DNA of 64,000 bases from Macrostomum hystrix (taxonomy: Eukaryota > Animalia > Platyhelminthes), in contig CATNEN010000027.1 in assembly GCA_950097015.1 (NCBI GenBank), positions 558,001 to 622,000 on the forward strand, in the 5' to 3' direction. The notes under the pieces were generated by a model that had not been told where the DNA came from, did not search any database, and was given only the letters and a program-made list of their open reading frames with translations. Of this stretch, positions 1 through 64,000 are shown piece by piece; within the stretch, counting starts at the first letter, position 1; each line of letters begins with the position of its first letter. The position numbers and the translations under genes were made by a program.

Positions 1-1008
1 TCGGTCACCGCTGGTTCAAGAAGAAGTGAAAAAGACTGACCAACTGGACCAAAAATACACAGCAGATTGAGCATTGTCTTGAGTGAAAACTATCTTTTTA
101 AACCCGTTGAACTATCATTGTTAAACATCGTTGAACATCTCGACGATGCCGACGTTCTGTGATTTTAGTCCCGGGTTCTGGATTTTCATGACAATTGGTT
201 ATCTATTTTAAGAGATATTATCTTTCTCTTATTTATAACTATTTTCCCTTTGCGTAGCGCTTACTCACAAGTAGAGAAAATGCACATTTGCATACAAAAA
301 GTGGATAGAAAAAAAATCAAAAAGTAAATCAATGGCAGATGCAGGAAAATACTTGAAAATTAAACTTCAAAGCCCACACTAAAGGAAAAATAAATAGCGA
401 ACACTTTGTGACTCTGAGGTCGCTATGACAGAAAGACAGCAATAGTCGTAATGAATTCATATATCTGAGCTTGAGCAGTTTGAGCAGTTGAAAGGGTCAG
501 ACAAAAACTATGAATTCATTTCGGTATTGAGTCGCCATTTAGTTAGTCGTTGCTACCTGGCCAGATATACACAAATGCTGAATTCTATTAATTGAGGCTC
601 GCCAATGCACATTTTGGCACGGCTCACGCAACTCAAACATTCGATGGCACGTGTTCTGCCTGCCTGTCGGTTTGCCTGCTCAAATAAGCCTCTCTTCACG
701 AAAAAAACTATACGAGTTTAAGAGACAATGTGGACAATAAGTCTCTGGACACCAACCTGTGATTCTCTCAGCTCAGACTTTAAATTACTGTCGGTGTAAC
801 GAAAAATTAAATCCAAGAGAGAAGAGAGAGAAATAATACTACACGATAAATTCATTCTAGCTTGGAGCACAAAAGAATTTACCCGAAAAGCTGCATGAGT
901 TGAAGTTGCATATAAACAGGACTACATTGCCTCGTTGAGTTGCCGCTGTCTAAGTGATTTTGTTTATTCTCAACAGACTTTGTTCATCTTGCTTTCTATT
1001 AAGAAAAA

Positions 1009-1041
1009 ATGTTCCGCTCTAAGACAACAGCAAACAGTTCT

Positions 1042-1073
<32 letters not shown>

Positions 1074-4000
1074 CACGGCGGAAACGACATCAACAACCAA
1101 CTCTAAAACAAAAAGTGGATTCGCTACGGTGGACAGTGAGTTCATGAGTTCAATAGGACGCTCGTTCATGCCTAACAGGTTCATTCATGTCTAACAGGTT
1201 CATTCATGTCTAACAGGTTCATTCATGTCTAACAGGTTCATTCATGTCTAACAGGTTCATTCATGTCTAACAGGTTCATTAATGTCTAACAGGTTCATTC
1301 ATGTCTAACAGGTTCATTCATGTCTAACAGGTCCATTCATGTCTAACAGGTTCATTCATGTCTAACAGGTTCATTCATATCGACTGAATTCGAGAACACG
1401 AATAATTGAATTCGCAGAGCTCAAGCTGAAGCGCTTCGTGCCCAGGTACGTGAAGAGCGGACAGCGCAGCAACACGGTTGAATATGACCAGGTGGCTCAG
1501 AGGCGCGGCATGGTGGTCCGACGCGGCGAGTACTTTTACCTGGACTTAGAGTTCGAAGAAATCTTCGACGACTATGACCTGCTATCGTTCCGCGTCAGCG
1601 TGGAGGACTTCGGCTTCGAAGCCTACAAAAAGTCATGGCACCTGAAGGAGGTGAGAGCTTGATCCGGTGTCTAACAGGATGGGCTGTCTAACAGGGTGGG
1701 GTGTCTAACAGGGTGGGGTGTCTAACACGGTGGGTGTCTAACAGGATGAGGTGTCTTACAGGGGGCGTCTAACAGGGTGGGATGACTAAAAGGATGGGCA
1801 GTCTTATAGTATGGGGGTCTAACAGGATAAGGATCTAACAGGATGTGGTGTCTATCAGGGTGGGTAGTCTAACAGGATGGGGTATTCAACAGGATGGGGT
1901 TTCTAACAGGATAGTGTGTCTTAAAGGGGGTGTCTAACAGGGTGGGATCACTAACAGGATGGGGTGTCTAACAGGGTGGGGTGTCTAAGAGGGTGGGATG
2001 ACTAAAAGGATGGGCTGTCTAACAGGGTTGGGCGTCTAACAGGATGGGCTGTCTAACAGGATGGGCTGTCTAACAGGATGGGGGTCTAACAGGGTGGGTA
2101 GTCTAACAGGATGGGGTATTCAACAGGATGGGGTTTCTAACAGGATAGTGTGTCTTAAAGGGGGTGTCTAACAGGGTGGGATCACTAACAGGATGGGGTG
2201 TCTAACAGGGTGGGGTGTCTAAGAGGGTGGGATGACTAACAGGGTGGGATGACTAACAGGGTGGGATGACTAACAGGGTGGGATGACTAACAGGGTGAGA
2301 TGACTAACAGGGTGGGGTGTCTAACAGGGTGGGTGTCTAACAGGGTGGGGTGTCTATCAGGATGGGGTGTCTTACAGGGGCGTCTAACAGGGTGGGGCGT
2401 CTAACAGGGTGGGGCGTCTAACAGGATGGGATGACTAAAAGGATGGGCTGTCTAACAGGGTTGGGCGTCTAACAGGATGGGCTGTCTAACAGGATGGGGG
2501 TCTAACAGGATGGGGATCTAACAGGATGTGGTGTCTAACAGGGTGGGTAGTCTAACAGGATGGGGTATTCAACAGGATGGGGTTTCTAACCGGATGGTGT
2601 GTCTTAAAGGGGGTGTCTAACAGGGTGGGATCACTAACAGGATGGGGTGTCTAACAGGGTGGGGTGTCTAAGAGGGTGGGATGACTAACAGGGTGGGATG
2701 ACTAACACGGTGGGATGACTAACAGGGTGGGATGACTAACAGGGTGAGATGACTAACAGGGTGGGGTGTCTAACAGGATGGGGTGTCTAACAGGGTGGGA
2801 TGACTAACTGGATGGGTGTCTAACATGATGGGGTGTCTAACAGGGTGGGGTGTCTAACAGGGTAGGGTGACTTACAGGGGGTGTCTAACAGGATGGGGTG
2901 TCTAACAGGGTAGGGTGACTTTCAGGGGGGTGTCTAAACAGGGTGGTGTCACTTACAGGGGGTCTAACAGGATCTAACAGGTCTAACAGGTCTAACAGGA
3001 TCCTTATTCAAGCTAGGTATACTTATCACTGTAACAAAAATCTACACCCTGAGCATGTCAAATGTAACCCAAAGCGGCTAATCACTCTGTCACACCGCAG
3101 GAGCCCACAAGATTCAGCGACAACGAGTCCCATCACTGCCCGATTCAGATCCGATCAGTAAGAACTTTCTGAATGCTTTGATGGACCAATGCTGTTAAAT
3201 AATTGGCAGCTTCAAGCAAATCGACAGCCGTTCATTAACTAAAATATGCAGGTCATCATCTATCCCGGTAGCAACAAGGTGACAGTGATATTCTACACGG
3301 CCAAGAATGCCATCACGGCCAAGTACTGGATCACCCAGATGTACGCCACCCGCAGTGTGGCGATCACCTTCAACTACGACATGCGCTTTCCTGTCTCGGT
3401 CGTCTGCAACCCGTTCTGCCCAGGTCGACCCAAGGAAGTCTCATCCCACCCGTCTCTCATCTCTCCCGTGTCTAATCTCTCCCGTGTCTCATCTCTCCCG
3501 TGCCTTATCTCTCCCGTGTCTCATCTCTCCCGTGTCTCATCTCTCCCGTGTCTCATCTCTCCCGTGTCTCATCTCTCCCGTGTCTCATCTCTCCCGTGTC
3601 TAATCTCTCCCGTGTCTCATCTCTCCCGTGTCTCATCTCTCCCGTGTCTCATCTCTCCCGTGTCTCATCTCTCCCGTGTCTCATCTCTCCCGTGTCTCAT
3701 CTCTCCCGTGTCTAATCTCTCCCGTGTCTAATCTCTCCCGTGTCTCATCTCTCCCGTGTCTAATCTCTCCCGTGTCTAATCTCTCCCGTGTCTAATCTCT
3801 CCCGTTTCTAATCTCTCCCGTGTCTCATCTCTCCCGTGTCTCATCTCTCCCGTGTCTCATCTCTCCCGTGTCTCATCTCTCCCGTGTCTAATCTCTCCCG
3901 TGTCTAATCTCTCCCGTGTCTAATCTCTCCCGTGTCTCACCTCTCCCGTGTCTCACCTCTCCCGTGTCTCACCTCTCCCGTGTCTCATCTCTCCCGTGTC

Positions 4001-7000
4001 TCATCTCTCCCGTGTCTCATCTCTCCCGTGTCTAATCTCTCCCGTGTCTCATCTCTCCCGTGTCTAATCTCTCCCGTGTCTAATCTCTCCCGTGTCTAAT
4101 CTCTCCCGTGTCTAATCTCTCCCGTGTCTAATCTCTCCCGTGTCTCATCTCTCCCGTGTCTCATCTCTCCCGTGTCTCATCTCTCCCGTGTCTCATCTCT
4201 CCCGTGTCTCATCTCTCCCGTGTCTCATCTCTCCCGTGTCTTATCTCTCCCGTGTCTCATCTCTCCCGTGTCTCATCTCTCCCGTGTCAATCCGGCCCGC
4301 TGTCTTGGACTTAAACTTGAACTCAGTTTTTGTCTCATATAAGTTTGACTAACCCAGCAAAAGGATGTCCGCATCATCTATTAGTTCTGTAATATCAAGC
4401 ACCGTATTAAATATCTCACACAATGGCGCCCTCCACTCCAGACGATGCCGTCTACCTGGAAAACAGCGCCGAGAGGCAGGAGTACGTCATGAATAGCACC
4501 GGCAGGCTGTACTTCGGCTCGTCTCGCAGCATTGGAGACAAGCCGTGGTACTTTGGCCAGGTAAAAGGATTGAGCTTTTTGAGTTCCTAACTTTAAAAGT
4601 AGGTAGCCCAGTGATTTGAGCTTCGACATTTGAGGTCAAGAGTTCGAATCTCAGCCTATAGAAAACAGTCTTTGTCCTTTTGCACTTGAATTTTGCATTG
4701 CTTCAGTAAAATTGGGTAGAAATTCGGGTAGGTATGGCAGCCTTCCCAGTCCACGGACTGAACAACTGTACACAGCATCTGTGAGCTCTGCGCAATAGCT
4801 GCGGCTGTGCCACAAGCTTCATCCGTTCGATTGTCGCCCGCAGTTCGATGAACCTGTGCTGGACTGCGCGTACTACCTGCTGGCCAAGTCTGGCCTGGAA
4901 TTCGAGAGCTGGGGCAACCCAGTTAGTGCCGCTCGCGCTCTCTCCGCCCTGGTCAACAGCAATGACGATAACGGCGTCCTGGTTGGCAATTGGAGCGGTG
5001 ACTACTCAGGAGGTGTCGCTCCGACGGAGTGGAAGAGCAGCTTGACCATCATTGCCAAGTATTTCGAGACGAAAACTCCGGTCAAGTTCGGACAGTGCTG
5101 GGTCTTCTCCGGCCTTGTGACTTCGTGTGAGTGCTTGACAGCTCAGAGGAGTCCGGCATCTCAGAGGGTTTCGACATCTCAGAGGGTTTCGACATCTCAG
5201 AGGGTTTCGACATCTCAGAGGGTTTCGACATCTCAGAGATGTCGGACTGAGCTGAGGGGTTCAACGTCTCAGAGGGGTTCAACATCTCAGAGAGGTTCAA
5301 CGTCTTAGAGGGGTTCGTCATGTCAGAGAGGTTTGAAATCTCAGAGGGGTTCAACATCTCAGAGGTGTTCGACATCTCAGGGTTTCTTACATCTCAGAGG
5401 GGTTCAACGTCTCAGAGTGGTTCAACGTCTCAGAGGGGTTCAACGTCTCAGAGTGGTTCGACGTCTCAGAGGGGTTCGACATTTCAGAGGGGTTGGAAAT
5501 CTCAGACGTGTTCAACGTCTCAGAGTGTTCGTAAGCTCAGAGGGGTTCAACGTCTCCGAAGGGTTCGACATCTCAGAGGGTTTCAACGTCTCAGAGAAGG
5601 CTTAACATCTCAGAGGGGTTCGACATCTCAGAGGGGTTCGACATTTCAGAGGGGTTCGACATTTCAGAGGGGATCGACATTTCAGAGGGGTTCAACGTCT
5701 CAGAGGGGTTCAACTTCTCAGAGGGGTTCGTCATGTCAGAGGGGTTCGACATTTCAGAGGGGTTCGACATTTCAGAGGGGTTCGACATTTCAGACCGGTT
5801 CGACATTTCAGAGGGGTTCAACGTCTAAGAGGGGTTCGACATCTTAGAGGGATTCGACATCTCCGAGGGTTTCGACATTTCAGAAGGGTTCAACATCGTA
5901 GAGGCATTCGAAATCCCAGAAAGGGTTTGACATTTCAGAGGGACTTGACGTCTCAGAGGGGCTTGAAATCTCTTAAGCTAAGCATATCAGACAGAAGGTT
6001 TGAAGCACGTTTCTTGAGTTCTGAGATAAAATATATTTGTCATCTTAACTGCGAAGTTAAAAATATCGAAGACTTACTACATACCTGTATCAGATAACGT
6101 CAGAAGTATGCCTGAATTTTCATAAAAGCAGCCATGATAAGGCTCTTGGTTCCCAAAGACAAATTTTGCCCGCGGGCAGTGTAAAAGAGAAGCCAGGATC
6201 GATTAAATTAAGAGTCGAAAAGATCAGAAAATGAAAGCCACTTTTATCAAAGCATTCAGGTCTTCTAATCATTTTTTTCCTTTGGAATTTCGTTAATAAA
6301 GTACTTTGCTAGCGATGCCGGGGCGTCGTTAGCAAATGCCCATTGCTATTGGCTTAATTATCACCTTTGTGCTAATGTATTGGCGTTTGGAAATAGAAAA
6401 TCCATTTAATAATTTTAAATTTCTAAATTTGATTTTATCCAGTTGCCAGGGCCTTGGGCATCCCAGCTAGGAGTGTGACAAACTTTGACTCTGCCCACGA
6501 CACCAACTGCAACATGATCGTTGACAGCTTCTTCAACGACAGCTTTGCACCGATTGGCGAACTCAACGCTGACAGTATCTGGTGAGTGTGATGCCTGTAG
6601 CTAACTGGTGAGTGTGATGCCTGTAGCTAACTGGTGAGTGTGATGCCTGTAGCTAACTGGTGAGTGTGATGCCTGTAGCTAACTGGTGAGTGTAATGCCT
6701 GTAACTAACTGGTGAGTGTGATGCCTGTAGCTAACTGGTGAGTGTGATGCCTGTAACTAACAGGTGAATTTGATGCCTGTTGCTAACTGGTGAGTGTGAT
6801 GCCTGGTGCTATCGGGTGATTAGCAGTTGATTACCTGTTGATTACTGGAATTTTCATCCAATCAAAATTTTTGTTAAAGTACATGATTAACTAAGGTTTT
6901 AAAAAATGCGCTGCATTATACGGACATTATACGAGGCTCGTATAACATGGACGCTGAAGCATCCAAATAAATTAAGTAGTCCTTGAATGTAACAATGACA

Positions 7001-9381
7001 AATAAAAATTACATCTAGACCATCTACACAACTTGCTACACTTTGGTTGAGATACGAACTCCCGACCTCTCGCACTATACTTGTAACTGTGCAATACGAA
7101 ACTAATTATAAAACTGTGCTAAAACTGCGAACAATGCAGGAACTTCCACGTGTGGAATGACCTGTGGATGAAGCGGCCGGACCTCAGCGGCGACTTCGAC
7201 GGCTGGCAGGCGGTGGACGCCACACCGCAGGAGCGCAGCGAGAACATCTACCGCACCGGCCCCTGCCCGGTCAAGGCCATCAAGGAGGGCAAGATGGACG
7301 TCGATTTCGACGCGCCGTTCGTATTCGCCGAGGTGAACGCCTGCATCAAGCACTGGCAGAAGCTGGCGGACGGCAACATCAAGGAGCTGTTCTCCGACCC
7401 CACCAAGGTGGGCCGCAGCATCAGCACCAAGGCGGTGGGCTCTGATGAGAGGCAGGATGTCACCGACCTGTACAAATTCCCGGAGGGCAGCCGAGAGGAG
7501 GACGCGGCGTTCCGCGCGGCCAAGAACTCCAAGAAGGTGCAGATCAAGGCAGAGCGAACCGACGATAACAAGCGCAGGAGGAACCTGCAGATCAACATTG
7601 CCACGGACGAGTACCTGGTGATTGGCAGCGACATCAAGGTGACACTGGAGCTGGCGAACGGCGCTCGCACCGACAAGAATATCGTCTTCGGCGTGGCGGT
7701 GAATCTCAAGCAGTACAACGGCAAGGTCATCCGGCAGCTGGCCTTCGAGAAGGGCGAAGTTGTCGTCAAGGGCCAGAGCAGTGAGCAGCAGGGGACGATG
7801 TAGACGAGAATGAGAATGGGATCTGAGAACACCTGGGATATGAGAACACATGGGATATGAGAACACCTGGGATATGAGAACACCTGGGATATGAGAACAC
7901 CTGGGACATGAGAACACATGGGATATGAGAACACCTGGGATATGAGAACACCTGGGATAAGAGAACACCTGGGACATGAGAACACCTGGGATATTAGTAC
8001 ATATGGGATATGAGAACTAGATGAGAACCCCTAGAATAATTAGATCAGCTTAGGTGAGACAAAGAATCATGCTTAGCCTATTGTTTGTTTCAGCATCCCC
8101 TGTTGCGTTGGTCGTCAACTCCGTAGACTACTCCAGCTTGTCCGGCCTAGAGGAAGTCGGCATCGAGATCATCGCCGTTGGTCTGGACGGCAACGACAAG
8201 GTGGTGAAGCAGGCCATTATTCACCTGTTCAACCCGGAGATTGACATTGAGGTAGGTTTTAATTTGCGATTTCCCGCTCAACTTAATTTCTTGTTCAACT
8301 CAATGATATGCACGCTCCCCTACTGACAATGCCATCTGACTAGATTTCTGGCGAAGTCAGTCAGAACAAGGCATTCCACTTCAAGTGCAGCTTCGTCAAC
8401 CCGGTGCCGTTCGCCCTGACTGACGCCAGGTTCAGCATCGAAGGGCCCGGCCTACGCGGCAAGAGCATGGATAAGACCGTTGGGTGAGCGAACTGTCTGC
8501 TCTGCTGGACATTGTCTTGAACGAGAAAGTGTTCGGTTGTCTGTTGATTCGAATTCATTGAGTGAGGTTAATTTGAACTATGAGAACTTGATTCGCGGAG
8601 CGTCATAGAGGGAGCGGAGGGTCATGTGAGGGAGCGGAGGGTCATGGAGGGAGCGGAGGGTCATGGATGGAGCGGAGGATCATGGGGGGGGGGAGCGAAA
8701 GGTCATGGACCGAGCGGAGGGTAATCAGGGTTAGCGGAGGGTCATGGGGGAGCGGATGGTCATAGGGTTAGCGGAGTGTCATGTGAGGAAGCGGATGGTC
8801 ATGGAAGGAGCGGAGGGTCATGAATGGAGCGGAGGATCATGAAGCGAGCGGAGGGTCATTCGAGGGAGCGGAGGGTCATTTGAGGAAGCGGAGGATCATG
8901 GGGTTAGCCGAGGGTCATGTGAGGGAGCGGAGGTTCATGGGGGGGGGAGCGGAGCGTCAATAAGGGAGGGAAGGGTCATAAAGGAGCGGAGGGTCATGGA
9001 GTGAGCGGAGGGTCATGGAGCGAGCGGGTGGTCATGGAGGGAGTCGAGGGTCATGGAGGAAGGGGGCATTTAATGGAACTTTAAAATCGTTGGGTTTTCC
9101 CACCACCATGAAGCTCAAAGTTCAATTTTCTTCGACCTTCAAAGACCTTGAACTGCATTTAGCAATGCCGCCTAATCTGCAGGCAGGTGAAGGCTGGCGA
9201 GACTGCCAGCTGCAGCATCACCCTGACGCCAGCCAGGTGCGGCGAGCGCAACTTCATCGTCTCGTTCAACTCCAAGGAGCTGAAGGGAGTGCAGAAGGCC
9301 TACCCTGTGTTTGTCGAGCCAGATCCCAAGGCTGTGCCAGCTGATGAGATCATTGAGGTGCGCAGTCAGGTTGCCAACTAA
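1009..9381 (+). CDS. Transglutaminase (protein-glutamine gamma-glutamyltransferase), 10 coding exons, 736 aa
   Basis: Exons 1009-1135, 1418-1650, 3252-3423, 4442-4560, 4844-5126, 6443-6581, 7140-7780, 8094-8251, 8344-8483, 9183-9381. All introns are GT-AG with matching phases; total 2211 nt. Motifs: VVRRG, NPFCPDDAVYL, PWYFGQ, GNWSGDY, catalytic GQCWVF (Cys), WNFHVWND (His), WQAVDATPQE (Asp), C-terminal barrel FVNPVPFALTDARFSIEGPGL. Exon 1 is assigned by phase fit only. Confidence 0.95.
1160..1379. repeat. 19-bp minisatellite (GGTTCATTCATGTCTAACA)n, TG intron 1
   Basis: About 11 near-identical units. Confidence 0.95.
1666..3000. repeat. ~16-bp degenerate minisatellite (GTCTAACAGGGTGGG)n, TG intron 2
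   Basis: Core CTAACAGG repeated; a ~430-bp higher-order duplication is visible (near 2005 and 2438). Confidence 0.95.
3452..4288. repeat. 16-bp minisatellite (TGTCTCATCTCTCCCG)n, TG intron 3
   Basis: About 52 units with A/C variants. Confidence 0.97.
4602..4810 (+). mobile_element. tRNA-derived CORE-like SINE (family A), in transglutaminase intron 4
   Basis: B-box GAGTTCGAATC, TTGCTTCAGTAAAATTGGGTAG, and 3' CCCAGTCCA..GCGCAATAGCTGCGGCTGT shared with the copy at 25490-25745. Confidence 0.6.
5146..5972. repeat. 18-bp minisatellite (TCAGAGGGGTTCGACATC)n, TG intron 5
   Basis: Direct inspection; source of the SQRGST pseudo-ORFs. Confidence 0.95.
6581..6815. repeat. 26-bp minisatellite (GGTGAGTGTGATGCCTGTAGCTAACT)n starting at the splice donor, TG intron 6
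   Basis: 9 units starting at 6581, 6607, 6633, 6659, 6685, 6711, 6737, 6763, 6789. Confidence 0.97.
7824..8030. repeat. 17-bp minisatellite (TGAGAACACCTGGGATA)n, TG intron 7
   Basis: About 11 units. Confidence 0.95.
8605..9062. repeat. ~19-bp degenerate minisatellite (GGAGGGAGCGGAGGGTCAT)n, TG intron 9
   Basis: Direct inspection. Confidence 0.92.
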
Positions 9382-9783
9382 TTATCCTGGATTCTGGCTG
9401 AGCCAAAACAGCTGACCGACTGACTCACTGTTGAGTCTGAGTACACATCGTTCTTAGAAAATGTGTCACTATTCGAAAATTACCGACTTCAAATTAATGT
9501 TTTTTTGCTTTCCACATTGCGATTCAAACTCACTATCTCACTAAATAGGGCGACATTATTATAGCTATAAAAAATAACAAATTATTAGTTACTAACATTA
9601 TAGTGCTATGATAATTATTTTGTGATATTTATACGTCAATTGATCAACTTATTCTAGCTTCTACTACGCTGAAACTTTTGTGATGTGTGGAAGTGTTTGT
9701 TACAAAATAAATTTTATAAACTTCTGCAGTTTCAACTTTACAAATTTTGATCTCAACCCTTAAAGGGAGTTGAGGATGATGTG

Positions 9784-10161
9784 ATGGAGCGGAGGGTCAT
9801 GGAGGGAGCGGAGGGTCATGGAGGGAGCGGAGGGTCATGTGGGGGAGCGGAGGGTCATGGAGGGAGTGGAGGGTCATGGAGGGAGTGGAGGGTCATGGAG
9901 GGAGTGGAGGGTCATGGAGGGAGTGGAGGGTCATGGAGGGAGTGGAGGTTCATGGAGGGAGTGGAGGGTCATGGAGGGAGCGGAGGGTCATGGAGGGAGC
10001 GGAGGGTCATGGAGGGAGCGGAGGGTCATGGAGGGAGCGGAGGGTCATGGAGGGAGCGGAGGGTCATGGAGGGAGCGGAGGGTCATGGAGGGAGCGGAGG
10101 GTCATGGAGGGAGTGGAGGGTCATGGAGGGAGTGGAGGGTCATGTGAGGGAGCGGAGGGTC
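9784..10161. repeat. 19-bp minisatellite (GGAGGGAGCGGAGGGTCAT)n downstream of TG
   Basis: Homogeneous; same unit as 8605-9062. Confidence 0.95.
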
Positions 10162-11049
10162 AGTTCCATTTTTGCCAACAGCTAACTAAAAGCAATGATT
10201 GGCAGACTAATTTTTCGCTAACAATTTTACCAAGCTGCACATATAAGTCCAATGCAAGGACCGTCAAGTAAAAAGGGTTCGTATTGGCAATATTAGAAAA
10301 GCGAAATACACAGAAAAACTGCACAGTCATTTAGATTCACCTGACCTTATCAAAGTGTACAAATCATTTCCTGGCTTATCTCTGTTCTGGCAGTGGCAGA
10401 GATGAATCACTCAAAATGCTACTGGCATTTGTATCTACCTTGGAGAATAAATCGCCACATTAAAGTACAGTAAAGTACTATTTGTATTTCCCCCATTAAA
10501 TGTGCAGATATTCTACGAAAGCTGAGTAGAATGCCATCGCCCCCTATCGATCACACTTGGCCGGCAAGAAATCGCAAAATTAATTTAATGGATAATCTTG
10601 ACAGCGGGATAATGAGAACTAATCTGAGAGCAGACTTAAGTGAAAGTCAAATTACCACAATCAGCTTCCCAGTATTCCCAGAATTTCTCAAAACTTCCCA
10701 ATCCCAAATCCAATCGACCTAGCGATGCCGAAACTTCATACTATTTTTTACCAGAGCTTTGGATAAGAACTGAATTAATAAAAAACCATTAAATAAATTG
10801 CTTCTAATTGAAAATATTTGGCAAAAATACATCGCGGCTGTCTTCAAAGCTGCCAGAAATGCATGGGACAGCACTTAGGTTAATTACTGGGTCAAAGGAA
10901 CTTTCAAACCATGGGAACGCTTAACAAATCTTTACCGTAGTCCTTTCTATCTCTTCTGATAAGGCAACAGTACTATGACTTTTGTGCTCTTTTTAATAAT
11001 ATAATTAGGGCGATCTTATCGCTCCATGCGTTCTCATGAAGTTCTCACA

Positions 11050-11385
11050 CTGCTGGGCTGCTGGCACACCATTTGGTGACACTAGACCCGCAGCCAGCGA
11101 GGAGGCAATTCTGCCCATTTCGCTGACTCCTGAGCACACACGCACACAGATACTGTACGCAGGCACACGCTCACAGATGTACATGTGTACATCTGCCCTG
11201 ACTTTCTCATTGTCAGGCAGTGTACACTCTCACTGTGCCTTGGAGGTTGGCCCTCGACGGCGTAAATTGCACGACAAGCCCCCAAGCCTTCTCTCCGCGG
11301 CTGCGCCCCAAATGAATGTGGCCTCGCCGCGGAATCGAGCTCAGGGACCTTGGTGCGAGAGGCAAACATTTTAGATCAAAGTTGT
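11050..11385 (-). mobile_element. tRNA-derived SINE (family B), near full length
   Basis: Head GCCTCTCGCACCAAGGTCCCTGAGCTCGATTCCGCGGCG and TTGTCGTGCAATTTACGCC are shared with 16475-16590; the 3' part is shared with 46855-46960. Confidence 0.7.
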
Positions 11386-11929
11386 TCTCATGTAGTCCTC
11401 ATATCCAATTGTCATTGTCAATCATTGTCAATTCTCTGTTCGTTTTTATGTTTTTAATGCGTAAGCAAAGTATTTAGGAATTCTAAAGTGTTCTCATAGT
11501 TTCGTGTTTCATTTTTTTACCAGAATTCCCGTCTTTTAACAAATATTCTTTTGAATATACGCTCGTACCTTTCCAACAATGATAGCCGAAATAACTCTGT
11601 CGATAGCAAGGTCGTTCAGTAGCAAATCTACCCCCTTGACATTTATTTTCATATTTATTTGCAGTGAATCTAGAATGCTTTAATCACCTACTTCAAGAAG
11701 AATGTTGCAGGCCGCTCCTGCACATGGAGCACTTGAGTAGCCGGGCTGAGTTCTGGAGGCTCCGATGTCCCCTGCAACAGCTGCGAAGCAAGCGGCGCGT
11801 GTGTTCCTCTGGGCCTGGATAAGGAGCCCGGGACTTAAGCGGTGTGGCTTAAGCTGTCTTTGAAAACTGCTGGCTTAAGAGAACCGATTAAAGCTGTAGG
11901 ATGTTTACTAGTTGACTAGGTTAGGGGTA

Positions 11930-12795
11930 GGGAGCTGAGTTAGGGGTAGGGAGCTGGGTCAGGGGCAGGGAGCTGGGTCAGGGGTAGGGAGCTGGGTCAG
12001 GGGTAGGGAGCTGGGTCAGGGGTAGGGAGCGGAGTCAGGGGTAGGGAGCGGGGTCAGGTGAAGGGAACGGGCTCAGGTGTAGGCAGCGGACTAGGGAGCG
12101 GGGTCAGGGGTATGGAGCTGGGTCAGGGGTAGGGAGCGGAGTCAGGGGTAGGGAGCGGGGTCAAGTGTAGGGAACCGGGTCAGGTGTAGGTACCGGAGTC
12201 TGGGGTAGGGAGCGGAGTCAGGGGTAGGGAGCGGGGTCAGGTGTAGGGAACCGGGTCAGGTGTAGGTACCGGAGTCTGGGGTAGGGAGCGGAGTCAGGGG
12301 TAGGGAGCGGGGTCAGGTGTAGGGAACGGGGTCAGGTGTAGGGAACGGGCTCAGGTGTAGGTAGCGGAGTCAGGGGTAGGGAGCTGGGTCAGGGGTATGG
12401 AGCTGGGTCAGGGGTATGGAGCTGGGTCAGGGGTATGGAGCTGGGTCAGGGGTAGGGAGCGGAGTCAGGTGTAGGTAGCGGAGTCAGGGGTAGGGAGCTG
12501 GGTCAGGGGTAGGGAGCGGAGTCAGGGGTAGGGAGCTGGGTCAGGGGTAGGGAGCGGAGTCAGGGGTAGGGAGCTGGGTCAGGGGTAGGGAGCGGAGTCA
12601 GGGGTAGGGAGCTGGGTCAGGGGTATGGAGCTGGGTCAGGGGTAGGGAGCTGGGTCAGGGGTAGGGAGCTGGGTCAGGGGTAGGGAGCTGGGTCAGGGGT
12701 AGGGAGCGGAGTCAGGGGTAGGGAGCTGGGTCAGGGGTAGGGAGCGGAGTCAGGGGTAGGGAGCTGGGTCAGGGTTAGGTAGCGGAGTCAGGGGA
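11930..12795. repeat. 19-bp G-rich minisatellite (GGGGTAGGGAGCTGGGTCA)n
   Basis: About 45 units with GCGGAG/GCTGGG variants. Confidence 0.95.
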
Positions 12796-13765
12796 GAAGT
12801 CAATGCTTTAAAAACTAGTGAATAGAACTGCAAAATGGAAAAAAGATAAAAATGAAAAAAGGAAAATGGAATTGTAGAAAATCAAAAGCGCCTACTTAAG
12901 TTTGACTAATCAATTTAGAATTTTCAATCCCTATCTTTCTGGCATTTCAAACTGCTAATCTTACTTACATATTCTTCCCCTAGAAGCAACGGCTCACCAG
13001 CCAATAACAGCCCGCCTCTCTCAACAAGAAGCTGTCCAATCAACAAGGCTGCCTACTTCCCACAAATCTGCTTCAATGCTGCTTCCGCCACTAAGCCATG
13101 TCACTGCCTCGTGTCTGCAGGTCGTTCTAAAGCTTCACCGAGAGCCCCCGAGGTAAGACAGTCTCCGTGAAGCCTAAAATATCTTCTGTTCTGCTTTTTC
13201 TTTTGTTTTAATGCGTCGAAGCGATAGGCCCTGTGAGTGCAGTTTTGTTACAATGCATTTTTTGCTACTGTAATCACTTGTAGGCCTCAGGCATGATTTT
13301 CTGAGCTACTCTAGCTGTGAATGCAGCTTACTTTTGAAGTTACCAATCTCTCTCCACCCAAGTCGCATGAACCTGCTAGAATGAGCCTGTGTGTTTCAAG
13401 TGTGTTTCACAATGCGCTCGACAACTCGTCAATCATAGACTTCCCATTTATGACAGACACTTGTATGCAGCTGTGGTACGTGATGACAAAATAAAACAAA
13501 GTCAGTTTTGAATGGCGTACTTTTCAGAGCCACAAACTATTTTAGCCAAAAGCGTAGCCATGTCAACCATTGCCAAACCCAAAATCAACTACGACGCATT
13601 GAACAATAGCCAGACTTTTTTAAAATTCCATGTGAGCATTTGTAGTCGTCTTTTTAATTTAAATCTTTTTAATTTCCGCTTTCATCGGAGCACTTTCATT
13701 TTCTAGAAAAATCTGACGGTTTCAAGGACCGCCCCGTGCTGCAACCTACCACAGAACTAACGGCA

Positions 13766-16700
13766 ATGGACCTGCCAAGCCTTCAGGGCCTGCAGGACGA
13801 CAATTCCACCTGCGCCCAGCACCTGCGCGTTCTGAACCTGTTCGACACTGGACCGCTAATCGACTACTTTGAGTGTCGCAACGACACCGCCGCGGTGCGC
13901 GCCCTGCGCCTCGACCTCGACGATATGGAACGCGAGACACAGCGCGAGCTTCGCCGGATTCAGCCAATCCTGGTGGCCTTCGTCTGTCTCATCGTGTTTG
14001 GCGCCGTTGGCAACGGCCTTCTAGTTGCAGCGGTGCTGCGCAGTCGTCGGATGCGCCAGGGCGTCACCAACCTGCTCGTCGCCAACCTGGCGTTGTCCGA
14101 CTTTGTCCTCTGCGTCCTGACCCAGCCGTGGAACATACGACGCTTGTTCTTTGCCACCACTAGCTGGACCTACGGACTGGCTCTGTGCAAGTTTGTCAAT
14201 GTGCTGACAGGATTGAACTTGTATGCCTCCACGTTTGCAGTCACCGCCATTGCCATCGATCGGTGTCGGGTGAGCTCAAGATTCTATGCTTATGTTCTGA
14301 AACTCAGATGCTACGCAGTGCATAACTGGGTTATAAAGTACGGTTGCATGTCGAAATCAATATGTGTATGTCAGAATCGTCTCACTAGTTTCAGAAGCGT
14401 CTCACTAGTTTCAGAAGCGTCTCACTAGTTTCAGAAGCGTCTCACTAGTTTCAGAAGCGTCTCACTAGTTTCAGAAGCGTCTCACTAGTTTCAGAAGCGT
14501 CTCACTAGTTTCAGAAGCGTCTCACTAGTTTCAGAAGCGTCTCACTAGTTTCAGAAGCGTCTCACTAGTTTCAGAAGCGTCTCACTAGTTTCAGAAGCGT
14601 CTCACTAGTTTCAGAAGCGTCTCACTAGTTTCAGAAGCATCTGTACTAGTTTCAGAAACTTTGAACTAGGTTCAGAGGCTTTGAACTAGGTTCAGAGGCT
14701 TTGAACTAGTTTCAGAAGCTTTGAACTAGTTTCAGAGAAGCTTTGAACTAGTTTCAGAAGCTTTGAACTAGTTTCAGAAGCGTTTCACTCATTTCAGAAG
14801 CATCTTACTAGTTTCAGAAGCGTTTCACTCGTTTCAGAAGCGTCTCACTAGTTTCAGAAGCGTTTCAGAAGCATCTTACTAGTTTCAGAAGCGTCTTACT
14901 AGTTTCAGAAGCGTTTCAGAAGCGTCTCACTAGTTTCAGAAGCGTTTCACTCATTTCAGAAGCATCTTACTAGTTTCAGATGCGTTTCACTCGTTTCAGA
15001 AGCGTCTCACTAGTTTCAGAAGCGTTTCAGAAGCGTCTTACTAGTTTCAGAAGCGTTTCAGAAGCGTCTCACTAGTTTCAAAAGCGTCTCACTAGTTTCA
15101 GAAGCGTTTCAGAAGCGTCTTAAGTTGCAGATCCCAGTCGAAAGTGCTCACTAAGTATATAAGGCTTCTATTGAGACTGGCAGAAAACACATGCTAATCT
15201 TTGGCCTGACTTTCCTGTCACGCCGGGCAAATAGTGAAGGCTAGCTGTACTGAATTCGGATGCGCAGGTGAGTACAGTATGAAGCTGCTTTTATTCGATG
15301 CTCAATATTTGAGCACTGCTCCAGTTAGGAAAACATTGTTTCTATTGCAAGCCGCTGTGGAACACTTGGGAGTTGTAAGTAGCATCAGGAAGATCCTCTT
15401 GCATCGCGGGAACAGCAAAGTCTAATGGATTCCTTGTCTAAAAGCAAACAGGTGCTTGCAGTTAATTGACCCCGGCCTGACAGCAAATGTCTGCGCTCGG
15501 CAGAGCACAACAGTACAATAAAGTTAGAGTGCTCATGCAGCTTCTGCAGTCAGGGCAGCGAACCGAGAGCGGAGCTGTAGGCTGCAATGATCGGAGGGAA
15601 AATATCAGATTTCATGACTGCAATCACAGCTTTTGGCAGCCCAGTCGATGCATAGGGAATTTCCTATGCATAGAGTTTTCTGATTTTACGCAACTCCGCT
15701 GCGCGTGACTTCCTTAATCTGCCGGAAAAAAATTCCCTCTTCCAGGAGAGCTCTGTTGGACTCCATGACTTTCTTTTAGGACAAGGAGCGAGGGTTTCTG
15801 TCCGATAAGTCCATACTTTGTGCTGAAGACAGTAAAGACTGTTCGGCTATAGAACTTAATAGCACAAACATATGCCGTGACTCCGCTTTCTCACTTTCGG
15901 CCCGGGCATCCACCTCTGCTGCGGCCGTCCACTTCCTAGAAACAAATGTTAATAGTAAATTTTTTTCACACTCAGAATTACCAACTGTTCCCTAGTTAAA
16001 CTGAGCTGGGACTGAGCTGAGCTCGATCTATTTCAAATTGAGCAAACCGACTATCACAATGATCGTTGCTTTCATTTTAACGCCAGAAATAGCTGGCTAT
16101 CTTACGGGAATATTGCTTTGTCGGCTTGACAGGACAAAAAGTACAAGCTCTAGTTTTTTGACGGGATTGGAAAAACTGTTTTCAAAACATTTCCTGTTTC
16201 TCAACTCAAAAGGAAATTACAACTGTGTTACCAGATCCCAGACGCAATATCTGTTCGTCTCCATGCAGTAGGAGCTTCAATTTACAAGCAGCTTCGGCAT
16301 CTTCCCAGCCCTTGTCCTACTGACTCTAAGGCCGAAGGGTCGATACATTTATTGGTTAACGCTTGGGTGCTGTACGTGTACGGGCGCAGCCGCACCATGC
16401 ATGCACCCACCCTAAAAAATCAATCCGTATGAGCACTAGCGTACATAAGCTTCAGTGTATTTGGAAGCCGTCAGGGCGTAAATTGCACGACAAGCATTCT
16501 CCCAAATTTCCCAAATCATCATCGCCGCGGAATCGAGCTCAGGGACCTTGTTGCGAGAGGCAAACGCTCTAGACCGCTCTGCCACTCAGCTTTAAATCAA
16601 ATACCTACATTTTACATGATTAAAACATAGATAGTCAATATTCAAATACCTGCTTCTTTGGGAAAATATATTTCCTTTAAAAACTCCAAACCTAACTGAT

Positions 16701-17649
16701 TTCATAGCCTCATCCTCATATAGTTCTCCCTGTTCGAACTTTCACACCTGCACACTGGCAGGCGGTGACGCAGCCCCTGGATCGGACCCTTGAGAGACGC
16801 ATGCGTCTGGCGCTGCCCTTCACATGGCTGGCCGCGTGTCTCATGGCCAGCCCGCTGCTCTGGTTCGGCATCATCACGAAGGATCAAACATCACCGGCTG
16901 GCGGCGACCGTCTCATCTGCTGGGAGCGTTCAAACAGCGACGGGGAGAAGGCGGCCAAGCTGCTATACAGCTGCCTGACGATGTGCATCCAGTATGCCAC
17001 ACCCCTCACTGTTCTGCTGGTCGCTTTTGTCCTGATTCGGCGACGTCTACGAAGGAGACTTCATGGCGGCGGCGGCGGCGGCGGCGACGAGGCACCGGCG
17101 CGATCGCTGACCGCACCGCAGGCGGCCAGACGCCAGGCCGAGCGTCAGCGACAGCGGCGAGCTAACATTCTTCTGGCCTCGGTTGCTGTGGCATTCGGCT
17201 TGTCCTGGCTGCCGCTGTCAGCCTTCAACTTGGCCAACGACTACAAAATCTGGCAGGTGAAAGTGGAAACAGCCACCTCATCGGTGTCGGACGTTGAACA
17301 GCAGCTGCAGGCGGCCAGCACTGGCTTCTCGGTAGCTCTGGTGCAGGCTCTCTGCCTGCTGTTCGTCTTATGCTCCGCCTGCGTCAACCCTGTACTGTAC
17401 GGCTTCTTGAACGAGAACTTCAGAGCCGAGTTCCGCTCACTGGCGCCCGAATGGTGCAGGCGTCGGTTACGTCGCCGGCGCCAGTCGCAGGCGGGTGACG
17501 CGAGGGTTGGCGGGCAGGGCTTGACGGGTGGTGAAGCAACTGTGGGCCCCGGCGCCGCAGCGGAACTGCTCGACTGCGGCGAAATCGGGATTGACTGCGA
17601 CATTGACGAGCCGCAAGAGAAAGAGGCCTTTCCCGAGACTGTTGTGTAG
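13766..17649 (+). CDS. Class A GPCR, neuropeptide Y/F-receptor-like, 2 coding exons, 463 aa
   Basis: Exons 13766-14269 (donor CGG|GTGAGC) and 16762-17649 (acceptor GGCAG|GCG), phase 0. Seven hydrophobic segments with GNxLL, NLALSD, TM3 Cys (LCK), DRC, CWE in ECL2, SWLPL and NPVLYGFLNENFR. Ligand class inferred from motif similarity. Confidence 0.9.
14378..15122. repeat. 20-bp minisatellite (GTTTCAGAAGCGTCTCACTA)n, GPCR intron
   Basis: Perfect 5' block, degenerate 3' block. Confidence 0.95.
16400..16590 (-). mobile_element. tRNA-derived SINE (family B), 5' part, in the GPCR intron
   Basis: Minus strand GTGGCAGAGCGGTCTAGAGCG (A-box) and GAGCTCGATTCC (B-box); near-identical block to the 11260-11375 copy. 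Confidence 0.7.
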
Positions 17650-17669
17650 TCATTTGGTCTGCTTTTTCA

Positions 17670-19045
17670 TCTAGCTGGCTCAATACTGTTTGATATAGCT
17701 GGTTCTGTTGCTGTTTGATCTAGCTGGTTCTGTTGCTGTTTGATCTAGCTGGTTCTGTTGCTGTTTGATCTAGCTGACTCAATGCTGTTTGATCTAGCTC
17801 GTTCAGTTGCTGTTTGGTCTAGCTGACTCAATGCTGTTTCATCTAGCTGGCTCAATTCTGTTTGATCTAGCTGGCTCAATGCTGCTTGATATACTCGTAG
17901 CTGGTTCTGTTGCTGTTTGATCTAGCTGGTTCTGTTGCTGTTTGATCTAGCTGACTCAATGCTGTTTGATCTAGCTGGCTCAATGCTGTTTGATCTAGCT
18001 CGTTCAGTTGCTGTTTGGTCTAGCTGACTCAATGCTGTTTCATCTAGCTGGCTCAATGCTGTTTGATCTAGCTGGTTCAGTTGCTGTTTGATCTAGCTGG
18101 CTCAGTGCTGTTTGATCTAGCTGGTTCTGTTGCTGTTTGATCTAGCTGGTTCTGTTGCTGTTTGATCTAGCTGGTTCTGTTGCTGTTTGATCTAGCTGGT
18201 TCTGTTGCTGTTTGATCTAGCTGGTTCTGTTTGATCTAGCTGGTTCTGTTGCTGTTTGATCTAGCTGGTTCTGTTGCTGTTTGATCTAGCTGGTTCTGTT
18301 GCTGTTTGATCTAGCTCGTTCAGTTGCTGTTTGATCTAGCTGGTTCAATGCTGTTTGATCTAGCTGGCTCAGTGCTGTTTGATCTAGCTGGCTCAGTGCT
18401 GTTTGATCTAGCTCGTTCAGTTGCTGTTTCATCTAGCTGGCTCAATGCTGTTTGATCTAGCTGGCTCAATGCTGTTTGATCTAGCTGGTTCTGTTGCTGT
18501 TTGATCTAGCTGGTTCTGTTGCTGTTTGATCTAGCTGGTTCTGTTGCTGTTTGATCTAGCTGGTTCTGTTGCTGTTTGATCTAGCTGGTTCTGTTGCTGT
18601 TTGATCTAGCTGGTTCTGTTGCTGTTTGATCTAGCTGACTCAATGCTGTTTGATCTAGCTCGTTCAGTTGCTGTTTGATCTAGCTGGCTCAATGCTGTTT
18701 GATCTAGCTGGCTCAGTGCTGTTTGATCTAGCTGGCTCAATGCTGTTTGATCTAGCTGGCTCAGTGCTGTTTGATCTAGCTGGCTCAATGCTGTTTGATC
18801 TAGCTGGTTCAGTTGCTGTTTGATCTAGCTGACTCAATGCTGTTTGATCTAGCTGGTTCAGTTGCTGTTTGATCTAGCTGGCTCAATGCTGTTTGGTCTA
18901 GCTGACTCAATGCTGTTTCATCTAGCTGGCTCAATGCTGTTTGATCTAGCTGACTCAATGCTGTTTCATCTAGCTGGCTCAATGCTGTTTGATCTAGCTC
19001 GTTCAGTGCTGCTTCATCTAGCTGGCTCAATGCTGGATGATCTAG
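17670..19045. repeat. 24/25-bp minisatellite (GCTGTTTGATCTAGCTGGTTCTGTT / GCTGTTTGATCTAGCTGGCTCAAT)n after the GPCR stop
   Basis: Two interleaved unit variants. Confidence 0.95.
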
Positions 19046-19324
19046 CTAGAAGAGTGTTTACTGTCCATTAAGTACCTTAATGAGGGAAATTTGTTATATA
19101 ATATTTAAAATAAAATGTTTCGTTTAGCAAAGGAAAACGCGGAAATGACAAAAGTCATAATTTTGATGCTACGAGCTACAATATTTTTAAACATATTTTT
19201 GTGCAATTTTTACAAGTGAAAGAATTATTAGGTCACTAAGCTCGCTGTCAATGTATTTTGAAATAATAAACCTGTACTTTTATTTCAATATCTAATAATT
19301 TAACAAGTATCTAGTGTCAGTTTG

Positions 19325-19982
19325 ATTGTGTCAGTTAGTGTGACTGTCTGTGTCAGTTAGTGTGACTGTCTGTGTCAGTTAGTGTGACTGTCCGTGTCAG
19401 TTAGTGTGACTGTCTGTGTCAGTTAGTGTGACTGTCTGTGTCAGTTAGTGTGACTGTCTGTGTCAGTTAGTGTGACTGTCTGTGTCAGTTAGTGTGACTG
19501 TCTGTGTCAGTTAGTGTGACTGTCCGTGTCAGTTAGTGTGACTGTCTGTGTCAGTTAGTGTGACTGTCTGTGTCAGTTAGTGTGACTGTCTGTGTCAGTT
19601 AGTGTGACTGTCTGTGTCAGTTAGTGTGACTGTCTGTGTCAGTTAGTGTGACTGTCTGTGTCAGTTAGTGTGACTGTCTGTGTCAGTTAGTGTGACTGTC
19701 TGTGTCAGTTAGTGTGACTGTCTGTGTCAGTTAGTGTGACTGTCTGTGTCAGTTAGTGTGACTGTCCGTGTCAGTTAGTGTGACTGTCTGTGTCAGTTAG
19801 TGTGACTGTCTGTGTCAGTTAGTGTGACTGTCTGTGTCAGTTAGTGTGACTGTCCGTGTCAGTTAGTGTGACTGTCTGTGTCAGTTAGTGTGACTGTCTG
19901 TGTCAGTTAGTGTGACTGTCTGTGTCAGTTAGTGTGACTGTCTGTGTCAGTTAGTGTGACTGTCCGTGTCAGTTTGACTGTG
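19325..19982. repeat. 22-bp minisatellite (TGTGTCAGTTAGTGTGACTGTC)n
   Basis: About 30 almost identical units. Confidence 0.97.
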
Positions 19983-21074
19983 TCCAATTCCCAAATTCAG
20001 CTTAAGCCCAAGCTATCGATTGGTTTAGTATTCCAAAGCGTACTTCAATGCTTGTTAAAAAAGCCATGAATAAACACTTTGCCTTTTTCGATTGAGTCAA
20101 TTCCCAGTTGGGAGTTAGTCGCTGCTGACACACTCCACAGCCAGGCGATGGAAGAATGAACAAAGTATTCTCAAGGGAGCTACAGCAGAAAGCGAGGCAA
20201 AAATAATATTGAGCAGATTCTCGAAATTCCAAAAAGGCTGCTTAACGCCCAGGGGAACAACACAGGCTAAAGTGGTGCCAACATTTTTCTTGTCCAATAG
20301 AGAGAACAGTGAGATGAGATACGAGTGTGAGATGAGAGATGAGAGAGAGAAGACTGGGATGAGAGATGACAATTAGTTGAGAAATAAGAATGCGATGAGC
20401 GACGAAAGTGAATGGGAGATGAGATTACAACCAGTGAGTAGCATTAATGGAAAAGAAAAAGTGAAGATGATTTATGGGTCGGGATGAAAGGAGAGATCAG
20501 TACAGATGCTAGTGGAGAACCCCAAGTTGGTTAATAAATTTATGCTAATTAATTTTGTTTCGTTAAGAAACAGGATTCCATGCCAGGCTAGCAAGACTGT
20601 GATTGAGCACTGTGCGGCTTCACACTGAATGAGGAAGTGTGCCAGAATGCCATTCGCTATGGTCTCAGGTGATGATGCCTCCAGCTGCCATACAGCCAGA
20701 GGTTAATGAAATTCTCAGTGATGTATGCACGCACAGCAATACGACAACTGGACTTGGCAAATATATGGGCGACGTGGGAACTAGATTCGACTTGAGTATC
20801 TCATCTTGTTTTGGGTCCCACACGGCCTTAGGCAACTATTGATTATTCCGACTCTTCACTATTGAATGTACTTTTCTCCCGAATCAGCGATAAATTTAAA
20901 TAGAAAATAATTAAGAGTGTACTCGATAAGTCAACAGAGACACGACAATGCTTACACGACACTAATGCAAAGTCGATTTACTCTCTTGCCTTGTTGCTTC
21001 CACTTTCTGGGTGTTTTCTTGAGAGGAAAATACTTAGCATAACGTATCATCGATTGTTACCTGGGCTGTGAGAC

Positions 21075-22583
21075 TGCGAGATTGAGATACGGGAGAGATG
21101 AGACACCAGAGTGATGAGACACCAGAGTGATGAGACACCAGAGAGATTAGACACCAGAGAGATGAGACACCAGAGAGATGAGACACCAGAGAGATTAGAC
21201 ACCAGAGAGATGAGACACCAGAGAGATGAGACACCAGAGAGATGAGACACCAGAGAGATTAGACACCATAGAGTTGAGACACTGGAGAGATGAAATACGG
21301 AGAGATGAGACACGGGAGAGTTGACACACTAGAGAGATGAGACACCAGAGAGATAGGACACCTGAGAGATGAAATACCGGAGAGCTGAGACACCAGAGAG
21401 ATGAGACACCAGAGAGATGAGACACCAGAGAGATGAGACACCAGAGAGATGAGACACCAGAGAGATGAGACACCAGAGAGATGAGACACCAGAGAGATGA
21501 GACACCAGAGAGATTAGACACCATAGAGTTGAGACACTGGAGAGATGAAATACGGAGAGATGAGACACGGGAGAGTTGACACACTAGAGAGATGAGACAC
21601 CAGAGAGATAGGACACCTGAGAGATGAAATACCGGAGAGCTGAGACACCAGAGAGATGACACACCAGAGAGATGAGACACCAGAGAGATGAGACACCAGA
21701 GAGATGAGACACCAGAGAGATGAGACACCAGATAGATGAGACACAGGAGAGATGAGACACCAGAGAGGTGAGACACTGGAGAGATGACACACGGGAGAGA
21801 TGAGACACCAGAAAGATGAGACACCAGAGAGATGAGACACCAGATAGATGACACACCAGAGAGATGAGACACAGGAGAGATATGACACAGGAGAAATATG
21901 ACACGAGAGAGATGAGACAAGAGAGAGATGAAACACCAGAGAGGTTAGACACCAGAGTGATGAGACACGGGAGAGATGAGGCACAGGAGAGATGAGACAC
22001 AGGAGAGATGAGACACCAGAAAGATGAGACACCAGAGTGATGAGACACCAGAGTGATGAGACACGGGAGAGATGAGACACAGGAGAGATGAGACACCAGA
22101 TAGATGAGACACAGGAGAGATGAGACACCAGAAAGATGAGACACCAGATAGATGAGACACCAGATAGATGACACACCAGAGAGATGAGACACAGGAGAGA
22201 TATGACACAGGAGAAATATGACACGAGAGAGATGAGACAAGAGAGAGATGAAACACCAGAGAGGTTAGACACCAGAGTGATGAGACACGGGAGAGATGAG
22301 ACACAGGAGAGATGAGACACAGGAGAGATGAGACACCAGAGAGATGAGACACCAGAGAGGTGAGACACCAGAGTGATGAGACACCAGAGTGATGAGACAC
22401 GGGAGAGATGAGACACAGGAGAGATGAGACACCAGAGAGATGAGACACCAGAGAGATGAGACACCAGAGTGATTATACACCAGATAGATGAGACAGCAGA
22501 TAGATGAGACAACAGAGTGATGAGACACGGGAGAGATGAGACACCGGAGAGATATGACACAAGAGAGATGAGACACCAGAGAG
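21075..22583. repeat. 16-bp minisatellite (GAGACACCAGAGAGAT)n
   Basis: Reverse-complement relative of the 3452-4288 unit. Confidence 0.95.
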
Positions 22584-23059
22584 ATTTTAACGTTATAAAA
22601 GGAATTTTTGGAAAGTGAAGCTTCTGACTGAACTGAACCTCGATCTTTCCAATGTGTACTTTTACTCCTTTGTCCGGCAGCTGGTCAACTTGGACGCGTC
22701 AATCCGATTAACTAATTTTCTTTTGTTCCTCTTTTTCTTTCAAAGCAGACAAAGCGGAATAAAAAATCTACGAAGGTGGCAATAAATGGTGCATTCAATG
22801 AGCAGGCCTATGAGATCCGGTTAAAACTGGTTAAATCTTCCATCGTCTGCCAACTAACGTTAAAGCGAGTGTTTTTAGTCTAAGTTGCTAGTTTTACTCA
22901 ACTGTCGGAGAAGATTAAGAAGGTCGACGAAGGTTTAAGAAGGTTTATAATAATATATTTATAATAATATTGTGGTCTTTGCCAAGGTGGTAAAATAGCA
23001 TGGTCTTTCTACTGTTAATAAATCGTGCTTTGCAGACTCTCTCACATTCATTTCCCACT

Positions 23060-24418
23060 CAGCCCATGAAATCATTCATCTGACATTCCCTACTCAGCCC
23101 ATGAAATCATTCATCTGACATTACCTTCTCAGTTCATGAAATCATTCATCTGACATTCCCTTCTCAGTTCATGAAATCATTCATCTGACATTCCCTTCTC
23201 AGTTCATGAAATAATTCATCTGACATTCCCTTCTTAGTTCATGAAATCATTCATCTGACATTCCCTTCTCAGTTCATGAAATCATTCATCTGACATTCCC
23301 TTCTCAGTTCATGAAATCATTCATCTGACATTCCTACTCAGCCCATGAAATCATTCATCTGACATTACCTTCTCAGTTCATGAAATCATTCATCTGAAAT
23401 TCCCTTCTCAGTTCATGAAAAAATTCATCTGACATTCCCTTCTCAGTTCATGAAATCATTCATCTGACATTCCCTTCTTAGTTCATGAAATCATTCATCT
23501 GACATTCCCTTCTCAGTTCATGAAATCATTCATCTGACATTCCCTTCTCAGTTCTTGAAATCATTCATCTGACATTCCCTTCTCAGTTCGTGAAATCATT
23601 CATCTGACATTCCCTCCTCAGTTCATGAAATCATTCATCTGACATTCCTACTCAGCCCATGAAATCATTCATCTGACATTCCCTCCTCAGTTCATGAAAT
23701 CATTCATCTGACATTCCTACTCAGCCCATGAAATCATTCATCTGACATTACCTTCTTAGTTCATAAAATCATTCATCTGACATTCCCTTCTCAGTTCATG
23801 AAATCATTCATCTGACATTCCCTCCTCAGTTCATGAAATCATTCATCTGACATTCCCTCCTCAGTTCATGAAATCATTCATCTGACATTCCTACTCAGCC
23901 CATGAAATCATTCATCTGACATTACCTTCTCAGTTCATGAAATCATTCATCTGAAATTCCCTTCTCAGTTCATGAAAAAATTCATCTGACATTCCCTTCT
24001 CAGTTCATGAAATCATTCATCTGACATTCCCTTCTTAGTTCATGAAATCATTCATCTGACATTCCCTTCTCAGTTCATGAAATCATTCATCTGACATTCC
24101 CTTCTTAGTTCATGAAATCATTCATCTGACATTCCGTTCTCAGTTCATGAAATCATTCATCTGACATTCCCTTCTTAGTTCATGAAATCATTCATCTGAC
24201 ATTCCCTTCTCAGTTCATGAAATCATTCATCTGACATTCCCTTCTCAGTTCATGAAATCATTCATCTGACATTCCCTTCTCAGCCCATGAAATCATTCAT
24301 CTGACATTCCCTCCTCAGTTCATGAAATCATTCATCTGACATTCCTACTCAGCCCATGAAATCATTCATCTGACATTCCCTCCTCAGTTCTGACAATTCC
24401 CTCCTCAGTTCTGACATT
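23060..24418. repeat. 35-bp minisatellite (CATGAAATCATTCATCTGACATTCCCTTCTCAGTT)n
   Basis: About 39 units with a 34-bp variant. Confidence 0.96.
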
Positions 24419-25489
24419 ACACGGCAAACCAGTTGATGCATGAAAACCTAAACACATCTTTTGTATTTTGTGCGCTCAAATACAGAAACAAGTTGCTTTC
24501 GTCAGAATTTCTAAGAGTTATTCATGCAGCACAAACAGCATAAACGACGAAAACTGTTTATCTTATTTGTCTGAGATTTAGAAAATGGTGAAGATTTTGA
24601 TGAAGCTAACAATTTAGATTAGCAGTGATATTTCCTGCGCTGCAATATTAAGTGAATTTTCAATTGAACGGATTATTATAGAATATTCCACGCAATGCCA
24701 TGTAGACGACTAATTATTCTGATAGAATAATTTCTCGCAAAGCAGCATTTTGTTGATAATTTATTTGGTCTTTTCAGATAAGAAATTATTTATTGCCACA
24801 CCATTCCTTAATTTTATTCCTTAAAATAGTATTATTAATTAATAATCTCAAACTAAATTTGTTATAATGGAGTTAAGAAATTCGCCACGAAAATTCAAAC
24901 ATAGCACGAATGTTTCGCATATATGTTGAAAAATTCATAAAAATAGATTTCAGCAATAAGAGAAAATCTTTGAACTTTTCTTTGAAAGTTACTTTCATTT
25001 GTAAAATCTTCACCTGTAAGTCAGTAAATTTGTCTGTACTTATATTGACATTTCAGCAAGCAAGTGCACGCACCACCAGCTATCGTAAAGTCTTCAGGAT
25101 TACCAAAATCCGTTTGATTGATTATCGATTAAAACAAAAAGTAGATGTTTAATTAGAGGAAAGTGTCCGCTAGTCTGTATTACCTAATACTATAAATACA
25201 TGCACCTGTGCACATATTTTTCGTACCAGTCACACGACAATTTTCACAATCAATTATTTTTGCTCGGACACGCAAGCATATAGACGAAGGACTAATCAAT
25301 TGCTGCTAGCGGTCCAATTGTACCAGCGGTCCAATTGAAATAGATTATAATTTGACACTTGTTGTCGGGTTACTTACAAACCGCTCCATGGAAACAGTTT
25401 CATTTTTGTAGAATAATTTCTGCTGCAATTCATAAAAAGTGGGATCGAATATTAAAAATGGCAATGCGAGTCATATGGTCCATGCATGG

Positions 25490-25745
25490 CCATGCATGAG
25501 GTCAGATTATCGCATCGAAATCACGACTTGAAGGTCAGGGTTTCGATTCTTGACTCAAGTGGAACAATTTGTGCATTATATCAAGACACTTAATTCTGCA
25601 GTGATTGATTCAGTAAACCGGCCAGCTAAATGGGTAGTATGCCAGCATTAGGTGGGGAAATCGAGAGTGTGTGTGGTGTTCCCCAGTCCATGAATTGAGC
25701 CGTACGCAGCCTTCCATTTTCGCCGCGCAATGCTGCGGCTGTACT
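25490..25745 (+). mobile_element. tRNA-derived CORE-like SINE (family A)
   Basis: Degenerate B-box GGTTTCGATTC, core CAAGACACTTAA..TAAATGGGTAG, 3' CCCAGTCCA..GCGCAATGCTGCGGCTGT. Confidence 0.6.
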
Positions 25746-26251
25746 AGGCTGCACATCTGGACTACAATATAGGTGTAATCAAACTAATTTATTCTATTAC
25801 CAGCTAGAGAATTCGTGCCTATGCTTCATATGCACAGCTATATATAGCTGTAGTCTCGGGCTCTAGTATTGGTAATGTCTGATTGTGGCATCCTTAGCTG
25901 CGCTTCACACGGGGCTACACGCACACTCGCTTCGCACATTTGCACTGCAACTCAGGTAACCCAGTGTGACATCTTCAATGAGGCTTTTTATGAAAACGTA
26001 ACTGCCAAAAAATCTTAAAAACAAAAATTTCTAATAAGCGTGTAAATATTTTCTAACAAGAAATTTTAAATTCAAAGTGTTTATTTTTTATAAGTAACAG
26101 ATTGTAGTACGCACTTAGTTTTAATGACTCGTTTGTACGAAATTAAAAATAATAAACATTTATTTTCACGATTATTTTAATATCGATTCCAAACAGTTAG
26201 CAATTAGAATTTCTATATTGTTTTTTGCCAATTCAGTTTATTTCAGTAAAA

Positions 26252-29200
26252 ATGGCACTTAAGTCTGCCGTTTCGTCAAGTAAGTATTTTTGTGTTATAT
26301 TAACTTTGTATTACTACGCTGTGTGTTCACTTAATGACCTGTGATTTTTTTCGTACTATACTATATCTCCTTTTATAAATATATATTTATGCAGAAAATT
26401 CATCAATCATAGAAATTAATTTTGATAGGAGCAAGAAAAACATAATTTCGTTTTTTATTGCAAAAATGTTACTAATTTATTTAATTTTACCTCAATGACC
26501 ACTGCCCATACCTATGGTAAAGGATGGGCAATGCAATCCAAGTTTGTAAAAGCCGCTTTAGTCAAAAACTGCATGGTAACAAAGAATGTTTCTCCGCAGA
26601 TATTCAAAACTATTGCTCTTGATTTTAACAAATGCAACAAATAGATCTGGCTTTTCCCCCATTCACTTATGCAATTGGTCTGTTTAAATAAAATGAAACT
26701 AAATGTATTTTGTTTCATGCTGCCACTCCTGATTCCAATGGCAGCATGCTAGGCGAAATCAGATTGTTGGTCTCTTAAACTTCCATAAAATGGCTTTTTC
26801 TATTGGAGGAATATTAATCAGCTAATTCCAATGAAAATTTAGCCCAATTCTTGATAATATTATGCAAACTATATGTAAGATATATCTTGTATGTTGATTT
26901 GTTTGTTTTGAAGTGTACTTTGCTAATTTTATTTTGTTTTCTTAGCTCAAAGTAGCAAGCAGTTTCAGATACTACAACCAAGTTTTAATCAAGAACATTA
27001 CAAAATTGTCGCATTTTTAATAAGCGCAACTTAGCTTTTAAAGTTACTTTTTTGGTTAAGATAAAAGTTATACTCTTCCTGAGATATTCCTATCCAAATA
27101 GTGTTTCCAATCATAATCTGTGTTGTCTACCATCTTAAATCTCATAGAAAACAGCTGGATTTCTGAAATGTATGAAAAGCATCAGAAAACAAAAATTATA
27201 AATTATTATATTTTTATGACCATGTATTCTCAGATATCTCTAAATCAAAATGGCCACATGTCAAAACAGCTACTTAACAAAGTAGTCACTCATAAAATGG
27301 CCAAGAATTTCTTTTATTTTAAGTACTTCAACCTCATTAGGACAAAAATGTGAAAATGTGTTCTTCTAGTTGTCAGAATAATTAAGTAAGAATCAATGCA
27401 AGAAAAAAAAGAATTTATATTGCCAATACAATAAAGATGTTCCATTATTTAACAATTGAAAGACTACACTATTTTTCCCATGGGGTAAAAACACAGGAAA
27501 GTATTTCAAATATCCACTGCCTACTTTACGATAGCTCCCAAACTGAATGACAGATTTTTGTCAAAGTACACCATATAGATCAAAATTTTCACCTGTTACA
27601 ATGAACTATGAGTACTATTTATAGCTGTATAAGTCAGCATTTTCAAGATATTCCTGAGTGAATTTTGTTGAAGACCTTGTCATAAGAACAAGTAGTTCAT
27701 TGCTCTGTATTAAGCTTCTGTGGCAAATCTGTGGTACTGATTTATACTCACACATTTCATTTTAATCTAGTGGTATACAAGCTTAATATGTAACAAATGT
27801 ATCTATGGCAACTCATTCTTATTCAATTGTTCAGTTCAGCAACATGTCCATGATTGTTTAGCCTTGGTTGATAGCATCAACAAGTTTTTCATACTCTCAT
27901 TCATTCATTCATTTTTCATACTGTCAAACCTTTTTTAAGGCCAATTTGAAATGGCTCAAGTGATAATTGATAATTCAAATGATAATCTAGGGAATATGAT
28001 TATCTTCTCTTCAATGATTGGGCCCATTCTCAGAAACTCACAAACCTTCCACAACCAGAGATTATGCGCGAGGTGATCCGCTCTCTCAAGAAGGAAGGCG
28101 ACTGGAAGGTGCTGATAGTGGACAAGCTCTCTATGCGGATGATCAGCGCCTGCTGCCGCATGCATGAGATTATGTCCGAGGGCATCACCCTGGTTGAAGA
28201 CGTGTCCAAGAAGCGCGAGCCCCTGCCCCTAGAAGCAATCTACCTGCTGCAGCCAACGCGCGAGTCTGTCCAGCTGCTGATGGCCGACTTTAGCGGCGTC
28301 CGCATGCAGTACCGCGCCGCTCACGTGTTCTTCACCGAGGCCTGCCCGGACGATTTGTTTAGCGAGCTTTGCAAAAGTCCTACTAGCAAGTTTATCAAGA
28401 CTCTGAAGGAGATTAACATCGCCTTCCTGCCCTACGAGAGCCAAGTGTTTAGCCTGGACAGTCCCGACACCATCTTTCATTATTTCCTGCGCGACCAGGC
28501 TGGCAAAACTCAGCATCTGGACCGCATCGCTGAGCAGATTGCCACCCTGTGCGCTTCGCTTGGCGAATTTCCCACCATTCGCTATCGAGCATTCAACGAG
28601 ACCAATCACCAGTTCGCTAACGCCATCAATTTCAAACTGGAGCAATACAAAGCCGACGATCCGTCTATGGGCGAGGGACCGCAGAAGGATAGGAGCCTGT
28701 TGATTGTGCTGGACCGGGGCGCCGATCCCATCACGCCGCTGCTGCACGAGCTCACCTTCCAGGTATAAACTGTCTGTCTGCTGGTTTCTGATTGGCTGCT
28801 GCCTTATCTGATTGCTGATCTTCTGATTGGCTGCAGCTTCATCGGTGCCGATTGTCTGATTGGCTATTGCTTTATCGATGCTAATGTTCTAAAATTTGCA
28901 GCCTTATCTGATTGCTGATCTTCTGATTGGCTGCAGACTTATCTGATTGCTGATCTTCTGATTGGCTGCAGCCTTATCTGATTGCTGATCTTCTGATTGG
29001 CTGCAGCCTTATCGGTGTCGATTGTCTGATTGGCTATTGCCTTATCGATGCTAATGTTCTAAAATTTGCAGCCTTATCTGATTGCTGATCTTCTGATTGG
29101 CAATTTTCAAAACTCAAACGCAGGTTGCCTTGTCGTTTACTGCTGAAGTTTATCTCTGCTCAGCTCTCAACTTTAATAGCATCTTTTTTCAACAATTCTA

Positions 29201-32200
29201 GTTTTCTGTTTAGGTTCTCAGACATCATTACTTTGACTTGTACATATATTAGAAGTTAATTTATCCGTAAGTTTAAAAGACTTCGAAAAAGGTATGATTA
29301 GAAAATTGTTTTTAGGCCTTATCTCGTCACGATATTTACATGTCCGTTCGGGTCACTGCACGTAGGTATAGAAAATATTGTCGTTTTCGACCAAGAATAG
29401 TCCATAAAAAATTAAAAGTACAACTAAAACCAGATTTATTTTTCTTCTCACTCAGCAAGGCTCATCTAAGTATTGTTTATAGATTATTCTACACGTCTCT
29501 ATTCCTCCTGTGTCGAAAAATCCCCTCATCTTGCATACATTAATTTCTAACTATCTGGTCAGCACTAAACTCTGTCTGAACTCTGTGGGTCTCCATAACC
29601 AATGCTCTGCTGGCAACACTCCCTTCCTGCCGTCTCTCCCTGTCAGGGCTTTATTTCCTCATTTGCTGATGTGTTCCGAGCCATCTGTAGCTCGTACTTG
29701 GTCATGACCAAATTGTAGATGCCAAAAAGATAAAAGTTTCAGATGCCAAAGAGATAAAAGTTTCAGATGCCAAAGCTGCAATAGTTTCAGATGCCAAAGC
29801 TGCAATAGTTTCAGATGCCAAAGCTGCAATAGTTTCAGATGCCAAAGCTGCAATAGTTTCAGATACCAAAGCTGCAATAGTTTCAGATGCCAAAGCTGCA
29901 ATAGTTTCAGATGCCAAAGCTGCAATAGTTTCAGATGCCAAAGCTGCAATAGTTTCAGATGCCAAAGCTGCAATAGTTTCAGATGCCAAAGCTGCAATAG
30001 TTTCAGATGCCAAAGCTGCAATAGTTTCAGATGCCAAAGCTGCAATAGTTTCAGATGCCAAAGCTGCAATAGTTTCAGATGCCAAAGCTGCAATAGTTTC
30101 AGATGCCAAAGCTGCAATAGTTTCAGATGCCAAAGCTACAATAGTTTCAGATGCCAAAGCTACAATAGTTTCAGATGCCAAAGCTGCAATAGTTTCAGAT
30201 GCCAAAGCTGCAATAGTTTCAGATGCCAAAGCTGCAATAGTTTCAGATGCCAAAGCTGCAATAGTTTCAGATGCCAAAGCTGCAATAGTTTCAGATGCCA
30301 AAGCTGCAATAGTTTCAGATGCCAAAGCTGCAATAGTTTCAGATGCCAAAGCTGCAATAGTTTCAGATGCCAAAGCTGCAATAGTTTCAGATGCCAAAGC
30401 TGCAATAGTTTCAGATGCCAAAGCTGCAATAGTTTCAGATGCCAAAGCTGCAATAGTTTCAGATGCCAAAGCTGCAATAGTTTCAGATGCCAAAGCTGCA
30501 ATAGTTTCAGATGCCAAAGCTGCAATAGTTTCAGATGCCAAAGCTGCAATAGTTTCAGATGCCAAAGCTGCAATAGTTTCAGATGCCAAAGCTGCAATAG
30601 TTTCAGATGCCAAAGCTGCAATAGTTTCAGATGCCAAAGCTACAATAGTTTCAGATGCCAAAGCTGCAATAGTTTCAGATGCCAAAGCTGCAATAGTTTC
30701 AGATGCCAAAGCTGCAATAGTTTCAGATGCCAAAGCTGCAATAGTTTCAGATGCCAAAGCTGCAATAGTTTCAGATGCCAAAGCTGCAATAGTTTCAGAT
30801 GCCAAAGCTGCAATAGTTTCAGATGCCAAAGCTGCAATAGTTTCAGATGCCAAAGCTGCAATAGTTTCAGATGCCAAAGCTGCAATAGTTTCAGATGCCA
30901 AAGCTGCAATAGTTTCAGATGCCAAAGCTACAATAGTTTCAGCTGCTAATTTTGCTACCTAAACTGTACCTAACCTACCTGCATCCGCAACACGCAGGCC
31001 ATGGCCTACGATCTGATCCCGATTGAAAACGACGTCTACAAGTACGTCAGCAGCACAGCCGGCGATGAGCGAGAGCGCGAAGTTGTGCTTGACGAGCGCG
31101 ACGACCTTTGGGTTGAGTTGCGCCACCTGCACATCGCCGTTGTTGGCCAGAATGTCACGTCTAAGCTGAAGCAGTTTTCAGAGGCCAAGCGCATGGGCGC
31201 CGGGGGTACCGGAGTCCGCGACCTGGCACAGATGATGAAGAAAATGCCGCAGTACCAGAAGGAGCTCAGTGCTTATAGTACTCATTTTCACCTGGCCGAG
31301 GACTGCATGCGAAACTATACTGGTCGAGTTGACAAGCTTTGCAAGGTGAGGGCTTTCAACCTTTATTCCTTATAATTAGGAATTAGGACGACATTCCAAA
31401 ATGGTCAGTAAACCCTCTGACCCACATTCCAAAATGGTCAGTAAACCCTCTGACCCACATTCCAAAATGGTCAGTAGACCCTCTGACCCACATTCCAAAA
31501 TGGTCAGTAGACCCTCTGACCCACATTCCAAAATGGTCAGTAAACCCTCTGACCCACATTCCAAAATGGTCAGTAAACCCTCTGACCCACATTCCAAAAT
31601 AGTCAGTAAACCCTCTGACCCACATTCCAAAATGGTCAGTAAACCATCTGACCCACATTCCAAAATGGTCAGTAGACCCTCTGACCCACATTCCAAAATG
31701 GTCAGTAAACCCTCTGACCCACACTCTAAAATGGCCAGTAAACCCTCTGACCCACATTCCAAAATACACATCCGGACATCGCCAGTTGCCATACTGATCC
31801 CAGACACAAACAAGTGAAACAAGGCATTCGCCTCACTCCAGGTGGAGCAGGACCTCGCTATGGGCTGTGACGCCGACGGCGAGAAAGTACGCGATCACAT
31901 GCGCGCCATTGTGCCCATCCTGCTGGACGCCTCCGTCACCGCCTACGACAAGCTGCGCATCATCCTGCTGTACGTCATCCACAAGACCGGCGTGTCAGAG
32001 GAGAACCTGGCCAAACTGCTGCAACACGGCCAGATTCCTGAGCAGGAGAAGCCTATACTGCTCAACGCCGCAAACCTGGGCGTGCCGGTCATTCAGGACG
32101 GCAAGGGCGGCGTTGGCGGCCTGATGGACGGCGGCAGGCGCAAGGTGAAATTCCTATCCTTTAGTAACATGCTACCGACACAGATTACATGCCCCTACCC

Positions 32201-33441
32201 CCTGATTGGATGATTCTCCCTACCCCCTGATTGGATGATTCTCCCTACCCCCTGATTGCATGATTCTCCCTACCCCCTGATTGGATGATTCTCCCTACCC
32301 CCTGATTGCATGATTCTCCCTACCCCCTGATTGGATGATTCTCCCTACCCCCTGATTGTATGATTCTCCCTACCCCCTGATTGCATGATTCTCCCTACCC
32401 CCTGATTGCATGATTCTCCCTACCCCCTGATTGGATGATTCTCCCTAACCCCTGATTGCATGATTCTCCCTACCCCCTGATTGGATGATTCTCCCTAACC
32501 CCTGATTGCATGATTCTCCCTACCCCCTGATTGGATGATTCTCCCTAACCCCTGATTGCATGATTCTCCCTACCCCCTGATTGCATGATTCTCCCTACCC
32601 CCTGATTGGATGATTCTCCCTACCCCCTGATTGGATGATTCTCCCTACCCCCTGATTGTATGATTCTCCCTAACCCCTGATTGCATGATTCTCCCTACCC
32701 CCTGATTGCATGATTCTCCCTAACCCTTGATTGGATGATTCTCCCTACCCCCTGATTGCATGATTCTCCCTAACCCCTGATTGGATGATTCTCCCTACCC
32801 CCTGATTGGATGATTCTTCCTTTATTGAGTACATGCTTTCTACCTAGAAATGAACGAATAAGACATACAGAATAAGCACAAGGTACTTACCGTGTCTGAA
32901 TCTGCAAAATATCTCAAAAATCCCATTGAAAAAGCCTTCCTAAAGAGCGCACCAAAAATCCCCTCTCCAGGCGGCCCAGCCCTACCTCCCGGCCCACCGG
33001 CGTGAACGCGATAACGCCACCCAGTACCAGCTGAGCCGTTGGACTCCCTTCGTCAAGGACGTGATGGAGGACGCCATCGAGGATCGCCTAGACCAGAAGC
33101 TGTTCCCGTTCCTAGGCTCCGTGCCGCAGCGGCCTCGGCCAGGCGGCGCGGTGCCATCCCGCTACGGCCAGTGGCACCAGCAGCAGAAGGGCCCGCAGCA
33201 GAAGGCGGCCGGGCCTCGCCTAATTATCTTCTTCGCTGGCGGAGTCACCTACAGCGAGATGCGCTGCGCCTACGAAGTCAGCCAGGCTGCCAAACAGCGC
33301 AACTGGGAGGTCATCGTCGGCGGCACGCACATCCTCACTCCGGAGGGCTTCCTGGCCGATCTGAAGCGCTGCAGCCCTGAAGGTGCCCTCGAACAGGCCT
33401 CTGGCGCTGCCGCGGCTGGAGGTCCCAGCTCTGCCGCCTGA
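26252..33441 (+). CDS. STXBP1: Sec1/Munc18 protein (syntaxin-binding protein 1 / unc-18 / Rop), 5 coding exons, 617 aa
   Basis: Exons 26252-26279 (MALKSAVSS+A|GTAAGT), 28059-28762, 30998-31345, 31842-32144, 32971-33441; phases consistent, total 1854 nt. Recognisable Munc18 blocks: [83 protein letters not shown]. Confidence 0.96.
28785..29100. repeat. ~35-bp degenerate repeat (TTATCTGATTGCTGATCTTCTGATTGGCTGCAGCC)n, Munc18 intron 2
   Basis: Begins just after the donor; contains an internal larger duplication. Confidence 0.85.
29720..30942. repeat. 24-bp minisatellite (TTTCAGATGCCAAAGCTGCAATAG)n, Munc18 intron 2
   Basis: About 50 nearly identical units; source of the LASETIAA pseudo-ORF. Confidence 0.98.
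31391..31765. repeat. 33-bp minisatellite (CACATTCCAAAATGGTCAGTAAACCCTCTGACC)n, Munc18 intron 3
   Basis: About 11 units filling most of the intron. Confidence 0.96.
32190..32818. repeat. 25-bp minisatellite (TACCCCCTGATTGGATGATTCTCCC)n, Munc18 intron 4
   Basis: About 25 units. Confidence 0.96.
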
Positions 33442-36221
33442 GAGCTGGTAGGCTGGCAGTTATTTATCTGACAGATTCGACATTATCAATTCGTTAGTCT
33501 TTTTTATTGGTCTCTGTAGTTTAGCCTTGCTTGCACCGCTGTCTCTCTGTTTTAAGTTCACAATTTTTGTGTTCCTTTCCTCCGGCTCTGTGATAGCATA
33601 GCGGATCGCGTTTTATAGTCAGAGAGTGGCTTAGTTTAGCCCTTAATTATGTTATTTTATTTATTCTTAATATTTTCCTCTTTGAAATTGATGTTGTGAA
33701 TTAATTTCTATAATCTTATTCTATCTGAAAAAGTGCAATCTTTCCATTTTTTAACGAAAAGAAATTGTGAAAATCTACGAGCGATATTTCGTGCAATATT
33801 TTGAACCTTTTTGTCATGTAGTATGCTACTTACAGTAGTGCAAAATCACTGACATTCGATTTTTTACCATGCTTTATAAAATGTACAATGAACTTTTTTC
33901 ACTTTTGTTATAAACAATCACTGATATCCAGATAAAGTTATCTACTTATTACAAGTAAAAAACTACTAATATATTACTAATATTTTTGTTTTTTGCATTT
34001 TCAGCTTCTTCTCTTGCTAATTCTAGAGAAATATTATTTAAAAAACCCTTGCAACGACTATTAATTATAAATTAGTATATATAATTTTATCTAGTATTTC
34101 ATATACAGACGCAAGTTATTGAGTTAAAATGAATTTCCTGACCACAATCCGCCTGCGCTTCATGTCGATGCATAATATTATTTCTTATTAATATACATAT
34201 ATATATATGCGTATTATTTAACGTACACGAAAGGCTACATTTTAATTTATCGCTAAGATAATTGTACCATCCCAGAACGTCGCTGTCCCGTCGCACTAGC
34301 TTTCCCGAAAAAATTGTTATTCTATATATATTATTTGAATAATTTAATTCGCTCCGGCTTTAGTAGAGTCAATTTATAACAAAATTTGCCGGAAGAAGAG
34401 TTGAACCTGCTCCTTTATTTTAATCCTTCGCTCTTTGCGGACGTATGCTAATAGTTTCAGTTCTTACATTTTCTAAAGCGATATCGTTCTATTATTTGGC
34501 ACCAAAATTCTAAAATCAATATTTAGTACCCAGCGTCTGTTATGTTTTGTAGATATAGAATAATGAAATAGATATAAATTATCTCTCAGTGTTGTCCCTA
34601 GTGCTGGCTTTTACACACGCATACACACAACTACATATTTCGATTTCCTCTGCAACACGTTAATTATATACTAACTTGATCTTCTGCCATGACTTGAGAA
34701 TATTGGTCTTATTTCTTTTGTCTTTTATCGTCAGCATTTGGTTGGGAAAGCAGTTTTTTACATGCGCATAGCAGATGTAGTTTCAATTGTTCGACTCTAT
34801 ACTACTATTACTAGTAGTGTAATGAGCACTGCAGCTAGAGTCTTTAAATTGATTTACAGGTCAAGTTGGTCTACTATTCAGTTTAGTTGCTTGAGTACGC
34901 AAGCTTATGCATATTTATGATTATATTCCGGTTTGATAAATCAATTTCGATTTTATAGCAATTACGGATTTCAGTTTGCACTTATGAATATATAATACCG
35001 AGAGTCTGTAAATCGAATCAGAAATAATTTGATACAGTAAAGGCGGCCTCTTAAACTGTTCCTCTTAAGTCCTGATTAGTCCATTCAGAGAAAACGCGGT
35101 CTGAGAATTTGCATTTGCTCCAGGATTTGCGATCGAAAATATTTACGAAGTCCATGGTCGATGCGTGTTCTTTTCCTTTTGCAATGCCAGTGGTCTTGCT
35201 TTTTCAATACGTTTGTTCGATATAGTCCACATGAAAGAGTCAAAGCAAAGCAATTAGGTTGATTGTGACTGGTGGGTTGGGAATTATAACTGTTAAATAA
35301 TATTGGCATTTTATTGCATTTTGAATTAAGTTCTGGTGGTTATAGAAAACAACATCTTCCAATAGTGGTACGAATAGTCAATATTTAAAGCTATATTATT
35401 AATACGAGCTAGTTTTACTCGATCTAGCTGCTGAAATATTTTCGCACTCACTTCTCTTCGGCTATGCAATTGTTTTCTCTGTCCTAGGCTTTTTCGAGTT
35501 GCTGTGCACCTTGATAGCACCGATTAGATCGGTATAAATGGTGCACCTAATTCATACTTATTGCATCCCACGATGACATGTCGCGACACGCGCTTTCTTT
35601 ACTTTCTAGTTATCCACCTCTTTTGTAATTGCATGGGTTCACACTAATAAGCGTTCGAACTGCAATATCAATTTTTAAATCTACAGCGATAAATCGTCAA
35701 CTAACCTAGCTCAGCATGCTTCTTACGTAACTAATAGTTTTGAAAAATTAACAGTGCTATCTTTTAATTCCTCCCATCATACTAATTAAAAACATTCAGC
35801 TTTGTTGTACTTCAGCTGCGTTATAATGAATTGAAAACTCGAACGAATTTGGATTTCAATTTTTCTATGAAAAAGATCGCATGCAATGTCGACGAGACGA
35901 CGACCTATGAGACATGAATAACATTGCATTTAATGTTATTCATGCTCCTATTTGCTCATAGCTCTTAAATAATGTAGATGGCTATTATGCTTAACAGCGC
36001 CACCGAACAACTAAATATTAACACTGTGCAACTGTTTCAAAATTTTTGTTGTGTATACATATGACTTCTCGCTTCTCGTTCTTTTCATTTTATCTAACGT
36101 TGACAATAAAATTGTCTTTTTGTACACTGTTACTGTTAGCCGCTTTCGTTGTGAAACTGTCACAGGTCTACAGTCAGGTTACTGTTTGGTAGTGTAGTAT
36201 ATTTTGGCAAATTGGTTTGCT

Positions 36222-36265
36222 ACAAGGACTACTAAACAACACTTTAGTTGTTTAGTAGTCCTTGT
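36222..36265. repeat. Perfect 19-bp inverted repeat with a 6-nt spacer
   Basis: ACAAGGACTACTAAACAAC-ACTTTA-GTTGTTTAGTAGTCCTTGT. Confidence 0.95.
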
Positions 36266-39200
36266 GTTTGCTATTCAAGAAATTAATGGCATACCTTTTT
36301 TCTCTTTTATTTAAAATTTAAAATAAAATTAGAAGTTTATAATTTTCTTAAATTTATTTATGCATTTTGGATGGTATAAAACTTAACATAATATTTATAT
36401 TTATAATTTCCGTCTGTAGCTTTAACTGTTACTATTATTAGATAACATGTAAATGTAAATATAATTTTCTTTTTGTATAGATAGTTATTTCCAAAAAATG
36501 CAAATCAAAATATAAAGATTGAAAACAACTTAAGTGCAACTAAACCTTCTAGTAAATCATTTTTATCAAATAAGCTACTATTACACTTGTTTCACAGTAT
36601 AATTTAGGCATTTTCTAAGCAAACTTTCCAATTTCTTTTTCTAAATCTTTTTTTTTACTGAAAATGATTTGTCTCTTAAATTTTTTTTCTATTTGTTCAA
36701 GTTCCAAATTTTGTGTTATGTTGCAAGCAATAATTTTTGATTGGCAATTCAATTCCTCTCTGTTAGCTAATCATCAAGATTTGAATAAATTGAATATAAT
36801 GTTCAATAAATTATAAATTGCATATTTCACCTATCAGTTGTCACTGATTGTCCCAAGAGCAAGATTGGCTTTATTTGTTCTTGCTATGACAATTCTGTCT
36901 TGGTGATATTAGGTGGATAACATACACTACTATCTAGGGGTAAACATATTGACATTGACATATTTTTGTATTAGTGTTTATCAATAGGACCTATCTCTAT
37001 AGTCTAGTGAGTTTTCAAGTGGGATATCAATTGCCACCCAACCAATTAACTGTTGCTATGCAGATCTCAGTTGCCACCCAGACCACAGCTGACCAGTCAG
37101 CTGATCTAGCTGGTCTGCGTTTTCGCCTGTGCCTGGTAACTGACCAGCTGGTGAAGCTTCGCCACGCTGCCAAGACTGTCGATTCGGACAGCAGCACCAG
37201 CAGCAGCAGCAGCAGCAACAGAGTTGTTGCTGACTTCGCTGCAATTAAAACAGAGAATTCAGCATCGAATCGCGCGATACCTGCATCAGGTCGCGTTCGT
37301 CAGCGCCAGCTGCATCGTCGCCGCCTTCAGCTGCGGCCATCCACCTTTGGCTTGTCATCGATTCTATGGCCCGGCCTCGCCGTGGCTATCTACCTGGCCT
37401 GCCTTCACCTGGCCCTTGCTGCCTGTCTTCTGTCGTCCAGAACAGCAGCAGCAACTGTGTAATTCTTGTTACTCCATTTCTCTAAAAAGTTTTGTTTTAC
37501 TGGCTAAACCCTACTTACAGTAGTATATAATGTAGATTTTTCGCTGATCTCAGAATTAAAAGTACTTACTTAGCTACTGAATATGTGTTTTTTTAATTTA
37601 TCGATAATGACTAATGAGTTAGTTCGTATTCTAAAAATATCAATTATTGCTCATCTTTTTGTTTTTTTGCTGCTGTTTTCACGAATTGTCTTCCTTATAC
37701 TTATTCTTTTGTTGTATTTGAGTAAGCATTTAAATTGAAATTTAAAAGTATATCGTGTGCCAAATAATACCGTAGATTTTTGTTCTAACGTTAGGAGCGT
37801 AAATACAAATATTTTTTGGTCATTTTTAGACAATTGATATGTCTACTACACTACTAGTAGTACACCTATATAACATTTGCTAAATGATAATTTTTTACTT
37901 TCACAATTTTTCTAATTAATAATAAATTAATAAAATTAACAGCTGGAGTAAAAAAGAGCCACTTCCGCGTATGATTAACCATCACCGTTGCAAGTTTCAT
38001 TTCAGTCAATATTCGCTAATCACTATTCTATTGTTCATGATTCGTTCCTTAATCTCTGGCGTATTTAGTGTCCGTCATCAATATATGCGCCCTGTGTCAT
38101 GCTATCAAATTCTTTCTCTCTCTGTGTGTGTTTTTCAGCTTGTTTAGCTAGCTTTTATCATCGGATCGATGATCTAGCTTTTCGTTGTCCCGATCGCATT
38201 ACTGCGGCGACTGTTGCTATTTGCCGCGGTGAAACAGGCCATGCGGGTGTAACGGGATGCGAACAGGCTGCAGTCTGGCCTTGTTGAGGCATCATCGGTT
38301 GAGAATGTTTTCTCCAAGTCCGCATAGGCTGCATCGTCCCATTCATTCTACTGGTTGGCTTGCTTTGCATTTAGCATTTGTTTACCCTAGCGACCGTGAA
38401 GGGGTTTGATAGGGAGCTCACGGATGCTGAATCGGTCTATAACCAAATACTCCCACCGGCCCCACTTCCCTCTACTACTGTTCCAGCGGATGCCGGTTGC
38501 TCTCCATTGTGCTGTTCTCTGCATTTACGCTTGCTAGTGCGAAAGGGCCGCCCTCACAGAGCTGTCAGTCAGTCCTCTCAGCCTCCCCCCCCCGGGCTAA
38601 TGATCTGGTCCTTAGGAAGCTTAATATGCGCGATGCACGAATTGATTTTTACCTTGTTTGCAATTGCTTTGAGGAGAGAATACATAGAAATGCTTTGATA
38701 CAATGACCCGGCAACGCCCACACGCTGTGAATCACGTTTGCTCGTCTCCTCTTCCCGCATTATCACCTTGGCTACGCTTGAAGAGCTGGCTCTGCAGCCG
38801 GGGGCAAATGGGAGTGGCAGCAGCAGCAGCAAGAGTAGAGAGAGAGAGAGAGAAGCCACTACCCCCACAGCCCGCTGACAGGAAGTCAATCCCACTTCGG
38901 CTGGCTATAGGCCCTTTTATTTCCCACTGGCCTTACCCACCTGCGTGCATTAGATGAAGAGAGCTGTCCTCCCCCATCCTCTTCTCTTCTCTCCTGTACC
39001 GCAAGTTTTTTTTAGCCCCCCACCAATTCCCAACTGGAGTGAGTGTTTAGAGTACTTTGCTGGGGGACGGAGATGTGGGAGATGAAGAAGGAGCTGGGCG
39101 CCGTCAAGTCGTCCCCAGTCTCGAGCTACTCCATTTTCTTCATTTAACTTTTTCTATTGCGCTTTGTGCCACCAAATATTTGTCCAACATTTTATCAGTG

Positions 39201-40965
39201 CATTGATCAACCACCATTATACAAATAAGGTTCATATACAGGAGCTCGCGTCCCGAACAAAGACTGCTTATACGAGCTGTAAATTCCTCTAGCTCCATTA
39301 GTAAACAAAGACTCCCCGCGAGCGTTTAGCAAACAGCTTTTTGGCAACTTTCATGAGAGTAACGAAAGACACTTTACTTCCAATAAGATCTTGCTCGTTG
39401 ATATTTTGCCCTTATTGAAAATTGGGCCCCTTCCACTCCCCAAGAACTGGTCCACTCTCCCACTCCCACTGCCTCCCTTCTCTGCCCACGCTTTCCCCCT
39501 AAGAGATTTTTCACTGGCCAACCAGAGCAGGCTCTGGCTACAGCGGGCTGCGGAGGTGGGGTGGGCTACCTGTCAGCGCTGGCGGGTCGGCCTTTAAAAA
39601 TGCCTCCAAGCCAATGCATTCCCTCTTTCCCCTGCTAAACAACGTCGCTGTCTCGTCTCACTCTACGCTTCTATGATAAATAGATCTAATTTACCATCTG
39701 TATAATAGTGTACTTTCCTCAGGTAAGTGTTAAGCTAATAAATATAATTTGTAATAGACGTGATTCCAAGAATCCGAGAATGTTTTCCTCCGCGTGGCTT
39801 TCTAGCGCAATCGGATTTGACGTCTTACCTGGCAATATTAGACAGTTGCATTTCATGTGATGGTCTCTCCGCTGTGACAGGCGGACAGAGAGTATCCCAC
39901 AGATCTAATACTGTCAGGTAATGATGTCTGACGGAGGAATGACCGCCGAATTTCAGTCTTATAGTACTAAAACTGTCAATAATAAACTGCTCACGAGACT
40001 CATCAAATAAAACAGTCAACTGTCAAAGTCTATCTAATCAAATAATTTTTCCTTTCTGATGTGTTCGTTGTGTCTTTTATTTTGCCTTTGGATCTATAGG
40101 CTTCCGCTTCGTGACTTCTGTCGTGCATCGCCTATGTCGCAATGGCTTTAGCCTTACTTGCAGTCGAGAATAGCATAGACTTGAAGCTCATGCAGGCTGA
40201 GAATAAAGGGACAAAAAAGCTTGGAGCGAGAATGGGAAGCTATTCTTCTTGCAGGATTGGGATTTGGGAAGTGGGACACGGGATTGTGCAAGCACCAGCT
40301 GCTGCCCCCCCACGCCTGCAACTCCCAGATCTCCCATTGTGTTTGGACAGCGGGGGGCTGCTGCTAAAGGCTTTTTGTTGGTAATGCAGGATTGAAGAGA
40401 ACTGGGAGTCGGCGGGAGTGCCGCGTTTCCAGGGGCAACGCGAGTTTGCGTCCCACGCCCCAAAATCCCAGGCTCCAAGCGTCTCTCCCACTGACTCTAT
40501 TTGGGGAGAATTTTTTGTCCTATTTTAAGCCTCCCAAACTCGTACACTGGGCCATAGAGCCATATAGATCCGGCCTCAAACTGCTTCGCAATCTCCACCC
40601 TGCTTAGGCGGAGTGAACTCAAGTATAGAAAATTGAGTCTCTCTACCCACCAAATCCTTCCCGCTAACCCCGCTTTCACCTCCCAGGAATGTGTCCACGG
40701 AGGTAGAATGTGAAACCGCTTTCAAAATAATTCTCTTCAACAGCTCTAACGCTTTCATACCTCAAAAAGCGGAACTTATTTAGGGGGATGAAAATGCAGC
40801 AGCGAAGACAAGAGAAAAAACTGCATGGTGCGGGACAGGGCTAAAGACACGCTTGCACTAAACAATAATGCAAATCAGCGGCTACTGGGCATTTGAAATT
40901 GTGGAAACACAAACCCACTTTTGGATTCACCGGTTTGGTCAAAAATTAACTATTGGGATATTGAT

Positions 40966-41778
40966 GCACCAGTTCCCACTCCTTCAGCTCCCATTCCTTC
41001 AGTTCCCACTCCTTCTGTTCCAATTCCTTCAGTTCCCACACCTTCAGTTCCCATTCCTTTAGTTCCCAAACCTTCAGTTCCCACTCCTTCAGCTCCCATT
41101 CCTTCAGTTCCCACTCCTTCAGTTCACATTCCTTCAGTTCCCACTCCTTCAGCTTCCATTCCTTCAGTTCCCACTCCTTCAGTTCACATTCATTCAGTTC
41201 CCACACCTTCAGTTCCCATTCCTTTAGTTCCCACACCTTCTGTTCCCATTCCTTCAGTTCCCACTCCTTCTGTTCCCATTCCTTCAGTTCCCACTCCTTC
41301 TGTTCCCATTCCTTTAGTTCCCACACCTTCAGTTCCCACTCCATCAGTTCCCACTCCATCAGTTCCCACTCCTTCAGTTCCCACTCCATCAGTTCCCACT
41401 CCATCAGTTCCCACTCCATCAGTTCCCACTCCTTCAGTTCCCACTCCATCAGTTCCCACTCCATCAGTTCCCACTCCTTCAGTTCCCATTCCTTCAGTTC
41501 CTACTCCTTCAGTTCCCACTCCTTCAGTTCCCACTCCTTCTGTTCCCATTCCTTCAGTTCCCACACCTTCTGTTCCCATTCCTTCAGTTCCCATTCCTTC
41601 AGTTCCCACTCCTTCTGTTCCCATTCCTTCAGTTCCCATTACTTCAGTTCCCACTCAACCAGTTCCTACTCCTTCAGCTCCCAAAAGTTCAGTTCCCACT
41701 CCATCAGCTCCCAAAAGTTCAGTTCCCACTCCATCAGCTCCCAAACCTTCAGTTATCAATCCATCAGTTCCCACTCCT
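40966..41778. repeat. 15-bp minisatellite (CCTTCAGTTCCCACT)n
   Basis: About 54 units; reads PSVPT in one frame. Confidence 0.95.
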
Positions 41779-42518
41779 TTTTTGCATCATAGTTCGCAGT
41801 TCAATTCCAACAAAGACACAAAATTTAGCAAGACCCAACTTGACAGTCAATTAAGTTTGAAAAAGAACGAATTGCAGAGTGAAAGAGGCAAGTTGAATGG
41901 GTCGCTATTATCAGTCTATACTACGAGCGTATTATATGCGGAATTCGCATTAGTAAGAATAGCATTATAACTGTTCCTGACCCAACCAACACTCGCAGAC
42001 CCACTGACTGGCGTTATCAGTCTTGCTTGTGCTCTTTTGCGATCAACCAACCCCCCACACCTTCACCGAGCACAGACTGTTCTCAACGCACGCGCCAGCA
42101 GGCGTTGATACTGGCGGAGGCCTGCAAAATAGAAATGGAACTCAACTCACAACTTAAAAAAAACTGCTCCAAGAGACTGCCGAGTGAGTCAGGTCTCTAA
42201 TCGTAATTTTTTCTGTGAGTAGTGACCAAATTACGAGCTGATTCTTGTGTAAGCCAAAAATGTGCTTTATCTTAGTTGGACTGAATTGAGTTAAGACAGA
42301 TTTTGTTGCAGTCGGGCCTCACTCAAACTTGCCACACATCCGGGTCGCACTAAAGCAAAATCATTGCACTGCGACTCTGCTACAACATTTTACGTTTTTT
42401 GTATTGTAGCAATTGGTTAAAAAAATCTCATTTAGATTTTAAACTTTATTAGCACACCTTTGATAGTCAAGCATCAGCTCAGTCAAACTCAAATAATTTT
42501 GTGACTACGAGCGCGTAT

Positions 42519-43678
42519 TGTCACTGTCACTGTCACTGTCACTGTTACTGTCACTGGTACTGTCACTGTTACTGTCACTGTCACTATCACTGTCACTGTT
42601 ACTGTCACTGTCACTGTTACTGTCACTGTTACTGTCACTGTCACTGTCACTGATACTGTCACTGTCACTGTCACTGTCACTGTTACTGTTACTGTCACTG
42701 ATACTGTCACTGTCACTGTTACTGTCACTGTCACTGTCACTGTTACTGTCACTGATACTGTCACTGTCACTGTTACTGTCACTGTCACTGTCACTGTTAC
42801 TGTCACTGATACTGTCACTGTCACTGTTACTGTCACTGATACTGTCACTGTCACTGTCACTCCCGATAATATCCTAATCTTTATTCCCCCATCCAAATTA
42901 TTATTCCCCATTAGAATATCCAAATCCAACTTCTCAAATACTTAATCCTCATTCTTTGTCACTGTCACTGTTAGTGTCACTGATACTGTCACTGTTAGTG
43001 TCACTGATACTGTCACTGTTACTGTGACTGATACTGTCACTGTTACTGATACTGTCACTGTTACTGTCACTGATACTATCACTGATATTGTCACTGTTAC
43101 TGTCACTGATATACTGTCACTGATATTGTCACTGTTACTGATACTGTCACTGTCACTGATACTGTCACTGTTACTGTCACTGATATTGTCACTGTTACTG
43201 TCACTGATATTGTCACTGATACTGTCACTGTTAGTGTCACTGATACTGTCACTGTTACTGTCACTGATATACTGTCACTGATATTGTCACTGTTGCTGTC
43301 ACTGATATACTGTCACTGGTACTGTCACTGTTACTGTCACTGTTACTGTCACTGATACTGTCACTGGTACTGTCACTGATACTGTCACTGTTACTGTCAC
43401 TGATACTGTCACTGTTACTGTCACTGATACTGTCACTGGTACTGTCACTGATACTGTCACTGTTACTGTCACTGATACTGTCACTGGTACTGTCACAGAT
43501 ACTGTCTCTGTTACTGTCACTTTTACTGTCTCTGTCACTGTCACTGTTACTGTCACTGTCAGTGATATACTTTCACTGATACTGTCACTGATATACTTTC
43601 ACTGATACTGTCACTGATATACTTTCACTGATACTGTCACTGATATACTTTCACTGATACTGTCACTGATATACTTTC
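42519..43678. repeat. Hexamer satellite (ACTGTC/ACTGTT/ACTGAT)n, interrupted at 42860-42957
   Basis: Direct inspection. Confidence 0.95.
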
Positions 43679-45478
43679 GCCCCAATCTTCGATACTGCAG
43701 CAGCGTGCAGCAGTAGTATCACAAACACTAGTGCAAAGACCAATTAAATCAGACCACAACAGATACGTGGCCCTGAAGCATAATTTATTGATGCGATCTG
43801 TGTTAAATCACGCATGCTACAACTGCCTGTGTGTATCTATAGCGAGACTGTCTAGCACAATGGAATTTATTAATATTTAATCAATAGCTCCCTGCCTGCG
43901 CCGCGTGAATGGAAGTTGGCGCACAATATCCGGAGAAGAGTAGAGCCGGAGGGACAATGAGGCCATGAGGATGAGGATCTATTATGTCTCCCCTGTGCTT
44001 AACACTGCTAAAATTCACACACAAATGCCCTCCCCACAGCGGCTGCTGCAGAGGCCGGTGTGTGATCGGTGGTAGCTGTTGGGCGCCCTTGCGGGGTGAT
44101 TCCGATTCTGCGGCCCTGTCAATCAACCGCAATTGAGAAGCTCCATCTCATCCCAGCTCAGCTACGGAGTTTTTTCTCTCCCAAAGCCGATCCTTTTCCT
44201 TCTCTGTTGCAGGCGGATTCTTTGCTATAAAAGAATGCCATTCTTTGCTGGTAGTTCTTCTTCAAAGGTCCATTGTGCATACATTATCCAAGCTGTTGGG
44301 TTGGCAACTGGGAGTTTTACTTGGCGTGAAGCCATGGGCTCCCGGAGGCGAAAAGTGCTACGTGAGGGGAGGTTGGGGAAACGATTTCGAGCCAAAAAAA
44401 ACCAAAAAGGGAAAGAAAGGACTCGAAGGATTGGTAGGGGACGAGAGATTTCGGAAGGGGAAAGATTCCATTTTCTGCATTCCTCAGCGCCGCGGTCTCC
44501 CACCCAGCACCACCCCCTCTAGATGTTCCCGCCTACCCTGTCTGAGCCCATCAGCTCAAGGCTTGAGGACTCACTGGCGTACTTTAGTTGCTGTCTTCTT
44601 TGTTTATTCCACACCTCCATAGACCTACAGGCATCTCGGATACAAGACGGTTTTTATTGATTTTATCAAGCTGCAATCGGCTGCCTATAGCGAGTATTTA
44701 ATCATGAATCGCGGGTATCATACTTAATGCATCATGTGTCAATGTATATCAATTATGCTACTTGTCAGTAGAATGTATCGATAGTTGTTATTTGAAAAAT
44801 AAGTTTTCTCATCCGAAAGCGGAACAATTCGTCTGTTAAGAATAGAGTAAAATGTATTTTGAGAACTTCTTCTTGAGAAGAACAAGACCTCTGCAAACCC
44901 GGCATCGCCCCATGGAAAGGGGGGCAGACACGGACATTGTCCAGTTCTGTCTGGAAGCCGGCCGAAGGAACCACCTGCCAGCCGCCCGGAACGAGGAGAC
45001 GCAGTTCTGGACAACTGAGCGATCTGCTGACCAGTGCTGGAGTATGCCGCCCACAGGGGATCGACGAGCTGACCGATCCGGAGAGGATCCGAGAGCTCCT
45101 TGCCTTCATTCGGCACAACGATGGGATGAAGATCGCCAACGCTGACCCAGCGACCCAGCGCCACACAATCACGCGGCAACCTCCTCCTCGGCGTCCTCTG
45201 AAGCTGATGGTGTTATACAGACGTCACCAAGACGACCGCTGGATCGAGGCAAGTGGGCTGGATACACAGCGCGACGCGGAGGCTATCCAGAAACAGCTTC
45301 GCGGAAACCACTCCCGGGTGGTCGCGCAAGCTCTGGAGGCGCAACACCGAACAGGGTGATGCCGACCGCCTCAACATCCACGGAAGTCGCGAAGTCGCTG
45401 AAGGCTCTGCTCTCGCTTTTGTCCGCTTCTGAACGACTTCCAGCACCGCCTGAACTCAGACGCCGAAGACCGCAGTAT

Positions 45479-45536
45479 GAGCAGCAGCAGCAGGAGCAGC
45501 AGCGGCAGTAGCAGCAGCAGCAGTAGCAGCAGTAGC

Positions 45537-45592
<56 letters not shown>

Positions 45593-45769
45593 TAGCAGCA
45601 GCAGGAGCAGCAGCAGCAGCAGCAGCAGGAGCAGCAGCGGCAGTAGCAGCAGCAGCAGTAGCAGCAGTAGCAGCAGCAGCAGTAGCAGCAGCAGCAGTAG
45701 TAGCAGCAGCAGCAGCAGCAGCAGTAGCAGCAGCAGGAGCAGCAGCAGCAGCAGCAGCAGTAGCAGCAA

Positions 45770-45811
<42 letters not shown>

Positions 45812-45859
45812 CAGCAGCAGGAGCAGCAGCAGCAGCAGCAGCAGCAGTAGCAGCAGTAG
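45479..45859. repeat. (CAG/TAG)n triplet array, ~127 triplets
   Basis: CAG with interspersed TAG, GAG and CGG; internal duplication; abuts the RNase H fragment. Confidence 0.97.
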
Positions 45860-46727
45860 GCGCTGAACTTCCTTGCCGATCTCCAACCGACGGACATCGA
45901 CGTCTGGACCGACGGCTCCGTCAGGGACGGCACCTCGGATGCCTGGGGCGCCGCCGTTATCAACACCCGCAGGTGGGGCACCATTATTGCCGCCCCTGCC
46001 GGCCGGGTTGCTTGCTCCTTCCAGGCGGAGATATGCGCGATACGGGCGGCCCTCGATTACATCAGACAGCTGACGCCGGACCACGGGACGTCGATCCGCA
46101 TCCATAGCGACTCGCTGACGGCGCTGGCAGCCCTTGAGCACGGCCCCTGCGAGCAGCGCTCGGCTGATGGCAGCCTTTGCTGGGCAACGCTGAGCGCCAT
46201 TCAACACAGCTGCGAGTTTGTTTGGGTCCCGGCGCACTGCGACATCCCGGGAAATGAGATGGCCGACCGCTACACTAATCGCGCCCGCCTGGAACGACAG
46301 CAGGACAGGCCCATCTCTTTCCAAGCTGCTAAGGCGGCCCTTCGCCGGGCGAGAGCCGCCCTTGACCTCGAGGTGCTGGGGCCGTGCTGGCGCTCCACCC
46401 CTAAACACCTCAGCCGCACCGAGACGGTCGCCATCAACCAGCTCAGGGCGGGATGCTCTATGCTGGCCAATTCCACCCGCCATCGTCTCGGCCTCACTGA
46501 CGACCCGCTCTGCCGCGACTGTGGCAATCTCGATACTGAAGAGCACATTCTCTTCGAGTGCCCGCGCGGCGACGGTACCCGTGTTCGCTACGACAACTGG
46601 GACGAGGCCCTGCATTTACACCCTGAACAAGTCCTCGCCCTCCTGCGCAGACTGGGGCGCCTCTGAGCGCTCCTCCTCCTCGCTGCCTGTAGCAGCTTTG
46701 GGGACGGTGGATTCAGAAGAAGAAGAA
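45860..46727 (+). mobile_element. 5'-truncated non-LTR retrotransposon 3' end: RNase H + CCHC zinc knuckle + short 3'UTR
   Basis: Stop-free frame 45860-46666 with no start codon: VWTDGS, QAEICAI, IHSDS, FVWVPAHCDIPGNEMAD (RNase HI D/E/D/D present), then CRDCGNLDTEEHILFEC. This layout matches I/Loa/ingi-type LINE ORF2 ends. Followed by a (GAA)n(CAG)n tail. Confidence 0.9.
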
Positions 46728-46835
46728 GAAGAAGAAGCAGCAGCAGCAGCAGTAGCAGCAGTAGCAGCAGTAGCAGCAGCAGCAGCAGCAACATCAGAAG
46801 CAGCAGCAGCAGCATAAGCAGCAGTAGCAGCAGTG
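46728..46835. repeat. (GAA)n-(CAG/TAG)n tail of the LINE fragment
   Basis: Immediately follows the ~60-bp 3'UTR. Confidence 0.9.
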
Positions 46836-46854
46836 GCCACAGTTACAGTAAGAC

Positions 46855-47060
46855 GATAAGAAAGTCAGGACAGATGTACACACCCTGTGTGCGTGTGTGC
46901 TCAGGAGTCAGCGGAATGGGCAGAATTAACTTCTTCGCTGGCTGCGGGTCTAGTGTCGTCAAGCGATGTCCCGTCACCCGAAGCCCTCCTACAATTATTA
47001 TTAGTAATAGTAGCAGCAACAGAGGTAGCAGCATTAGCTGCAATAGCAGCAGCTGCACGT
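46855..47060 (+). mobile_element. SINE family B, 5'-truncated copy with ATT/AGC tail
   Basis: AGAAAGTCAGGACAGATGTACAC..GTGCGTGTGTGCTCAGGAGTCAGCGGAATGGGCAGAATT..CGCTGGCTGCGGGTCTAGTGTC matches the reverse complement of 11078-11215. Confidence 0.7.
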
Positions 47061-47868
47061 TTTATAATAACAGCTAGTGCATTTCCAGTATATCAGGCCA
47101 TACGAATGCACTACTGTATACGAGTAAATTATGCCTTTGTCTATTTCTGAACGGATACAAACACACATACGCACACACAAGGCCCTGGTCCATTGAAAAT
47201 TACAAACTCCAAATTATGTAGTGAAGTGAGGCTATTTCATACAAATCCTGATAGTCAGTGGGACCGTGGGCGGATCCGTTTCAAGTAAATGAAGGTCCGC
47301 CACTGCTTTGCTCAGTGCAGAGCTATTTCAGCCAACTTTCCACCGCAGTCCTTCACCTCGCGATATCGATTCCAGTCTGCTGAATAGGCAGATCCCGTTG
47401 GCAAGGAATGACCTACACAGCGACGCCTTAGATAGCGCGAACGAAAGAAAACTAAGTCGCGAACCGAGAGACAATATCCACGCATTGCACACGAAAAGCA
47501 TATTATGAGCATAATGCGAGAATAGAATGCAGAAGCTGCTACCGTTTGGGCAGCATAACTTGAGTCCCTAATTCTCGCCGCCCAGTCAACCACCCCCTCC
47601 CCCCCTGCTAACCAGCTGCTGAAAATTGTTTAGCTTCTCGACTCCGAGATCTGGCGAAATCGATTAAACTCTCCAAGCGATTCGTCCTTCTCTCTTTCTC
47701 TCTCTCTCTCCGTAAGCAAGCGGCTGCAGATACACCCACTCCGTATATCTGTGAATAGATATACGGCTACTGTCGCCTCGTTCTGTGCCAGCAATTGTGT
47801 GAGCCCCAGCCTATAGTCCTAGCCTAGCAACTACACAGCTTTTACAAGGTAGCAACCGGAACTTAGCA

Positions 47869-49849
47869 ATGTCTGAGGAAGCTGGTGAGTCTTCTTCTAG
47901 CTCGTATTTAACAATTTTAAAAGAAAACATGTTCATTCTAAAATATTCGACAAAGATTTTCCAAATTGTTTTCAGCTCCCGCCCCCACTGAGGTACAGAC
48001 CAACCTCCCGATCTTGAATTCTAGCAGTTTTGTTCCGTTTTTTTCATCTACAAATGGCTTTCGGCTTTCTTATTTTCGTGACCGCAGATTTTCTAGTGCT
48101 TTTTGAACTTTTTTGAAAATCAGAGACTTCTCTACGTACTACAGAAATCTGCAGTACATTGGCAATGCAATCCAAATATAGCCAGTTCGTTGCTTCAAAA
48201 AGAATAAAACCCGATCGCAAATAGATTTCCTCCAGTTTCTCGGTGATAAGTATCCAGCTATCAATTTGTCAACCTCGATTTACATAATTAATATTGCATA
48301 GAAAATAAATTTCATAACTTCCCATCCTCCCCACTCAAATAGGCTCCGGTTCCTGAGGAGAAGCCAGCAGAGACAACCGCTGCCGAGGTAAGTAGCTTTC
48401 GAAATTTTATTTCTATACTGCTATTGTGGAGAATTTTTATCTAAAAACCCTCGTCCTATCGTAAGGGCTGGAGAAAAAAGAAACTTTTTGTTGACTGGTG
48501 CTTTTAAAGGAGCGGAGGATGAGAGGAAAGGGCGGATTTAAAAGGAGCGGATTTATTGGGAGAATATTTAAAAAGGGGCGGATCTAAAAAGGGCGGATTG
48601 AAAGGAGCGGAGGATTTGAGGAAAGGGGGAGATTTAAAGGGGCGGATTTAAAAGGGGCGGAAGTTTAGAGTAATGGGGCGGATTTAAAAGGGGGGAGTTT
48701 AAAAGGAGTGGATTAAATGGGAGCTGATTTAAAAAAGGCGGATTTAAAAAAGGCGGATTTTTAAAAAGGCGGATTTAAAAAGGCGGATTTAAAAGGGCGG
48801 ATTTAAAATGGCGGATTCAAAACGGCGGATTTAAAAGGGCGGATTTAAAAAGGCGGATTTAAAAAGGCGGATTTAAAAGGGCGGATTTTAAAAAAGGTGG
48901 ATTTAAAAAGGCGGATTTAAAAAATGACGGGATTTAAAAAGGCGGATTTAAAAAGGCGGATTTAAAAAATGACGGGATTTAAAAAGGGCGGATTTAAAGA
49001 AGGCGGATTTTAAAAAAGGCGGATTTAAAAGGGCGGATTTAAAAAATGACGGGATTTAAAAAAGGCGGATTTAAAAAAGGGCGGATTGAAAAGGAGCAGA
49101 GGATTTGAGGAAAAGCGCGGATTTAAAGGGGCGCATTTTAAAAGGGGCGGATTAAAAAAGGGATGGAAGTTTAGAGGCAAGAGGCTTATTTTAGCGGGGC
49201 TATTGTTTTTAAGAAAGTGGCGGATTTAGGATGGACGAAAGTTTGGTATTGAGAATTATTTCATTTTCCTGTCTAAAAAGGTGCTTTAGTAATTTTAACA
49301 AAGTGACAATCGCCTATAATTAGTTGCTGTTGAATGAAAATCTGCGCTTCTCTCGAGTTCAGGAGTCCCCAAAGCCAGACAGTGCAGCCGCACCCAGCGA
49401 TCAGGTGAGAACAATTTAGGAATCGCAGCAGTGATGTTTTTTTAACTCAGTTTATGCTTTGCACTGGCTAATTCGATCGATAGAGCTAAAATTACATCTC
49501 ACATGGTTTCTGGACGTGCAGGTCGCATTATATATAACTTATATTAATTTTCCACGGCAAAAACTAGGATTCGCACAAAAAGTTTGCACAGGCACAAATC
49601 TAATAACCATTAACTTTACATTCTACTCATCAGTAGAGTGTCGCAGATATTATCATTTCTAAGTAATTTGGTTACAAAACATCTTAAAAGTTACAAATTT
49701 GGCAAACAAAGTACAATTTATGTGACACTGATCTCGGTGCACAGGGCGAGAAGAAGGAAGGCGAGACGGCGGCGAACGGCAAGGAGGGCGACGTCAATAA
49801 GAATGTGAAAGACCAGCAGCCCGGCAACGTGTGCTGCACAATCATCTGA
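47869..49849 (+). CDS. Novel 74-aa acidic Ala/Glu/Pro-rich protein with C-terminal CCaaX lipidation motif, 5 small exons
   Basis: Exons 47869-47884 (|GTGAGT), 47976-47992 (TTTTCAG| ... |GTACAG), 48343-48387 (|GTAAGT), 49363-49404 (|GTGAGA), 49745-49849 (TGA). They join in frame to MSEEAAPAPTEAPVPEEKPAETTAAEESPKPDSAAAPSDQGEKKEGETAANGKEGDVNKNVKDQQPGNVCCTII. The exons are GC-rich islands in AT-rich DNA. Confidence 0.85.
48500..49190. repeat. 14-16-bp minisatellite (GGCGGATTTAAAAA)n in intron 3 of the 74-aa gene
   Basis: Variable A-run length. Confidence 0.92.
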
Positions 49850-50481
49850 TGGCCGCTAATCCGTTTCAAATTTTGAATTAGCGCCCAAAAATTAATCAGA
49901 ATAACAAAGCTAACCGACACACTTATTTATGTCTGAACCTCAATCCTGCTAATCTTAGTAACTCCACGGCCATTCTGAGTAAATTGAATGATCACTTGGT
50001 TCGGGCAGAATTTTGTGATTAAATCATTCACATTAACAAACCTTCAGGAAAAATCTGAATTTTATTCAAGGACAATAGGAAGAGAGTAATTGAAAAAACA
50101 ATCAAGAGTTAATTCAACCTTTTGAAAGTTCTTTTCTGCGCTGACTAAAAAAGTGGGTCGAAACAATTTTTGTGAAAATAGACATTTATTATTTAGCTTT
50201 CGCCCAAAGTAAAAAATTTTTGTTTAATCACCGTACGGTAGTTGTGGTGACAGGTCTCGAAAGTTTAATGTGCGCTAAACGCAAAGTCTTATTAATTGTT
50301 TAAAAACTGCATAAAGTGTTTATTTCGTGTTTATTTTTGTGTCCGAAAAAATCAAGGGAACGATAGAAAATCAAATATTTTTCTCTACGGGTCTCGATCT
50401 CGAGCGGGTGAATAAAAATAAAGTTGATCAATGCAGATAAATATGTTGTCAATGCTTGCGCTTTTACCGTTTTGCAGATTT

Positions 50482-52095
50482 CTTGTGGGTCAAGCAGTCA
50501 GTCAGTGTGGGTCAAGCAGTGAGTCAGTGTGGGTCAAGCAGTGAGTCAGTGTGGGTCAAGCATTCAGTCAGTGGGGGTCAAGCAGTCAGTCAGTGGGGGT
50601 CAAGCATTCAGTCAGTCAGTGGGGGTTAAGCAGTCAGTCAGTGAGGGTCAAGCAGTCAGTCAGTGTGGGTCAAGCAGTCAGTCTGTGAGGGTCAAGCAGT
50701 CAGTCAGTGTGGGTCAAGCAGTCAGTCAGTGGGGGTCAAGCAGTCAGTCAGTGGGGGTCAAGCAGTCAGTCAGTGAGGGTCAAGCAGTCAGTCAGTCAGT
50801 GGGGGTCAAGCAGTCAGTCAGTGTGGGTCAAGCAGTCAGTCAGTGAGGGTCAAGCAGTCAGTCAGTCAGTGTGGGTCAAGCAGTGAGTCAGTGTGGGTCA
50901 AGCAGTCAGTCAGTGAGGGTCAAGCAGTCAGTCTGTCAGTGGGGGTCAAGCAGTCAGTCAGTGGGGGTCAAGCAGTCAGTCAGTGTGGGTCAAGCAGTTA
51001 GTCAGTGTGGGTCAAGCAGTTAGTCAGTGTGGGTCAAGCAGTCAGTCAGTGGGGTCAAGCAGCCAGTCACTGTGGGTCAAGCAGTCAGTCAGTGAGGGAC
51101 AAGCAGTCAATAACTGTGGGTCAAGCAGTCAGTCAGTATGGGTCAAGCAGTCAGTCTGTGAGGGTCAAGCAGTCAATAACTGTGGGTCAAGCAGTCAGTA
51201 ACTGTGGGTCAAGCAGTCAGTCAGTGTGGGTCAAGCAGGTAGTCAGTGTGGGTCAAGCAGTCAGTCAGTGGGGTCGAGCAGCCAGTCACTGTGGGTCAAG
51301 CAGTCAGTCAGTGAGGGACAAGCAGTCAATAACTGTGGGTCAAGCAGTCAGTCAGTATGGGTCTAGCAGTCAGTCAGTGAGGGTCAAGCAGTCAATAACT
51401 GTGGGTCAAGCAGTCAGTAACTGTGGGTCAGGGAGGCAGTCAGTGTGGGTCAAGCAGTCAGTCAGTGTGGGTCAAGCAGTCAGTCAGTCAGTGGGGGTCA
51501 AGCAGTCAGTCAGTGAGGGTCAAGCAGTCAGTCAGTGGGGGTCAAGCGGTCAGTCAGTGTGGGTCAAGCAGTCAGTCAGTATGGGTCAAGCAGTCAGTCA
51601 GTGAGGGTCAAGCAGTCAATAACTGTGGGTCAATCAGTCAGTAACTGTGGGTCAGGGAGGCAGTCAGTGTGGGTCAAGCAGCCAGTCAGTGTGGGTCAAG
51701 CAGTCAGTCAGTGTGGGTCAAGCAGCCAGTCAGTGTGGGTCAAGCAGCCAGTCAGTGTGGGTCAAGCAGCCAGTCAGTGTGGGTCAAGCAGCCAGTCAGT
51801 GTGGGTCCAGCAGTCAGTCAGTGTGGGTCAAGCAGCCAGTCAGTGTGGGTCAAGCAGTCAGTCAGTGTGGGTCAAGCAGCCAGTCAGTGTGGGTCAAGCA
51901 GCCAGTCAGTGTGGGTCAAGCAGTCAGTCAGTGTGGGTCAAGCAGCCAGTCAGTGTGGGTCAAGCAGCCAGTCAGTGTGGGTCAAGCAGCCAGTCAGTGT
52001 GGGTCAAGCAGCCAGTCAGTGTGGGTCCAGCAGTCAGTGTGGGTCAAGCAGTCAGTGTGGGTCAAGCAGCCAGTCAGTGTGGGTCCAGCAGTTAC
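50482..52095. repeat. 22-bp minisatellite (GTGGGTCAAGCAGTCAGTCAGT)n
   Basis: Ends about 11 bp from the stop codon of the minus-strand 52106-52513 gene. Confidence 0.95.
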
Positions 52096-52105
52096 TCAGT
52101 GCGAG

Positions 52106-52513
52106 TCATTTTGAGCCCAGTGGCCTCAATGCTGATGGATGCACAGACGGTCTGGCAGTTGCAGCTACCTGCTGGGTTGCAGCCATCATTCTTAGCTCGG
52201 GTATCCGATCCAGGTAAGCGCAGGTGGCCCTATCTAACTCCATTTTGGTGTTGCTGCGCCTCAGGCGCGATGCTATCATGAAGATGATGGCCATTGCAAA
52301 CACGGACACAATGCACACTGTGTACAGAACCGCGCCTCTGCTGTCGAGGTGTTTCTGCTCCAGCTTATCAGGTGCTGGCGTCAGCGCCGATGTGTGATTG
52401 GACAGCAGCCTTTGCAACAGAATGTGACTTATAGGTTTGGAATCTGATGATTGTTGCAGTATCGGAGGCATGTCGACGTTTAACAATCGATCAGTCAAAA
52501 CTGACTCTACCAT
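52106..52513 (-). CDS. Single-pass membrane protein (135 aa), KCNE/MinK-like architecture, function unknown
   Basis: ATG at 52513 lies 4 nt after a CTAAC..AACAG acceptor; TGA at 52106-52108. One TM helix (AVLYTVCIVSVFAMAIIFMIAS), then basic RLRR and ELDRATCAYL. GC-richer than the flanks. Confidence 0.65.
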   Translation of the reverse strand: MVESVLTDRLLNVDMPPILQQSSDSKPISHILLQRLLSNHTSALTPAPDKLEQKHLDSRGAVLYTVCIVSVFAMAIIFMIASRLRRSNTKMELDRATCAYLDRIPELRMMAATQQVAATARPSVHPSALRPLGSK

Positions 52514-52769
52514 CCAGCTGTTGTTAGTTAGTTATACTTGTTATCCAAGCCATTGTGTGTGTACATTGCATGCGTACATTGACTGAGCCAGTGTACACTA
52601 GTTCTCACGATGCAGTTTAATTATCACCTACTATGTACTTAACCTTAACAGTTTTATCACAAATGCATTGAATTACATGAATAGACTAACGACGAAATCA
52701 TTGTTAAAGAACCATATTTTTAGATTAGGTAAAAAAATTTAAATGACTATCCAGGTGGGTAGCTGAAAC

Positions 52770-54877
52770 ACTTTCTGAAGGACCACAGTAGGGTTGCTAA
52801 AGTACTTTCTGAAAGACAAGAGCGGGGTAGCTAAAGTACTTTCTGAAGGACCAGAGCGGGGTAGCTAAAGTACTTTCTGAAGGACCAAAGCAGGGTAGCT
52901 AAAGAACTTTCTGAAGGACAACAGCAGGGTAGCCAAAGTACTTTCTGAAGGACAACAGCAGGGTAGCCAAAGTACTTTCTGAAGGACCTAAGCAGGGTAG
53001 CTAAAGTACTTTCTGAAGGACCAGAGCGGGGTATCTAAAGTACTTTCTGAAGGACCTAAGCAGGGTAGCTAAAGTACTTTCTGAAGGACCTAAGCAGGGT
53101 AGCTAAAGTACTTTCTGAAATACCAGAGCAGGGCAGCTAAAGTACTTTCTGAAATACCAGAGCAGGGCAGCTAAAGTACTTTCTGAAGGACCAGAGCGGG
53201 GTAGCTAAAGTACTTTCTGAAGGACCAAAGCAGGGTAGCTAAAGAACTTTCTGAAGGACAACAGCAGGGTAGCCAAAGTACTTTCTGAAGGACAACAGCA
53301 GGGTAGCCAAAGTACTTTCTGAAGGACCTAAGCAGGGTAGCTAAAGTACTTTCTGAAGGACCAGAGCGGGGTATCTAAAGTACTTTCTGAAGGACCTAAG
53401 CAGGGTAGCTAAAGTACTTTCTGAAGGACCAGAGCGGGGTATCTAAAGTACTTTCTGAAGGACCTAAGCAGGGTAGCTAAAGTACTTTCTGAAGGACCTA
53501 AGCAGGGTAGCTAAAGTACTTTCTGAAGGACCAGAGCGGGGTAGCTAAAGTACTTTCTGAAAGACAAGAGCGGGGTAGCTAAAGTACTTTCTGAAGGACC
53601 AGAGCGGGGTAGCTAAAGAACTTTCTGAAGGACCAAAGCAGGGTAGCTAAACTACTTTCTGAAAGACCAGAGCAGGGTAGCTAAAGTACTTTCTGAAGGA
53701 CCAAAGCAGGGTAGCTAAACTACTTTCTGAAAGACCAGAGCGGGGTAGCTAAAGTACTTTCTGAAAGACAAGAGCGGGGTAGCTAAAGTACTTTCTGAAG
53801 GACCAGAGCGGGGTAGCTAAAGTACTTTCTGAAGGACCAAAGCAGGGTAGCTAAAGAACTTTCTGAAGGACAACAGCAGGGTAGCCAAAGTACTTTCTGA
53901 AGGACAACAGCAGGGTAGCCAAAGTACTTTCTGAAGGACCTAAGCAGGGTAGCTAAAGTACTTTCTGAAGGACCAGAGCGGGGTATCTAAAGTACTTTCT
54001 GAAGGACCTAAGCAGGGTAGCTAAAGTACTTTCTGAAGGACCAGAGCGGGGTATCTAAAGTACTTTCTGAAGGACCTAAGCAGGGTAGCTAAAGTACTTT
54101 CTGAAGGACCTAAGCAGGGTAGCTAAAGTACTTTCTGAAGGACCAGAGCGGGGTAGCTAAAGTACTTTCTGAAAGACAAGAGCGGGGTAGCTAAAGTACT
54201 TTCTGAAGGACCAGAGCGGGGTAGCTAAAGAACTTTCTGAAGGACAACAGCAGGGTAGCCAAAGTACTTTCTGAAGGACAACAGCAGGGTAGCCAAAGTA
54301 CTTTCTGAAGGACCTAAGCAGGGTAGCTAAAGTACTTTCTGAAGGACCAGAGCGGGGTATCTAAAGTACTTTCTGAAGGACCTAAGCAGGGTAGCTAAAG
54401 TACTTTCTGAAGGACCTAAGCAGGGTAGCTAAAGTACTTTCTGAAATACCAGAGCAGGGCAGCTAAAGTACTTTCTGAAGGACCAGAGCGGGGTAGCTAA
54501 AGTACTTTCTGAAGGACCAGAGCGGGGTAGCTAAAGTACTTTCTGAAGGACCAAAGCAGGGTAGCTAAAGAACTTTCTGAAGGACAACAGCAGGGTAGCC
54601 AAAGTACTTTCTGAAGGACAACAGCAGGGTAGCCAAAGTACTTTCTGAAGGACCTAAGCAGGGTAGCTAAAGTACTTTCTGAAGGACCAGAGCGGGGTAG
54701 CTAAAGTAATTTCTGAAGGACCAAAGCAGGGTAGCTAAAGTACTTTCTGAAGGACCTAAGCAGGGTAGCTAAAGTACTTTCTGAAGGACCAGAGCGGGGT
54801 AGCTAAAGTACTTTCTGAAAGACCAGAGCGGGGTAGCTGAAGTACTTTCTGAAAGACCAGAGCGGGGTAGCTAAAGT
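52770..54877. repeat. 34-bp minisatellite (AGTACTTTCTGAAGGACCAGAGCGGGGTAGCTAA)n with higher-order structure
   Basis: About 62 units; ordered variant blocks recur. Confidence 0.97.
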
Positions 54878-55361
54878 ACGAGCGTACGTTTGCCAGAAAA
54901 AGTAGACAGTGAGTCAATGTAGTGCAAAGTAAGTGAAAGAAATTCTCGCAAGACAACAGAATGCAATCTCAATTTAGAAGCTAACTTCTATTACTCGCAG
55001 TTTACCTGCTGTTAGTTTCACCTGTTTTTGCAGATGACTGAATAAAAAATACCATTACACACGTCAACTTGTATTATTTTTTATCTCACATTGAGAGGTT
55101 AGGAAATTCGCAGCACATAAGGTGGAAATTTTTGAAAAGCAAATGTTTAATAGTGAAGAAGTGAAATAAGAAATTAACGACAAAAATAGAAACACACGAC
55201 GAAAGGTTGAACTGAAAGTTTTTATCATATTTATTATAAGTTAGCCTTGAAAAATGAAAAACTATAACTATGCAGAAAGTTTTACCAATATCAATAGTTT
55301 ACTTCACAATGATTTGCCAATCACAAAACTTACTTGAATTGAAACTAACTACCTGACATTT

Positions 55362-55745
55362 TAGTTAGTGTCTTATCTGGCATTTACCCCAGCCTGAACT
55401 AATTAGTTAGTGTCTTATCTGGCATTTACCCCAGCCTGAACTAATTAGTTATTGCCTTACATGGCAGTTAACCCAGCCAGAACTAATTAGTTATTGCCTT
55501 ATATGGCATTTACCCCAGCCTGAACTAATTAGTTAGTGTCTTATCTGGCAGTTATTCCAGCCTGAACTAATTAGTTTATGTCTTATCTGGCAGTTACCCC
55601 AGCCTGAACTACTTAGTTAGTGTCTTATCTGGCAGTTACCCCAGCCTGAACTAATTAGTTTATGTCTTATCTGGCAGTTACCCCAGCCTGAACTAATTAG
55701 TTTATGTCTTATCTGGCAGTTACCCCAGCCTGAACTAATTAGTTT
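55362..55745. repeat. 42-bp minisatellite (TGTCTTATCTGGCATTTACCCCAGCCTGAACTAATTAGTTAG)n
   Basis: 9 units, downstream of HP1. Confidence 0.95.
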
Positions 55746-55972
55746 ATAAAGTCTAAAAAGACTTATAAATGCCTATATGAAGAATTGCGAATAAATGCTA
55801 ATAAACTGGACAAACAACTGTTGTGAAATAATTCGTACGTTAATCCGTACCGTGATTGCGGAGAAACAGAAGATGAAAAGTCTAAAGCGCAAACGCTTTG
55901 CGTTAGAACTGACGAGTTAAAGAAGCACAAACTAACAACAGCCCGGACCCGATTCGCTGTCTGTATTCGAGA

Positions 55973-56958
<986 letters not shown>

Positions 56959-57469
56959 GACTTGCCTTATTGATTTTATCAAAGCTGCAGTGATTAAAGT
57001 GAAAAACTTTTATTTTTTCTTTGTTATGTTTAGCAACAAGTTAAAACACCAGAAATAATTTGTAGCAAAAAATAATGCATAATAATGCATACTAATATGC
57101 ATGATTATACCGACCTACATACCTACCTACATATCTACCTACAAATAGAGCCTTATATTGAGACCCACAATATTCCAAATGCCACTTAACCTCTATTCAG
57201 TATTTATATCAGCATCATCATTTGCAAGCTAATAGAATTAATTAGTCCTTATTAAGTAGTTCAAATAGTTGTAGTAAACATATATCAAACCTTAAGATCT
57301 ACTAATATGATTCAATAATAATGCTACTTCTTCAAATTAAACATAAGATTTAGAAGTTGAGTGCTATAATAAGATAACTAATGTATTGATAATGTCTCAA
57401 ATGTCTCATTAGGCTTACTTGGCAAATGACAAACAAAAAATAAAAGACAACAAATGCTTAGCTAGCTAT

Positions 57470-57857
57470 TAGGGAACGGACTCCCGACCCTTTCGGGATC
57501 CCAATCCCAACTTTTAGAAAGTCGGGAATCAGGATGGGCTCATCTCATGCCCCTAATATATGAATAGCTTGTAAAAATCAAGAAACAGCTTGAAAAATTT
57601 GATGCAGGCTGAACCAAGGAAGGTTTCAACTGATATTAAAACTTAAAGGTAGCCATCTGCTTAACTTTATACTAAAAAATCTCAGATTTCGCTTATCCTA
57701 TTTTTAATGTAACAAGATGCAAAATAACATTCTCCAACTCCAACTCTCCACTAAGGTTGGGCATAGGCTCCTCCCATCCCAAATCCCGCCCAATCCAGCC
57801 TAGATATAAATGAAGATCCCAATCCCAACTAATCCTAAAAATCCTATCCGACCCCTA
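57470..57857. mobile_element. hAT-type MITE, 388 bp
   Basis: TIRs TAGGGAACGGA and (reverse complement) TAGGGGTCGGA; exact 8-bp TSD CTAGCTAT at 57462-57469 and 57858-57865; internal GATCCCAATCCCAACT repeated. Confidence 0.8.
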
Positions 57858-59919
57858 CTAGCTATCCTTTATGATGCTTTAATCAAGCTGTCTAATGACA
57901 GTAGGGGGGATCCTAAGGCAATAGTTTCCTACAGAAACTTTTTTCAGTGAGATTTGCCAACAGGATTTTTACTTTTTAATTGTATTTTTTCATTTGAAGT
58001 TTCCACTACACAAGTTTTTTCTAAAGGCCCTAATAAACTTTTCAGGCAGAAACATGGGAGATGCAAGAGAAACCTATAAATTATCAACACTAGCTATTAT
58101 AATAAAATAAGCAATTATAGATAGCTTTTGGCTAGGCCTAGTCACAAAAGGTAATATATACATTTTAATAACTAAAAATAGTTCAATATAGTAACAAATC
58201 TATTTACAAAAGAAAAAAAGATATCATAGGGCCTAATAGACAATTGACAATAGGTTATAATTCTAGGCCTAGTTACAAAAGGACAGTATAAAATAAGTCA
58301 ATAAAATATATTTTATAGGGATAGGAACAAAATTTAATAGCAATCAATAGGCCTAATTGGATTAAATAACTTGGGAATGGGATCCTAGTGACTTTGGATG
58401 TAGCAATGTGACAATGTCTAATGTCCACATTGGGATCAGGTTTATGTAAACACAAAAATGGACTGGAAGATATGGAAAACTTGGCAATGGAACTGCAATG
58501 GACTGCATGGGACCAGGGCATTAGTTATTTATATTTTAATCTATGATAGGGGCCTATGGCTTAAAGAGTTGCTGATGTGATGTCTAGTAGTAGATATTAT
58601 GAAATCTCAATAGTGAAACAATTCATAATATGAATGCAAATGTGTCAAATGCGTCAAAAAATATTTTTTGGTGAAAGAGTTGCATGTTTTCGATTTTATG
58701 CATGCTTTTTTCAAGGACCACTAGAAGATATTTTTTCCTTTAATCCTTGTATTTTTTTTCAAAACAAGAGTATCAAAAAGGAAACAAAAATTTTTGACAT
58801 ATCTGATCACTGAGATGATCACATTTACTGGTGCACCGCCATAGACTTTTATCATTAAAGTAAGCTAAATAAAAAACAGAGAAACAACACATTCCATTGA
58901 AAACTATTGTTAGATGCTTTCTTCAAGAATGCAATCGATTTCATTTTTCTGAATTGTATAAATCTGTTTTACTTCATGTTTTATTAGGGGCCTAATTAAG
59001 TTAAAATAGGCCTAAAACAAATATTAACTATCTATAGACATATCTAAGTCATATTATAAAATACATAAAAAATGACTGCTCAGGTTCCACTTTTGTCCAT
59101 TGAGGTCCATTTCGGTGTTTACGCGGACCCATGACATTGTGTTTGCAGGAAATTTCTAGCACATGCAGGACAGCTGGTGTACCCTAGGTGCACCATTTTT
59201 ATAGGTGCAGGGCATAACACATAGTTAGGTGCAGATACATTAGGGCTGCCAGACGGAGGCGGGTTCCAGATGGAGGAGGGCTGCCAGACGGAGGCAGACA
59301 AAGACAAAAAATCGCATTCTTTGCTTCCCTTTTGCATTTTTGTGAACGTCGTGTTTAGGCTATAGCTCACAAGGATTGGGACGTATTAACTTCCCGATTG
59401 ACATTCACATTCACATTCACATTCAAACAAGAGTATTGTAACTTTAAAAATAACCATTCAATTACAGCGAAACTTACAAGATCTTCTGATGCAACTAAGA
59501 TAACGTTCCAAAATAAAAATATTTTCTTTTTGTCAATGCTTAAAAGAATTACACAGCTTTGAAGTATGTTCCTATCTCCGAGGGTATTTTCTTGTACTTT
59601 CATAAAGACACTTCTACTGCATCAATCGCAATGAAAATTTACAAAACGTCTGATGCAATCAAGTTGATTGGATGTGTAAAATTTCAGACTGATTCATGAA
59701 AGCGTCTGCGGGTTATTCAAGGTTAAAGTGTGTTCGTATCTCCGTAGTGTATTTTTGCGAGCTAGTGCAGCTTGACATCAGCTCGCAATGAATTCAAGGC
59801 AATTGATCTTCGCGGGCTTATAAATCAGCCTGTGTAGTAGAAGTAGAAGTAGCTAAGAGGGGCTGTGTGAGTTAATGAGAATTTTTTAGTGTTAAGTTGT
59901 TAATTTAAGTGTCTTATTG

Positions 59920-62900
59920 GGGTGCCAGTCAATTCGGCGACAGGTTAATTCGGCGACAACCAATTAGGCGACAAGTCAGTTCGGCGACAACCAATTCGGC
60001 GACAAATATAGATTAAAAACTGAAAAAGCCCTTTCGAAAACGGGGGTGTATATAACATGGGCTCGCATTGGGCACACTGGGACAACTGGGTTTGAAACAT
60101 TATAACAAAAAATACATTTCTTTACCTTCATCAGCGTTTAATGCAAGAAGAGAAAAATAGAAAAAAAAATTTATTTTCAGAAACGTTTATTTTAAATTGC
60201 TACGTCTTTACTTAATAACTCAAATGTTTTAACAACGATTTTCAACTTCCTTTCGATAAAATATTTGCTTTCAACTGAAAGCTTTACTTTTTCTCGAAAA
60301 GCAACGAGAAAGCTGTAGTAATTACTCAACTTGTTTGCTGGTAAATTATAAAAATGATTTACTTTGTAATGATTTTTGTTTCTAATAGTTTCTGTTAAAG
60401 AAGAAGGCATGGAAAAAAATCCGTGACAACAAGCTGCCAATTACGTATATTTACCAACAAAAGTAAGGATAATACATACGCTGTGGAACACATATAGAGC
60501 TGACTAGAAAGTTAAAACTAATTTGCGGAGCCCAGCAAATAGGAAAATATTTGCCGACTGTTTAGAAAAGAAAAAAACAAAAAAACAGAACCGTAGAACT
60601 ACAAAAAAATGTAGCAAATCCGCACAATTTAAATAAAGTATGCTGAAATGCTAAGTGTGTAAAAAAACTTTAAGACAAAAATATTGAAAACGTACAAGTT
60701 ACATTTCGAAACAAATGTTTTAATAAAAAAATTTAAATGCCTAGCGTACAAAAAATGAATGAAAAATAAATGAAAACCATAATTTAATAGTTGTAAATTT
60801 TACATGCTATGGCGGCCTCATACCCGGTGGGAAAAAAGCTGACGGTCCGCCAGCGCTGCCGCCATCGGCATCGCCAGCGGCCCGGCAGTCGGGATGCGCC
60901 ACGAAATGCTAGCGGCCCGCCGTGGCGGCCCGCCAGTGGCATGCCGCCGCTTTGCCGCCAGAAGTGCTGATATGCCAGCGGCATGCCGCCACTTTGCCGC
61001 CGCTTTACCGGCAGCGCTGGCGCTACTACTACTGCAGTACAGTACTACTACTTGATTTACAGTGAGATGCCCGCTACTTTTCCAGCAGTACTGCTTATTT
61101 TCTAGAGGCATAGTTGCCACTTAAACCAGCAAAATACGCAGGAACGGCAACATTTATCAGACGGCAGCATCGTCTATGAGCAAAATGATTTTAATTCATT
61201 TAAATGATTGTAATTTAATTCACCATTCAATTTCTATTTACTCAAGCAGTCCAGAGCTGTCAAATGATTTATTGAATGCCAACTAAAAAGATGCGTAAAG
61301 CACTCCATTCGGCTAATTTCCTGAAGGCCACTTGTAACAGAAAGATAGTAGGTACGGCAAAGTTTTATTTTTCAAAAATAATTAATTCGACTGACATAAA
61401 GAGGCGCCTTATAAAAGTATACGTGGGCTGATTGCTCATTGTTAGTTAATTGCTTGCAACTCAAAAGTCACAAAAGCAGCGCTCACTCCGGCTCATCGTT
61501 CCTGCTTTTCATCCGGCGCTGTCTGCCACCCATCCTGTCAGCCGCGTTCTTCAAAGCTGCCGCTATAGCTTGCTCAATCTCCCGCTCGTTGCTCTTTGGG
61601 AAAGATTGCAGTGCGGCCTGTTTTGTGACGTCCTCCAACTGGCCGATGAAGCGCAATCGATTGTCAACTCCATGGCGGTTAAACTTGGTTTGCATGTCGT
61701 TGGTCAACAACACGCTGACGGCCGAACGCACGAAAGCCCGCACGGTGGTACCACCGACTTGTCTGATTTGTCTGATCACTGAGGCCTTGAAAGTCATGTC
61801 GTTCAGACGGTTCAGCAAATCCTGAACTTCGTGAGTGCTAGCGCACGGAGAAATTTTCTCGGCTTCCGCGGGCGCATCGTTGCCATCCATCCTGTCGAGT
61901 CTGTCCTCGATTGCTACGACGCGTTTCAGGACGACAGACATCAAATAGTAGACAGAGCCAACCGTTCCAGGTTGCAAACCCTTTCGACGCACCAGAGAGT
62001 CCACGGGTCCGCATTCACCCTCGAAAAGCTGGCGGGGCTGACGTGACGAACTCCTTGAGCGCGCCTGGCTGTGTCCTTTTGACCTATCGGTACTGTGCAC
62101 ACTGCGCTGTTGACCGCCGCCAGACCTCACCGATGTGTCGTCAGGACTCCTCGAACGTGCACTGCCGCGTCGTCTCCGCGATTGGCTCTGCTGCGGACTA
62201 CGCCGCTGATCGCCGTCAGAGCTCACCGATGTGTCGTCAGGACTCCTCGAACGTGCACTGCCGCGTCGTCTCCGCGATTGGCTCTGCTGCGGACTACGCC
62301 GCTGATCGCCGTCAGAGCTCACCGATGTGTCGTCAGGACTCCTCGAACGTGCACTGCCGCGTCGTCTCCGCGATTGGCTCTGCTGCGGAGTGCGCTGGTC
62401 TCCACCAGGGCTCGCCAATGGGCCCCGATTCTCCGAACGCGACTCGATCTGCTGCTGCTTTCGCGACGATCGATCTCTTCTTGGGCTCGTGCTTCTTGAC
62501 CGAGACCACGGATGCAGCTGCGACAAAGGACGCCTCGGCGGTGGTAAAAGTCTTGGCGGCTGAGCAGTGATGGCAGGCGTTGAATGTTGAACCAATAGGC
62601 TGCTGCCCGAAGGACGCTCAGCTTCGGACTCCAAGCCAGAGGTTTCACCAACACAACTGTAGTACAAGTTCTCTGGCGGAAAGCGAAGTCGACCTCCACT
62701 GCAAAAGCGAGGCACCTTCTTCAAAATCTGCTCAACAGACATATTTCGCCGCTTTATGGTCTGGCAGTGCTTCAATGTAGAGAAAAGATCCGCTTCCTGA
62801 GTTGCCACTTGAATGAGGACACCCTTGCATTCGGCTTCCTCGAATTTCACGCGAAGAACTCGCTTGTTACCAGGGTCCGCGATAAGATTCTTGTAGATTT

Positions 62901-63458
62901 CTTCGGACCAATTTGTACAGCAGCTTATAGGGTGTACGGAGAAAGGGTCGTAAGCAGATCCTTTGTCGCTTGGGAAGTAAACCAAAGCAAACTTTATCTC
63001 TTCAAAGTTGAGCATTGCAGATTAAGCTAAAATGAAATTTTGGAAATATCATTTAGAATTTCCCACTTTATTAAATATATGCTGATCCAATGGATCGCAG
63101 TCACTCATGCTCAGGGTGATCACACTGCAATATACTTAGCAGTCGATCCGTTTGTATGTATAGTCTAAGTGAAAACAGGAGCTCGGAAAGGAGCATTACT
63201 TTTTACCTAATTACAACGACACTCAGTCCGACGAGATTGGAGAATAATTATACCCAAATTATAGTAATACTCAAACAAAAACGAATAAATTTCCAGAGAA
63301 TTAGTCACTGATACAAGTCATGTCAAGTTAAACTGTCAATCAAAATACTTTCTTGCAGAACCCTACTATTCGCAGTCGCCGAATTGACTGTCGCCGAATT
63401 GACTTGTCGCCGAATTGGTTGTAGCCGAGTTGGACTGTCGCCGAATTAACTGGAAGCC
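59920..63458. mobile_element. Mutator-like (MULE) DNA transposon, non-autonomous, 3539 bp
   Basis: 24-bp TIRs GGGTGCCAGTCAATTCGGCGACAG and (reverse complement) GGCTTCCAGTTAATTCGGCGACAG. Five subterminal TCGGCGAC-type repeats at each end in inverted orientation. Exact 9-bp TSD GTCTTATTG at 59911-59919 and 63459-63467. Confidence 0.9.
61483..63015 (-). CDS. DUF4806-like (BEN-related) protein, 510 aa, inside the MULE
   Basis: Uninterrupted ORF from ATG. N-terminal FALVYF motif, RS-rich middle with a 3x96-bp repeat, and C-terminus GGTTVRAFVRSAVSVLLTNDMQ..F..EIEQAIAAALKNAADRMGGRQRR resembling DUF4806 (recalled pattern, not searched). Confidence 0.75.
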   Translation of the reverse strand: MLNFEEIKFALVYFPSDKGSAYDPFSVHPISCCTNWSEEIYKNLIADPGNKRVLRVKFEEAECKGVLIQVATQEADLFSTLKHCQTIKRRNMSVEQILKKVPRFCSGGRLRFPPENLYYSCVGETSGLESEAERPSGSSLLVQHSTPAITAQPPRLLPPPRRPLSQLHPWSRSRSTSPRRDRSSRKQQQIESRSENRGPLASPGGDQRTPQQSQSRRRRGSARSRSPDDTSVSSDGDQRRSPQQSQSRRRRGSARSRSPDDTSVSSDGDQRRSPQQSQSRRRRGSARSRSPDDTSVRSGGGQQRSVHSTDRSKGHSQARSRSSSRQPRQLFEGECGPVDSLVRRKGLQPGTVGSVYYLMSVVLKRVVAIEDRLDRMDGNDAPAEAEKISPCASTHEVQDLLNRLNDMTFKASVIRQIRQVGGTTVRAFVRSAVSVLLTNDMQTKFNRHGVDNRLRFIGQLEDVTKQAALQSFPKSNEREIEQAIAAALKNAADRMGGRQRRMKSRNDEPE

Positions 63459-64000
63459 GTCTTATTGCAATTATAGTATTTTTGAACGAAGAAATCAGTT
63501 TTCGCGCATGGGACCAGTTTGTACGAGCGTATGTGACGGTTATTAGTAGGCGAAGGCTTCCCATACAGTGTGAATATTTTAGTTTTTTAAGAAGTGAGCT
63601 TTTTATTCTTTTTAATACAGTGCCTTGCATCTGTCATACGCTCTTAACTGGAAACAGAAGCTGTTAGTATAGGTTGTCTCTTTCATGATTGTGTAATTGT
63701 ACGAGCTACTCTACTCTACTCAAAATTCTACTCAAAGTATATAGAATAAACCAAAAAAGTACGACTTTTCTACCTTTCCGTGCCAGCTCTAAAAATCCTG
63801 GTTTGGGACGGGACCCGGCCGTCCCTCGTGGGACTGTGACAATTCATGCATGGTATACATTACGTTAAAATCCGTTAAAATATACGGAGTAGTGGTGGCA
63901 TCCCCGTGTCTCTTCCATGCCATGCAGTAACCAGCTTTAACCTGTACGTATACAGAAACCTGGTGTGACCAAATCTTTTTGCGTATTTCTTTGTGTTTTT

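Follow-up and report, generated by a model that had tools for sequence, protein, structure and literature searches.

BASP1, GAP-43, and MARCKS are disordered, lipid-anchored proteins that are rich in Ala, Glu, Pro, and Lys, poor in aromatic residues, and equipped with basic effector domains, and their anchor sits at the N-terminus (i.e., myristoylation of a Gly or palmitoylation of an N-terminal Cys). The paralemmins (PALM1-3) are acidic and hydrophilic proteins without a transmembrane segment that end in a CaaX box, and in paralemmin this end is prenylated while the cysteines adjoining the box are palmitoylated (PMC2148134). They are ~42 kDa in size (~380 aa), carry an 11-residue paralemmin motif, a basic cluster before three cysteines, and Met at position X, and form isoforms through the in-frame choice of exons; the family is considered vertebrate-specific, a lancelet fragment being its only trace outside vertebrates (PMC3405040). 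For CaaX boxes in general, Leu, Ile, or Phe at position X directs geranylgeranylation (PMC9141697). In Ykt6, a folded longin-SNARE that ends in CCAIM, both C-terminal cysteines are prenylated, by FTase and then by GGTase-III (PMC12001115; PMC9141697). Finally, the schistosome MEGs are flatworm genes that combine very short exons, much longer introns, and in-frame exon skipping with secreted products (PMC10526429).

Here, we describe a small gene of the flatworm Macrostomum hystrix that shares parts of these designs, found in a 64,000-nt stretch of DNA (assembly GCA_950097015.1, contig CATNEN010000027.1, positions 558,001 to 622,000; hereafter the window). Its product resembles the paralemmins in being acidic and hydrophilic without a transmembrane segment, in ending in a CaaX box with an adjacent cysteine, and in in-frame exon choice, but differs in length (60 aa, one sixth of their size), in having a single extra Cys, in lacking a basic cluster, and in carrying Ile, Val, or Leu at position X among its known copies. 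It was not assigned to the paralemmins, given this size and a last exon without a Pfam match. The product is alike in composition to BASP1, GAP-43, and MARCKS, while its own anchor, if any, is C-terminal; its N-terminus (Met-Ser-Glu-Glu, or Met-Ser-Gly-Glu in the paralogue described below) bears no N-terminal lipidation signal, which sets it outside that group, and neither word-index nor exhaustive profile protein searches found any sequence similarity to the three proteins. An earlier note on this DNA had likened the product to paralemmin, BASP1, GAP-43, and MARCKS, and that likeness holds for composition and design, not for homology. Ykt6 offers the same pair of adjacent C-terminal cysteines, the second of which opens the CaaX box, and the CCAIV end of the paralogue comes close to its own; the present protein differs in having no folded domain and an X residue that points to GGTase-I acting first. 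The very short exons, much longer introns, and in-frame exon skipping recall the schistosome MEGs, but the product ends in a predicted cytosolic lipidation signal, and membership was rejected in that a signal peptide is lacking and the lengths of exons 1 and 2 (16 and 17 nt) cannot be divided by three. The CC-a-a-X theme is known, and the family itself is an orphan; as far as motifs can tell, its members are probably small proteins tethered to a membrane that have not been described before.

Gene structure and the expressed transcript

The gene lies on the forward strand, and its features are given below in positions of the window.

47806-47868, forward strand: 5′ UTR; the longest RNA contig begins at 47806 and others at 47823, and an upstream ATG is absent
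47869-47884, forward strand: coding part of exon 1, 16 nt, ATG start, ends in phase 1, donor GTGAGT; 3′ join confirmed by RNA contigs
47976-47992, forward strand: exon 2, a micro-exon of 17 nt, from RNA contig letters and splice context
48343-48387, forward strand: exon 3, 45 nt, phase 0-0, rich in Ala, Pro, Glu, and Thr; in RNA contigs
48527-49162, no strand assigned: intronic tandem array with a period of 14 nt and ~41 copies, spliced out
49363-49404, forward strand: exon 4, a candidate cassette of 42 nt, phase 0-0, read from the sequence only and absent from RNA contigs
49745-49849, forward strand: exon 5, the last coding exon, 34 codons (102 nt) plus stop; in RNA contigs
49793-49837, forward strand: conserved block VNKNVKDQQPG followed by two residues and CC, (nearly) invariant in alignments of the three known copies
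49835-49846, forward strand: CaaX box CTII, immediately before the stop and preceded by an additional Cys at 49832-49834
49850-50461, forward strand: 3′ UTR, with two overlapping AATAAA signals at 50411-50422; the contig of one run reaches ~261 nt beyond 50200

GT donors and AG acceptors are present at all five exons, the joined frame continues without a break to NVCCTII and the stop, and the GC content is 0.50-0.76 in the exons vs 0.27-0.39 in the introns. From the RNA contigs and the AATAAA signals, the transcript spans ~47806 to ~50460, and the ATG at 47869 is its first; nothing coding-like and no ORF of note was seen in the 3′ UTR.

The RNA evidence comes from eight small public runs of two studies in which the last exon and the sequence 3′ of it are present, and four of these runs were aligned to 47600-50200. 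The run type "RNA" is a guessed label, and the RNA nature of these data was deduced from splicing together with the lack of an intronless genomic copy. Contigs from three runs, covering both studies, join exons 1, 2, 3, and 5 at exactly the predicted GT/AG sites (47884/47976, 47992/48343, and 48387/49745). Exon 2 is represented in them by 15 letters that equal 47976-47990, with the AG that follows completing the exon; the aligner set both cuts 2 nt too far left, since AG is the last dinucleotide of exons 2 and 3 as well as of both introns. Contig positions are contiguous over the join of exons 3 and 5 in all three spliced runs, so exon 4 is missing from every one of these contigs and the mRNA that they represent codes for a protein of 60 aa. 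The last exon has matches at just two loci of the worm's own genome, each of them broken up by introns, so the intronless form is spliced RNA; a processed DNA copy as the source of the contigs was rejected on the same grounds. Over the intronic tandem array, only two low-depth RNA contigs were found, both in one run. The gene is hence real, expressed, and spliced in Macrostomum hystrix, with four exons and a possible optional fifth.

These data also bear on what had been proposed from the letters of the window. The earlier note had placed five exons, with GT/AG borders and a joint frame to NVCCTII-stop, at positions that all prove exact in the sequence, and the hidden protein-coding micro-exon gene that it drew from them is borne out by the spliced contigs of three runs and by selection on the tail (9 vs 0 differences, see below). 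Two of its four joins (47884/47976 and 47992/48343) were seen, while 48387/49363 and 49404/49745 were not, exon 4 being missing from the three contigs. Its 74-aa product gives way to the 60-aa form of the contigs in which exon 4 is skipped, and the composition that it gave for the 74-aa model (12 Glu, 12 Ala, and no aromatic residues) agrees with our counts. It had also pointed out that exons of phase 0-0 allow in-frame skipping, and skipping of exon 4 is precisely the form observed.

Whether exon 4 is used elsewhere bears on the length of the protein. In the observed intron (48388-49744), 35 stop-free AG..GT cassettes with a length divisible by three are possible, and exon 4 ranks first among them, with the best acceptor and the best donor (8/9 consensus positions, equal to exon 3); its splice-site scores match those of exon 3, its GC content is 0.64 vs 0.35-0.39 around it, and its composition agrees with that of the remaining protein. 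All of this speaks for the 74-aa form as a real and regulated isoform of some tissue, stage, or condition, in which cassette choice tunes linker length. The RNA contigs speak against it: exon 4 is missing from 3/3 spliced contigs, and in one run, where the mRNA contig has a depth of 347 and intron pieces of depth 4-7 were assembled, none of these pieces lies over exon 4 (contig read depth gives no basis for ranking expression). Further, a search for a counterpart of exon 4 in the paralogue and in the third known copy (L004, Logan contig DRR639055_101253) found none. We consider the regulated isoform possible and, on balance, somewhat doubtful, and would only tentatively list exon 4 as a cassette that is skipped by default and plausibly included at a low level or under some conditions.

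The observed 60-aa product has a net charge of ~-7, a pI of ~4.1, and no aromatic residues. It starts with the acidic sequence MSEEA, contains neither a signal peptide nor a hydrophobic segment (GRAVY -0.95), and is presumably disordered. No polybasic stretch precedes the cysteines, and the only charged residues in the flanking block are two Lys and one Asp.

Several features were noted around the gene. Long tandem arrays occur in the introns of the paralogue too, with short units that are unrelated (L003, 8440-8990; L002, 780-1330; window, 48527-49162), which suggests that tandem arrays readily colonise the introns of both paralogues. Downstream, a long tandem array with a 22-nt unit (TGTGGGTCAAGCAGTCAGTCAG) begins right after the poly(A) site of the gene, runs from 50484 to ~52200, and yields several long spurious ORFs. 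Upstream lie long trinucleotide arrays (45480-45870 and 46700-47060) whose different frames give poly-Ser, poly-Leu, poly-Cys, or poly-Ala, and, between them, a 135-aa ORF (46259-46666, forward strand) that ends in ...CRDCG..EEHILFECP and has no Pfam match at E <= 0.01; we take this end to resemble the C-terminal tail of a non-LTR retrotransposon ORF2. A 407-aa open frame on the reverse strand (29702-30925) matches the Pfam ALTTAQ repeat (9.6e-21), 5-fold beta-flower (5.5e-15), and phage T4 gp5 C-terminal trimerisation domain (7.3e-15); such phage-tail-spike-like repeats are unexpected for an animal genome. Exon-sized frames at 28064-28768 (forward strand, Sec1 family, 8.9e-58) and 16765-17649 (forward strand, 7tm_1 rhodopsin-type GPCR, 5.2e-16) belong to ordinary neighbour genes.

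The gene family and selection on its tail

One paralogue is present in the same genome (C38:1171-1173 kb), and it shares the four-exon layout. Its exon 1 comprises 16 nt from the ATG, ends in phase 1, and has the donor GTGAGT, and it is followed by a 20-nt micro-exon, a 48-nt exon rich in Thr and Glu, and a last exon that ends in NVCCAIV and a stop. The product has 63 aa, a net charge of ~-8, and no aromatic residues. Ahead of the last exon, the two proteins are alike in character and unlike in sequence. Their last exons share 73% identity, and over the 18 codons from Glu-Gly-Asp to Cys-Cys the two genes show 9 synonymous vs 0 non-synonymous differences. The frame is therefore translated, and its tail is under purifying selection at the protein level.

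For relatives elsewhere, searches were run exon by exon. A profile of the two tails, compared exhaustively with all 1.84 billion protein cluster representatives, returned one true relative (P0001, E = 5e-6). This entry is a miscalled ORF at positions 674-991 of L004, a 3.7-kb contig of run DRR639055, whose call reads a TGA as sense and passes from intronic sequence into that of the last exon. A mis-annotation is therefore all that databases show of the family. Read correctly, the last exon of L004 is preceded by a pyrimidine tract and CAG, reads ...VNKNVKDQQPGQMCCTVL-stop, and ends in CCTVL, and ~720 nt upstream of it lies a 60-nt exon rich in Glu, Thr, Pro, and Ala with the donor GTGAGA. A second match of the profile search (P0002) was rejected as chance, as it covers only profile positions 15-27 and falls within a seven-fold repeat. 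Word-index protein searches gave no candidate for the last exon extended in frame to 45 aa (25-79-aa proteins eligible), only P0001 itself for residues 66-105 of P0001, and no further relatives over the range of 25-184 aa. A Pfam scan of the last exon with E up to 10 revealed no family (the other exons, at <=15 aa, are too short to scan), a PDB profile search gave chance matches only (E >= 0.3), and an ESM Atlas search by features gave no usable match. The literature on CCTII ends, or on Macrostomum together with geranylgeranyl, provided nothing relevant.

Common to the three copies is VNKNVKDQQPG, followed by two variable residues, CC, T or A, I or V, and then I, V, or L, and the C-terminal module VNKNVKDQQPG-x-x-CC-a-a-X is the sole part of the protein under clear constraint. 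With CCAIV in the paralogue and CCTVL in L004, and with purifying selection on the tail, the expectation of the earlier note that relatives would keep the CCaaX end came true; its proposal of a lineage-restricted family also fits, as the exhaustive search of 1.84 billion proteins gave no relatives beyond P0001. By its sequence, the family is apparently an orphan restricted to flatworms, with one paralogue and one outside sequence as its relatives. ORF-based callers do not see genes of this kind, and so small a number of relatives therefore says little about the true distribution.

The predicted lipid anchor and competing readings

In all three copies, the last four residues ahead of the stop open with a Cys (CTII in the window, CAIV in the paralogue, and CTVL in L004), with an aliphatic residue at a2 (I, I, and V, respectively) and I, V, or L at position X. 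Geranylgeranylation by GGTase-I would be expected because X is I, V, or L; the I and L fit the published rule, while the V of the paralogue is not listed there (PMC9141697). As for the machinery, the genome encodes PPTA prenyltransferase alpha repeats (two loci), ICMT (two loci), and 34 DHHC matches, as found by a search that took in these three families.

From these motif rules, we infer a C-terminally doubly lipidated, membrane-tethered polyanion, a reading that we hold to be moderately probable. GGTase-I would geranylgeranylate the CaaX cysteine, after which the last three residues would be removed and the new end methylated. The neighbouring Cys could then gain a second lipid, either palmitate via a DHHC enzyme or a second prenyl group as in Ykt6, so that the protein might be held on the cytosolic face of a membrane with its polyanionic chain projecting. 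The 11 invariant residues beside the anchor would probably be recognised, either by the modifying enzymes or by a partner. Still less certain is that the protein acts specifically as a cortical scaffold.

The tail could also have been conserved for reasons other than lipids. A soluble, acidic, unlipidated protein, in which the conserved tail and its paired cysteines serve partner binding, metal binding, or redox chemistry, would account for an invariance that reaches 11-13 residues past what a lipid anchor needs, and for the lack of a polybasic helper region. We nevertheless think it unlikely, as the Cys sits exactly four residues before the stop in 3/3 copies, and the aliphatic a2 and the I, V, or L at X are retained even where the residues themselves vary (T/A, I/V, and I/V/L). 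Tail residues that vary yet keep their class form the pattern expected of a CaaX box and not of a fixed binding peptide. Considerably further off stands the chance ORF, i.e., an open frame within a non-coding or otherwise functioning transcript, for which one may cite that the ORF is short (60 codons), of low complexity, and without a Pfam, PDB, or Atlas match. A frame of that origin is hard to square with 9 synonymous and 0 non-synonymous differences in the tail, with a paralogue that keeps the frame, exon phases, and stop position, with a last exon that is also kept in L004, and with a start that is the first AUG of the transcript, and we regard it as extremely improbable.

A prenylated-peptide precursor resembling the fungal a-factor would place the lipid on the same cysteine and give it another destination, with the acidic pro-region cut off and the lipidated C-terminal peptide being the active and possibly exported part. 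The tiny size of the precursor, the fast divergence of its N-terminal part next to 11-18 invariant residues beside the CaaX box, the existence of two paralogues, and a transcript that assembled well even from small runs are in keeping with this. In its hydrophilic character the conserved peptide departs from the fungal lipopeptide pheromones, a processing site is not apparent, and we know of no prenylated secreted peptide in animals, which leaves this reading very unlikely. It would be a long shot, too, that both genes are precursors of a geranylgeranylated and methylated peptide signal, an animal counterpart of the a-factor-type pheromones in a hermaphroditic flatworm. Among these readings, we prefer the doubly lipidated, membrane-tethered polyanion.

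Implications for Macrostomum and for gene finding

The locus illustrates that ORF-based calling misses small micro-exon genes: in the searched protein collections, this family is represented by one miscalled ORF and never by a correct model. Should the tail carry the predicted lipids, Macrostomum would possess a minimal polyanion of 60 residues anchored at its C-terminus, and this design would have evolved separately from both vertebrate paralemmin and the N-terminally anchored BASP1-type proteins. The 11 invariant residues adjoining the anchor would then make a compact tag for membrane targeting or recognition, in a transformable flatworm genus.

What the first reader, a model, noticed from the sequence alone, without database searches (positions are those of the whole stretch)
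59911..63467. Pack-MULE-like element carrying an intact DUF4806/BEN-like gene instead of a transposase
Seen: 24-bp TIRs, five inverted TCGGCGAC subterminal repeats per end, and a perfect 9-bp TSD (GTCTTATTG) delimit 3539 bp. The only long ORF is a stop-free 510-aa protein, and I see no DDE transposase motif in it. Established: 9-bp TSDs with G-initial TIRs characterise Mutator elements, and cargo-carrying Pack-MULEs are well known in plants but less described in animals. Inference: a recent insertion (intact TSD) mobilising a putative DNA-binding or chromatin protein in trans, either as an anti-silencing accessory factor or as captured cargo. It sits about 3 kb upstream of HP1.
Basis: partly seen in the sequence, partly recalled or inferred. 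Interest (0 to 1): 0.75.

Follow-up and report, generated by a model that had tools for sequence, protein, structure and literature searches.

The report
Mutator transposon carrying stolen BEN gene
A recently active, transposase-less Mutator-type jumping gene in the flatworm Macrostomum hystrix has swapped its own enzyme gene for a complete DNA-binding (BEN-fold) gene taken from a different kind of transposon, a rare animal case of one mobile element mobilising another's gene.

Summary
Window 59920-63458 is a 3,539-bp Mutator-like element (MULE). It has imperfect inverted ends, five 15-bp subterminal repeats per end and a perfect 9-bp target-site duplication.

- **Mobility.** A 100% identical second copy lies 49 kb away with a different 9-bp duplication and unrelated flanks. 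Paralogous copies of the host repeat show the empty site.
- **Autonomous partner.** A sister on contig C7 has identical ends and encodes an apparently intact four-exon PHD-FLYWCH-MULE transposase.
- **The 510-aa ORF.** It gives no direct Pfam hit. A profile of its C-terminal domain retrieves about 1,000 animal proteins, and 33 of 42 retrieved proteins scanned carry DUF4806. Its predicted structure is a BEN fold (Z 10.4 to BEND6).
- **Main correction: the cargo is not a host gene.** The only other copy, on C38 (98% identical, frameshifted), sits just downstream of a decayed CACTA/Mirage-type (CMC) transposase. Paralogs elsewhere are paired with such transposases or fill a separate 2-bp-TSD transposon. 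The cargo is therefore another transposon's partner gene, plus 783 bp of a MITE.

Earlier notes of this scan had reported BEN partner genes in CMC transposons of this genome, but not one inside a MULE.

Verdict: a real Pack-MULE-like chimera and a new variant of a known kind. Interest 0.5.

The parts
59911..59919 (.). Left copy of the 9-bp target-site duplication, GTCTTATTG
   Evidence: Paralogous copies of the host repeat carry this 9-mer once, with the two flanks contiguous.
59920..60041 (+). Left MULE arm (122 bp). It holds the terminal inverted repeat (outer 24 nt, extended arm to 60003) and five 15-bp subterminal repeats (59930-60005, consensus CAATTCGGCGACAAC).
   Evidence: 99-100% identical to the left ends of the sisters L051, L052 and L053. 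Repeats shown.
60042..60822 (+). A 783-bp piece (one terminus plus interior) of a separate 1.02-kb MITE, called 'X' here. X has ~50-bp TIRs and 9-bp TSDs of its own. It is truncated at 60822.
   Evidence: At least 8 other copies at 96-98%. Full copies are 1,035 bp, with TIRs and TSDs AATAACAAA and ATATCTCAC.
60823..63140 (-). Captured 2.3-kb segment: 125 bp upstream, the 510-aa ORF and 660 bp downstream. It is 98% identical to part of a decayed CMC-type transposon on contig C38.
   Evidence: Matches C38:33747759-33750269. There are 39 substitutions, and the C38 copy has +193 bp, -2 bp and two nonsense codons. Junctions are shown.
61483..63015 (-). Intact intronless ORF of 510 aa. It has a conserved N-terminal domain, an SR-rich linker and a C-terminal DUF4806-type BEN domain.
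   Evidence: Paralogs start at the same ML.F.EIK N-terminus. Profile search; 33 of 42 retrieved proteins scanned carry PF16064.
62650..63015 (-). N-terminal domain (about aa 1-122). It is conserved in paralogs and in Hydra, M. lignano and environmental proteins. Its fold is not assigned.
   Evidence: HMM hits from 4e-30 to 7e-6. AF2 pLDDT 79. Best structural match is only Z 3.9, to Tudor domains.
62111..62389 (-). A 96-bp tandem repeat, 2.9 copies, encoding 32-aa Ser/Arg-rich units. The C38 copy has two more units.
61537..61806 (-). BEN-fold core (about aa 404-493).
   Evidence: AF2 model pLDDT 94. VIA-align Z 10.4, rmsd 1.6 A over 82 of 91 residues of BEND6 BEN. The top 15 rows are all BEN domains and the next fold scores Z 4.9. 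Foldseek's top 12 rows are also BEN.
63141..63458 (+). Right MULE arm (318 bp). It holds five inverted subterminal repeats (63375-63452) and the terminal inverted repeat.
   Evidence: 98-99% identical to the right ends of L051 and L052. Repeats shown.
63459..63467 (.). Right copy of the 9-bp target-site duplication, GTCTTATTG

Best explanation
The element is a non-autonomous Mutator-like element (MULE) of the flatworm Macrostomum hystrix.

**Shown**
- Its 122-bp left arm and 318-bp right arm are those of a low-copy MULE family.
- The one full-length member of that family (C7:4081072-4084352) encodes a 613-codon PHD-FLYWCH-MULE transposase.
- In the window element the transposase gene has been replaced by two foreign pieces. 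One is 783 bp of a 1-kb MITE. The other is a 2.3-kb segment holding the complete second gene, the 'BEN partner gene', of a CACTA/Mirage-type (CMC) DNA transposon.
- The chimera was mobilised very recently. Two copies are 100% identical and have different 9-bp TSDs.
- The 510-aa protein has a C-terminal BEN fold of the DUF4806 subtype.

**Inferred**
- The family's transposase, supplied in trans, recognises the terminal repeats and the five 15-bp subterminal repeats at each end. It cuts and pastes the chimera, making 9-bp target duplications.
- The foreign DNA was most likely acquired by template switching during gap repair after excision. The junctions show 2-3 nt of microhomology and no termini of the donor element.
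- The protein is probably a sequence-specific DNA binder that, in its native CMC element, reads that element's end motifs.
- Inside the MULE it is most likely a young passenger that may still be expressed. It is probably not a factor that the MULE needs.
For: **MULE identity**
- 9-bp TSDs in three young copies.
- The sister L051 has identical ends and carries FLYWCH (3e-7) and MULE PF10551 (1.5e-12).
- Its four exons total 1,842 nt. All are open and all have GT..AG borders.
- The related family L056 has an intact 607-aa PHD+FLYWCH+MULE ORF.

**Mobility**
- A second copy on C27 is 100% identical over 3,539 bp, with TSD CTGCTATTT and flanks that do not align.
- The empty site is seen in paralogs of the host repeat.

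**Chimeric interior**
- Only 59920-60041 and 63129-63458 are shared with the sister.
- 60042-60822 is the MITE X.
- 60823-63140 matches C38.

**The donor is a CMC transposon**
- L054 1756-3487, just upstream of the C38 BEN copy, is a frameshifted homolog (E 2e-42 and 2e-30) of a 659-aa ORF.
- At C11 that ORF lies 745 bp upstream of a BEN paralog.
- The ORF's Atlas look-alikes (score 0.99) carry PF02992 Transposase_21 and DUF1258.
- A third locus has a BEN gene followed by a transposase homolog.
- A 4.24-kb TIR element with 2-bp TSDs carries another BEN paralog in four copies at >=99%.

**BEN/DUF4806 assignment**
-.
- The literature link between DUF4806 and BEN comes from 10.1101/2023.12.06.570431 and PMC10789644.
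Against: - There is no expression data for the ORF.
- The ORF's intactness could simply reflect youth. pN/pS against the C38 pseudogene is 0.82, which is uninformative.
- The C38 copy is 1.7% diverged and broken, so it is a relative of the donor rather than proven to be the donor itself.
- The CMC assignment of the neighbouring transposase rests on a language-model look-alike search and on motifs I recognise from memory. Direct Pfam gave only weak hits (DUF1258 at 0.0055, RAG1 at 0.0065).
- The C7 transposase is an exon-by-exon model and its activity is untested.
- The acquisition mechanism is inferred from three junctions only.
Confidence: 0.8

Rival explanations
1. The interior arose by ordinary nested insertions followed by internal deletions, not by template-switch capture. 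First the MITE X and then a CMC element (or a deletion derivative of one) inserted into a MULE. Later deletions removed the MULE transposase and the CMC ends.
For: The intact terminus of X abuts the MULE arm exactly at 60041|60042, as expected for a true insertion of X. X makes 9-bp TSDs and inserts like a transposon.
Against: No CMC terminus or TSD is present at either border of the 2.3-kb segment. The segment starts 125 bp upstream of the ATG, inside what is intergenic DNA of the donor. This route needs at least two precise deletions, whereas capture needs one composite repair event.
Confidence: 0.25
2. The BEN gene is retained because it benefits the MULE. It might act as an anti-silencing or targeting accessory factor that binds the MULE's own 15-bp subterminal repeats, making this a functional two-component variant.
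For: The ORF is intact while the C38 copy has 2 stops and 2 frameshifts. BEN domains bind DNA (PDB matches). MULEs elsewhere carry second genes such as mudrB (from general knowledge).
Against: The autonomous sister and all other family members lack the gene. The gene's relatives are partners of CMC transposases, not of MULEs. With only two identical copies there is no signal of selection.
Confidence: 0.1
3. The cargo is a captured host (non-TE) chromatin gene, making this a Pack-MULE in the strict sense. On this reading C38 is the decayed parental host locus.
For: The DNA directly flanking the 2.3-kb homology at C38 is single-copy in the genome. DUF4806 proteins are annotated as ordinary genes in Hydra, fish and M. 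lignano.
Against: That flanking DNA encodes a frameshifted CMC-type transposase in the same order and orientation as at C11. Other paralogs sit in TIR elements or next to transposases.
Confidence: 0.05
4. The two copies on C27 are an assembly or segmental duplication rather than independent transposition events.
For: Both lie on one contig 48,944 bp apart in the same orientation. The assembly came from pooled worms and had haplotigs purged (PMC10468722).
Against: The flanks do not align at all, and the TSDs differ (GTCTTATTG versus CTGCTATTT). Identity stops exactly at the TIR ends.
Confidence: 0.02

Closest known systems
Pack-MULEs of plants (rice, maize, Arabidopsis), especially KI-MULEs that carry a ULP-like protease gene
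   Same: Both have MULE termini with 9-bp TSDs and no transposase. The interior is made of DNA acquired from elsewhere, in more than one fragment. A donor-like copy without MULE ends exists, and multiple copies have distinct TSDs. As in KI-MULE, a whole protein-coding gene is carried.
   Different: This element is in an animal (a flatworm). Its cargo is 2.3 kb with a complete, intact 510-aa ORF, whereas the typical capture is about 300 bp (PMC8277862). The cargo comes from another DNA-transposon superfamily rather than from a host gene.
Ssk-FB4 of Drosophila (Tan et al. 2021, PMC8277862). That paper presents it as the only animal Pack-MULE, having found none in 100 animal reference genomes.
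   Same: Both are animal MULE-type ends that mobilise a coding sequence in multiple copies with distinct 9-10-bp TSDs.
   Different: FB4 is a foldback element with ~700-bp TIRs and an unknown transposase, and its cargo is a host gene (Ssk). The element here has short TIRs, an identifiable PHD-FLYWCH-MULE partner and a TE-derived cargo.
Animal MULE families: Phantom (FLYWCH-bearing, includes Platyhelminthes), Rehavkus (PHD finger, 9-bp TSD) and Curupira (Schistosoma) (PMC6446971)
   Same: 9-bp TSD, a MULE DDE domain, and FLYWCH and/or PHD zinc fingers in the transposase of the autonomous sister.
   Different: Which named family this one belongs to was not tested, because no phylogeny was built. 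The sister combines an N-terminal PHD with FLYWCH.
Two-gene CMC (CACTA/Mirage-like) transposons with a BEN/DUF4806 partner gene, noted earlier in this scan for the same genome. The functional analogue is TnpA/TnpD of maize En/Spm.
   Same: The cargo gene belongs to this partner-gene family. It has the same N-terminal domain and BEN C-terminus, and its C38 relative and the C11 paralog lie downstream of the transposase; at C1/C39 the BEN gene lies upstream.
   Different: Here the partner gene has been separated from its transposase and from its own element's ends. It now moves on MULE ends.
BEN DNA-binding domains (BEND6, BEND3, Insensitive, BANP, NACC1) and Pfam DUF4806
   Same: Predicted fold match at Z 10.4-7.0 over the whole BEN core. 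Profile-level homology to DUF4806 proteins.
   Different: No direct Pfam hit. The protein has an extra conserved N-terminal domain of unassigned fold and an SR-rich repeat linker. DNA binding is untested.

Membership tests
Mutator-like elements (MULE superfamily) | Target-site duplication of 9-11 bp | tested here: met
   Perfect 9-bp TSDs in the window copy, in L055 and in L051. Two older copies show 8/9 matches.
Mutator-like elements (MULE superfamily) | Terminal inverted repeats shared with a member that encodes a MULE-type DDE transposase | tested here: met
   L051 has identical 22-nt termini and arms of 122 and 330 bp at 98-99%. It carries PF10551 (1.5e-12) and FLYWCH.
Pack-MULE (strict sense) | MULE ends, no transposase, and an interior acquired from elsewhere, with a donor-like copy that lacks MULE ends | tested here: met
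   No MULE domain lies inside 59920-63458. The interior matches MITE X and the C38 locus.
Pack-MULE (strict sense) | Captured sequence is a host (non-TE) gene or gene fragment | tested here: not met
   The donor-like C38 copy lies directly downstream of a decayed CMC-type transposase. Paralogs are transposon-borne. The element is therefore filed as Pack-MULE-like, a chimeric non-autonomous MULE.
Pack-MULE (strict sense) | Amplification by transposition (copies with distinct TSDs) | tested here: met
   Two identical copies with different TSDs and different flanks.
DUF4806 (PF16064) / BEN (PF10523) | Pfam model hit above the gathering threshold | tested here: not met
   hmmscan found 0 families at E<=1 for the ORF, and neither DUF4806 nor BEN for six ORFs from five paralog loci.
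DUF4806 (PF16064) / BEN (PF10523) | Homology to family members by profile search | tested here: met
   The profile of 5 Macrostomum C-terminal domains gave 1,056 hits at E<=1e-3 and 172 at <=1e-10. 33 of 42 retrieved proteins scanned carry PF16064, with best E 2e-41. The domain lies inside the matched stretch.
DUF4806 (PF16064) / BEN (PF10523) | BEN fold | tested here: met
   AF2 pLDDT 94. Z 10.4 at 1.6 A over 82 residues to BEND6. The top 15 rows are all BEN and the next unrelated fold scores Z 4.9.
DUF4806 (PF16064) / BEN (PF10523) | Sequence-specific DNA binding | not testable with these tools
   Needs EMSA, DAP-seq or a similar assay.
CMC (CACTA/Mirage/Chapaev) two-gene transposons with a BEN partner | BEN-family gene adjacent to, and co-oriented with, a CMC-type transposase | tested here: met
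   C11: a 659-aa ORF lies 745 bp upstream of the BEN gene. C38: a frameshifted homolog lies upstream of the BEN copy. C1/C39: a transposase homolog lies ~700 bp downstream of the BEN gene.
CMC (CACTA/Mirage/Chapaev) two-gene transposons with a BEN partner | The transposase belongs to Transposase_21 / the CMC clade | tested here: inconclusive
   Atlas look-alikes at 0.99 carry PF02992 and DUF1258. Direct Pfam gave only DUF1258 at 0.0055 and RAG1 at 0.0065. The DG..F..S..WP, DSPAR and FPFE motifs were recognised from memory only.
CMC (CACTA/Mirage/Chapaev) two-gene transposons with a BEN partner | 2-3-bp TSD and CACTG-type termini | tested here: inconclusive
   Met for the separate 4.24-kb BEN-carrying element, which has TSDs TA, AG, AG and AT and termini CCCACTGG.... 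The ends of the C11 and C38 elements were not determined.

The most novel reading that the evidence does not exclude
The BEN/DUF4806 'partner gene' may be a portable module that moves between DNA-transposon superfamilies, here from a CMC element onto MULE ends. The MULE-borne copy could supply or compete for BEN protein in trans, so that one transposon family parasitises or regulates another. More broadly, the large lineage-specific DUF4806 expansions in animals (Hydra, Macrostomum, zebrafish chromosome 4) may mostly reflect transposon-borne spread rather than host-gene duplication.
Probability: 0.2. Interest if true: 0.7.

Novelty: new variant of a known kind. Interest (0 to 1): 0.5.

Why it matters
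- **Rarity in animals.** Pack-MULEs are a textbook route to gene duplication in plants. A survey of 100 animal reference genomes found none, and presented Ssk-FB4 of Drosophila as the first potentially functional coding case (PMC8277862).
- **What this example offers.** It is a clean animal case with an identifiable autonomous partner, evidence of very recent movement and a complete 510-aa gene as cargo.
- **Cross-superfamily capture.** The cargo is the accessory DNA-binding gene of a different transposon superfamily. This shows that accessory genes can be exchanged between mobile elements.
- **A route for BEN/DUF4806 spread.** It gives a concrete mechanism by which BEN/DUF4806 genes multiply and could eventually be domesticated.
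- **Experimental handles.** The element provides defined ends and a candidate transposase for a flatworm transposition assay.

Tried and rejected
- **Direct Pfam scan.** The ORF and six ORFs from five paralog loci gave no DUF4806 or BEN hit.
- **Word-based protein searches.** The whole ORF and residues 1-130 found nothing. The SR-rich middle probably swamped the words. A third search with a two-domain alignment found only 3 proteins.
- **N-terminal domain.** The structural searches (Foldseek on pdb, VIA-align on pdb_via_wide) gave only weak matches, with best Z 3.9 to Tudor domains; the Atlas feature search returned only unnamed hypothetical-protein clusters. I leave the fold unassigned.
- **dN/dS.** The two MULE copies are identical. 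Against the C38 pseudogene pN/pS is 0.82, which is uninformative.
- **C38 as a host locus.** I first read it this way because its flanks are single-copy. I rejected that reading when tblastn showed a decayed transposase there.
- **MULE-type subterminal repeats around the other BEN paralogs.** None were found.
- **Bacterial-type promoter scan upstream of the ORF.** Not meaningful for an animal gene.
- **Spliced C7 transposase.** It was examined exon by exon, by reference only. The joined protein was not built or searched.

Full report
**Source genome.** The assembly has 220,453,370 bp in 42 contigs, with contigs of 13,505,968 and 35,345,953 bp. These figures are identical to the published Macrostomum hystrix assembly (PMC10468722). 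That agrees with earlier notes of this scan. The window is contig C27:558001-622000.

**Observation check.**
- The 9-mer GTCTTATTG occurs at 59911-59919 and again at 63459-63467, bracketing 3,539 bp.
- The outer 24 nt of the two ends match 21/24 as inverted repeats. The arms extend to 84 nt at 86% complementarity.
- Each end holds five 15-16-bp units (TRF period 15, 4.9 and 5.1 copies).
- The only long ORF is 61483-63015 on the minus strand, 510 aa.
- A degenerate 22-mer of the termini matches 25 times forward and 27 times reverse in the genome. The reversed control matches 2 and 0 times.
- The HP1 remark is correct. A Chromo plus Chromo_shadow gene lies at 55973-56982 on the minus strand.

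**The element is a MULE with a partner.**
- The termini define a low-copy family.
- The sister at C7:4081072-4084352 (locus L051, 3,281 bp) has identical terminal 22-mers and the TSD TTATAACTA.
- Its interior carries FLYWCH (3e-7) and MULE PF10551 (1.5e-12).
- The breaks between its ORF pieces are canonical introns. Four exons (L051 1618-1720, 1837-2681, 2777-3139, 3215-3745) sum to 1,842 nt, each open in phase, with GT donors and AG acceptors. The first exon encodes a PHD-like finger.
- I examined the exons one by one by reference. I did not build or search the joined protein.
- A C10 copy is 99% identical but has internal deletions of 313 and 213 bp, and its right end is truncated.
- A related family with CATTTCGGCGACA subterminal repeats has an intact intronless 607-aa PHD+FLYWCH+MULE ORF (L056).
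- The genome holds more than 60 MULE transposase fragments.

**Recent mobility.**
- A second copy at C27:666864-670402 is 100% identical over all 3,539 bp.
- Its TSD is CTGCTATTT, and its flanks do not align with those of the window copy.
- The window copy sits inside a high-copy repeat. That repeat has ~400-bp inverted arms and 176-bp internal tandem units, so it is foldback-like, with more than 280 matches.
- At least ten paralogous copies of the repeat have the left and right flanks contiguous. In C34 the sequence reads through a single GTCTTATTG. This serves as the empty site.
- The window has six extra bases (CAATTA) after the right TSD relative to C34. I treat this as paralog divergence.

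**Chimeric interior.**
- Only 59920-60041 and 63129-63458 are shared with the sister.
- 60042-60822 is part of a discrete 1,035-bp MITE ('X'). X has ~50-bp TIRs and its own 9-bp TSDs. Its intact terminus abuts the MULE arm, and its other end is cut off at 60822.
- 60823-63140 is 98% identical to C38:33747759-33750269, and nowhere else in the genome apart from the second C27 copy.
- The C38 copy differs by 39 substitutions. It has a 193-bp insertion (two extra 96-bp units plus one base) and a 2-bp deletion. It also has two nonsense codons (Y41*, E481*), so it is a pseudogene.
- pN/pS between the two is 0.82, which says nothing about constraint on the MULE copy.
- The three junctions show 2-3 nt of possible microhomology and one inserted base. 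This is my inference for a repair-type origin.

**The protein.**
- Direct hmmscan gave nothing, and the word-based searches failed.
- The genome has at least 12 paralogous loci at 28-47% identity (most 35-45%), sharing an N-terminal domain and a C-terminal domain.
- A profile of five C-terminal domains, searched against 1.84 billion representative proteins, gave 1,056 hits at E<=1e-3.
- 33 of 42 retrieved proteins scanned carry PF16064 DUF4806. The domain lies within the matched stretch.
- Named hits are multi-copy uncharacterised proteins of Hydra vulgaris and M. lignano (one labelled 'DUF4806 domain-containing'). Others come from lobster, fish, a nemertean and molluscs.
- DUF4806 has been described as a BEN subtype (Pan et al. 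2023, as cited in 10.1101/2023.12.06.570431; see also PMC10789644).
- AlphaFold2 on a 114-sequence alignment gave pLDDT 94.
- The structural matches are BEN domains in complex with DNA. BEND6 scores Z 10.4 at rmsd 1.6 A over 82 of 91 residues. Insensitive scores 9.0 and BEND3 8.1. Fifteen BEN rows come before the first unrelated fold at Z 4.9.
- The BEN core is about residues 404-493.
- The N-terminal domain (about residues 1-122) recurs in Hydra, M. lignano and environmental proteins that have the same two-domain layout. It has no convincing structural match (pLDDT 79, best Z 3.9).
- Between the two domains lies an SR-rich linker with 32-aa repeats.

**Where the cargo came from.**
- I first took C38 for a host locus, because its flanks are single-copy.
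- Earlier notes of this scan say that CMC/EnSpm-type transposons of this genome carry BEN/DUF4806 partner genes. I tested this myself.
- At C11, a BEN paralog with the same N-terminal domain (38% identity) lies 745 bp downstream of a co-oriented 659-aa ORF.
- That ORF's Atlas look-alikes (score 0.99, 233 of 256 shared features) carry PF02992 Transposase_21 and DUF1258. Direct Pfam was only weak.
- In the C38 locus, L054 1756-3487 lies immediately upstream of the BEN copy. It is a five-piece, frameshifted homolog of that ORF, covering residues 101-639 (E 2e-42 and 2e-30).
- At C1/C39 a BEN paralog is followed about 700 bp downstream by another homolog.
- Independently, a 369-aa BEN paralog is the only long ORF of a 4.24-kb TIR element. 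It has four copies at >=99% identity, termini CCCACTGG... and 2-bp TSDs (TA, AG, AG, AT).
- The cargo is therefore the partner gene of a CMC-type transposon. It was taken with 125 bp of upstream and 660 bp of downstream sequence, without the transposase.

**Mechanism.**
- Shown: the ends, the TSDs, the partner transposase, the identical copies and the origin of the interior.
- Inferred: the C7-type transposase acts in trans on the TIRs and the 15-bp repeats. The conserved core TTCGGCGACA is shared with the related family, so it is a likely binding site.
- Inferred: the interior was rebuilt during gap repair by template switches, first to an X copy and then to a CMC element. Nested insertion followed by deletion is the main alternative for the X piece.
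- Inferred: the BEN protein binds DNA. Whether it is expressed from the MULE, and what it binds, is unknown.

**Comparison with known systems.**
- The element works like a Pack-MULE and resembles KI-MULE in carrying a whole gene.
- It fails the strict criterion of host-derived cargo, so I file it as a Pack-MULE-like chimeric MULE.
- Tan et al. 2021 found no Pack-MULE in 100 animal reference genomes. They described Ssk-FB4 as the first potentially functional coding Pack-TIR, with a median capture size of 224 bp (PMC8277862).
- Flatworm MULEs (Curupira and Phantom members) and the PHD-bearing Rehavkus group are known (PMC6446971). I did not place this family among them.
- I found no paper that describes a MULE carrying a BEN gene.

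**Verdict.** Novelty: a new variant of a known kind. Interest 0.5.

Noticed in passing
G000 C38:31381139-31385379 (L080 5449 to L082 128); also C29, C10:~143883-148120 and C2:~3858419-3864558: A 4.24-kb TIR transposon unrelated to the MULE. Its termini read CCCACTGGGAAAAG..., with an imperfect ~34-bp TIR. The 2-bp TSDs are TA, AG, AG and AT, and there are four copies at >=99% identity. Its only long ORF is a 369-aa BEN/DUF4806-like paralog. The C2 copy is interrupted by a 1.9-kb insertion, and a Pif1 (Helitron-like) helicase fragment lies nearby.
   Followed up: partly
window 59378-59919 and 63468-64000, continuing to C27:622844: The MULE is nested in a foldback-like repeat. The repeat has ~400-bp inverted arms (window 59378-59778, and C27:622452-622844 on the other strand) and internal 176-bp tandem units. 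It gives more than 280 matches in the genome, typically as inverted pairs 0.6-11 kb apart (most 3.4-6.4 kb).
   Followed up: partly
window 60042-60822; full copies at L070 491-1519, L069 and L071: A 1.02-kb MITE ('X') with ~50-bp TIRs starting GGGGGTGTATAAAACATGG and 9-bp TSDs. It is therefore probably a MULE-type MITE of another family. At least 8 copies are 96-98% identical.
   Followed up: partly
G000 C11:4422011-4423990 (L090:112-2091, minus strand), with L040 and L089: An intact 659-aa CMC/Transposase_21-like transposase lies 745 bp upstream of a 453-aa BEN paralog. A second, divergent transposase-like 488-aa open frame follows downstream (L089:44-1507, minus strand). The ends of this element were not determined.
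   Followed up: partly
protein P0007 (M. lignano PAA78730.1) versus window ORF residues 449-510: 59 of 62 residues are identical between the M. hystrix cargo protein and an M. lignano gene model, even though these are different Macrostomum species. This could reflect strong constraint, a shared young transposon lineage or horizontal transfer. The M. lignano DNA could not be fetched.
   Followed up: no
window 55973-56982, minus strand: An HP1-type gene in at least two exons (Chromo 7e-19; Chromo_shadow split across the exons). It lies about 2.9 kb from the MULE. There is no evidence that the insertion affects it.
   Followed up: partly
protein P0043 (Phthorimaea operculella KAI5646662.1): A 1,136-aa moth gene model combines three DUF4806 domains with a FLYWCH finger, which is the DNA-binding domain typical of MULE transposases. 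It is possibly another MULE/BEN association, or a chimeric gene model.
   Followed up: no
protein P0001 (MEE4247133.1, labelled Kangiellaceae bacterium MAG): The best external hit of the BEN-domain profile (E 2e-43) is deposited as a bacterial MAG protein. It looks like a flatworm-type DUF4806 protein and is probably eukaryotic contamination of the MAG.
   Followed up: no
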